Virus record (IMG/VR): IMGVR_UViG_3300038608_000037
Span: 1-33,989 of that record
DNA: 33,989 bases
Reading direction: 5' to 3' (one strand)
Source: a virus
Lineage: Duplodnaviria > Caudoviricetes
Shown here: positions 1 to 33,989 of the stretch, in pieces
Position numbering within the stretch: the stretch's first letter is position 1
How the letters are laid out: each line of letters begins with the position of its first letter
Program-made: the position numbers and the translations under genes
Notes under the pieces: model-generated
Told to the model about the DNA's origin: nothing
Databases searched by the model: none
The model's input: only the letters and a program-made list of their open reading frames with translations

Positions 1-107
1 GTTAATAAAGTAAAACTAGTATTAGCCACAACTGCACCAACAACAAAATCAATACCATTAATATCTGTCTGAGCAGTATTACTTAATCTTACAATTGTAC
101 CAACCGA
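1..107. repeat. Terminal direct repeat, left copy (circular assembly overlap)
   Basis: 1-107 is identical to 33883-33989, and an ORF reads in frame across the junction. Confidence 0.95.
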
Positions 108-455
108 TATTCCTGCTGTACTTGCCGTTGAAACAACTGGTCTTGTAACGTTAGTAGATGCTGTAGTCGCCACCGCTGGTCCAATTGGACTTTGTGATGG
201 ATCATAAAGGGTAAATGCATTATTTACAGTTAAATCCGCACTAACTACGCCAGCAGTATTAACAAGCATTTGGCCAGTTCCGTTAGGAAATCCTCTTTGC
301 CAATAAAATTTAAATCCGTTACCAGCAGCACCAGCAGCAGATTGGGTATAGTTAGTTATTTCTAAAAAATCAACGCCGGAAGGAATAATGATCGTTTGCG
401 CAATAGCTGTAGCTGGCTGCGTAAATGTTCCTTGGCCTAAAATAGTACCGTCCAT
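1..455 (-). CDS. N-terminal part of a 354-aa putative virion structural protein spanning the circular junction (join 455..1, 33882..33273)
   Basis: ATG at 455 with AGGAG RBS (MDGTILGQGTFTQPATA...). Joined length is 1065 nt = 355 codons, in frame with ORF 33273..33911. Lies immediately downstream of the capsid gene. Confidence 0.8.
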   Translation of the reverse strand, partial: MDGTILGQGTFTQPATAIAQTIIIPSGVDFLEITNYTQSAAGAAGNGFKFYWQRGFPNGTGQMLVNTAGVVSADLTVNNAFTLYDPSQSPIGPAVATTASTNVTRPVVSTASTAGISVGTIVRLSNTAQTDINGIDFVVGAVVANTSFTLL

Positions 456-464
456 ATTCTCTCC

Positions 465-1704
465 TTAAACTGCTAAAGTGGCACGAAGATTTAGTACCCA
501 TAGATCATTAGTGATTCTTGGTACTTCTGCAAATTTATATCCTACTGAAGCATTAAGCGCTAATGGACCATCATATATAGGTGGTCTATATATAAATGAT
601 GCACTATAACCATCTTGTTCTATACATGCATATGCTTCCATACCCACACAGAATATGTTGTAAACATTATTTCCTAGTGAAGAAGCACTTGGAGATACAG
701 ACCCAATAGATGATATTAGGAATCTAAGATTACCAATTGCTCCCCACTCAGAACGCAATGCATTCATAGGTGCAGGATATTGGTTCTTTTGTGTAAATCC
801 AGCAACGTTATCCAAGTTTCCAGTTAACTGTGTAGAACATAATGCAAAATATGCATCACGAACTGGCGCAGTACCAAACTTATCTTCACCCTCAATGTTA
901 TCCATGATTGTGTAAGCATTATTGTTTAATAATGCACGCACAATAGTGTCAACATCTGAACGTGTTATTTCAGTCGGATTATCGCCGTTAACACCACCAG
1001 TACAGTTAATAAATGATGCTGTTGATGCCAACATATCACGCGTTAACTGATCTTCTGTTTGACGAAGCGAAACACCTAAACGTGCCGCACACTCATTTAA
1101 TCGTTCTGTTACTTTTATGACCTATTACTAGGCGGGAAAACCTCTTCGGATCTTCCTCTCTATGTCTCCATAGAGTTCAGACTATCGCATCACCTTACGG
1201 CGCCCTTGGGTTTAGTCGTTCAGGGTGACAAAATATATATTTAATAAATAAAATTGGTGAATAATATTTTTATCTTCCCCCTTGTCACGCTCGCCTTATA
1301 CGTTAGCGCTTCCAAGTCAATTACCAAAGGTTTTAATCCCGCATTAAACTTTACGGGATCCTGATTTTGTAACGTCACTTGTTCATTTATTTGGACGTAG
1401 GTCAATTTTACAAAATCAGTCATACGGCACCCTAATTTATACCGTAAAATGAGATTTTCGCATCTATGTCTACCGCGGTTAGATTTTGAGGCGGAGGGGT
1501 AACACCACTATTTCCAAGTGGAACCATGGCTGTATTTAACGGATTATACCTACGCATACGAAGAGTAGTACCACCATTACGGGGCATATTCTTTTTCATC
1601 GCCGGTATTTTATGGATCATATTTGGTACTGGTACCGAGAGTAATTTATAGCTGAACGATTGCTGCACTGGAGCAGGAAGCGTCGATGTAGTCGTAATAG
1701 ACAT
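465..1704 (-). CDS. Major capsid protein, N4-gp56-like, 3 exons: 1704-1441, 1402-1353, 1101-465 (316 aa spliced)
   Basis: Exons join in frame (264+50+637=951 nt): ...DIDAKISFYG|TYVQINEQVTLQNQDPV|LNECAARLGVSLRQTEDQLTRDML... Motifs MPRNGGTTLRMRRYNPL, SEWGAIGNLRF and DGPLALNASVGYKF resemble N4-gp56-type capsids. AAGGAG RBS. Confidence 0.88.
1102..1352 (-). ncRNA. Group I self-splicing intron (251 nt, no homing endonuclease ORF)
   Basis: P1 AUCCCGU|A with UGCGGGAU (U-G at splice site). P10 UUUAAU with 3' exon AUUAAA. P3 CCUUUGG/CCCAAGG, P5 GCGCU/AGCGU, P7 ACGACUA/UAGUCU, P8 CGCC-GUAA-GGUG, P9 CUCUAUG-GAGA-CAUAGAG. Terminal G at 1102. Removal restores the capsid frame. Confidence 0.92.
1403..1440 (-). 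other. 38-nt core-less group-I-like mini-intron in the capsid gene
   Basis: Follows a U and ends in G. P1 UACGGU|A with UGCCGUA (U-G at the junction). UAGG can pair with 3' exon CCUA. Contains in-frame stops, and precise removal restores the frame. Confidence 0.7.
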
Positions 1705-1741
1705 ACAGCTCCTTAAGCTTATAGTTGTTTAACTTTAACTT

Positions 1742-1823
1742 AAGTTGACGAGACTTGTTTATACGTCATGAGGTGGCGATGCTCATTATACGCCGAAAAG
1801 GGAGCGAACCTTTGATAAACGCT
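1742..1823 (-). promoter_or_regulatory. Structured capsid 5' leader with three tandem pseudoknot-like units
   Basis: AGCG..AAAGG-uuCGCUc-CCUUU; GGCG..AUGAG-cauCGCCac-CUCAU; UGACG..AAGU-cuCGUCA-ACUU. Both helices covary across the units. Confidence 0.55.
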
Positions 1824-1829
1824 TATATA

Positions 1830-1859
1830 AGTATAATAAGAAAACTAAAAATAGATCAA
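1830..1859 (-). promoter_or_regulatory. Putative sigma70-like promoter of the capsid operon
   Basis: TTGATC-18 nt-TATACT just upstream of the structured leader. Confidence 0.45.
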
Positions 1860-1861
1860 AT

Positions 1862-2119
1862 TTATAATTTATTGGGCAATATAATTTCTTTATAAGGAAG
1901 CCACCATCTAATTATGTAAGCACTTTCTCTATTTTCTTTACCATATCTTGGCGATTCATCCTTAAATACGCAGTCAATTAAAAAATATTCTTCAAGTTCA
2001 TTTCTATTACTAAAACTTTCTTCCACAACAAATCTTGCTGACCACAAAATTCCATCTCTATATATTAGAACTCGTTCATTAATTGATGGTTTTTCTTTAT
2101 AAATATCAATCCATTTCAT
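1862..2119 (-). CDS. DUF551-like small phage protein
   Basis: MKWIDIYKEKP...VLI...IRWW.P pattern typical of DUF551. Confidence 0.65.
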   Translation of the reverse strand: MKWIDIYKEKPSINERVLIYRDGILWSARFVVEESFSNRNELEEYFLIDCVFKDESPRYGKENRESAYIIRWWLPYKEIILPNKL

Positions 2120-2121
2120 AT

Positions 2122-2757
2122 TTATTTTTCACAATGTTCAGAGCACCGCATCTCTGGTTTGCAATTCTTTTCGCACGACAAACAATATTCATTTTTAATC
2201 CAATCACACATTGCTGTCTTACACTTCAAGAAACATTCAGAGTTTTCTCGCTTGCTACGTTCAGGCTGATTATTTCCCAAATGTTCAGAGCACCGTATCT
2301 TAGTTATTGCAATATATTCTGTTAACTCATCAAGTAAATCATCATAATCATTGCGGTATTGACCACAATCTATATTTTCTTCTATAACAACCTGTCTGAG
2401 ATGTTCTAACTTTTCTATTTTTTTACAACATTCAAAGTTTTCTTGTTTTCTACATTCAGACTGATTGTTTTCTATACAAAAAGGAATAAATCGTTTCATT
2501 GTTAGACAATCGCAATCTTTATTATGAAGTTCGAATTTATCGGTTCTTTTTTTTCTCTCAATAAAATGGTTTTCATATACAAAATCCAATAAATCATCGA
2601 AGCAGGATCTTACGCAATAGTTATGACTTAAATATTGTCTATCGCAATTAAATAGATGTGGACTTGTATGATCAACATAACAACAAGAATTATTATCTTC
2701 GGAATTATAAAATGCGCACTCAAAATGGGCTTTACATGCCTTACAAATAATCATCAT
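2122..2757 (-). CDS. Cys-rich hypothetical protein with internal repeats resembling group I intron core sequence
   Basis: 211-aa ORF coupled to its neighbours. Repeats NNQ[SP]E..K.EN.EC and RCSEH. Confidence 0.6.
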   Translation of the reverse strand: MMIICKACKAHFECAFYNSEDNNSCCYVDHTSPHLFNCDRQYLSHNYCVRSCFDDLLDFVYENHFIERKKRTDKFELHNKDCDCLTMKRFIPFCIENNQSECRKQENFECCKKIEKLEHLRQVVIEENIDCGQYRNDYDDLLDELTEYIAITKIRCSEHLGNNQPERSKRENSECFLKCKTAMCDWIKNEYCLSCEKNCKPEMRCSEHCEK

Positions 2758-3005
2758 TATAATTTATTAGGTAATATAATTTCTTTATAAGGGAGCGGTA
2801 TCTCTGATAATTCCATGTAAAACAATATTTGATCGTTTGTAATATCATATTTCTGAATATTATCAATTATTATATCTGGATAATCACTATCCCATTTATA
2901 ATTACCTTTATATTGAGAAATTCCTATTCCATCACCCCATTCGCAATAAATAAGATAATAATGATATTTTTTAGGTTCTTTTTCTTTTATAGATATCCAT
3001 CTCAT
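2757..3005 (-). CDS. DUF551-like small phage protein
   Basis: MRWISIKEKEP start. C-terminal LPYKEIILPNKL is identical to that of ORF 1862-2119. Confidence 0.65.
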   Translation of the reverse strand: MRWISIKEKEPKKYHYYLIYCEWGDGIGISQYKGNYKWDSDYPDIIIDNIQKYDITNDQILFYMELSEIPLPYKEIILPNKL

Positions 3006-3116
3006 AATTTATATCCTTATCCTTATTTACTGATTTACATACATTACACATTATTATTAAATTCTTCATAATCTTGCTATTCACTTCCTGTTACTACTTA
3101 TATACCTAATAAAATA

Positions 3117-3148
3117 AATAAAAAGCACATGTGATATCACGCGTGCTT
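3117..3148 (-). terminator. Putative intrinsic terminator
   Basis: AAGCACGCGUGA-UA-UCACAUGUGCUU hairpin followed by U residues, downstream of ORF 3172-3543. Confidence 0.55.
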
Positions 3149-3171
3149 CAGTCCCATAAATAGTAAGGGGA

Positions 3172-3543
3172 TTAGAACATTTTTATAATGTTTAAAATTG
3201 TATTCTTAATAACTATGGAATCGCTCATTACTCCACTCACAATTTCCACCTGGACACTTATCTTATCGCCTTCTTTAAAATTTGCAATAATAGAAAATGA
3301 TGTAGGAAATATTATCGATTTAGAATGATCAATTGGTGATGTAGTTTGCGCTACCGCTCCTGGGATAGGATTATCATTACAAAAAAGCATGTAAGTAACG
3401 ATCATATCTTTTGGTATTTGGGATGATGAGTTAAATATAATTAAATAGGCGCCATCAGTAGGAATATTATAATTTGTGTTTTGTAAGAATGTGGTGCCGG
3501 TAGCAATCTGTGAGCTACCTACAACTGATGCATAATTATTCAT
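3172..3543 (-). CDS. Hypothetical beta-rich protein (weak BclA-C/C1q-like appearance)
   Basis: IPTDGAYLIIF and FKEGDKISVQV patterns. Coupled to the upstream ORF. Confidence 0.5.
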   Translation of the reverse strand: MNNYASVVGSSQIATGTTFLQNTNYNIPTDGAYLIIFNSSSQIPKDMIVTYMLFCNDNPIPGAVAQTTSPIDHSKSIIFPTSFSIIANFKEGDKISVQVEIVSGVMSDSIVIKNTILNIIKMF

Positions 3544-3792
3544 TTATTCCTTTGGAGTATCTGGTAAATAAGACCAATATTCTATTTTATCTAAATATAA
3601 ACCCGAGCCACAATCTGAATATGGCGTTTCTATGAAATTAGAATTAGTACCAATAAATTCCCATTTTCTTGTATTACCACATGTATATCGAGCAAATTGC
3701 ATTGTATAGCGATATGCTACTTCGCCTTTTCCGGAAACTAAAACCCAATCACAACTTTCTGGCAATTTATCTTTTATTGATATCCATTTCAT
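3544..3792 (-). CDS. DUF551-like small phage protein
   Basis: MKWISIKDKLP...VLV...IEYWSYLPDTP. Confidence 0.75.
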   Translation of the reverse strand: MKWISIKDKLPESCDWVLVSGKGEVAYRYTMQFARYTCGNTRKWEFIGTNSNFIETPYSDCGSGLYLDKIEYWSYLPDTPKE

Positions 3793-4098
3793 TTATTCCT
3801 CAAATTTTTTACATATATCTGGCGTATAAGGTAAATAAGACCAGTATTCTATATCTTCTAAATGCAACCAATTGCCAATACTTTTTGCATCTAAAACTGA
3901 AGTTTGGTCATCGGCAACAAAACAAAATTTATTATCATTTCTTTCGATGAAAGCTATTTGAATAACATAATCACCAAGATTACCTTTTCCCGAAACCAAT
4001 ACCGCTCCATCATCAAAATCTGGCATTTGATCATTTACAGATATCCATTTAACGTTATCACATATTCCAATTTTGATATTACCTATTTCTTCTGGCAA
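3793..4098 (-). CDS. DUF551-like small phage protein (paralog of 3544-3792)
   Basis: KWISVNDQMP...VLVSGKG...IEYWSYLPYTP. Confidence 0.7.
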   Translation of the reverse strand: MPEEIGNIKIGICDNVKWISVNDQMPDFDDGAVLVSGKGNLGDYVIQIAFIERNDNKFCFVADDQTSVLDAKSIGNWLHLEDIEYWSYLPYTPDICKKFEE

Positions 4099-4798
4099 GT
4101 TCCATTTCCTTTCTAAGCTGTTCTTTTAAATCTTCAGTCAAACCATTAGCAAAAGCATTAGCTCTTTCCAATGGCGAACCACCTTGTTGTGGAGATACGC
4201 TTGTTAATGGTCTAGGCTTTGATACATTTCTTTGTACAGCCATTTTATCTTCATCATACGAATCATCGGGGCCAAGTCTTAATTCTTTGATAAGGGTATA
4301 TGCAGATACTGCTTTATTATACAAGTCTTGTGTGGAGTTTATCGTAGCCCAAATTTCTGGATATGATTTGCGCAATACTTCCACATTATCATGTGATACT
4401 ATCTTATCAAAATCATTGTATTTAGCTTTTAATTTAGCCTCAGTTACACTTTCATGGGATTGTTGTTGATAACTACGCAATTGATCTTCAAGCTTCTTAA
4501 TTTTATTATTTACACGGCTAATATGCTTGCCTTCAGCAATAGCATCTGGATCAAGACTAAACTCTTCATCATCAACAGTATTGTTATTATTGTTAATGGT
4601 GGTTTTAGCCTCAATATTTTTAATATAATTAAGGGCCTCATCTCGTTCGCGTTGTATCCTTTCCATTTTTTGTCGTAGTTCCCTAAAATGTTTTTGTTGG
4701 CCGGTTTCTTGTTTCTGTACTACTTCTTCATTACTATTATCAATCTCTTGCTGTGTAGTATCTTCTATATATTGATTTTCTTGATCATCGAACATCAT
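4079..4798 (-). CDS. Putative capsid scaffolding protein
   Basis: Acidic N-terminus, coiled-coil middle and short C-terminal helix. Lies between portal and capsid. AGGAG RBS. Confidence 0.55.
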   Translation of the reverse strand: MMFDDQENQYIEDTTQQEIDNSNEEVVQKQETGQQKHFRELRQKMERIQRERDEALNYIKNIEAKTTINNNNNTVDDEEFSLDPDAIAEGKHISRVNNKIKKLEDQLRSYQQQSHESVTEAKLKAKYNDFDKIVSHDNVEVLRKSYPEIWATINSTQDLYNKAVSAYTLIKELRLGPDDSYDEDKMAVQRNVSKPRPLTSVSPQQGGSPLERANAFANGLTEDLKEQLRKEMELARRNR

Positions 4799-4809
4799 AT
4801 ACTCCTAAT

Positions 4810-5028
4810 TTATTCATCTAAATAATGATATTGTGTTTTTTTAATGTAATTTAATAATGCGCGAGTAAGTCTGCTCAAACAACTGTTTAACTTTCCATTT
4901 GCACTTACATAATTTCTTAAACATAGGGTATAATTATATCCTTCTTCAATGCGCAAATTTTCTTTAAATTCTTCCTTAAATATTCTACGCAATTCTAACT
5001 CACAACTTTGACAAAAATTTTTTTCCAT
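4810..5028 (-). CDS. Hypothetical protein
   Basis: 72-aa ORF in operon, with CxxC. Confidence 0.5.
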   Translation of the reverse strand: MEKNFCQSCELELRRIFKEEFKENLRIEEGYNYTLCLRNYVSANGKLNSCLSRLTRALLNYIKKTQYHYLDE

Positions 5029-5038
5029 AATTTCAATG

Positions 5039-5437
5039 TTAAGTTATTTTGGGGCAATTCCTTTTACACTTATTATAAAATTTGAAGTTACTACATGATT
5101 GATTGTCATTATTCTGATGACAATTAGAGTGATTTGATAAACTGCATTTATTAATATTTATTTCATTATTATTGCAATACTCACATGATTGTTCTCTATC
5201 AATCTCTATTACTTCTAAACCCGAAGTCCTGCGAAGATAATCAAACTTATCAAACTTATCTTGAGATATTTTTATTGGTCCTAATTGTGCAGGATTAAAA
5301 CAGGCATATAAAGACTTATCTTCCGGATTAAATTGTGCAATACAAATTCGACCATTCCATCGTGCCAAAAAAATATCTCCGCCACCGAGAATTAATAAAT
5401 CATTAATATTATTAATTTTTTTCCAAGTACTATCCAT
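5039..5437 (-). CDS. Hypothetical protein, Cys/Asn-rich C-terminus
   Basis: 132-aa ORF overlapping the upstream stop (TAATG). Confidence 0.55.
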   Translation of the reverse strand: MDSTWKKINNINDLLILGGGDIFLARWNGRICIAQFNPEDKSLYACFNPAQLGPIKISQDKFDKFDYLRRTSGLEVIEIDREQSCEYCNNNEININKCSLSNHSNCHQNNDNQSCSNFKFYNKCKRNCPKIT

Positions 5438-5925
5438 TATATTCCCAATATTTTGCTATTTAATTCGGCATTCAGCTCGCCATTCATTTGCTTTGCTTTA
5501 ATATCCAAATCGCCATTAGTAAATTGTAACACAAAATTAAGCAGTTCGCGTTCTTCAGGCGCAATAGTAAGTGCATTTAAAACAAAATATTCACACGTTT
5601 CTTTTGATGGGACTACCCATAAAAATTCAATACGATCTTCTTTTCTATGATATTTATAAACCGCTTCATCATACTGCGATGTGGGGCAAGAATGCCTTGA
5701 TAAAAAATAATGCCTCAACACATTAGGCATAAGTTTTTCTTTTTTTGTTATGACGATGACATAAAAATCAAACATATACTCTTTTTTACCAATCTCAATG
5801 CATTCATATATATTTTTATCATACTCAGAAAGATTTTCTTGCATTTGATCAGTAGCTGAATGATTTTCATCGCCACTTTTAATTATAAGATCGCGCGATA
5901 TTTTACCTACAGTATCTTTTATCAT
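5437..5925 (-). CDS. Hypothetical phage protein
   Basis: 162-aa ORF with ATGA overlap with the upstream gene. Confidence 0.7.
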   Translation of the reverse strand: MIKDTVGKISRDLIIKSGDENHSATDQMQENLSEYDKNIYECIEIGKKEYMFDFYVIVITKKEKLMPNVLRHYFLSRHSCPTSQYDEAVYKYHRKEDRIEFLWVVPSKETCEYFVLNALTIAPEERELLNFVLQFTNGDLDIKAKQMNGELNAELNSKILGI

Positions 5926-6254
5926 GCCTTTTCTCCATCATTCCATAGCTTAAGTTCAAACTCTACGCCAGGATTAATCTTTTCAGCAAACTTAATTAAT
6001 ATCTGCCGCACCAAGTTATCTTTTAACTTCATATCAACGAGGGTGCATAAATAGGTAGTAACTCCATCCTCTAGTATGCACCCAGGATAAAGGATAACCA
6101 ATTTCTGTTTGTGAATCTCTGCTGGCAAATTAGCTATTTTTATAGTGTTGTCTAATATACAAGAAATATAAATGGTAATTGGATTGTTATGATCAATTAC
6201 GTCTGGAAAAGTGACACTTAAATCTGATATTCTATTTTGTAATTTTTTTTTCAT
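5922..6254 (-). CDS. Hypothetical protein
   Basis: 110-aa ORF with AGGGG RBS. Confidence 0.6.
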   Translation of the reverse strand: MKKKLQNRISDLSVTFPDVIDHNNPITIYISCILDNTIKIANLPAEIHKQKLVILYPGCILEDGVTTYLCTLVDMKLKDNLVRQILIKFAEKINPGVEFELKLWNDGEKA

Positions 6255-6340
6255 ATACTTCCCCTTTAGAAATTTCTTACATATTAGTATATTTCAAAAA
6301 ATTAAGAAACTTTTAAATGGTACATGAAAGATAATAACTT

Positions 6341-6448
6341 TCCCAGAAGGTGTTGGCCTTCATCTTCGTTCGTTTTTAAAATGTGAATTCTTGAAATAAT
6401 AGTTATTTTAAGATTACTATTTTACGACGCCTTATTTAGACCATAGGA
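6341..6448 (-). ncRNA. tRNA-like cloverleaf, copy 2 (expanded anticodon arm)
   Basis: UCCUA/UGGGA closing stem, GUCU-AAAUA-AGGC D-like arm, UCGU..ACGA stem, AGAU linker, GAAGG-CCAACA-CCUUC T-like arm. Confidence 0.45.
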
Positions 6449-6461
6449 TTAATATTTTATT

Positions 6462-6552
6462 CCCCAGAAGGTCTTTCACCTTCATCTTTGCCCGCAGTTA
6501 ATCATTATGGTTTAAGATAATAATAAAGCACTGTCTTTCTTAGACGATGGGG
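6462..6552 (-). ncRNA. tRNA-like cloverleaf, copy 1 (expanded anticodon arm)
   Basis: CCCCA/UGGGG closing stem, GUCU-AAGAA-AGAC D-like arm, UGCU..GGCA stem, AGAU linker, GAAGG-UGAAAGA-CCUUC T-like arm. Confidence 0.5.
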
Positions 6553-6566
6553 TCAATAGGGGTATG

Positions 6567-6734
6567 CTATTTCTTTTTTTTACGTTTTTCTTCACTAATT
6601 CCTATAGCAATTGCTTGTTTAGGATTAGTTACTTTCTGTCCCGAGCCGCTTTTAAGTTTTCCTTCCTTAAATTCGCGCATCACAACAGCTACTTTATTTT
6701 TTAACTTTTTCTTTTTTAGTTTTTTTCTTTTCAT
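6567..6734 (-). CDS. Small basic DUF6496-like protein (55 aa, not in the ORF track)
   Basis: MKRKKLKKKKLKNKVAVVMREFKEGKLKSGSGQKVTNPKQAIAIGISEEKRKKKK. The MREFKEGKL.SGS..KV.NPKQAIAI motif is characteristic of DUF6496. Confidence 0.75.
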   Translation of the reverse strand: MKRKKLKKKKLKNKVAVVMREFKEGKLKSGSGQKVTNPKQAIAIGISEEKRKKKK

Positions 6735-7020
6735 ATGATACTCCTAAATCGGGAAATTTTCTATGAACAGCTGCACGAATTCCTGACGGATTAGGTGCAT
6801 TATGTGCGTAGGCTAATGCAGCCTTTGCGCGCTTTCGAGTGTTGATTGGATAGCTAAATTTTGAAGCGCCGCCAGCAGCGCCCGCAAATTCTTTTGGGGA
6901 TACTGATTTATATTTTCCTGCGTTAGAACTTCCTTTTTTCTTACGCATTTTTTCTTCATTACCACGCTCAACTTTTACACCTTTAGCAACCGTAACTTTT
7001 TTTGGTTTAATCTTAGCCAT
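6694..7020 (-). CDS. Small Lys-rich basic protein
   Basis: 108 aa, very basic, with FSYPINTRKRAKAALAYA motif. Confidence 0.7.
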   Translation of the reverse strand: MAKIKPKKVTVAKGVKVERGNEEKMRKKKGSSNAGKYKSVSPKEFAGAAGGASKFSYPINTRKRAKAALAYAHNAPNPSGIRAAVHRKFPDLGVSYEKKKTKKEKVKK

Positions 7021-7031
7021 ACTTATTCTCG

Positions 7032-7469
7032 TTATAGTAAAGTATCGTTATCATCGCTAAAAAATCTACCGCCGTGCTCTAAATCATCAAGGTACTGAGT
7101 GCTATAGTATCCTGCTTTTGGATATTCTCTGTGAATAGCTCTCGGAGAAAGATTAGCTATTGCATTATGATCTTCTTGTATCATGCCAGCATCTGCTACT
7201 TCTTGGCGTCTGCGCGGATCTATTCCAGCATAAAATTCACTTTCAGCTGATCTAATTCTATCTAAAGATCGCTGATCTCTATCTTGCTCATTGCGATACA
7301 TTTGATCATAGACATCGCGTATTTCGCGTCTTTTTATAGGCCTATCTTCTGCAGTATAGTTTGGTGAATAATCGTAGGGCATATTGGATTGCCGAGCAGC
7401 AGTTCCGATTCCTTCGCCGCGATTTCTCAAAGGCCCTTTAAATCCTGTAGATTTCTTTCTAGCCATCAT
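7032..7469 (-). CDS. Hypothetical protein, paralog of 7669-8127
   Basis: Shares YAG..PRR.QE..DAGMI.EDH.AIANL...R.YPK with 7669-8127. Confidence 0.75.
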   Translation of the reverse strand: MMARKKSTGFKGPLRNRGEGIGTAARQSNMPYDYSPNYTAEDRPIKRREIRDVYDQMYRNEQDRDQRSLDRIRSAESEFYAGIDPRRRQEVADAGMIQEDHNAIANLSPRAIHREYPKAGYYSTQYLDDLEHGGRFFSDDNDTLL

Positions 7470-7482
7470 TTTCCTTTAACTT

Positions 7483-7512
7483 AAAAAAGGGGCAGATTTC
7501 TCTGCGCCCCCT
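7483..7512 (-). terminator. Putative intrinsic terminator
   Basis: GGGG(GC)GCAGA-GAAA-UCUGCCCC followed by a U tract. Confidence 0.6.
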
Positions 7513-7517
7513 CTAAT

Positions 7518-7667
7518 CTATCTCACCCGAGTTGTTTCTTCGAAGATAAGACGACTGTTAATGCGTTTTTCTTTTTTAGATCTTTTATATTTTATATTTG
7601 AAGGAGTTCCCAAAATACTAAAAGCAATACGCTCAGGCTTTCCTTTAATGCGTATCATTGTTGGCAT
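7518..7667 (-). CDS. Small basic protein (49 aa, not in the ORF track)
   Basis: MPTMIRIKGKPERIAFSILGTPSNIKYKRSKKEKRINSRLIFEETTRVR. Starts right after the upstream stop and ends before the terminator. Confidence 0.6.
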   Translation of the reverse strand: MPTMIRIKGKPERIAFSILGTPSNIKYKRSKKEKRINSRLIFEETTRVR

Positions 7668-7668
7668 A

Positions 7669-8127
7669 CTATACTTTCTTAGGGTAAAAATGGTTCATCA
7701 TATCATAATTATCATGAGCCATTTGTCTATCTACACCACGCAATGTATCATCTAAATCTTCTGGTAAATAGCCAGTATTTTTAGGATAGTCACGATATAC
7801 TACATTTTGAGGAAGATTTGCAATAGCTCTATGATCTTCATGGATCATACCAGCATCACGCATTTCTTGATGTCTTCTTGGTTCCATACCAGCATAATGT
7901 TCTGCACCGCCCATTGCTCTGTATTGGGATTGGCGATCATAACGATATGGGCCCATGCCGTAGCGCTCTCTATCTGAATCATTATGCATATCTCTATGAT
8001 GTTCTACATAACTCTCTTCGCCCATTCTTTCATGCATACTATCGCGATGCATTCTAGCATGATGAAGTTTTTCGCCACGGCTTTCGTGTTTACGATCTTT
8101 TTTAGATTGATGATATCTTTTTGCCAT
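7669..8127 (-). CDS. His/Arg/Met-rich hypothetical protein
   Basis: 152 aa, paralog of 7032-7469. Confidence 0.75.
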   Translation of the reverse strand: MAKRYHQSKKDRKHESRGEKLHHARMHRDSMHERMGEESYVEHHRDMHNDSDRERYGMGPYRYDRQSQYRAMGGAEHYAGMEPRRHQEMRDAGMIHEDHRAIANLPQNVVYRDYPKNTGYLPEDLDDTLRGVDRQMAHDNYDMMNHFYPKKV

Positions 8128-8180
8128 AGTAGGCCTTTCTGTAGAAATTGCGACTGACGCAAGGTTAATATTTCCTCTAA

Positions 8181-10262
8181 CTACTGAGTTACAGGCATTG
8201 CTGCTTCTTGTGGCACTATATTAGGTGAATTAACAGGTGCTGACACATTTTGAGCCGCGCTATTAGTCGCAGGAGTACCCTGAGACTTAACAGCGCTAGC
8301 TATATTTAAAAGTTTTTCTAAGTGATTCAAATCTATGGTTTCAATTTCTTTAAGCGCTTTAACAAGATTTAATAAGCCTATATCTTCGTCTTTAGCTGCT
8401 TGTGCGCGACGCTCATCTGCTAATGCTCTATTTTCTTCAACGCGGCTTAATCTTTCAACACCCAAACCTTGATCTGCTATGGTTCGTGCCTTTGCCAAAT
8501 CAGTTCTCGCTTGCGCTTCAGCCATTTGTGATTCTAATTGCATATTCTGCATTTGCTGCTGTTGTTGTTGTTGTTTATCAATCGCATCTACCAGCTGTTT
8601 CTTATTTTGAAGAGTAGAGGATTCCACAAGAACATCATTAGGGACTGGCACGCCCAGTTCACGCAACTGTAATAACTGTGCAAATTGCATTTGTCTTTGT
8701 GTACTTGTATTAAGACCATCTTCCACTACAGCATTATATTTACCGAACGCCTTATTATAAAATTGTGGAGCAGGCTCTTGGCCTTCAAGGATCTTCTTTA
8801 TTTTTCCTGGAGTAAAGTTAGCTTGAATAGTATCTATTATTAAACGACCTAAGAGTTTTTGAGAATGATCTAATTGATCAAAAAGGGATTGCAATGTGGT
8901 GAGACCAGCACCCTGGCGAAGCATGGATAAAACCCCCGCTTTATCATCCATAGCGCTACCAAGAAGTTCTTCATTTACTCCAGAAATTTGGCTAATTTCT
9001 TGACCTAATAACTCAGAAAGTTGAATCATTGATGCAGGAATCGATGGCGGTAAAATTTGTTCCACATCGGACATTTGCGCTTCGTCTTTTAATGCAAGAC
9101 CGCGCCCTTGTCCTTGTAGATGTACATCCTTAGGATTAACTAATGCATTCTCTTTGTATTTAAATCCAGAATTTATTTGCGATTCTAATATATCAAGCTC
9201 GGTTATACGCCTTCTATTATAAAGATATTGCGCATCTCTTAATCCGCGAACAACACCCTGTATTCGATATTCCATATAAGGCATTTGTGGTACATAATAT
9301 GCAAAAACAGGCACAAATGGATAATTGTCTATACCTAATGGATTTGGGCCATCATAAAATACTTTTCCTTGAATAACTACTGCAAGACGAGTAGTGGGAA
9401 CTTCTTGATCTATGACGGTAATTTGTGGATATAAACGCAAAAATTCTTTAAGTTCATCATTCTTATCTAAGCTTTTCCACTCAAATGTTTCACCGGTTTG
9501 TGAGTCTACAAGCATTTTTTGTGTTCTGAAATCCCTATAATAATATTCATCATAGGTGAGGAGATTCTTCATTCCGTAGTTATAAGATTCGGCCATATAT
9601 TGGAATTTTCCGTCTCTACCTAAGCCGGAATCGCTACCAATAAGGCCCAGAATCTCATTGGCTCGATCCGGCATTAAGGAAATACATTCACGCTTACTCA
9701 AATATGATCTTTTCCAAATTGCGTTACAATCAGAAAGATCAGGTTTCTTAAAATATGGATCAATAAGAAAACTATTATAACTACAATTATCAACTTTTAT
9801 ACTCCCAGAAATAGGATCAGATCTATAATCTACCCATAATTGGAGGAGGTTCATACCTGTTACTAGTGCACCTTCAAATGATTCAGATATGGTCTCCAAG
9901 ACTCCTTCTTGGTTATTTATCCATAACATTATTTTTGTAAATTGATCAGCTGTTATTGCGTCACCATTTTCTACAGGTGTAACTATTGTTGATTTTCTAT
10001 TTCTTCTTTGATGGCCACTTATCATTTGGATAACACGCCTAATACGATTGAAGCTAAATTGACGTCTTCTATTTACTGGAAGATTGCCATATAAGTCATT
10101 CCAAAGCGTTTGATCGCCGCTATAAAAACGGGTATCGGTATCTGCTTCTCCCCAGAATGCTTGATTGATTGTGATAGATTCGGCATAAAATGCTTCCATG
10201 CGCGATAATATCCCACGATCATTCTCAGTATAGTATTGTGGTCCTAGTTGGGGAAATAAAAT
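8181..10262 (-). CDS. Portal protein (P22-like); probable non-canonical ATT start at 10262, first ATG at 10199
   Basis: FNRIRRVIQMISGHQRRNR, YPFVP, GVVRGLRDAQYLYNRR, SGVNEELLG and a Gln-rich C-terminal coil. Follows terminase. AAGGAG lies 5 nt upstream of an in-frame ATT. Confidence 0.88.
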   Translation of the reverse strand: MLFPQLGPQYYTENDRGILSRMEAFYAESITINQAFWGEADTDTRFYSGDQTLWNDLYGNLPVNRRRQFSFNRIRRVIQMISGHQRRNRKSTIVTPVENGDAITADQFTKIMLWINNQEGVLETISESFEGALVTGMNLLQLWVDYRSDPISGSIKVDNCSYNSFLIDPYFKKPDLSDCNAIWKRSYLSKRECISLMPDRANEILGLIGSDSGLGRDGKFQYMAESYNYGMKNLLTYDEYYYRDFRTQKMLVDSQTGETFEWKSLDKNDELKEFLRLYPQITVIDQEVPTTRLAVVIQGKVFYDGPNPLGIDNYPFVPVFAYYVPQMPYMEYRIQGVVRGLRDAQYLYNRRRITELDILESQINSGFKYKENALVNPKDVHLQGQGRGLALKDEAQMSDVEQILPPSIPASMIQLSELLGQEISQISGVNEELLGSAMDDKAGVLSMLRQGAGLTTLQSLFDQLDHSQKLLGRLIIDTIQANFTPGKIKKILEGQEPAPQFYNKAFGKYNAVVEDGLNTSTQRQMQFAQLLQLRELGVPVPNDVLVESSTLQNKKQLVDAIDKQQQQQQQMQNMQLESQMAEAQARTDLAKARTIADQGLGVERLSRVEENRALADERRAQAAKDEDIGLLNLVKALKEIETIDLNHLEKLLNIASAVKSQGTPATNSAAQNVSAPVNSPNIVPQEAAMPVTQ

Positions 10263-10356
10263 GACATCTCCTTCTCTTCATTACATAGTGTCATTGAAAA
10301 GCAGATAAAACCGCTCTTTTTTCACCGTCGATACGTCGTCTCTGCTTTTCAAAACT

Positions 10357-10385
10357 AGTGTAAATGTATGTCTAATATATGTCAA
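10357..10385 (-). promoter_or_regulatory. Sigma70-like promoter for the portal operon
   Basis: TTGACA-17 nt-TACACT. Confidence 0.65.
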
Positions 10386-10413
10386 AAAAATACCCGCCAA
10401 TTACGACGGGCAC
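10384..10413 (-). terminator. Intrinsic terminator after terminase
   Basis: GUGCCCGUC-GUAAUU-GGCGGGUAU followed by a U tract. Confidence 0.65.
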
Positions 10414-10477
10414 TTTCTAGGAAACATGTTTGTTTGCACAGAACACAATATAGATTCTAGATTATTTAAAAAAAGTA

Positions 10478-11833
10478 TCAATATTTAGGGAAATCGTCCT
10501 TAAAGAATGACGGTAAATTAGATTGTGTACCATACATTGCTTCTGCATATCTTTTATCTAAATCTTCGGGAGTTAATCCATCTCGTGTCTTCGGTAATGA
10601 AATAGCAAGATATCTCATACAATCCGCAAAGTGTGATGTCCAATCATGAAGCGGCTGCGGTTTATATACCCTATGTCTTATATCATATTCTTGCCTATAA
10701 TTTTCTAATGCTTTAATTAATGGTGCACAACCCTTCTCATCTATCCAAAGCTTAGAAAATGTTGTTCTTACGGCTTCAATACCGTCTTCAATAGAAAGAT
10801 CTGGTGCAATAGTAAAAGATATACCAAGCTGCCGCGCTTTTTCAATACGCGATATACCGGATGTAAACTCACGTACTTTTATATCATGAGGAGCAATATG
10901 CTTGCCGTACATATATTCTTTTTGATTAATAACGGCAATATAGTGTTCAAGTCCATGCTTTGAATTTTCATAACAATCTATAATTCGCACGGTCTGACCG
11001 ATTACCTGAAAGAATATAATGCAGGTGGAATCCCTGATTCCTAAATCCCAGGCCGTATGCACTTTAAAACCAAGTTCGTAAGGCACTTGTCCTATCTGAG
11101 ATTTGAGTCTCATTCTATCAATATACTTGGCATAATATGCACCTTCTACACCCATAGTAAAGTCAGTATAATACTCCTGCCTAATAAGATCCTCGGACAT
11201 TAGACCATCAGCGCGCTCTTTTTCTATTTCGTGCAATGATATATGATTTGTATCTTCTACAGTAAGCTTATAACAAAACCACTGAGGTGACTGTAAAGCA
11301 ATTTGATAAAGTTCCCATAAATGATTCTTTCCGCGAGGAGTCGACAGAAATAAAGCCCATCCATTATTTGCAGTAAGAATAGGACGGATGTACTGATAAG
11401 CACGGGGGTCTTGGAGCGAATATTCCGAGAATACGACACCCTGCGGATTTGTTCCCATAAGAGAGTCATAATTATCAGACCCAACTATTTGTAATAACGA
11501 TCCATTTTTAAATCTAATTTTTAATTCTGAAGAGTTCTTTGTTTCAACTAGTTCATCTGGAGCATAATCTAATATTCTATTTCCCGTATTAGTAATACTA
11601 TCCCAGATCACTTTCTTGCCCTGCGAATAAGTCGGAAAAATATAGAATATAACACAGGGCTTTCTAAGACATTCTCTTATACAAAGATTAAAAGCTGTAA
11701 GATCTTTACCAGCACGACGAGGCAATATAGCTAATACTCTTTTATATCCCTTATTTTCTATCGCATCCCATATTGGAGCCTGATATGATCTAGGTTTAAA
11801 TCTATTGAGCTTTATTACTGTTTCTGCTTTCAT
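10478..11833 (-). CDS. terL: Terminase large subunit
   Basis: Q-motif PRSYQ, Walker A RRAGKD, Walker B-like GVVFSE, STPRGKNH coupling motif, RNase H-like WDLG..DST and HDWTSHFADCMRY. Confidence 0.93.
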   Translation of the reverse strand: MKAETVIKLNRFKPRSYQAPIWDAIENKGYKRVLAILPRRAGKDLTAFNLCIRECLRKPCVIFYIFPTYSQGKKVIWDSITNTGNRILDYAPDELVETKNSSELKIRFKNGSLLQIVGSDNYDSLMGTNPQGVVFSEYSLQDPRAYQYIRPILTANNGWALFLSTPRGKNHLWELYQIALQSPQWFCYKLTVEDTNHISLHEIEKERADGLMSEDLIRQEYYTDFTMGVEGAYYAKYIDRMRLKSQIGQVPYELGFKVHTAWDLGIRDSTCIIFFQVIGQTVRIIDCYENSKHGLEHYIAVINQKEYMYGKHIAPHDIKVREFTSGISRIEKARQLGISFTIAPDLSIEDGIEAVRTTFSKLWIDEKGCAPLIKALENYRQEYDIRHRVYKPQPLHDWTSHFADCMRYLAISLPKTRDGLTPEDLDKRYAEAMYGTQSNLPSFFKDDFPKY

Positions 11834-12071
11834 TTGTTTTATCTTGATTGAATTGTGTATTATTTAAAACAACGTCAGGATATACATATTCTATTAAATT
11901 TCCTAATAATAAAGACAATAAAAAAACAACAATAGACCTTTTTAATAAACAATAATAATGAATCTTGTTATTGGCAAGATAGTCCCAAAATGAATAAAGA
12001 ATAATAATAAAACAAATAACTAGATTACAACAAAGAAAGTCATATAAAATTTCTATTAAATCATTAATCAT
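11802..12071 (-). CDS. Small membrane protein (two hydrophobic segments)
   Basis: Two ~20-aa hydrophobic stretches. Coupled with flanking ORFs. Confidence 0.5.
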   Translation of the reverse strand: MINDLIEILYDFLCCNLVICFIIILYSFWDYLANNKIHYYCLLKRSIVVFLLSLLLGNLIEYVYPDVVLNNTQFNQDKTNESRNSNKAQ

Positions 12072-12583
12072 AAATTCTCATATGTTTTAAATGGTGTTAG
12101 TGTTTCAATAAAAGTATTAATATAATATTCACCTAGTTCGTCATGCAAAAGTTCATACTGTAATAATAAATTATTTGTACTATTTTTAACTCTTTTTAAA
12201 TTTTTATACAAAATCAAATCATTTAACATAAGTAAATAAAAATCAGGGATTTCGGAACATATCTTTGATATTTTATTTAATAAATAACAAAGATATATAT
12301 GACCCTCAATTCTAGTTTCTATTTTTGCATTATAAATTTCAGAACTATAATCTTGAAGATCTTTTAAGGTATACAAGCAGGCGGTAATTAAAAAAACTAT
12401 TTCAGCAAATTTTCGTGGCTGTAATTCCAATGACAAAAGCTTCGGATTTATCGCGATATTAATCTTCTTTAATTTTTTCAATTCCTTTTCTATTGAATCG
12501 ATTATCAGCTCAATATTATTTTCTTCGTAGACAATTTTTTCATAGATGGGCCCGCGAAGTATATCTTTATTTTCATTATTCAT
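12068..12583 (-). CDS. Hypothetical protein
   Basis: 171-aa ORF in operon. Confidence 0.6.
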   Translation of the reverse strand: MNNENKDILRGPIYEKIVYEENNIELIIDSIEKELKKLKKINIAINPKLLSLELQPRKFAEIVFLITACLYTLKDLQDYSSEIYNAKIETRIEGHIYLCYLLNKISKICSEIPDFYLLMLNDLILYKNLKRVKNSTNNLLLQYELLHDELGEYYINTFIETLTPFKTYENL

Positions 12584-12624
12584 TTATTATTTAATCTCTT
12601 TATTCATATGCCAAACGCATCTCA

Positions 12625-12669
12625 TCATTGTTTGGTTGGTACTTTATCTTTAACTGAAATCCATTTCAT
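12625..12669 (-). pseudogene. Truncated DUF551-like gene start (MKWISVKDKVPTKQ*)
   Basis: Same N-terminal motif as the other DUF551-like genes, TAATG-coupled, stops after 14 codons. Confidence 0.5.
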
Positions 12670-12878
12670 TACTTGTCCTTATCTATAATTATAACAGGTT
12701 TCCAGCGCATTATTTCTGAACTATAAATATATAATTTATTACATTCAAATATTTCATGCATTTCCATCATACTATCAAATTTAACTATAACATAACCTGG
12801 AAAATCTACTGAAATAGAATCAACCATTACCCACTGATCATGAGCCGGCTTTTGTTCGTTAAAATTAATCCATTTCAT
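12669..12878 (-). CDS. DUF551-like small phage protein
   Basis: MKWINFNEQKP...WVMV...IMRWKP. AGGGG RBS. Confidence 0.65.
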   Translation of the reverse strand: MKWINFNEQKPAHDQWVMVDSISVDFPGYVIVKFDSMMEMHEIFECNKLYIYSSEIMRWKPVIIIDKDK

Positions 12879-12966
12879 AATTTACCCCTATAAAAATCAT
12901 TTATCACATTTACACAGAAATGGCCGCTTTTATTGGCGGCCATCATAATTAAAAAAACAAAAAACA

Positions 12967-13476
12967 CTACTCAGCAATGATATTTTTACACAAGGGAACA
13001 ACATCACTTTTGGCAGGCTCCATCTGTACTATTATAGTGGAACCAGATTTCTGTTCATTATCAATTACTTTCAATTGCTTTTGCAAATCAAAAGTCCGCA
13101 TTTCTTTCTTCTCTAAATATTCGCGATACAGTATATCATAAATAGGCATCAAACGATGCACCACTCCGTCTTCTAGTTTATGATTACCCATCATCATTCG
13201 TATACCACAACACGCTCTTGCGAAATCTAACGCGTTGGTAAAATCTTCATTTTTATTCTTCTCAGCATACTTAAAAAACAAGTAAGGACTAATTTTCTTT
13301 GATATTGGAAATTGTTGCAGAAAGAAAGAATCGTCGCGCTGTGCCCACTCAATAAGTTCCTTAGTTAACTCATGAAGTTCATCAGTATTACGAGGCATTT
13401 TTCTCATATGTTCAGGATACTTTTCAGGTTTGCGCGCTATCGTCATACGCGCCTTACCCCACGTCAAATTTCCCAT
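12967..13476 (-). CDS. Putative terminase small subunit
   Basis: Helical protein with ARKPEKY start and an HTH-like segment followed by F..AL..AR, upstream of terL. Assignment inferred. Confidence 0.45.
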   Translation of the reverse strand: MGNLTWGKARMTIARKPEKYPEHMRKMPRNTDELHELTKELIEWAQRDDSFFLQQFPISKKISPYLFFKYAEKNKNEDFTNALDFARACCGIRMMMGNHKLEDGVVHRLMPIYDILYREYLEKKEMRTFDLQKQLKVIDNEQKSGSTIIVQMEPAKSDVVPLCKNIIAE

Positions 13477-13495
13477 ACGATCAATTAGTTTTCCT

Positions 13496-14014
13496 TTAAT
13501 CTTTCTTTAAACTTTTCAAATATAAATTTATAAGTAATTGCTTCTTATAGTTAGATCTTGGATTAATAGTATCTACACCGTCGGTGATAAAATTAGAACT
13601 AGAAATAAAACCAGAAAGACAAGCGATATCCATTAAGATATTATGCATAGACTTATATCGATTAATAAAATCTTCTTTGGTTTTTAAATATTCAGTTTTA
13701 AAGTAATCACCTGTCTTATAAAGAAGTGCCATACCCAAAGCGATCTTTACACTACCGATAAATCTATCTTTAAATCTAGCAGCAGGAGTTTTGCCGAAAT
13801 TTGATCCAGCTAATTCGATATATTCTTCGAGATTATATCGATCTACATTAGGCTTAACTAATTCCAAAACCTTATTAACTTCAGAATTAAGTATAGCTTT
13901 CTGAATTTCTTCATGCTCTGATACAACAGAATTAGAACAAAATAAACCACTTAAGGATTTAATACCATAAGCCTGTGTAGATAAACATAAAAGAAGAAAT
14001 AAAAGTTTTTTCAT
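13496..14014 (-). CDS. Hypothetical exported or membrane protein
   Basis: Classical signal peptide MKKLLFLLLCLSTQAYG. Confidence 0.65.
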   Translation of the reverse strand: MKKLLFLLLCLSTQAYGIKSLSGLFCSNSVVSEHEEIQKAILNSEVNKVLELVKPNVDRYNLEEYIELAGSNFGKTPAARFKDRFIGSVKIALGMALLYKTGDYFKTEYLKTKEDFINRYKSMHNILMDIACLSGFISSSNFITDGVDTINPRSNYKKQLLINLYLKSLKKD

Positions 14015-14117
14015 AGTAATTCCTGTTTTTAATTGCTAAATATATCAATAATTTTAATGAAAACAAATATAGAATAGGAGACATAAATTATAGGAAAAAT
14101 ATAACACATAATTAACC

Positions 14118-15545
14118 TTATTGTATAATTTTCATCCAATTTTCTACAATCCTATAAATATAATCTTTCATAGTAGTCTCACCCACAAGTTGCGCTAAAT
14201 AACCATATGAATCACTATGCATAAACTCATCCACATTCTTAGTACGCGTTATTATATTTTGAGTGAAAATCAACTCAGTCGATTCTTTTTTTGCCAAAAG
14301 GCCTTTGCCGTAATAAGACATTTTCATTTGATTTAAAGTGTATCCTTGCTCTTCCAGAACACTCTCTATACACAGCTCCACAAATCTTTTGCCGGCATCT
14401 AATCCAAATTCGGTAATTATATTTTTATATTCAGTAGAATCTACCAAAGCATCGATATGTGCCAATACTAAATCAGGACACATATTCTTCTCTCCTAAAT
14501 AACCATAAAAAGAAGTACGTACGAAACGGGCTACACCCATTTCCCATAATGCATTTTGCGGTATTACTGAATTTGATTGCGTAAGCATAAACCGATATTG
14601 CTTTGAGAAAATATGCAATGGGTTCTCTTTTCTTATAGCTAAATATGATTCTGGTAACTTATACGAATATGCGATTCGTGGTGGCACTACGTTCACTTCT
14701 TCCTTCTCTTTTTTAGGTTGTGACGTAATAAAAACTTCTTGTAGTTGATAATACGTGCGCCAATCTGGAACCAAATCATACTTATTGCAATATTCTTCAC
14801 ATAAATATTTAAACCAACGGTATGAATGCTTTGTTCCATATTGGTTTTTACTACTATAGCGGAATTGGGTCAAGGCGTAAGAAAGTGCTTTTTGTGGAAA
14901 AACAATAAGTTTAAATTTCTGATCTAATGTCAAATTTAAAGAATTGAGCTCAGATAATTCTTTTTCTATCGAATCTCGCTTCTCTTGTAATACTGACATG
15001 CTTTTTTCGGTAATTTGAATCTTTTTTTTATAACGGCCATTAATACTGTTATTAAAATATAAATAGTTATTTAACTTATTACTATAACTGCTTCTTATAT
15101 CATTCTTTATTAGTGTGATGTCATTTGAACCTGAATATGGTGGATACACCGGCTTACTCATTAACCCTGATGTGCTTAAAAATATACCCAGGTAAATTAA
15201 TACTTTTATTATATCCGGTGTCGGCTTTAATAAGAATTCTGAAACTCGATAGTTTGATGCCCTTTTTACCCCATTAAACTTCTTCGCTATTAACCCCAAA
15301 CCATCCAATTTTTTTATATATCTATTTACTGTCTCTCTTCTAATATTACATTTTTTACCCAACCACTCTTGCGAAAAATATATCTCTTTGTGACATCGGC
15401 CAAATGATATGAAATTACGAATCATGCGACAGAGTCCCCTCTTCGCATTAAAAGAATTTAAATATCTTTTAGCTGTCGTGGAAAATTTTGTAGTTGGAAT
15501 TATTTTTTCTAAAAAGTATTGTTGACTAGTGTTTTTAAATTTCAT
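14118..15545 (-). CDS. Putative replication initiator with N-terminal winged HTH
   Basis: IYFSQEWLGKKCNIRRETVNRYIKKLDGLGLI...N.Y (HTH_36-like). Lies next to a repeat-rich AT region. Confidence 0.65.
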   Translation of the reverse strand: MKFKNTSQQYFLEKIIPTTKFSTTAKRYLNSFNAKRGLCRMIRNFISFGRCHKEIYFSQEWLGKKCNIRRETVNRYIKKLDGLGLIAKKFNGVKRASNYRVSEFLLKPTPDIIKVLIYLGIFLSTSGLMSKPVYPPYSGSNDITLIKNDIRSSYSNKLNNYLYFNNSINGRYKKKIQITEKSMSVLQEKRDSIEKELSELNSLNLTLDQKFKLIVFPQKALSYALTQFRYSSKNQYGTKHSYRWFKYLCEEYCNKYDLVPDWRTYYQLQEVFITSQPKKEKEEVNVVPPRIAYSYKLPESYLAIRKENPLHIFSKQYRFMLTQSNSVIPQNALWEMGVARFVRTSFYGYLGEKNMCPDLVLAHIDALVDSTEYKNIITEFGLDAGKRFVELCIESVLEEQGYTLNQMKMSYYGKGLLAKKESTELIFTQNIITRTKNVDEFMHSDSYGYLAQLVGETTMKDYIYRIVENWMKIIQ

Positions 15546-15800
15546 ATACTTATTCTCGTGTTGAAATACTAATTATCATATTGATATACTAACTTTATGT
15601 TATTCATGTATTAATTCTCGTGTTTATATTAATTTCATTGTTATTCATACGGCTTATTATCGTATCGCTTAATTTTATATTTCATGCACATCCTAGAGTT
15701 ATAATTCATATTGTATAATTTTATTGTGGTAAATTAAATTTTGCGTATTTTATTTCTCTTGTTTCTTGTAAAAATAAGCCGATTTATAGTCGGCTTATTT
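15546..15800. promoter_or_regulatory. AT-rich rep-upstream control or origin-like region
   Basis: Repeated TTCTCGTGTT and TGTTATTCAT. 11-bp inverted repeat at 15772-15782/15790-15800. Confidence 0.35.
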
Positions 15801-15908
15801 CGTTTTATTTAATAAACCAATTGTATTTTTAAATATTATATTCTCATTTTTTCCATTTATCTATTTTTCTTTAAAACTTTCATGGTGTAAAAATTATCAT
15901 TGATTATG

Positions 15909-15941
15909 TTACATATGTGTGTTATATTACATATGTGTGTT
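15909..15941 (+). repeat. 15-bp direct repeat TTACATATGTGTGTT x2, putative operator
   Basis: 15909-15923 and 15927-15941. Related motif at 23001-23032. Confidence 0.55.
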
Positions 15942-15978
15942 TAACATTGCAAGAAAATATAAATGTAAGGGAATAATT

Positions 15979-16236
15979 ATGGAAACAACATTTTCAAAAC
16001 AGAGTATTAATTTTTACGAAAAAGTAGCAGAATTGTGTAAATTGGGTCGATTAGCAAAGCAGGTAGGTAGTAGAAAAAATGCAGAGGATCTTAAAGATAA
16101 AATCTATTTACAAATGGCAGTAATTTGTAACGATTTAAGAGAATTTGAACCAGAATTTAAAGTTGTATATCCTATGTTAGCTGATTTGTATGATAATTTG
16201 CTTGCTTTCTATGATCATAACAATAATAAGAGGTAA
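15979..16236 (+). CDS. Hypothetical protein (start METTFSKQ)
   Basis: ATG at 15979 with AAGGGA RBS, in frame with track ORF 15919. Confidence 0.65.
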   Translation: METTFSKQSINFYEKVAELCKLGRLAKQVGSRKNAEDLKDKIYLQMAVICNDLREFEPEFKVVYPMLADLYDNLLAFYDHNNNKR

Positions 16237-16238
16237 AT

Positions 16239-16517
16239 ATGTTAGTAAATGCTGGGATTTTAGTCATGGGCGTATATGTGACATTTGGTGTAGTGCACTT
16301 GACACATAAATTAATAAAGGATTTTAGAGGGTCTAGAACAAATAAATTAGAATTATTATATAAGATATCTAAATTTGATGATAAAAGGGTGCCAACTATT
16401 ACACAAATTCCTGTGCGAAAACAAACACCTAAATGTGTTATATTACCAACTGATTCTCGGTCATCAGCATTAAGAAAAAAACACGGTCCCCAGCAATCTA
16501 CATCTTTAGTAAAATAA
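16239..16517 (+). CDS. Hypothetical protein with N-terminal membrane anchor
   Basis: GAGG RBS, hydrophobic N-terminus and basic tail. Confidence 0.55.
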   Translation: MLVNAGILVMGVYVTFGVVHLTHKLIKDFRGSRTNKLELLYKISKFDDKRVPTITQIPVRKQTPKCVILPTDSRSSALRKKHGPQQSTSLVK

Positions 16518-16547
16518 TATTGTTATCTACATAAATACGAAAAAATA

Positions 16548-17255
16548 ATGGAAACAGAAAAAATACTCAAGGCTATAGCCGACTTAGCGTCCAAGATAAA
16601 TATAGTACCCGAAGCAACTAGATCAGTTGACTTAAAGCAATTATTTGCTGCATTAGCAAAAGCCCAAGGAGAAATGGAAGTAGCTGGAAAAAAAAGTGAA
16701 AATCCCTACTTTAAAAGCAGATATGCCGATTTAGCAGAAATAGTACGGGCTTCTCGTACTTATCTCTCTAAAAATGGTCTTTCAGTTATACAGCAGATTC
16801 TACCAAATAATGATGGCCAAAGTATTTTACATACTATATTAGCACATGCATCTGGCGAATGGATCTCTTCCCAAATGAGAATTACGCCACCAAAAGCCGA
16901 TATACAGACACTGGGTAGTTATATAACATTTTTACGAAGATATAGTTATGCTTCTCTTGTCGGAATTGTATCGTCAGAAGAAGATGATGATGGTGAAGTA
17001 GCAGTAGCAACAGAGCGCGAGTTATTTGCTAAAGGACCAGCAGAGGTCTATAAACCAAAAAATGAATCATATGATACTGTTTCAAAAGACCAACTCGATG
17101 AACTACAGTATGAGTTAATTAATTATCCTGATATTGCAGAAGAAGTGCTTACAAAAATGAAGATACAAAGCCTCGCAGATCTACCACGTTCTAAGTTTAG
17201 AATATCTATTGAACGAATTAGGGAAATTAAAAATCTAAGAAATAGCGGCAAATAA
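16548..17255 (+). CDS. erf: ERF family single-strand annealing recombinase
   Basis: ALAKAQ, NPYFKSRYADL, L.HASGEWI and Q..GSYITFLRRYSYASLVGI..EDDDG. Confidence 0.92.
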   Translation: METEKILKAIADLASKINIVPEATRSVDLKQLFAALAKAQGEMEVAGKKSENPYFKSRYADLAEIVRASRTYLSKNGLSVIQQILPNNDGQSILHTILAHASGEWISSQMRITPPKADIQTLGSYITFLRRYSYASLVGIVSSEEDDDGEVAVATERELFAKGPAEVYKPKNESYDTVSKDQLDELQYELINYPDIAEEVLTKMKIQSLADLPRSKFRISIERIREIKNLRNSGK

Positions 17256-17273
17256 GACATACTTTTCTAATAA

Positions 17274-17318
17274 AATAAATAGTCCACAGTGTGCGGAGAG
17301 CAATGTGGACTATTTATT
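17274..17318. terminator. Bidirectional terminator-like hairpin
   Basis: Perfect 15-bp inverted repeat AATAAATAGTCCACA/TGTGGACTATTTATT between convergent units. Confidence 0.7.
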
Positions 17319-17337
17319 ATTTAGTTCATGAACAACA

Positions 17338-17455
17338 AGTTTATTTATTCATGTATTTTGAACCTCAGCTGGCTTAAAAGCCAGCGATTCTTGCTTCATT
17401 TGGCAGACCAATATCATTTCCATCCACAAGCTTTAAGACGGACATTCCAGCCGCC
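17338..17455 (-). ncRNA. Orphan IS200/IS605 right end, TnpB omegaRNA-like scaffold (17455-17358) plus putative guide (17357-17338)
   Basis: TTGGCGGCTGGA...GCTTGTGGA...ATGAAGCAAGAATC-GCTGGCTT-TT-AAGCCAGC-TGAGGTTCAA resembles tnpB 3' ends (remnant ILAAG...CG), with a subterminal hairpin and TTCAA end. TATAAT upstream. Confidence 0.7.
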
Positions 17456-17528
17456 AATATTATAAAGAAAGAAAGTGACAAATGATTGCGAATAATATCA
17501 TTTGATAAAAATTTTGGCAATTACATTT

Positions 17529-18092
17529 TTAAACAAAGGTCAGTCCATCAGCATTTGGAATAATAAATGCCGTATTAGCAATTGCACATACCATTCTTAT
17601 ACCTATTGCATCTAAAGCGCCAGTGGATACACTCCCCCCAACTCCCACAGTAGTAATCGCGGTTGTAAGCAATTGCTCATTGCCGATTATATATTGTCCC
17701 GCATTCTGATTTATTTGCCATCCATCTACGGCTGTATCTAATACTAATATTTGAAATGTATCACCAACTGCTGCAATAAGTGGAAGCGTGAAAACTACCG
17801 TTGCTGCGCCATTTACAAAATAACCATTATTACTTACTAAGTTAGTAGCTCCAACAGCTGTTTGCCAAGTAGTAGCTGTTACTGTAGAACCAAGTTGCTC
17901 CCAATTCGATATATTGCTTTCTATCGATGTTAACACATAGGATGTATTAGTTACTTGGTTTACCCATATAGTGCCATATGCTGCTTTATCAGATGTGGTT
18001 GGTGCCCGTTGTGCTATTATTGGTGATGGTGGCTCTTGTATTAAGGCCTGGCTTAATCCATATGCTACTTGTGATCTATAATTTGTACTCAT
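17529..18092 (-). CDS. Putative tail/virion protein (mosaic of two shared modules)
   Basis: N-terminus is homologous to 21412 and 22189; C-terminus is homologous to the C-terminus of 18105-20339. Confidence 0.7.
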   Translation of the reverse strand: MSTNYRSQVAYGLSQALIQEPPSPIIAQRAPTTSDKAAYGTIWVNQVTNTSYVLTSIESNISNWEQLGSTVTATTWQTAVGATNLVSNNGYFVNGAATVVFTLPLIAAVGDTFQILVLDTAVDGWQINQNAGQYIIGNEQLLTTAITTVGVGGSVSTGALDAIGIRMVCAIANTAFIIPNADGLTFV

Positions 18093-18104
18093 TTTTTTCC
18101 CTTT

Positions 18105-20339
18105 TTAAGTAAACGTTAAAGCTCCGCCTGTAGCACATTGAATAACAAATGCAGTATTAGCAATGGCACATATAACCTTTGCAAATTGCCAATTTATCGA
18201 TACTGTTGTAGCTACGTTACCACCAGTACCAACAGTAGTTACCTGGGGTGTTGTAGCGGCGCTTGAATTACCAATTATATATTGACTAGCATTTTGATTT
18301 ATTTGCCATCCACCAACGGCGGTATCTAATACTGCAATTTCAAAAGTATCGCCAACAGCAGTAGTTGTAGGCAATGTAAAATTAACCGTAGAAGCACCAT
18401 TAACAAAATAACCATTACCTTTTACTAAATTGGTAGCACCAGTAACAACTTGCCACGTTGAACCACTTGTAGAAGTTACACCTAATTGTCCAGTAGTAGG
18501 ATCTATTGTCACTAATTGTGTATTTGATACGGTATTTCCTGCGATGCCCTGTATAAAGCATGAAGTTGACGTAACTACAGCTGGATAAGCACCAGACGCT
18601 ATATTACCTATTCTTATTACGTTATTTTCAGCTATTGTTCCATTTTGACAGCCAAGAATAAGATTATTATTTTCAGTAGTAGTATAATTACTACCAGATC
18701 CATTCCCAAGGCATGTATTATATACCCCAGAAGCCATCTGACGTAATGATTCAAAACCAATGGCTATATTTGAATCATTTTGACCTGTATTGGGTCCCAT
18801 AAAATTAACCAATGAAGATTGGCCAATTGAAATATTATTTATACCAAACTGCATTATCCGCCCAGATTGCTCTCCAATGCATACATTATTTGATCCGGAA
18901 TCTATAAATTGACCAGCCTGCGGCCCGATGCATACATTTTCATTTCCAGAAGTAATACCCTGGCCAGCTGAAACACCAATGCATGTATTGACACCGCCCG
19001 TGGTAAGTGAATTTAATGATGCAAATCCAATGCCGATATTATCAAAAGCAGTAGTGAATGTTAATGTACCAGCATCATTTAAGAAAATATTGCCAGTATT
19101 AGTCGCATATATTAAGTTTTTTGTACCACTACCAGATTTAATTATTCCTTCTGTACCAGTGCTATTAGCAAATGGAATAACAATATTTCCAGCCGTAGCT
19201 GTAATATCACCGGTTTGTGATGTAATAAATCCTGCAGTAGTCCCAGCTGTGAATGACCCTGAAATAGACACCGTATCATCAAGATTTACCGTTACTATAT
19301 TGGTCATAGCAACAGTGTTAATATTAGATCCACCCGAAATGATTATAAGACCATCATTCGGAACTGCAGTACCAGTATCACCATCAAATTGATCGGCAAA
19401 GCCACTTAATGCGATGGATCCCAATTTATCAGTGCTATCAACTGTAACAACATATGCAGTATTTAATGTTCCAGTGCCATAGATACCACCGAAATAAGCC
19501 GTATTTTGTTGAAATGCTCCACTACCACTACTACCTATTCTGATTGTATTGTTATCTCCAACCACACCAGTAGATCCAATTAAAATATTATTTGATTCTG
19601 AGGTAAGTAATGCATTACCCGATGATGTGCCTATTGATACATTATTACTTCCAGTAGTTATTCCAACCAATGAATCAGACCCAAATGCCGTATTATTACT
19701 TGCCGTTGTGGCACTTAACATAGCATCAAATCCAAAAACAGTATTATTGTTACCGGTGGTGACAGCATTTAAAGCGCTATTACCCACAACAGTATTTTCT
19801 ATCGCTACGCCAGGTGTTAATGTAAAATTACCGGCACTCGTCCCTATAAACACATTACCGGCAAAATTTTGAATAAATGGCAAAGAATTTATTGTTATTA
19901 CACCTTCATCAGCAGTAGATAAAGTAGTAGGCAAATTAAAATTACCTGCACTAGCTGTTATATCTCCCGTTACTGATGTTATAAAACCAAGTGTGGTGCC
20001 AGCGGTAAATGAACCAGAAATAGATACATCATCGTCTAAGATTACTTCAACAGTATTGCCAGATGCTGCTGTATGTATATTGGCACTACCTACAATATTT
20101 AATATACCGCCAACTGGTATAGCTGATCCTGTATCACCATCAAACTGATCAGCCGTGGAACCACTTGATGTAATAGTCAAAGTATGTGTTAATGGATCAC
20201 CTGTAACAGTAATAAGTCCAGCTCCCACAACATTTATATTTCCTAGGATAGGTGAAACAGCACCGCCTGTATTACCCGTCAGGGTTAATACACTTCCAGC
20301 AGGACTAGTGCCATTAAAAAAAGAACCTGATTGACTCAT
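18105..20339 (-). CDS. Tail fibre/spike-like protein with Gly/Asn beta-helical repeats
   Basis: Many N(T/V)x(I/V/F)GxxA repeats, and a duplicated ~72-aa ADQFDGDTG...GDITA.AGN block. Confidence 0.75.
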   Translation of the reverse strand: MSQSGSFFNGTSPAGSVLTLTGNTGGAVSPILGNINVVGAGLITVTGDPLTHTLTITSSGSTADQFDGDTGSAIPVGGILNIVGSANIHTAASGNTVEVILDDDVSISGSFTAGTTLGFITSVTGDITASAGNFNLPTTLSTADEGVITINSLPFIQNFAGNVFIGTSAGNFTLTPGVAIENTVVGNSALNAVTTGNNNTVFGFDAMLSATTASNNTAFGSDSLVGITTGSNNVSIGTSSGNALLTSESNNILIGSTGVVGDNNTIRIGSSGSGAFQQNTAYFGGIYGTGTLNTAYVVTVDSTDKLGSIALSGFADQFDGDTGTAVPNDGLIIISGGSNINTVAMTNIVTVNLDDTVSISGSFTAGTTAGFITSQTGDITATAGNIVIPFANSTGTEGIIKSGSGTKNLIYATNTGNIFLNDAGTLTFTTAFDNIGIGFASLNSLTTGGVNTCIGVSAGQGITSGNENVCIGPQAGQFIDSGSNNVCIGEQSGRIMQFGINNISIGQSSLVNFMGPNTGQNDSNIAIGFESLRQMASGVYNTCLGNGSGSNYTTTENNNLILGCQNGTIAENNVIRIGNIASGAYPAVVTSTSCFIQGIAGNTVSNTQLVTIDPTTGQLGVTSTSGSTWQVVTGATNLVKGNGYFVNGASTVNFTLPTTTAVGDTFEIAVLDTAVGGWQINQNASQYIIGNSSAATTPQVTTVGTGGNVATTVSINWQFAKVICAIANTAFVIQCATGGALTFT

Positions 20340-20356
20340 AATTTTCCTTTATATAA

Positions 20357-20710
20357 TTAACCTACCAAAGAATTAGATCCATAAAAAGAGGATACATAAA
20401 CTGATCCGGTAGTTGGTGTTCCAACTTCTTTAACATAAATTCTTTGTCCCTGCGAAATATAACACCCCTGAGGTAAGCTTTTATTTGTGGTTATATCTAA
20501 TAATAAAAAACCCGAAGTGGGTAAAGTGAAATGATCATTTATACCATCTAATGAAAACATCACCTGTGCATCAGTTAGATTTTGAACATATATAATTCTA
20601 CTTGGGTTATCTAATCCCGTTCCGATCCCCATATAAGCGGCTCCAATTGAAGCCGCCGCAAGAGAACGAATTGGTTCAGCCAAAAGCCTAATAGCTAATG
20701 TCATAACCAT
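20357..20710 (-). CDS. Small beta-rich virion protein
   Basis: Paralog of 20718-21059 (I.N.....S.DG.N.H...G..Y.K...TGS). Confidence 0.65.
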   Translation of the reverse strand: MVMTLAIRLLAEPIRSLAAASIGAAYMGIGTGLDNPSRIIYVQNLTDAQVMFSLDGINDHFTLPTSGFLLLDITTNKSLPQGCYISQGQRIYVKEVGTPTTGSVYVSSFYGSNSLVG

Positions 20711-20717
20711 CCTTTTT

Positions 20718-21059
20718 TTAATTTGGTTGATAATATCCAGCGAGTATAATAGATCCCGTACCTACTGTATCAAAATTTTTAGCATACACTACAGTGCCTA
20801 GTGGCAAATTAGCAGTCTGATTTGTGGCACCATGATTAGCTTGAAATGACAATTGTATGGTGTCACCAAGATCTACAAAATCATGAATATTTACACCATC
20901 ATAGCTAATAAGTGCAGGTTCAGTAGAATTATTAATAATTCTTACAAGAAAACAAGCAGCTTCAGTTCCATCAGGATTTATCGCTAAAAATTCATCAGCA
21001 AACAATGAAGCATCTACCGCTTTTAGATTTAGAGCTTTTACCGTATTCTTTAATGCCAT
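20718..21059 (-). CDS. Small beta-rich virion protein
   Basis: Paralog of 20357-20710. Confidence 0.65.
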   Translation of the reverse strand: MALKNTVKALNLKAVDASLFADEFLAINPDGTEAACFLVRIINNSTEPALISYDGVNIHDFVDLGDTIQLSFQANHGATNQTANLPLGTVVYAKNFDTVGTGSIILAGYYQPN

Positions 21060-21066
21060 TTCATTC

Positions 21067-21333
21067 CTAAACAGGTTGATTGGGATCTTGAAATTCTGGA
21101 GTTTGCGCCTGCGTAACTTCCATATTAACTGGTGTTATAGGTTCTGCATTAACTTCACCAGCCGCTTGGGCTTTTAATTGCTCAACGCCCTTTTTCTGTA
21201 AATTAACTATGCCTTCTAGACAGGCAAAAACTGCATCATAAGCTTCACCATAAGGAGCACCGAGAGGAAGAATAACGCGATATACACGGTCATTTTTGGT
21301 TACTTCAAAATTTAATGTAGTTTTTAAATCCAT
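21067..21333 (-). CDS. Hypothetical protein, possible tail-fibre chaperone
   Basis: 88 aa, AAGGA RBS, located in the tail block. Confidence 0.6.
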   Translation of the reverse strand: MDLKTTLNFEVTKNDRVYRVILPLGAPYGEAYDAVFACLEGIVNLQKKGVEQLKAQAAGEVNAEPITPVNMEVTQAQTPEFQDPNQPV

Positions 21334-21411
21334 ATAAAATCCTTTTCTATAATTAATTCTTTAATATTTGAGACCAAACATACTATAAATAGAGTGATTA
21401 ATACATAATGT

Positions 21412-22164
21412 CTACGCGGCGCAGGTTACGTTTGTCCATGTACTTGCAGCGGTGGCGATATATAATCTAGTAACAGCACTCGCAGCAGTAGTATTTACAT
21501 AAAGATCGCCTACATTAACAGCTAATCCATTTGCTGGAACACCCGCACCGTTAATTATTCTTGTCGGTCCCGGAAGAGTAATTCCACGAGCTGCTGTAGA
21601 TATTATTACATCACCGGTAACTACCGTTATATTTCCAGCGACACCAGTATTACCAGTACTATTTCCTATATTGACAGCTCCCGTACCACCAGTTCCTATA
21701 CTTGTAGTACTTGCGGTTGCCGTGTTTATAGAAGTTGTGCCACTTATGGTTGCACCACCAGCAGTAACTGTCAGCGTGTTAGTTGTAGTAAGTGTACCGG
21801 TTACAGAAGTATTACCCGTTGCATTACCTATATTCACAGCACCAGTGCCACCAGTACCAATGGTAGTTGCAGCAGCACCCGTAGTATTAATAGTAGTAGT
21901 ACCCGTAAGTGATATAGGTCCCGGCGTTACTGTTAATTGGGTAAATGCACCACCGCCGCCACCAACGCCTTCCCATGTTGAAAGGTTATTAACTACCGAT
22001 GTTAAAATATAAGCTGCATTTGCAGTCTTATTTACCCATACGGTACCAAGAGCAGCACGATCAGCTGTAGTGGGCGCACGCAAGGCGATAATAGGCGTAG
22101 GTGCAACATTTAATAATGATTGTGTAAATCCATAAGCCGTTTTTAAACTTGGAATTGTACCCAT
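21412..22164 (-). CDS. Thr/Gly-rich fibre-like virion protein
   Basis: Tandem paralog of 22189-22938. Internal TTIGTGGTGAVNIGN repeat. Confidence 0.75.
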   Translation of the reverse strand: MGTIPSLKTAYGFTQSLLNVAPTPIIALRAPTTADRAALGTVWVNKTANAAYILTSVVNNLSTWEGVGGGGGAFTQLTVTPGPISLTGTTTINTTGAAATTIGTGGTGAVNIGNATGNTSVTGTLTTTNTLTVTAGGATISGTTSINTATASTTSIGTGGTGAVNIGNSTGNTGVAGNITVVTGDVIISTAARGITLPGPTRIINGAGVPANGLAVNVGDLYVNTTAASAVTRLYIATAASTWTNVTCAA

Positions 22165-22188
22165 TTTTCTCCTTAATTTTTATTATCT

Positions 22189-22938
22189 CTAAGCTGCCGC
22201 AGTTAAATTAGTCCATGCTCCAACACCGGTAGCCACATATACCCTTGTAGCTGCCGAAGCTGCAGTGGTATTTATATAGAAATCACCAACGTGCAATGCT
22301 AGTCCATTAGCTGGAGCACCAGCGCCACTAATAATATTTACAGGACCAGGAAGTGTGAAAGCTGATCCCGCTGAATTTAATGTGACATCACCATTTGTTA
22401 CGCCAACAGCACCAGTCAATAATATTCCGCCCGTAACATTTCCTATTGACACAGCTCCTGTGCCAGCAGTTCCTATACCAGTATTTTGAGCTGTAGCAAC
22501 ATTTATTGCCGTAGTACCATTTACTACCATGCCACCCGACGCCACGTTAATAGTACTCGAAGTAGTAAGCGTACCAGTAATAGATGTATTTCCCGTGGCA
22601 TTTCCAATATTTACCACTCCAGTTCCGCCAGTCCCGATTGTAGTAGTAGCGGCACCCGCTGTATTAATAGTAGTTGTGCCTGTGAGAGATATCGGGCCAG
22701 GAGTTACTGTTAAATTATTAAATGTATTACCGCCAGCTAGTGCTTGCCATGTAGCTGCATTATTAACAATTTGTGTAAGAACATAAGCAACGCCCGCTGA
22801 TTTATTAATCCACGTCGTTCCTAGCTGCGCTTTGTCTCGTGTGGTGGGAGCTCGTAATGCTATAATTGGTTGAGGAAATATATTTAGAAGGGCCTGGGTA
22901 AACCCATATGCCTCATTTAAACTTTGAATTGAACTCAT
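22189..22938 (-). CDS. Thr/Gly-rich fibre-like virion protein
   Basis: Tandem paralog of 21412-22164. Confidence 0.75.
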   Translation of the reverse strand: MSSIQSLNEAYGFTQALLNIFPQPIIALRAPTTRDKAQLGTTWINKSAGVAYVLTQIVNNAATWQALAGGNTFNNLTVTPGPISLTGTTTINTAGAATTTIGTGGTGVVNIGNATGNTSITGTLTTSSTINVASGGMVVNGTTAINVATAQNTGIGTAGTGAVSIGNVTGGILLTGAVGVTNGDVTLNSAGSAFTLPGPVNIISGAGAPANGLALHVGDFYINTTAASAATRVYVATGVGAWTNLTAAA

Positions 22939-23052
22939 TTCTCTCCTATAAATCAGTTTAGGTAAAGTAAAACTTATAGTAATTTAAATTGCAAATTCAG
23001 CACACATATGTTACATTTGTGGTATATGTTACTTAAGTAAAAAGGGAATGAT

Positions 23053-23256
23053 ATGGGAAAGATAGTACAGCCAATAAATGGTGAAGAAACAAAACAAAAA
23101 AGGATCTGTTTTAGGGGATATTTTCCGGTTGAAATACATTCAGTAATGAAAATGCATGCAGGTTTAAAGGGACAAACTTTAACTGAGTGGATAACAAAAG
23201 CGATTGTAGAACAATTAGGAAGAGAAAATACTTTAATTAGAGATAAAACGTTTTAA
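23053..23256 (+). CDS. Putative ribbon-helix-helix (Arc/HicB-like) DNA-binding regulator
   Basis: ICFRGYFPVEIHSVMKMHAGLKGQTLTEWITKAI fits a beta-alpha-alpha RHH pattern. Confidence 0.6.
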   Translation: MGKIVQPINGEETKQKRICFRGYFPVEIHSVMKMHAGLKGQTLTEWITKAIVEQLGRENTLIRDKTF

Positions 23257-23288
23257 AATAAATTTTACTGTAATTAAATTAATAGCAT

Positions 23289-23316
23289 AAAAAACACCCC
23301 AATGGTACTTGGGGTG
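23289..23316 (-). terminator. Intrinsic terminator
   Basis: CACCCCAA-GUACCA-UUGGGGUG followed by a U tract. Confidence 0.6.
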
Positions 23317-23420
23317 GATGTAAATAATAAATATTGTTTATTATTATGAGGTATAACAATGACAATCTTACAATTCTTTATACAGAAATACAATCAATCT
23401 AAAATGGTATTGGAGAAATT

Positions 23421-23591
23421 ATGTGGTTGCTAGTTTTAATCATATTAGGTACATACCTTTACTTTATAAATCCAACACTTTTAGCCATTATAGTTCTTTT
23501 TTTTGTAGCTAATCCTATATTTATTCTTGTATTATTAGCAATCATATTTTTATTAGCATACATAGGAAACCAACAAAATAATGATTATTAA
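23421..23591 (+). CDS. 56-aa very hydrophobic membrane protein (not in the ORF track)
   Basis: GGAG RBS. MWLLVLIILGTYLYFINPTLLAIIVLFFVANPIFILVLLAIIFLLAYIGNQQNNDY. Confidence 0.6.
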   Translation: MWLLVLIILGTYLYFINPTLLAIIVLFFVANPIFILVLLAIIFLLAYIGNQQNNDY

Positions 23592-25798
23592 TATCCTTCT
23601 TTAGTGGCAATTTCATCTAATTTTCTAGCATAGCGTTGAACAAGTGAGGCATTTTCTCTAGCAGCTGCTTGAACTAAATTTTTGTAATATTTTTTAGCTT
23701 CACCGCTATTTTTAAGCAATTGAGTAAATCTGGTAAATTTTTGAATCCCTAAACCTGCTCCTAATGCAGCACCTGCTGCAGGAATGACACCTGGTGCCTT
23801 AAATGCAGCCCCATATAGTATTGATTTAATTAATGGACTGGTCAGTTTTTCTGTTTTTACATCTTTTTGGATTGTTTTAGCAATATCAGAAGCTTGATTT
23901 AAACCGCGATGGATGTCATTAACTTTATGAACCGCTTCACCAAATGCTTTGTTTTTCTTACCATATTTATCAATAGCTTCATTTATTGATCCAACAATGC
24001 GACCAATATATTTTTTTGCAGCTGGTGGTGTATTTGGATCAGAAAAAAGTTCATTAAGATTTACCTTTTCATCCCATAATTCTTTTACCGAGGCTTTTCC
24101 ATTTTCAATTAATGATTTTAATCCACCAATCCTATCATTAATAAATGATTTAGCGTCTGTTTTAAAACCACGAGCTACTTCTCTGCTTATAACTTCGATA
24201 TCTTTTTCTAATTTAGGAACAGTAGTTTTAACAGAACCAGCTAATTTATCAATTGTTTTACCACTTGTGTTTTTAATTTCCTCTAAGGCTTTGCGACCAC
24301 CTGAAAATGAATATAAAAGAACACTACCAATTTTTGCTACTGCTTGACCAAGAGGTCCCGCACCTACTTTCTCTGCTAAAAATGAAGCAGTATTACCAAG
24401 TGCTGTTTTTATTACCGCACTTTTAAATGGAATTTTACCTTTAACTGGTGCTAAGAAAGTAGCTAAATCGGAAACAATTTCATCTGATTTTTTTTCAGTT
24501 TCAGTTTGTGGTTCTAATACTTCTCCCGTTAAAGCCTTGGTAATATTTCTAGCATTAAGATTTTCGCGTATAAATTTATTTGCTTCACCAATTTGTGGCA
24601 CCTTGCCTAAAGTTGCTAAATCAGCAGCCGTTAATCCTAATGATGCAATATCTCCTGGAATATTTGCTACCGATTCTAATCCACGCGCAGTTGATCGCGC
24701 CAAATGTCTTCCAGCTTCTTGCAATCTAGATGGTCCAGGAGCTTGCGATAATTGTGTGCCAGTAAATTTTCCTGGTTGTTCAGCTAGATTTGGTAATCCT
24801 TGTTGATTCGGTGATGTTTGTAAATCTGCATTTGTAGATGTAGATAATTTTGTTGCATTTCCACTAATTTCATCGGTATATTTTTGCCATAGTTTATCTA
24901 ATTTTTTTCCCGATATTTTTTCTACTTGTTCTTCCAATTCATCTGGTGTAATTTCTATATCTTTATTTTTTGCAAGAACTTTATTTAGTGCATCATTTCT
25001 TATTATACCAGCCTGTTTTTGAAGTTTTTGAAGTTTTATTATTTCTAATTTACCTTCATCAGTTTGAGATAAAGTAGCAAGAGTTTTAAAATATGTTGCT
25101 ACATCAAAATTTGTTGGTCGAGCCCCAAATGCATCTTTTAAATTTCTAATAAAACCATATATACCTTTGTTGTATACATTTGCATCAGTACTTAATAAAG
25201 CTGGAAAATCTAATCCTATTTTTTCTAATACACTATAATAAATAGGATTAGGCAAATTTCCTTTTTTAACACGTGCTTCTAAAGCATCTAATTCTCTTAA
25301 GTCATCTCGATTTGCCCTGCCGGCTTTCTTAATAGTTTGTCTATATTCTCGAGTTTCGGCGTTAAATTCTTTTAATCGTGCCTGTTTTTGCTTTTCTTCA
25401 AATTGTTTTTCTTGCGCTGTAGCTTTTTGTTTTTGTAAACCAATTTTAGTTAATTCACTTGCTTGTTGCTGATTTAATCCTTGTAAATTTGGTACATCTT
25501 TTGACTCAGATTGCCCCGCGCCAAGCAGAGAAGATAACGCACTTGCATAAGCATTTTGCCCGGGTTGTTGTAAAAATTGCTTTAATACCACTTGCTGTAA
25601 ATTTTCAGGAAGATTAGCCAGCTCGGCTGGGGCGCCCAAAGCCTGTAAGCCGCTAGCTGTTTTGCGTATTCCTTTTTGTTGTTCTATTTCAGATAGTTTA
25701 TGTTGAGCTAGTCCCTGAATACCAGCACTTAACCCAGTTCCAAGGGCCGTTCCCAATCTTTCACCCAAGCTATTGCCTGGTAATATTTGTACTGCCAT
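23588..25798 (-). CDS. Putative internal virion / DNA ejection protein
   Basis: 736 aa, helical, Ala/Gly/Gln/Lys-rich with amphipathic segments. Follows the nozzle genes. Confidence 0.6.
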   Translation of the reverse strand: MAVQILPGNSLGERLGTALGTGLSAGIQGLAQHKLSEIEQQKGIRKTASGLQALGAPAELANLPENLQQVVLKQFLQQPGQNAYASALSSLLGAGQSESKDVPNLQGLNQQQASELTKIGLQKQKATAQEKQFEEKQKQARLKEFNAETREYRQTIKKAGRANRDDLRELDALEARVKKGNLPNPIYYSVLEKIGLDFPALLSTDANVYNKGIYGFIRNLKDAFGARPTNFDVATYFKTLATLSQTDEGKLEIIKLQKLQKQAGIIRNDALNKVLAKNKDIEITPDELEEQVEKISGKKLDKLWQKYTDEISGNATKLSTSTNADLQTSPNQQGLPNLAEQPGKFTGTQLSQAPGPSRLQEAGRHLARSTARGLESVANIPGDIASLGLTAADLATLGKVPQIGEANKFIRENLNARNITKALTGEVLEPQTETEKKSDEIVSDLATFLAPVKGKIPFKSAVIKTALGNTASFLAEKVGAGPLGQAVAKIGSVLLYSFSGGRKALEEIKNTSGKTIDKLAGSVKTTVPKLEKDIEVISREVARGFKTDAKSFINDRIGGLKSLIENGKASVKELWDEKVNLNELFSDPNTPPAAKKYIGRIVGSINEAIDKYGKKNKAFGEAVHKVNDIHRGLNQASDIAKTIQKDVKTEKLTSPLIKSILYGAAFKAPGVIPAAGAALGAGLGIQKFTRFTQLLKNSGEAKKYYKNLVQAAARENASLVQRYARKLDEIATKEGY

Positions 25799-25799
25799 A

Positions 25800-26384
25800 T
25801 TATTTCCTCAATTGACTTTGTAAAAGCTTAATTAATAATGGCAATCCTGTAGCCACACCACCCGCAGCCGCTCCAGCACCGCCAGTTGCACCACCAAGTA
25901 ATAAAGGCAATAAATAAGGTAATGCCTGACCCAAGCCTTGTAATATTGGCCCTCCGGCTGACTCAGCAAATCCAGGTTGTCTTGGCTCATATGCATTTTC
26001 AAATTGTGGAGTTAAACCCAATTGTAATAAGTTTTGTAAAAAGCCTTGCTGCTGACCTTGTTGTTGTAATCCAACTTGTGATCTTAGCGCGGCTAGTGAT
26101 TCTTCTAATCCGGCACCAGCCGATGCTAAAGCCGGCGCAAAATTACTTGATCTTGGTCCACTTCCCATAGCCGTGAATCTTTCAGCTATAGAAGGTAATG
26201 TATTAGTTTGAAACTGATTTCTGGCTCGCTGCTCAATAGGAGCAAAATCAAATGGCTGCTGATTTTGTAAACCAGATGTCGCTTGTCCTAGTATTTTATT
26301 AAGAGCCGTTTGTTGTTGTGGAGTAAATCTTTGAAATTGTTGTGTTTGTGGCGCAGTACCACCTAAGAAATCTAAAAAGGCCAT
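25800..26384 (-). CDS. Putative small ejection protein (start MAFLDFLG)
   Basis: AAGGA RBS before ATG 26384. Gln/Gly/Ala-rich with a hydrophobic C-terminus. Confidence 0.6.
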   Translation of the reverse strand: MAFLDFLGGTAPQTQQFQRFTPQQQTALNKILGQATSGLQNQQPFDFAPIEQRARNQFQTNTLPSIAERFTAMGSGPRSSNFAPALASAGAGLEESLAALRSQVGLQQQGQQQGFLQNLLQLGLTPQFENAYEPRQPGFAESAGGPILQGLGQALPYLLPLLLGGATGGAGAAAGGVATGLPLLIKLLQSQLRK

Positions 26385-26667
26385 AATTTTCCTTCTACTT
26401 TTTCTATAAGCGTAATGCTTGCTGATAAATTTTGCTAATTTATGTATATCGAACCATATGTACAAAAATCAGTTTGGAATAAACTTTTTTTATTAATTTA
26501 AAACCATGGGTAAGTATTTCATGTCACGAATGAGTACATTATGCGCTTAAAGACAATAAAACAGTAAAAAACAATTGTAATTAATGGTATTTTTGTTAAT
26601 ATTTATCAGCTTCTTTACTACTCCATAGGAAAAGGTCGATATAATCCCGACCTTTCTACTTATTATT

Positions 26668-26697
26668 AAAAAAAGTCGCTTTTTTAAGGCGACTTTG
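26668..26697 (-). terminator. Intrinsic terminator
   Basis: AAAGUCGC-CUUAAAAAA-GCGACUUU followed by a U tract. Confidence 0.55.
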
Positions 26698-26750
26698 CAA
26701 AGTTATGTACTCAGCCAAGTATTGATGAGTTCTTTTATTATATCATATTT

Positions 26751-27290
26751 TTAAAAAGTTAAATACTCTAAGACAACATAACAAATATTATAATTAGTTC
26801 TATCGCTTGCAGTAGTTATTATCACATTTGTAGCATCAACATTTAACTCTATGTTTGAAGCACCAGCTGCACTACTATATGGAATTGGGATATAATTAAA
26901 TCCTGTTGTATCGGATGCTGTAGCATAAATACGTGTAAATGTTACACCAGCATTAATAGTTAAACCATGAGCCACTGATTTTGCGGCAGTATTAGGTAAC
27001 TGGCCAAAATTGATGACCAACCGCCAGACTTGCCTAAATCCAGGGTCTAAGGGTGTAGAAGAATTATACGCCGGATTTGGAAAGAACAACTGACCGTTCA
27101 CAAATTCTTGATCTAAATAGTATCCTGTATCCTTTAAATTTAGTGCGGTAGATATATTGTTTATATTTTGATACAACCGTACCAATAATTCTTTAAACTG
27201 CGGACTAGTGACATCTACATCGTAAAGCTGTTGCACATCCCAGACATTAGTAGTTGGTACAAATAAGCCGCTAGATATTTGATTAGCCAT
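26751..27290 (-). CDS. Putative tail structural protein
   Basis: 179 aa with a beta-rich C-terminus ending VVLEYLTF. Coupled to the nozzle gene. Confidence 0.65.
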   Translation of the reverse strand: MANQISSGLFVPTTNVWDVQQLYDVDVTSPQFKELLVRLYQNINNISTALNLKDTGYYLDQEFVNGQLFFPNPAYNSSTPLDPGFRQVWRLVINFGQLPNTAAKSVAHGLTINAGVTFTRIYATASDTTGFNYIPIPYSSAAGASNIELNVDATNVIITTASDRTNYNICYVVLEYLTF

Positions 27291-27291
27291 A

Positions 27292-29568
27292 TTATCCCAA
27301 TCTTCCTGTAGGGTTAGTATATAATATCATGCCTTCTAATTGAAAATCCTCAAATGCAACAAATGGATTTGATATTTGATCAAAGCTTAAATAAAAATAT
27401 AACTGAATACATTCACCATAAGACTGAAAATAAATAGAATGCCATAGCCTTTCTTGTTGCTGTTCGAGTGGGTAATATATTGGATCATATGGGGAAGTTT
27501 CTAAAATATTATTACCCAAAATAGAGCCACTAGATTGACCTGCGGTTACCATAGATAGATTTGTAGCAGATGGATAATAATCAACTGTTATTTGTCCATT
27601 AACAGTCTTTTTAATACCAAAATCAACTTTACCAATAGTGACATCATTTCCTTGTTTAATATACGGATTAAACTGTTTGGTTAATATTTGAATATTGGAA
27701 ACTCGCGCTGCTGTTCCGCCGCCAGTATAGGTTCCTGTATAGGCGCTAAATGATAGATTTGTTAATACATTATTTAAATCTACCACATCAAGTATCTGCA
27801 CTATTTCTGGCGTAAAATCAGAAAATCCTTGTGCATTCTCTATATAAATAAAATCACCTTCACTTAGATTATGATTTATAATCGTAAGATTAAAATTACT
27901 AAAAGTCGAAAGTGTCATATCGGTGATTTGTAATACTGGAGCATTTCGAGATACATCAGGAGAAATAATAAATGTATATCCTTCTTGATTACCCGCAACT
28001 ACCTGTCTAAATTGCGCTTGTACAACACCAGAAAGCCAATTAAAGTTTGCCTCACCCCAAGAAATATTAGCCGTTGCCCATGTGGTATCTAATTGCTGTT
28101 CATAATAACCCCAACAAGTTATTGAATCTATATTTATCGCCCAAGATCCATTTTTATAATTATAAACCAATACCCTATCTGGATAATTCTGGGTATCAGA
28201 TTCTATATTATAAGTCCAATAAACCATTTCGGTAAAATAATCACGTATGCCGGCTACACGAGCGGTATTTGTACTTTTATCTTGCACTTCAAATACTTGA
28301 TTTGGAATATTATTATCTATTCTTTCTACATTTGAACCATTACAAGCATGTACACCCGTATTACCAATAGTTAGCACAACCTTGTCGAATGGTACTGTTG
28401 AAAAAGTAGATTCTGATCCAAGTTCGGTATTAATTTTTTGCCATACAAATGGTTCAACTTGATTTCCGGTATATACTAATTCCCAAGTGCTTCTATCAAA
28501 ATAAACAATTAATCTATCCTTAATAAATTCTGCACTTACTATAGCTTCCTCAGTAGTAGCATCTGTAAATCCACCACCCGCTGCCACATTTCCTAAAGAA
28601 TCTGTTTGTCCACGCTCATACCATGCATTTGCAGCAAACGGGGAACCAACGAAAGAATATCTACAACGGTTCACAAAAGCCTGATTAGCAGATACGCCAT
28701 CGTATTCGATAGTGTTTAAAAGAATTAATCTATTTTTAAATGGCAAAATTATGCGAGCTGTTTGTACAAATGGGCCCGATGTTGGCACACCACCTGCAGG
28801 TAAAAAGTAAGGTGTAAATATAGTCCATGTAGTACCATCATAATACCACATTGGATCTTGTGTTGCTGGTGGCGCCCCTGCACTTGAATTAAAATTAGTA
28901 ACAAAAAAAATAGTGACATCGGCAGTAGTACCACGCCAATTAGTCGTCCAGAAAAAATCTAAGTCTGTACCTTTAAATATTGGATCAAATGGAGATATAC
29001 CACTTGATGATCTTTGCCATCCAGTTGACGGAAAATATTGATAAACAAATTGTGTATCAAAACCAAAAAGAGGTTGATTATTAATTGCTCCAACTTCATA
29101 ATTTGCGAGTCCCATTACTGGCAATGCAGGATAGAAATAAACTGGAGTTGTGGCAGCTGCGCCTACAAAATTATAAGCACCATTAGTTGTACTATATGTT
29201 GCTGTTACCGTAGTACCGGTTTTTAACATTGGCTGGACCGCACCAGCTGTAGTAACAGTAAATATTTCTGTTCCAATTGAAAATAATTGTCCAACAGAAA
29301 ATATAGTTCCGGGAACTGTCCCAGACGCAGCACCAGCGCCGTCAGTGTTTCCCAAATTTATTCTTAAACGCGAAAGTAATTGACTAGTAGGCGCTTCATC
29401 TCCAGTACCCGGTCCCATTAAAACTGATCCAAATCGCTTTCTTACCCTTCCCCTAAAAACATAAGCATTAATTAATTCTTCAAAGGCATCGTCCGGAATT
29501 AACCATGGACGAAGGTCAGTTCTTAAACCAGAGCTATAAGGCGCAATAAGAAAGCGATCAAAAGGCAT
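27292..29568 (-). CDS. Putative tail nozzle / tubular protein B (P22 gp10-like position)
   Basis: 758 aa, beta-propeller-like repeats, N-terminal LIN....GRVRKRFG. Follows the adaptor. Confidence 0.65.
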   Translation of the reverse strand: MPFDRFLIAPYSSGLRTDLRPWLIPDDAFEELINAYVFRGRVRKRFGSVLMGPGTGDEAPTSQLLSRLRINLGNTDGAGAASGTVPGTIFSVGQLFSIGTEIFTVTTAGAVQPMLKTGTTVTATYSTTNGAYNFVGAAATTPVYFYPALPVMGLANYEVGAINNQPLFGFDTQFVYQYFPSTGWQRSSSGISPFDPIFKGTDLDFFWTTNWRGTTADVTIFFVTNFNSSAGAPPATQDPMWYYDGTTWTIFTPYFLPAGGVPTSGPFVQTARIILPFKNRLILLNTIEYDGVSANQAFVNRCRYSFVGSPFAANAWYERGQTDSLGNVAAGGGFTDATTEEAIVSAEFIKDRLIVYFDRSTWELVYTGNQVEPFVWQKINTELGSESTFSTVPFDKVVLTIGNTGVHACNGSNVERIDNNIPNQVFEVQDKSTNTARVAGIRDYFTEMVYWTYNIESDTQNYPDRVLVYNYKNGSWAINIDSITCWGYYEQQLDTTWATANISWGEANFNWLSGVVQAQFRQVVAGNQEGYTFIISPDVSRNAPVLQITDMTLSTFSNFNLTIINHNLSEGDFIYIENAQGFSDFTPEIVQILDVVDLNNVLTNLSFSAYTGTYTGGGTAARVSNIQILTKQFNPYIKQGNDVTIGKVDFGIKKTVNGQITVDYYPSATNLSMVTAGQSSGSILGNNILETSPYDPIYYPLEQQQERLWHSIYFQSYGECIQLYFYLSFDQISNPFVAFEDFQLEGMILYTNPTGRLG

Positions 29569-29569
29569 T

Positions 29570-30151
29570 TTAAACTCCTATAGCGAAATAATAACCCTGA
29601 GCTGGATTGGAATTTGAAGTTATAATAAATTGCAAATTAGTTAAATTTGTAACACTAAATGTTTGAAGTGATGCTGAAACTCCCGTTACTTGCACATTAT
29701 AACATACAGTAAAAGCTGGATTTGAGGCAGAAACATCAAATATAACCGGTAATCCTGAATTAACTGAAAATGTACCCCATTTTAATAAAATACCAGATGG
29801 CAATCTTGTCCAACCCGGTGAGGTATAATTAGATCCACTAATAACATACCCATTAGCACCATTTAATGGCGCGGGTGCTGTTGTGCCATTTTGTTTAATA
29901 AAAAACAATTCTGGTTGGTTTGTTAAAGTTGAAGTATTGCAATAGAGTCCCGTTTCATTGGCTATAGTTGTTGGTGGAGTGGCGTTTTGATTCGGCATCT
30001 CAACAAACGCATGCTTACCTTCACCACCAGCATTAAAATTCACATGGTTTAAATTAAATGCAGTAGCTATTGAAGCAAAGTTAGCTAGAATTTGTGGTTG
30101 AGACACAGATAGATTATCGGTAGACTGAGGGATGTTATTATTATAGGGCAT
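29570..30151 (-). CDS. Tail fibre-like protein with a gp53-like C-terminal domain
   Basis: GWTRLPSGILLKWG...F...YYFAIGV. Confidence 0.7.
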   Translation of the reverse strand: MPYNNNIPQSTDNLSVSQPQILANFASIATAFNLNHVNFNAGGEGKHAFVEMPNQNATPPTTIANETGLYCNTSTLTNQPELFFIKQNGTTAPAPLNGANGYVISGSNYTSPGWTRLPSGILLKWGTFSVNSGLPVIFDVSASNPAFTVCYNVQVTGVSASLQTFSVTNLTNLQFIITSNSNPAQGYYFAIGV

Positions 30152-30458
30152 TGTTAACCTCTTTAATTATATTTTTTAATGTGTCTACAATTTTCCACAA
30201 AAAGCTATTTTTTCTTGAATATAATAGTTCTTTCTTGGGTTTTAAATCATTAAGTAATGGTTCAAAATCTATCTTAACTATATTTTTTTCTATAAGAGTA
30301 CATAGATGCTTAGATTGATTTTCTTTCTTGAGTATACGAGATGCATTACGCTTTTCTCTGAAACAAGATCTACAAATCTTTCTAAAACGCTTTGCATCCT
30401 TTTTAACACAATTTGTGCCATTTAATTCACAATTACATTTATTACAAAGTCTGATCAT
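30141..30458 (-). CDS. Hypothetical Zn-finger-like protein
   Basis: CNKC...CRSC motif. Confidence 0.6.
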   Translation of the reverse strand: MIRLCNKCNCELNGTNCVKKDAKRFRKICRSCFREKRNASRILKKENQSKHLCTLIEKNIVKIDFEPLLNDLKPKKELLYSRKNSFLWKIVDTLKNIIKEVNNAL

Positions 30459-30459
30459 A

Positions 30460-30846
30460 TTAGGAACCTTTTCTGTGATTATCTAAATAGCTGCTTATTA
30501 CATGGCATTTAAATGCATCACCTTCGTTATATATTCCTATATTTAAAATTTCTACACAAATATTTTTACAATCAAGGCAATCATATTCTATTGTGGTTCC
30601 ATTTTTTATCAACCGATCATTTTTTAACAATATTCCAATTTCTATGCAATGCTCATATTTACACTTTCTGCTTCCATTTATTTCTATAAAATTATCCGGA
30701 ATCACATCGCCAAATATGGAACTCAGATCTTTTTTTTCATAGGAAACATTAAGTTTATCAAGCTGTGTAATATCGAATCCTATTCCATCCTCATATTTAT
30801 GTAAGCGAAATAAAACAACATCGAACTTTTTATTATTATTTTCCAT
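30460..30846 (-). CDS. Hypothetical protein, paralog of 30848-31249 (start MENNNKK)
   Basis: Shared MENNN...DG..FD..QLD...V.YEK...C..H...C..C. Confidence 0.65.
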   Translation of the reverse strand: MENNNKKFDVVLFRLHKYEDGIGFDITQLDKLNVSYEKKDLSSIFGDVIPDNFIEINGSRKCKYEHCIEIGILLKNDRLIKNGTTIEYDCLDCKNICVEILNIGIYNEGDAFKCHVISSYLDNHRKGS

Positions 30847-30847
30847 A

Positions 30848-31249
30848 TCAATATTTCTCTTGTGAATCATATGGGCCATTATCAATGTAAAGCATTCTCA
30901 TTTCACACATATATATTTTTGCATACTCAAATACTCCAAAAGCGGCTATACGAGAAGTAATATCTAAACATTTGAAACAATTACCTTTTTTAGTTAAATG
31001 CAAAGTTTTTAATATATCTCCTTCCATTAGCAATGTTATATCTACTATGTGGCCCTCACTGCATTTTTTAACCCCAATTACTTCATAAAAATCACCATTT
31101 AATTTATTACCCATCGAATCTTCATCAGTTTTAAGTTTTTCGTACCTAACATCAAACTCATCCAATTGTGAGAGGTCAAATTCTAGACCATCGATATAAT
31201 TATATTTACGAATAAATATCCCGCGGTTTTTTGCATTATTATTTTCCAT
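30848..31249 (-). CDS. Hypothetical protein, paralog of 30460-30846
   Basis: Shared motif pattern. AAGGGA RBS. Confidence 0.65.
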   Translation of the reverse strand: MENNNAKNRGIFIRKYNYIDGLEFDLSQLDEFDVRYEKLKTDEDSMGNKLNGDFYEVIGVKKCSEGHIVDITLLMEGDILKTLHLTKKGNCFKCLDITSRIAAFGVFEYAKIYMCEMRMLYIDNGPYDSQEKY

Positions 31250-31273
31250 AATTATATATCCCTTAAATAAATC

Positions 31274-32434
31274 TTATGCTTGACCGTTACCCCAGCCCCA
31301 TCCGCCAAAACCTGATCCAAATGCAGTTTGTTCGGTGTAAATAGTTGCTGTGCGCTCATTGGTATATTGTACAATAGTTCTGCGTAAACATAATGCTTCT
31401 TGTTTTTTATACTCAGGCAATATTAATGCCACACTATCTAAATCCATGCGATCTTCAAATATTTTCTTGGCAGCACCATACGCTATATATTGCCAAAGCT
31501 CCTCTAAATCTGGTGACTGATCTGTCTCCATTAAATAGGTCGGTCTAACATACGCTTCAAAATTAATTTGATACGGTTGGTCTGGAACCGGTCTCACAAT
31601 AAACTTATTATTATAATAGAGTAGCGACTGTGGCAGAGATACTATTTGTAATACAGTTTGAGAATTTATTGAAAATCCAGCTTCTGGTGCTATTGGAAAT
31701 GTTATTACAAATTGTCCTGTTACATAATTTATATAGTTAGATGGATTTACGCCAACTGGAAGCGTGGGGGGTGTATTATAATTGGTAATTAATGGTGGAG
31801 TGGTAGGCTGGGTGCCGGGAATATAGAGGTTACCCCACACAGTTTGATTACCCGTATTGCCATCAAGACATGGCACATCGACTAATTGTAAGCCATTGCC
31901 ATTTATATCTACTGAGTCAAAAAGCACTTGGCCCTTAACAAAACAAGATCCTTGTTGTACCCCCAGTGTTATACTTTGCACAAGGCCCTGTGTAACAATG
32001 GTGCCACTAAAGTTTACTTGCACGCCATCGCCTGTTACCCCAATCGATTGTATACTATTTACTTTGGGGTACACACCAAAAAACTGTTCGCGTGATTGGG
32101 TATAAAAAGCTGGGAATCCTGCAATATAAACAGGTGGATGAACACTTATGTGAGTATTTTGAAAATTGTATAGCGGGTTTTGGCTAGCGTTCGTGGCGGC
32201 ACCAAAAGAAGCTATATCGGTCGGATATTCATCTTGATACGGATTGCACCAAAAGTTAAATGTGGTTCTTTGTTTAAAGGTCCTTAAATGTTCAGGAAAA
32301 TCATAAACAATAAATGTGTTTATATACTCATTTAAATCGTCATCAGACAACATTGCTTGCGATGGGCTTCTAGTTAATCGCCGTACTTTAATTTGGATAT
32401 TTTCTAACGTACTTCCTGGAGGATTAATAGGCAT
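31274..32434 (-). CDS. Putative head-tail adaptor / tubular protein A
   Basis: TLENIQIKVRRLT...LNEYIN and VRPVPDQPY...YIAYGAAKKIF patterns of podoviral adaptors. Confidence 0.65.
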   Translation of the reverse strand: MPINPPGSTLENIQIKVRRLTRSPSQAMLSDDDLNEYINTFIVYDFPEHLRTFKQRTTFNFWCNPYQDEYPTDIASFGAATNASQNPLYNFQNTHISVHPPVYIAGFPAFYTQSREQFFGVYPKVNSIQSIGVTGDGVQVNFSGTIVTQGLVQSITLGVQQGSCFVKGQVLFDSVDINGNGLQLVDVPCLDGNTGNQTVWGNLYIPGTQPTTPPLITNYNTPPTLPVGVNPSNYINYVTGQFVITFPIAPEAGFSINSQTVLQIVSLPQSLLYYNNKFIVRPVPDQPYQINFEAYVRPTYLMETDQSPDLEELWQYIAYGAAKKIFEDRMDLDSVALILPEYKKQEALCLRRTIVQYTNERTATIYTEQTAFGSGFGGWGWGNGQA

Positions 32435-32442
32435 ATTTTCTC

Positions 32443-32811
32443 CTAAGTTGCTCTATATGGCAACACGTTTTGAGTTGCGGCCGACAGCATATCGTTAACT
32501 TCTCCTATGGGAACCGACTGAGCATCCTGATATCCATTATCGGCAGTTGGCAAAATAAATACATCATAATTAGTTGTGTCTATAGGAATAGTAAATGTAG
32601 TATTACTCGTTACGGTTATCGGACCAAATTGTTGATTAAGTTGCTGTATACCCAATCCTGGTGGTACATCTATTCTTACTATTAATCCACTTACATATTG
32701 ATGATTAAAAGTCGTAGTAATAGTTACAGGAAATGAATTCGTAATAGCCGCTATGACACGCATAGCGGGTTGATATACCGGAAAACGCTGGGCGTATGAT
32801 GGTATATACAT
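32443..32811 (-). CDS. Small virion protein with an E1-FCCH-like beta domain
   Basis: AITNSFPVTITTTFNHQY..G..VRI....G..QLN...TFTIPIDTT. Confidence 0.6.
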   Translation of the reverse strand: MYIPSYAQRFPVYQPAMRVIAAITNSFPVTITTTFNHQYVSGLIVRIDVPPGLGIQQLNQQFGPITVTSNTTFTIPIDTTNYDVFILPTADNGYQDAQSVPIGEVNDMLSAATQNVLPYRAT

Positions 32812-32813
32812 AA

Positions 32814-33209
32814 TTAGTGTCCTGGATATTCTACTGTTACAAGCGGTTTGCCGGTTGGAGTTAAATCATCGACATCAACAAATTCAAGGCTTTGGAAGCT
32901 GCATCTTCTTACTTTCTGACCAATTCTTGCTATAGGTTTTCCATCAGCATCAACTGCATAATGATGTAGTGGATACCAGCAGTTCTTATTAAGATGCTTG
33001 GCTACTCCAAGTGGTAAAGTATAGATTTCACCATCAACAAGGGTATATGTTTCTACTTCATCACCCTTATAATATTTATAGCAAAATTGCATTTGGCCAC
33101 CCGGTACTTCATGGAATCTAAATATCCCCTTTACTGGTTCACGGTCTTTATCACGCTGCATTCTCATTGTTGGAGCAGGTTTTTTATCTGTGTTTAGAGT
33201 TACTGACAT
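32814..33209 (-). CDS. Hypothetical phage protein
   Basis: 131 aa, AAGGAG RBS. Confidence 0.7.
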   Translation of the reverse strand: MSVTLNTDKKPAPTMRMQRDKDREPVKGIFRFHEVPGGQMQFCYKYYKGDEVETYTLVDGEIYTLPLGVAKHLNKNCWYPLHHYAVDADGKPIARIGQKVRRCSFQSLEFVDVDDLTPTGKPLVTVEYPGH

Positions 33210-33222
33210 ATTTTCTCCTTCA

Positions 33223-33247
33223 TATGGGTGTCATTTTGACACCCATA
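33223..33247. promoter_or_regulatory. Intercistronic 11-bp hairpin
   Basis: TATGGGTGTCA-TTT-TGACACCCATA directly before an RBS, with no U tract. Confidence 0.5.
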
Positions 33248-33272
33248 ACATCAAGTATACATTTATATAAAA

Positions 33273-33882
33273 TTACGAACCGCCGTAAGTCGATTTACCA
33301 GCTTTCCAGTATACAACATCGTTAGCGACACCACCTGGCAACAATGCACCAGCAGCTAAGGTCATTCCCAAAAATCCTGTATTAACTGTTGAGTCAGCTA
33401 AAATACCAGTATTGGTATTATAGATCTGTAACCCACCAATAGTAGGAACTTGTGCTCCAAGAACAGTTAAGGATGTAGCAGTATCTTCACCAAAAGGAGT
33501 AACTTCTGGGAAAGAACTTGGTTGTTGAGCAATAGTTGGATAGGTAAATGCTGTATAAGTTGTTGTATCTATATTTATGGTAAAGTTATAATCATCAACT
33601 ACAGTAAGCACTATCGCACTTTGATTACTTCCTTGTGGGAAATAATTATTTAATGGTTGTGGATTCAATTGAATCATGCCGGAAACGTCAGGTATGTTAA
33701 AACGTACTTCTTGCCCTGGGGTTAATCCATGAGGAATTGAAGTACCTACTTGAGCATTTACTGCTTGGGTAATGTTAACAATATTTCGTTTTCTTGGATA
33801 AAACAAAGGATTATATTGAATTATTCTATAGAATCCAGCTCCGCCAATTGCTCCAGGAGCAGTTGCTAATGGATTTGATGCA
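33273..33882 (-). CDS. C-terminal part of the junction-spanning 354-aa virion protein (FCCH-like domain)
   Basis: NITQAVNAQVGTSIPHGLTPGQEVRF...GMIQLN...FTINIDTT. In frame with 455..1. Confidence 0.8.
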
Positions 33883-33989
33883 GTTAATAAAGTAAAACTA
33901 GTATTAGCCACAACTGCACCAACAACAAAATCAATACCATTAATATCTGTCTGAGCAGTATTACTTAATCTTACAATTGTACCAACCGA
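33883..33989. repeat. Terminal direct repeat, right copy
   Basis: Identical to 1-107. Confidence 0.95.

Follow-up and report, generated by a model that had tools for sequence, protein, structure and literature searches.

The catalytic core of a group I intron docks a P1 helix that bears a U.G pair, cleaves by means of a guanosine bound in P7 and ligates the exons at a terminal G aligned by P10, as set out in PMC3984707. An intron of this class interrupts the capsid gene of mycobacteriophage LittleE and is described in the available text of PMC3706429 with a LAGLIDADG-like ORF on its opposite strand, as are found in the large introns of relatives of the phage examined here. In the tandem introns of Twort orf142 each intron is described as having its own ribozyme, and the cooperative event reported is exon skipping, not the removal of a core-less intron (PMC10136302). 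Removal of core-less segments is described for laboratory constructs: trans excision-splicing (TES) ribozymes take out an internal segment of 1-28 nt that follows a U and ends in G and ligate its flanks via P1 and P10 (PMC2532722, PMC4094466), and group I spliceozymes remove about 100 nt, likewise from after a U to a G and via P1/P10 (PMC4094466). A search of full texts, mostly of open papers, brought up no natural case in which a group I intron without a core is spliced by a neighbouring one, and the available text of PMC11878797 and PMC3706429 makes no mention of such a case.

The DNA analysed here (the window, 33,989 nucleotides; IMGVR_UViG_3300038608_000037) carries a 38-nt insert and a 251-nt intron in its major capsid gene. 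The latter, termed the partner, is a group I intron of the kind known from phage genes, and the 38-mer, termed the mini-intron, resembles such introns in the U before the 5' splice site, the U.G pair, the guide, P10 and the terminal G, but has no P3-P9 core. With the substrates of TES ribozymes and spliceozymes it has in common a core-less U-to-G segment that P1 and P10 delimit and that is kept at a group I core; those systems were built in the laboratory and take the guide from the ribozyme, whereas the phage arrangement is natural and in cis, and the mini-intron brings its own P1/P10 guide. Unlike in TES, a separate tether helix positions the mini-intron next to the partner P1, and in 4-5-nt inserts at another site the guide is supplied by the exon. 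The short Phialophora PaSSU introns (63-75 nt) also have P1, P10 and a helix that joins the intron's central part to the 3' exon, but they are reported to retain P7 and to self-splice, with no neighbouring ribozyme invoked in the available text of PMC3160393. The phage mini-introns are shorter (28-53 nt), show no putative P7 of the kind found within the 56-81 nt of PaSSU-type introns, and have a partner wherever this could be checked. From comparison of these sequences it is proposed, with a probability of roughly 85%, that the neighbouring group I ribozyme splices out the 38-nt mini-intron.

The capsid gene and its two inserts

The window, a complete phage record of 34 kb, has direct repeats at its termini and also encodes a P22-like portal and a terminase large subunit. 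The interrupted gene lies on the minus strand and is an N4-gp56-family major capsid gene: an uninterrupted homologue (L001, 96% identical) scores 141.6 bits against TIGR04387 (N4-gp56 major capsid; cut-off 60), and a Pfam scan of the two window capsid exon pieces returned no capsid family. The original prediction held that an intact capsid frame requires two removals, and this is borne out: once 1440-1403 (38 nt) and 1352-1102 are taken out, 316 codons without an internal stop are obtained, and the spliced product is collinear with uninterrupted homologues, aligning without gaps over residues 1-315 with up to 96% identity. Exon 1 (1441..1704, codons 1-88) ends in U, with 1446-1441 forming the exon strand of the mini-intron P1. 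Exon 2 (1353..1402) is 50 nt long; its segment 1372-1361 pairs with the tether and 1360-1353 is the exon strand of the partner P1. Exon 3 spans 465..1101; all three exons are on the minus strand. Insertion sites are given below as positions of the capsid CDS, the mini-intron of the window being at 264 and its large intron at 314.

Both inserts are preceded by U and end in G. Within the mini-intron (1403..1440, minus strand; terminal G at 1403), the internal guide GCCGUA at 1423..1428 pairs with 1446-1441 to form P1, with G1428 opposite U1441 at the junction, and the pairing can be extended across the junction; the same guide is used by full-length introns at this site. The three bases GGU at 1429..1431 pair with 1402-1400 as P10. 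A P10 had been predicted in the register UAGG/CCUA; covariation in the family supports a P10, but in the register GGU (1431-1429) with ACC (1402-1400), one base off. The tether strand (1408..1419) starts 3 nt past the guide, in the register of the family, and its anticipated 12-bp complementarity to exon 2 (1419-1408 with 1372-1361) is indeed perfect, a helix of at least 12 bp being reached in 6 of 20,000 shuffles of the insert. In the predicted fold of 1452-1330 the mini-intron P1, the tether and the partner P1 follow in succession (z = -4.6; none of 200 shuffles was equally stable), and this fold contains the hairpin ACGUC/GACGU that had been proposed within exon 2. All 38 nt are assigned to loop, guide, linker, tether and tail, with neither a P3-P9 core nor a P7 G-binding site among them, and a whole-window Rfam scan gave no match at the insert. 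Its features are those of a group I substrate (a P1 with U.G at the 5' splice site, a terminal G and a P10 with the 3' exon), in agreement with the earlier description of an insert made of substrate parts only; since the catalytic core P3-P9 is absent, the insert is not classed as a group I intron.

The partner intron (1102..1352, minus strand; 251 nt) has a P1 with U.G, a guide at 1342-1336 and a terminal G at 1102. P3 (1330-1324 with 1209-1203) was placed from the alignment and P7 (1217-1213 with 1184-1180) from conserved motif columns. A local scan with RF00028 gave E 3.4e-5 and 27.1 bits, against a gathering score of 50, and this match is absent from the whole-window Rfam scan. Alignment with seven related introns revealed two-sided changes in P3, P6, P8 and P9 and a conserved P4; the P7 motif is conserved, with one compensatory allele (L040). 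A motif scan of the window genome for group I cores found only one. The partner has no endonuclease ORF, its longest sense ORF being 3 aa, and a long antisense ORF is common in the partner introns of relatives, with LAGLIDADG matches in four of the five tested. Across relatives, the capsid gene is interrupted at more than 25 sites by group I introns of a single family, many with antisense LAGLIDADG ORFs and some with short unrelated sense-strand ORFs of about 80-130 aa. The window partner has an AT-rich stretch of about 40 nt (1270-1230, minus strand) in the P6 region, which in relatives holds either a short loop or a long insert; the stretch is possibly the scar of a lost endonuclease gene.

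Two further sets of elements were observed in these genomes. Five small ORFs of the window (1862-2119, 2757-3005, 3544-3792, 3793-4098 and 12669-12878) have similar N-termini with a W-I-S/D/N-x-K/N-E/D motif; four of them cluster just upstream of the capsid gene, and a similar ORF lies inside the site-290 intron of L092. In terminase genes, the frame of G004 in L345 is shifted after codon 40, at about 12870-12900, by a 23-nt insert that contains a stop codon and a UUCG hairpin. This is the position of an intein-like insert in G001, and a second copy of the gene start lies about 900 nt upstream; a bypass-like element or a pseudogene is possible. In L340 and L348 (the G001 and G005 terminase genes) there are in-frame insertions, about 1095, 966 and 1248 nt long, whose ends resemble those of inteins.

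The mini-intron family and its partner introns

An insert of 28-38 nt was present at site 264 in 14 of the first 80 capsid loci, every one of which also had a large intron, at 290, 314 or 350. A pattern scan for the insert gave 76 matches, two of them outside capsid genes; a second protein scan added more, and so did a metagenome scan (53 loci), which also gave intron-free alleles. The pooled set comprises 80 distinct mini-introns of 28-53 nt at the codon of site 264, from 160 redundant locus hits. As the pattern defining this set required the guide motif and the terminal G, these two features are tested free of selection only by the protein-guided alignments, in which U and G received a small bonus. 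A looser check yielded 81 distinct short-insert contexts, all following TACGGT and all with the guide, and TACGGT occurs in only 3 of 40 intron-free alleles.

These sequences bear on whether the insert is spliced at all. Were it retained, the capsid would be made in two pieces, the second starting from the ATG at 1423, or read by ribosomal frameshifting or bypass across the insert. In the window alone the split capsid raised by the original prediction is possible, as the exon-2 frame is open across the insert and the in-frame ATG has a purine-rich stretch upstream. At the level of the family that alternative does not hold: an in-frame ATG is present in 26 of 80 mini-introns and the exon-2 frame is open throughout in 23, but 41 have no in-frame ATG, GTG or TTG, 57 have a stop in the exon-2 frame and 79 stop the frame of exon 1. 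The lengths fall into all three phases (31/30/19), with a stop in each of the 19 in-frame inserts. Retention would moreover predict neither the covariation of P10 nor the full introns at site 264 described below, and is considered very unlikely.

All of the data are metagenomic assemblies of uncultured phages, and the insert could in principle result from faulty assembly or be a non-functional relic carried by a defective phage. Logan contigs from three DNA runs cover 1102-1447 with no substitution and no gap, though these runs may be the source of the window itself, which makes the family data the stronger argument against error. The 80 distinct variants keep their pairings through compensatory changes, and the capsid exons of the window are 85-96% identical to intact homologues; such an error or relic is therefore given the lowest probability of the explanations considered here. 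The capsid also occurs on 16 GTDB contigs whose bins belong to a wide range of unrelated taxa, among them Babeliales, Chlamydiae and Bacteroidota; these are most likely mis-binned phage contigs.

A partner was found with 79 of the 80 distinct mini-introns, at site 290 (n = 60), 314 (n = 13), 350 (n = 5) or 312 (n = 1), which lie 26, 50, 86 and 48 nt downstream, respectively; the remaining contig ends at the 314 site. Co-occurrence was counted on 112 distinct alleles from the protein search alone, with a near intron defined as a full intron at most 90 nt downstream and with fragments that do not span residues 85-150 excluded. Twenty-nine alleles had both mini-intron and near intron, none had the mini-intron alone, 18 had the near intron alone and 65 had neither, so that a near intron accompanies 29/29 mini-bearing and 18/83 mini-free alleles, which are not independent of one another. 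Targeted scans recovered ten loci with a site-290 intron and no mini-intron, and a site-350 intron without one in L207; a pattern for a site-314 intron without a mini-intron gave no matches. Nine of the ten mini-free site-290 loci lack the TACGGT codons and are thus not spliced intermediates. As there are partners alone but no mini-intron without a partner, the dependence is one-way, and in every allele of this count the mini-intron occurs only alongside a large intron, as originally expected. Mutual obligacy, in which the mini-intron would shield the cut site of a homing endonuclease, was rejected as a requirement because partners at 290 and 350 occur without it.

Covariation of P10 and the tether

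P10, formed by the three bases 5' of the guide G and the first three of exon 2, is Watson-Crick in all 80 mini-introns, and its third pair tracks the wobble base of Thr89 (G-C in 52, A-U in 11, C-G in 9 and U-A in 8). The tether sequence differs with the partner site and matches in each case the exon stretch just 5' of the P1 of that partner. In 72 of 79 mini-introns the best tether helix lies in one register, which starts 3 nt after the guide and ends 8 nt before the partner 5' splice site, or is one pair longer; among the other seven, two are shifted by one base and five have their best uninterrupted run elsewhere. The mean number of Watson-Crick tether pairs, out of nine, is 7.9 with the own exon, 5.6 with another allele at the same site and 2.6 across sites, and at sites 290 and 314 no permutation out of 5000 came up to the observed value, the five site-350 tethers being uninformative.

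Seven site-314 alleles including the window were compared position by position. All 126 of 126 cells pair, against 37-47% in slid controls, and three tether pairs change on both sides. The P1 pairs of the mini-intron are invariant across these alleles, and covariation consequently lends no support to P1. Relatedness of the alleles inflates the tether tests; nevertheless, on the sequences compared, the switch of the tether between partner sites cannot be explained by shared descent alone. Beyond the tether, the tail is between 1 and 17 nt long; inspection by eye revealed no conserved P9.0-like pairing for the 3' end of the mini-intron, and the aligned mini-introns have no second conserved helix. 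The covariation with the exon looked for in related phages is thus present in both the tether and P10. Together with the one-way co-occurrence, it supports the proposal that the 38-nt insert is a satellite intron of its neighbour. The insert is a genuine element, one of a widespread family whose structure is under selection.

The pairings and the co-occurrence show that the mini-intron depends on the position of its neighbour, but not which molecule catalyses its removal. The catalyst could be a protein or some distant ribozyme working in trans, with the tether organising only the local folding, for example of the partner P1, which a helix stacked on it could stabilise. LAGLIDADG proteins are encoded by many partners, and some members of that family act as maturases. 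The window partner, however, has no ORF, and its core is the only one that the motif scan detected; some partners at 290 and 350 exist without a mini-intron or tether; and the fixed register of 3 nt and 8 nt across three sites fits a docking constraint. Another catalyst is accordingly regarded as unlikely, if less so than retention of the insert, and the neighbouring ribozyme is preferred.

An additional element was found in the P1 loop of site-290 introns (for example L119, L154, L071, L092, L241 and L245), where a module of about 35 nt contains the conserved motif TCTTTGA(A/C)A. In the alleles inspected, the motif precedes a stretch of 10-14 nt complementary to the 3' exon, and this stretch changes along with the exon. 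Of the site-290 introns, 51 of 60 with a mini-intron have the module, as do 2 of 8 without (Fisher p = 0.001, for alleles that are not independent); it is absent from the window partner. As to the TCTTTG motif itself, pairing with codons 83-85 was rejected for want of covariation, no conserved pairing position was found in the capsid region, no matching short insert was found in other genes of five whole genomes, and inspection gave no support for a promoter.

Origin, proposed mechanism and implications

A scan for full introns after the exon end used by the mini-intron returned 35 matches, of which roughly one in three lies in a capsid-like gene. Complete site-264 introns of 217-428 nt were found in five of eight distant capsids examined, the other three not being resolved within the flank, and these introns open with the guide of the mini-intron, followed by a linker and then the core. 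The presence of such introns, with an identical guide, at this site in more distant capsids makes it likely that the mini-intron arose by core deletion and represents the 5' end of a full intron in which the core was replaced by the tether. One locus, L354, has complete group I introns at both 264 (217 nt) and 290 (252 nt), 26 nt apart, and such an arrangement is plausible as the ancestral state of mini-intron plus partner.

Even shorter inserts occur at site 354, where L193, L195 and L203 have 4 nt and L112 and L113 have full introns of 197-199 nt. A scan for these micro-inserts gave 23 matches, 10 of which are capsid loci with seven distinct alleles (six of 4 nt, one of 5 nt); the loci include L251 (=L193), L256 (=L195), L259 (=L203), L247, L248, L250, L255 and L337. 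All follow U, lie beside a site-432 intron and end in G, the last being demanded by the pattern. In seven of seven alleles GGCGGAGT stands in the exon just 5' of the site-432 partner P1; it pairs with the exon end at 354, a U.G forming at the junction (-11 to -13 kcal/mol). The P1 guide, and with it a P10 of 2-3 bp, thus comes from the exon codons adjoining the partner P1. The same motif is present in 5 of 118 uninterrupted alleles and in none of four other site-432 alleles. The seven alleles may be of single origin; their two length phases argue against a single frameshift signal. On sequence grounds they are candidate micro-introns, with a second P1-like helix at the base of the partner P1.

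The micro-inserts also bear on whether the mini-intron could splice itself with the aid of exon sequence, in the manner of the 63-75-nt Phialophora rDNA introns. A 67-nt intron of that kind is reported to splice in vitro, and has P1, P7, P10 and a pairing of its middle with the 3' exon that resembles the tether (PMC3160393). The Phialophora introns nonetheless keep a putative P7, whereas the 28-nt mini-introns consist of loop, guide, linker, tether and a short tail, and the inserts at site 354 have 4-5 nt. Self-splicing would also leave unexplained that 0 of 29 alleles are partnerless and that the tether moves with the partner site. It is judged as improbable as retention of the insert.

Under the preferred reading, the complete intron 50 bases downstream would excise the 38-nt insert from the capsid mRNA. 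The 12-bp helix of tether and exon 2 is predicted to be stacked on the partner P1 and would end where the partner guide enters the core, with the mini-intron P1 three bases from that attachment point, and one ribozyme core would dock the two P1 helices alternately. Two routes appear feasible. In the first, the mini-intron would leave first, with free guanosine initiating while the ribozyme is still covalently attached. In the second, the partner would splice first and stay base-paired to the ligated exons, and its terminal G would then attack the 5' splice site of the mini-intron, as in trans excision-splicing. The second route is slightly favoured because most site-290 partners carry the extra 10-14-nt complement to the 3' exon; the window partner has no P1-loop module, and either route may apply in the window. 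The mini-intron is proposed to have spread by co-conversion with the homing endonuclease of the partner; according to PMC3984707, flanking markers undergo co-conversion during homing. In a capsid tree of 108 rows, from which the insertion region was excluded and whose deep branches have weak support, the mini-intron state needs 23 changes for 30 carriers, a pattern that fits lateral spread.

Viewed across the family, it appears fairly probable that phage group I ribozymes act as natural minimal spliceosomes, in which one core removes itself and a second, non-autonomous intron. The latter would range from guide-plus-tether remnants of 28-53 nt to micro-introns of 4-5 nt whose guide is made of exon codons; tethers would have come to target at least four different partner sites, and a part of the ribozymes would have gained an extended guide with which, once excised themselves, they stay on the mRNA for the second reaction.

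If this is correct, catalyst and substrate of group I splicing would be naturally separated in these capsid genes, a situation otherwise found in the searchable literature only in engineered TES ribozymes and spliceozymes. They would offer a small, testable model of the decay of self-splicing introns to ribozyme-dependent ones. Accounts of how the spliceosome arose often include such decay, in most cases with group II introns in view. The finding would also explain frameshifts in essential phage genes that are annotated as pseudogenes, and would supply evolved design rules (a 3-nt linker, an 8-nt partner P1 and a coaxial tether) for RNA-repair ribozymes. For the phages themselves, the gene concerned is that of the major capsid protein, and loss of the ribozyme would be lethal for as long as the mini-intron persists, which is consistent with none of the 79 evaluable mini-introns being partnerless; a mini-intron could in this way lock a selfish intron in place.

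What the first reader, a model, noticed from the sequence alone, without database searches (positions are those of the whole stretch)
17274..17464. Orphan TnpB-type omegaRNA unit whose guide matches the phage's own rep-upstream region
Seen (minus strand): TATAAT (17464-17459), then ~98 nt resembling an IS200/IS605 tnpB 3' end and right end (ILAAG remnant, ATGAAGCAAGAATC, hairpin 17368-17385, terminal TTCAA), then flank, then a 15-bp terminator hairpin. No tnpB or tnpA is recognisable in the closed genome. The flank starting exactly after TTCAA (AATACATGAATAA, 17357-17345) matches 15612-15600 perfectly for 13 nt. The match extends to 20 of 22 positions with one bulge and one mismatch, and lies ~55 nt upstream of the rep start. 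The 5' flank of the target is GAATT. Established: TnpB guides derive from the sequence flanking the right end, and nuclease-dead TnpB derivatives (TldR) act as RNA-guided repressors. Inference: a phage-encoded guide that borrows a host TnpB-family protein to regulate its own replication gene, to target related phages, or to titrate host TnpB. Caveats: my rough estimate of a chance 13-mer match is about 1% and higher in AT-rich DNA, GAATT is not a TAM I recognise, no good -35 is visible, and the guide can fold back on 17326-17334.
Basis: partly seen in the sequence, partly recalled or inferred. Interest (0 to 1): 0.8.

Follow-up and report, generated by a model that had tools for sequence, protein, structure and literature searches.

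The report
Stranded TnpB guide RNA in phage
A soil phage carries the intact guide-RNA end of a chlamydial-type jumping gene without the nuclease gene, and its 13-base match near the phage's likely replication gene is real but lacks the adjacent motif the nuclease is predicted to need, so it is likely a coincidence and not a regulatory switch.

Summary
The scaffold is real: 17455-17358 (minus) is an intact IS605/TnpB omegaRNA, about 71% identical to IS605 ends in environmental Chlamydiae, keeping 26 of 27 modelled pairs, 7 through double changes. The complete phage has no tnpB, tnpA or left end. The 13-nt match 55 nt upstream of the rep-like gene is real and unique (chance about 0.1-3%), but all 16 related elements with a readable left end use TTTAT as target motif, and the self-match is flanked by GAATT. 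The match sits in a duplicated ribosome-binding/start-codon motif; 1 of 53 ordinary omegaRNA flanks shows an equally long motif-less match. Unrelated orphan omegaRNAs occur sporadically in this phage family (2 of 49 whole records) and none has a self-target. Best reading: an immobilised IS605 relic whose guide is the insertion-site flank; if loaded by a host TnpB it would cut the empty allele of sibling phages, not its own rep region. Standalone omegaRNAs are known, and this scan noted similar phage orphans on other DNA. Expression and close relatives could not be tested.

The parts
17492..17520 (-). Best sigma-70-type promoter candidate for the RNA (TTGCCA-17-TATTAT, TG extension); overlapped by a small inverted repeat
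   Evidence: 10 of 12; consensus match only, 20 sites found against 23.2 in shuffles
17459..17466 (-).
   Evidence: 7 of 9 bases also match tnpB codons of a related element, so ambiguous
17358..17455 (-). omegaRNA scaffold: last codons of tnpB (ILAAGMSVLK) plus IS605 right end; stem 1, pseudoknot, stem 2, stem 3 base, right-end hairpin
   Evidence: 71% to L332; 26 of 27 pairs; 7 double and 2 single changes, none newly broken
17358..17385 (-). Right-end hairpin with bulged T and terminal TTCAA (element end)
   Evidence: flanks of the loci diverge right after TTCAA (one of 34 ends at the contig edge)
17342..17357 (-). Predicted 16-nt guide (flank of the right end)
   Evidence: position by analogy to ISDra2 (PMC10097598, passages); sequence
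17327..17335 (-). Arm that can pair with guide positions 5-13 (9 bp, -6.9 kcal/mol)
   Evidence: 3 of 200 shuffles as good
17274..17318 (.). Long A/T-flanked hairpin, probably a two-way terminator shared with the convergent erf gene
15591..15612 (-). Self-match (13 of 13 at 15612-15600; 20 of 22 with one bulge); contains the ATG of a 12-codon micro-ORF
15613..15617 (-). 5' flank of the self-match, GAATT; not the family's TTTAT
15541..15629 (-). Direct repeat (27 nt, 81%, 62 nt apart): one copy holds the self-match and its flank, the other is the ribosome-binding site and start codon of the rep-like gene
   Evidence: family D1
14118..15545 (-). 475-aa gene with N-terminal HTH; replication-initiator role is only weakly supported
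   Evidence: HTH_Crp_2, below cut-off; phrog_186 DnaD-like, E 4e-4; 4 relatives
16548..17255 (+). ERF single-strand annealing protein, convergent with the RNA
23518..23533 (-). Second near-match to the guide, 15 of 16 with a mismatch at position 7, flank CTAAT

Best explanation
The unit is an intact TnpB guide-RNA scaffold from a chlamydial-type IS605 element, left in a phage with no tnpB, tnpA or left end, whose guide is likely just the DNA that flanked the old insertion site and whose self-match is predicted to be unusable because it lacks the TTTAT motif. Shown: scaffold identity and intact fold, loss of the rest of the element, family motif TTTAT, GAATT at the self-match. Inferred: an IS605 from the host landed between the last tail gene and the terminator and was cut back to its RNA end; the RNA is probably made from the upstream promoter or as the 3' end of the late transcript; a compatible host TnpB could load it in trans (about even odds); its only licensed target would then be the empty allele (TTTAT followed by the guide) in co-infecting sibling phages, which is ordinary TnpB homing. 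The rep-upstream match most likely arises because both stretches are AT-rich start-codon-like sequence.
For: Scaffold pattern found 34 genome loci, 21 titled Chlamydiae/Chlamydiales/Simkaniaceae, 12 Verrucomicrobia (one of these genomes, G008, is drawn with the phylum of G006), 1 Actinomycetes; they end tnpB genes reading AAGMSVLKACG. TTTAT precedes the left end in 7 of 7, 3 of 4 and 3 of 4 copies of three multi-copy groups (the two misses show no left end in the 2 kb aligned), in L330 and in two gene-less elements L356 and L399. None of 300 TTTAT sites in the phage is followed by more than a 9-of-12 or 4-nt match to the guide. The flank GAATT is part of a direct repeat whose other copy is the rep start. 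1 of 53 ordinary omegaRNA flanks has a 13-nt motif-less match in its own locus. Orphans in G001, G002, G004 (whole) and G003 (partial record) have no seed-anchored self-match of 9 nt or more. A left-end-less orphan also sits on a chlamydial genome contig (L369). TnpB needs a TAM and about 12 TAM-proximal pairs (PMC10097598, passages); standalone omegaRNAs work in trans (PMC10691335, passages).
Against: The match starts exactly at the guide's first base, covers the whole seed and reaches a gapped score met by only 7 of 5000 shuffled guides and 0.3-1% of genome positions. The nearest element is only about 71% identical, so the true parent could have another motif. No empty allele was found: best motif-plus-guide match in 204 family sequences was 8 nt. 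The four other left-end-less phage orphans keep a scaffold end with none of the coding region, and one sits in the same slot beside erf (L244), which may point to selection; my search could only see such remnants.
Confidence: 0.65

Rival explanations
1. Phage-competition guide with self-immunity: the RNA is loaded by host TnpB and cuts the rep-upstream region of sibling phages that carry TTTAT there, while this phage's own copy is safe because it lacks the motif.
For: 13-nt seed match at an essential control region; intact scaffold; precedent for motif-and-seed self-avoidance in fliC-TldR prophages (PMC10705468, passages) and for viral CRISPR mini-arrays that borrow host effectors (PMC11656645, passages).
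Against: GAATT differs from TTTAT at 4 of 5 bases and matches the sister repeat, so it does not look recoded; no motif-flanked match above 8 nt in 204 family sequences; the 2 exact 18-mers in viral contigs lie in unrelated viruses; other orphans match no relative beyond 11 nt.
Confidence: 0.12
2. One reading: the RNA guides a host TnpB or nuclease-dead TldR to the phage's own rep-upstream site and tunes replication-gene expression.
For: Match 55 nt upstream of the rep-like start, full seed; TldRs repress from short seeds, and one TldR guide forms a stem-loop before binding (bioRxiv 10.64898/2026.09.22.753285, passages).
Against: TldR binding is TAM-dependent and the family's motif is absent; with an active TnpB the match would be self-destructive; I did not look for a dead TnpB in candidate hosts; the scaffold is absent from 47 of 50 whole records searched.
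Confidence: 0.07
3. Decoy: an abundant scaffold with a self-folded guide soaks up host TnpB, like an RNA anti-CRISPR, protecting the phage from off-target cutting.
For: Intact scaffold, promoter candidate, terminator, 9-bp fold-back over the seed; repeated independent orphans without a found target in the family; Racr precedent for CRISPR.
Against: No evidence that host TnpB harms these phages; orphans are rare (2 of 49 unbiased records); the fold-back is modest (-6.9 kcal/mol).
Confidence: 0.1
4. The flank is a true copy of the rep-upstream sequence moved by a past rearrangement (for example one-ended transposition), so the match is homology without function.
For: 20 of 22 identity with one bulge, rarer than a plain 13-mer.
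Against: TnpA inserts 3' of TTTAT, which the rep-upstream site lacks; similarity stops after 22 nt.
Confidence: 0.06

Closest known systems
Standalone omegaRNAs of OMEGA systems (PMC10691335, passages on standalone omegaRNAs)
   Same: Guide-RNA scaffold with no effector or transposase, predicted to be used in trans by a compatible TnpB.
   Different: Those are described as mobilised and in the same genome as the effector; this one has no left end and sits in a phage, so the effector must come from the host.
PATE-like non-autonomous IS200/IS605 elements (bioRxiv 10.1101/2023.03.14.532601, passages)
   Same: Gene-less IS605 derivative that keeps the right end and omegaRNA.
   Different: PATEs keep both ends; none is recognisable upstream here, unlike L356 and L399, which are true PATEs of this family.
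ISDra2 TnpB omegaRNA (PMC10097598, passages)
   Same: Overlap with the tnpB 3' end, stem 1 with pseudoknot to the terminus, stem 2, flexible stem 3, right-end hairpin, flank-derived guide.
   Different: Family motif TTTAT instead of TTGAT; no tnpB in cis.
Chlamydial IS605-type elements found here (L326, L331, L332, L343)
   Same: About 71% scaffold identity, same terminal peptide and TTCAA end.
   Different: They carry tnpA, tnpB and a left end; none is the direct parent.
Prophage fliC-TldR guide RNAs (PMC10705468, passages; met as L009)
   Same: Phage-borne TnpB-type guide RNA of the same scaffold class.
   Different: TldR is encoded next to its guide, the guide is conserved and its target has a TAM; none of this holds here.
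Viral CRISPR mini-arrays and Racrs (PMC11656645, passages)
   Same: Protein-less phage RNA that could borrow or block a host RNA-guided nuclease.
   Different: CRISPR repeats, not an omegaRNA; targets in related viruses are demonstrated there and not found here.

Membership tests
IS200/IS605 TnpB omegaRNA | Overlaps tnpB 3' codons and ends at the right-end TCAA | tested here: met
IS200/IS605 TnpB omegaRNA | Conserved fold with pseudoknot and right-end hairpin | tested here: met
   26 of 27 pairs, 4 of 4 pseudoknot pairs; the structure was drawn by me from these alignments, so the controls are lenient
IS200/IS605 TnpB omegaRNA | Expressed and bound by TnpB | not testable with these tools
   needs RNA-seq and RIP
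Standalone omegaRNA | No tnpB or tnpA in cis | tested here: met
Standalone omegaRNA | Compatible effector available in the same cell | tested here: inconclusive
   G009 holds both related IS ends and a contig with a 62% identical portal, but the actual host is unknown
PATE / non-autonomous IS605 | Left end with TAM and subterminal hairpin like the right end | tested here: not met
   only about 70 nt lie between the tail gene stop and the scaffold, without the left-end hairpin seen (read by eye; no blastn hit of 22 nt or more listed for that stretch, list cut at 60 rows)
TldR RNA-guided repressor locus | Adjacent nuclease-dead tnpB | tested here: not met
TldR RNA-guided repressor locus | Target with cognate TAM in a promoter or 5' UTR | tested here: not met
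   flank GAATT against family TTTAT; the parent's own motif is inferred, not measured
TldR RNA-guided repressor locus | Guide and target conserved together across relatives | not testable with these tools
   DNA of the close relatives (P0002, P0006) could not be fetched
Mini-array-like inter-phage weapon | TAM-flanked target in related phages | tested here: inconclusive
   none above 8 nt in 204 sequences, but all are distant relatives (erf 65% or less, portal 79% or less)

The most novel reading that the evidence does not exclude
Tailed phages of environmental Chlamydiae repeatedly keep only the guide-RNA end of host IS605 elements as fixed, protein-less RNA genes that hijack host TnpB to cut co-infecting sibling phages; here the guide is aimed at the siblings' replication-gene control region while the phage's own copy is immune for lack of the TTTAT motif. 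This would be the TnpB counterpart of viral CRISPR mini-arrays.
Probability: 0.13. Interest if true: 0.8.

Novelty: new member of a known kind. Interest (0 to 1): 0.3.

Why it matters
As a relic it is ordinary, but it gives a host clue: the scaffold type is almost confined to environmental Chlamydiae and kin, and related portals lie in chlamydial genome bins, so this tailed phage family likely infects them. If the orphan RNAs are loaded by host TnpB, phages would have a roughly 100-nt route to RNA-guided competition without carrying a nuclease, which is testable with the chlamydial TnpB and TTTAT motif identified here.

Tried and rejected
Rfam: no family at gathering score in the window and nothing relevant at 15000-18500. 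blastn of the scaffold: no plasmid match, only chance-level phage matches. Tight scaffold patterns: 0 hits in viral contigs and genomes. Rep-like protein in viral contigs: no relative. The two erf relatives first found (L001, L002) lack the scaffold. The metagenome scan stopped after 35 of 64 parts and returned no erf relative above 66%; no further scan was allowed. Sequencing runs: no RNA holder listed; contigs of four runs that may be the source match the stretch, and two runs of another study hold a close relative at low depth without cover of the RNA or the self-match, which says nothing either way. Host target: motif plus 12 guide bases gave 0 exact and 14 one-mismatch hits in 401 genomes of the phylum of G006 against 13 control hits, and 0 in 5 genomes: chance level. 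Empty allele in viral contigs: 2 hits, unrelated viruses. A simple hairpin pattern over the erf loci gave 9 hits against 2-9 in shuffles and was dropped. R1 hits at L195 (right end only, E 9e-4) and L208 (E 0.29) were not counted as orphans. The idea that TTTAT at 17466 marks a precise left-end deletion holds for the window and L007 but not L292, and may be tnpB codons; kept as weak. Promoter scans of three other orphans found nothing above shuffles. One genome (G015) was not scored.

Full report
Setting. The window is a complete circular phage genome (107-nt terminal repeat, 34.7% GC; 100% complete) held by soil metagenome runs that may be its source, with P22-like portal, terminase, tail and ERF genes. 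The finding lies on the minus strand between the last tail-like gene (stop 17529) and the convergent erf gene (stop 17255).

Observation. The 13-mer after TTCAA occurs twice in the genome, at 17357 and 15612. Its chance level is 0.4-1.1% by Markov models and 1.3-3.2% by the genome's own repeated 13-mers; 50 of 5000 shuffled guides reach 13 nt and 7 of 5000 reach the gapped score, which 0.26% of positions and 0.98% of AT-rich positions outside the tail paralogues also reach. So the match is unusual for one test, but not for a scan that flags many such elements. No tnpB or tnpA is in the genome.

Identity of the scaffold. Rfam has no match. A motif scan of viral contigs gave 39 loci in which the same motifs mostly close tnpB genes or follow fliC-linked TldR-like genes (the TldR label is my reading of the flagellin-plus-short-TnpB layout). 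A narrower pattern over 185,579 species genomes gave 34 loci: 21 titled Chlamydiae, Chlamydiales or Simkaniaceae, 12 Verrucomicrobia, 1 Actinomycetes. These are IS605-type elements whose TnpB ends in AAGMSVLKACG, the peptide the window's remnant encodes. Best identity is 71-72%. On an alignment of 16 sequences the structure has 93.5% paired cells and 12 of 27 pairs with double changes; the window keeps 26 of 27 pairs, the missing one being unpaired in most rows, with 7 double and 2 single changes and no new break. The fold matches the ISDra2 omegaRNA described in PMC10097598 (passages). Because the changes at the 5' end are also synonymous for TnpB, they show an intact sister element, not selection after orphaning.

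The target motif. Aligning copies of the same element gives TTTAT at the left boundary in 7 of 7, 3 of 4 and 3 of 4 copies (the misses have no left end in range), in L330, and in two gene-less elements, L356 on a chromosome and L399 on a phage contig of this family: 16 of 16 readable left ends. The self-match is preceded by GAATT and the second near-match (23533, 15 of 16) by CTAAT. None of the 300 TTTAT sites in the phage is followed by a usable match. TnpB needs the motif and about 12 proximal pairs; TldR also binds in a TAM-dependent way (PMC10705468 and bioRxiv 10.64898/2026.09.22.753285, passages). The caveat is that the direct parent was not found and its motif is inferred.

Why the match may exist. 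The self-match lies in a 27-nt direct repeat whose second copy is the ribosome-binding site and ATG of the rep-like gene; it holds the ATG of a 12-codon micro-ORF, and the guide itself reads as ATG-Asn-Lys-stop, a context shared with real starts at 3543 and 12583, which were the next-best near-matches. GAATT therefore looks native, not recoded. As an empirical control, 1 of 53 omegaRNA flanks in viral loci of 8-20 kb had a 13-nt match without a motif.

Relatives. A covariance model (R1, 41 sequences including the window, L007 and L292) was run over 81 viral and 80 metagenome erf loci, 27 portal loci and 15 fetched stretches. It found unrelated scaffolds in G002 (after the rep-like gene), G003/G005 (the same slot beside erf, a longer scaffold type), G004, and a true PATE in G402; G001 came from the motif scan. 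Over 50 whole records, chosen as the longest of the 107 viral loci, 3 match, 2 of 49 without G001; no TnpB match in 51 records (no positive control in that call) or PF07282 in G002-G005 (control rang). None of these guides has a self-target (G003 is 54% complete), a match above 11 nt in relatives, or a TTTAT-flanked match above 8 nt in 204 family sequences. All these relatives are distant. Close ones exist (rep 80%, erf 94%) but their DNA could not be fetched, so guide-target covariation is untested.

Host. Portal relatives occur in 5 of 400 scored genomes of the phylum of G006, best 62% on a 35-kb contig in G009, the genome of the Simkaniaceae-titled loci that also holds the nearest IS ends. 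Bins can be wrong, so a chlamydial host is an inference. No host target for the guide rose above control.

Mechanism. Shown: intact scaffold, no effector, no left end, family motif, motif-less self-match. Inferred: insertion of a host IS605 at the end of the late operon, loss of all but the RNA end, transcription from 17520-17492 or by read-through, termination at 17318-17274. If a host TnpB loads it, as standalone omegaRNAs and PATE RNAs are reported or expected to be (PMC10691335 and bioRxiv 10.1101/2023.03.14.532601, passages), it would cut the empty allele in sibling phages, akin to the TnpB drive between plasmid copies (bioRxiv 10.1101/2025.02.20.638934, abstract and outline only). The 9-bp fold-back over the seed could dampen this, though a working TldR guide also folds.

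Novelty. Standalone omegaRNAs are a known kind. Four paper searches on TnpB (listings only, apart from the papers cited) showed no report of a phage omegaRNA using host TnpB; a cyanophage preprint only speculates on phage TnpB (10.64898/2026.02.14.705889, passages). The library lacks most subscription papers, and I opened no supplements. Earlier notes of this scan describe similar orphans in other phages; none concerns this genome or sequence. Verdict: real element, ordinary class, headline self-targeting not supported; a competition role stays open at about 13%.

Noticed in passing
window 1704-465 (minus), major capsid gene: The gene is broken twice: a 38-nt insert (1440-1403) with a P1-like hairpin on the upstream exon, an in-frame stop and a final G but no catalytic core, then a 17-codon exon, then a group I intron-like stretch of about 250 nt (Rfam RF00028, E 5e-5, below gathering score). 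Similar inserts of about 30-40 nt at the same codon, followed by a full intron, are seen in L407, L429 and L400; L318 has a long intron there and L412 none. Possible core-less mini-introns spliced by the neighbouring ribozyme; worth its own look.
   Followed up: partly
L007:4976-5073, L292:7656-7752, L244:7314-7524, L302:8521-8655: Four further left-end-less, tnpB-less omegaRNA-like remnants of different types in phages of this family; L244 sits in the same slot beside erf, with a 16-25-nt flank before a terminator.
   Followed up: yes
L399:6034-6290 and 13887-14200 (G402:C145): A PATE with TTTAT, left end, omegaRNA and right end inserted in a gene of a related phage contig, and a second IS200/605-like end pair further on.
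   Followed up: partly
L391-L396: Tailed-phage portal genes 30-62% identical to the window's in 5 of 400 genomes of the phylum of G006, pointing to tailed phages or prophages of environmental Chlamydiae.
   Followed up: partly
window 15890-15930 and 23000-23030: A repeated motif ACACATATGT/TAACATATGTGTG lies upstream of both plus-strand early regions; possible operator sites for a phage regulator such as the 67-aa gene at 23053-23256.
   Followed up: no
window 15541-15700: Several degenerate ATGAA repeats and the direct repeat D1 upstream of the rep-like gene; possible origin or translational control region.
   Followed up: partly
L005, L014, L019, L020, L029, L034: One 220-kb viral contig holds at least six copies of one TnpB right end, some with full tnpB and some internally deleted.
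   Followed up: no
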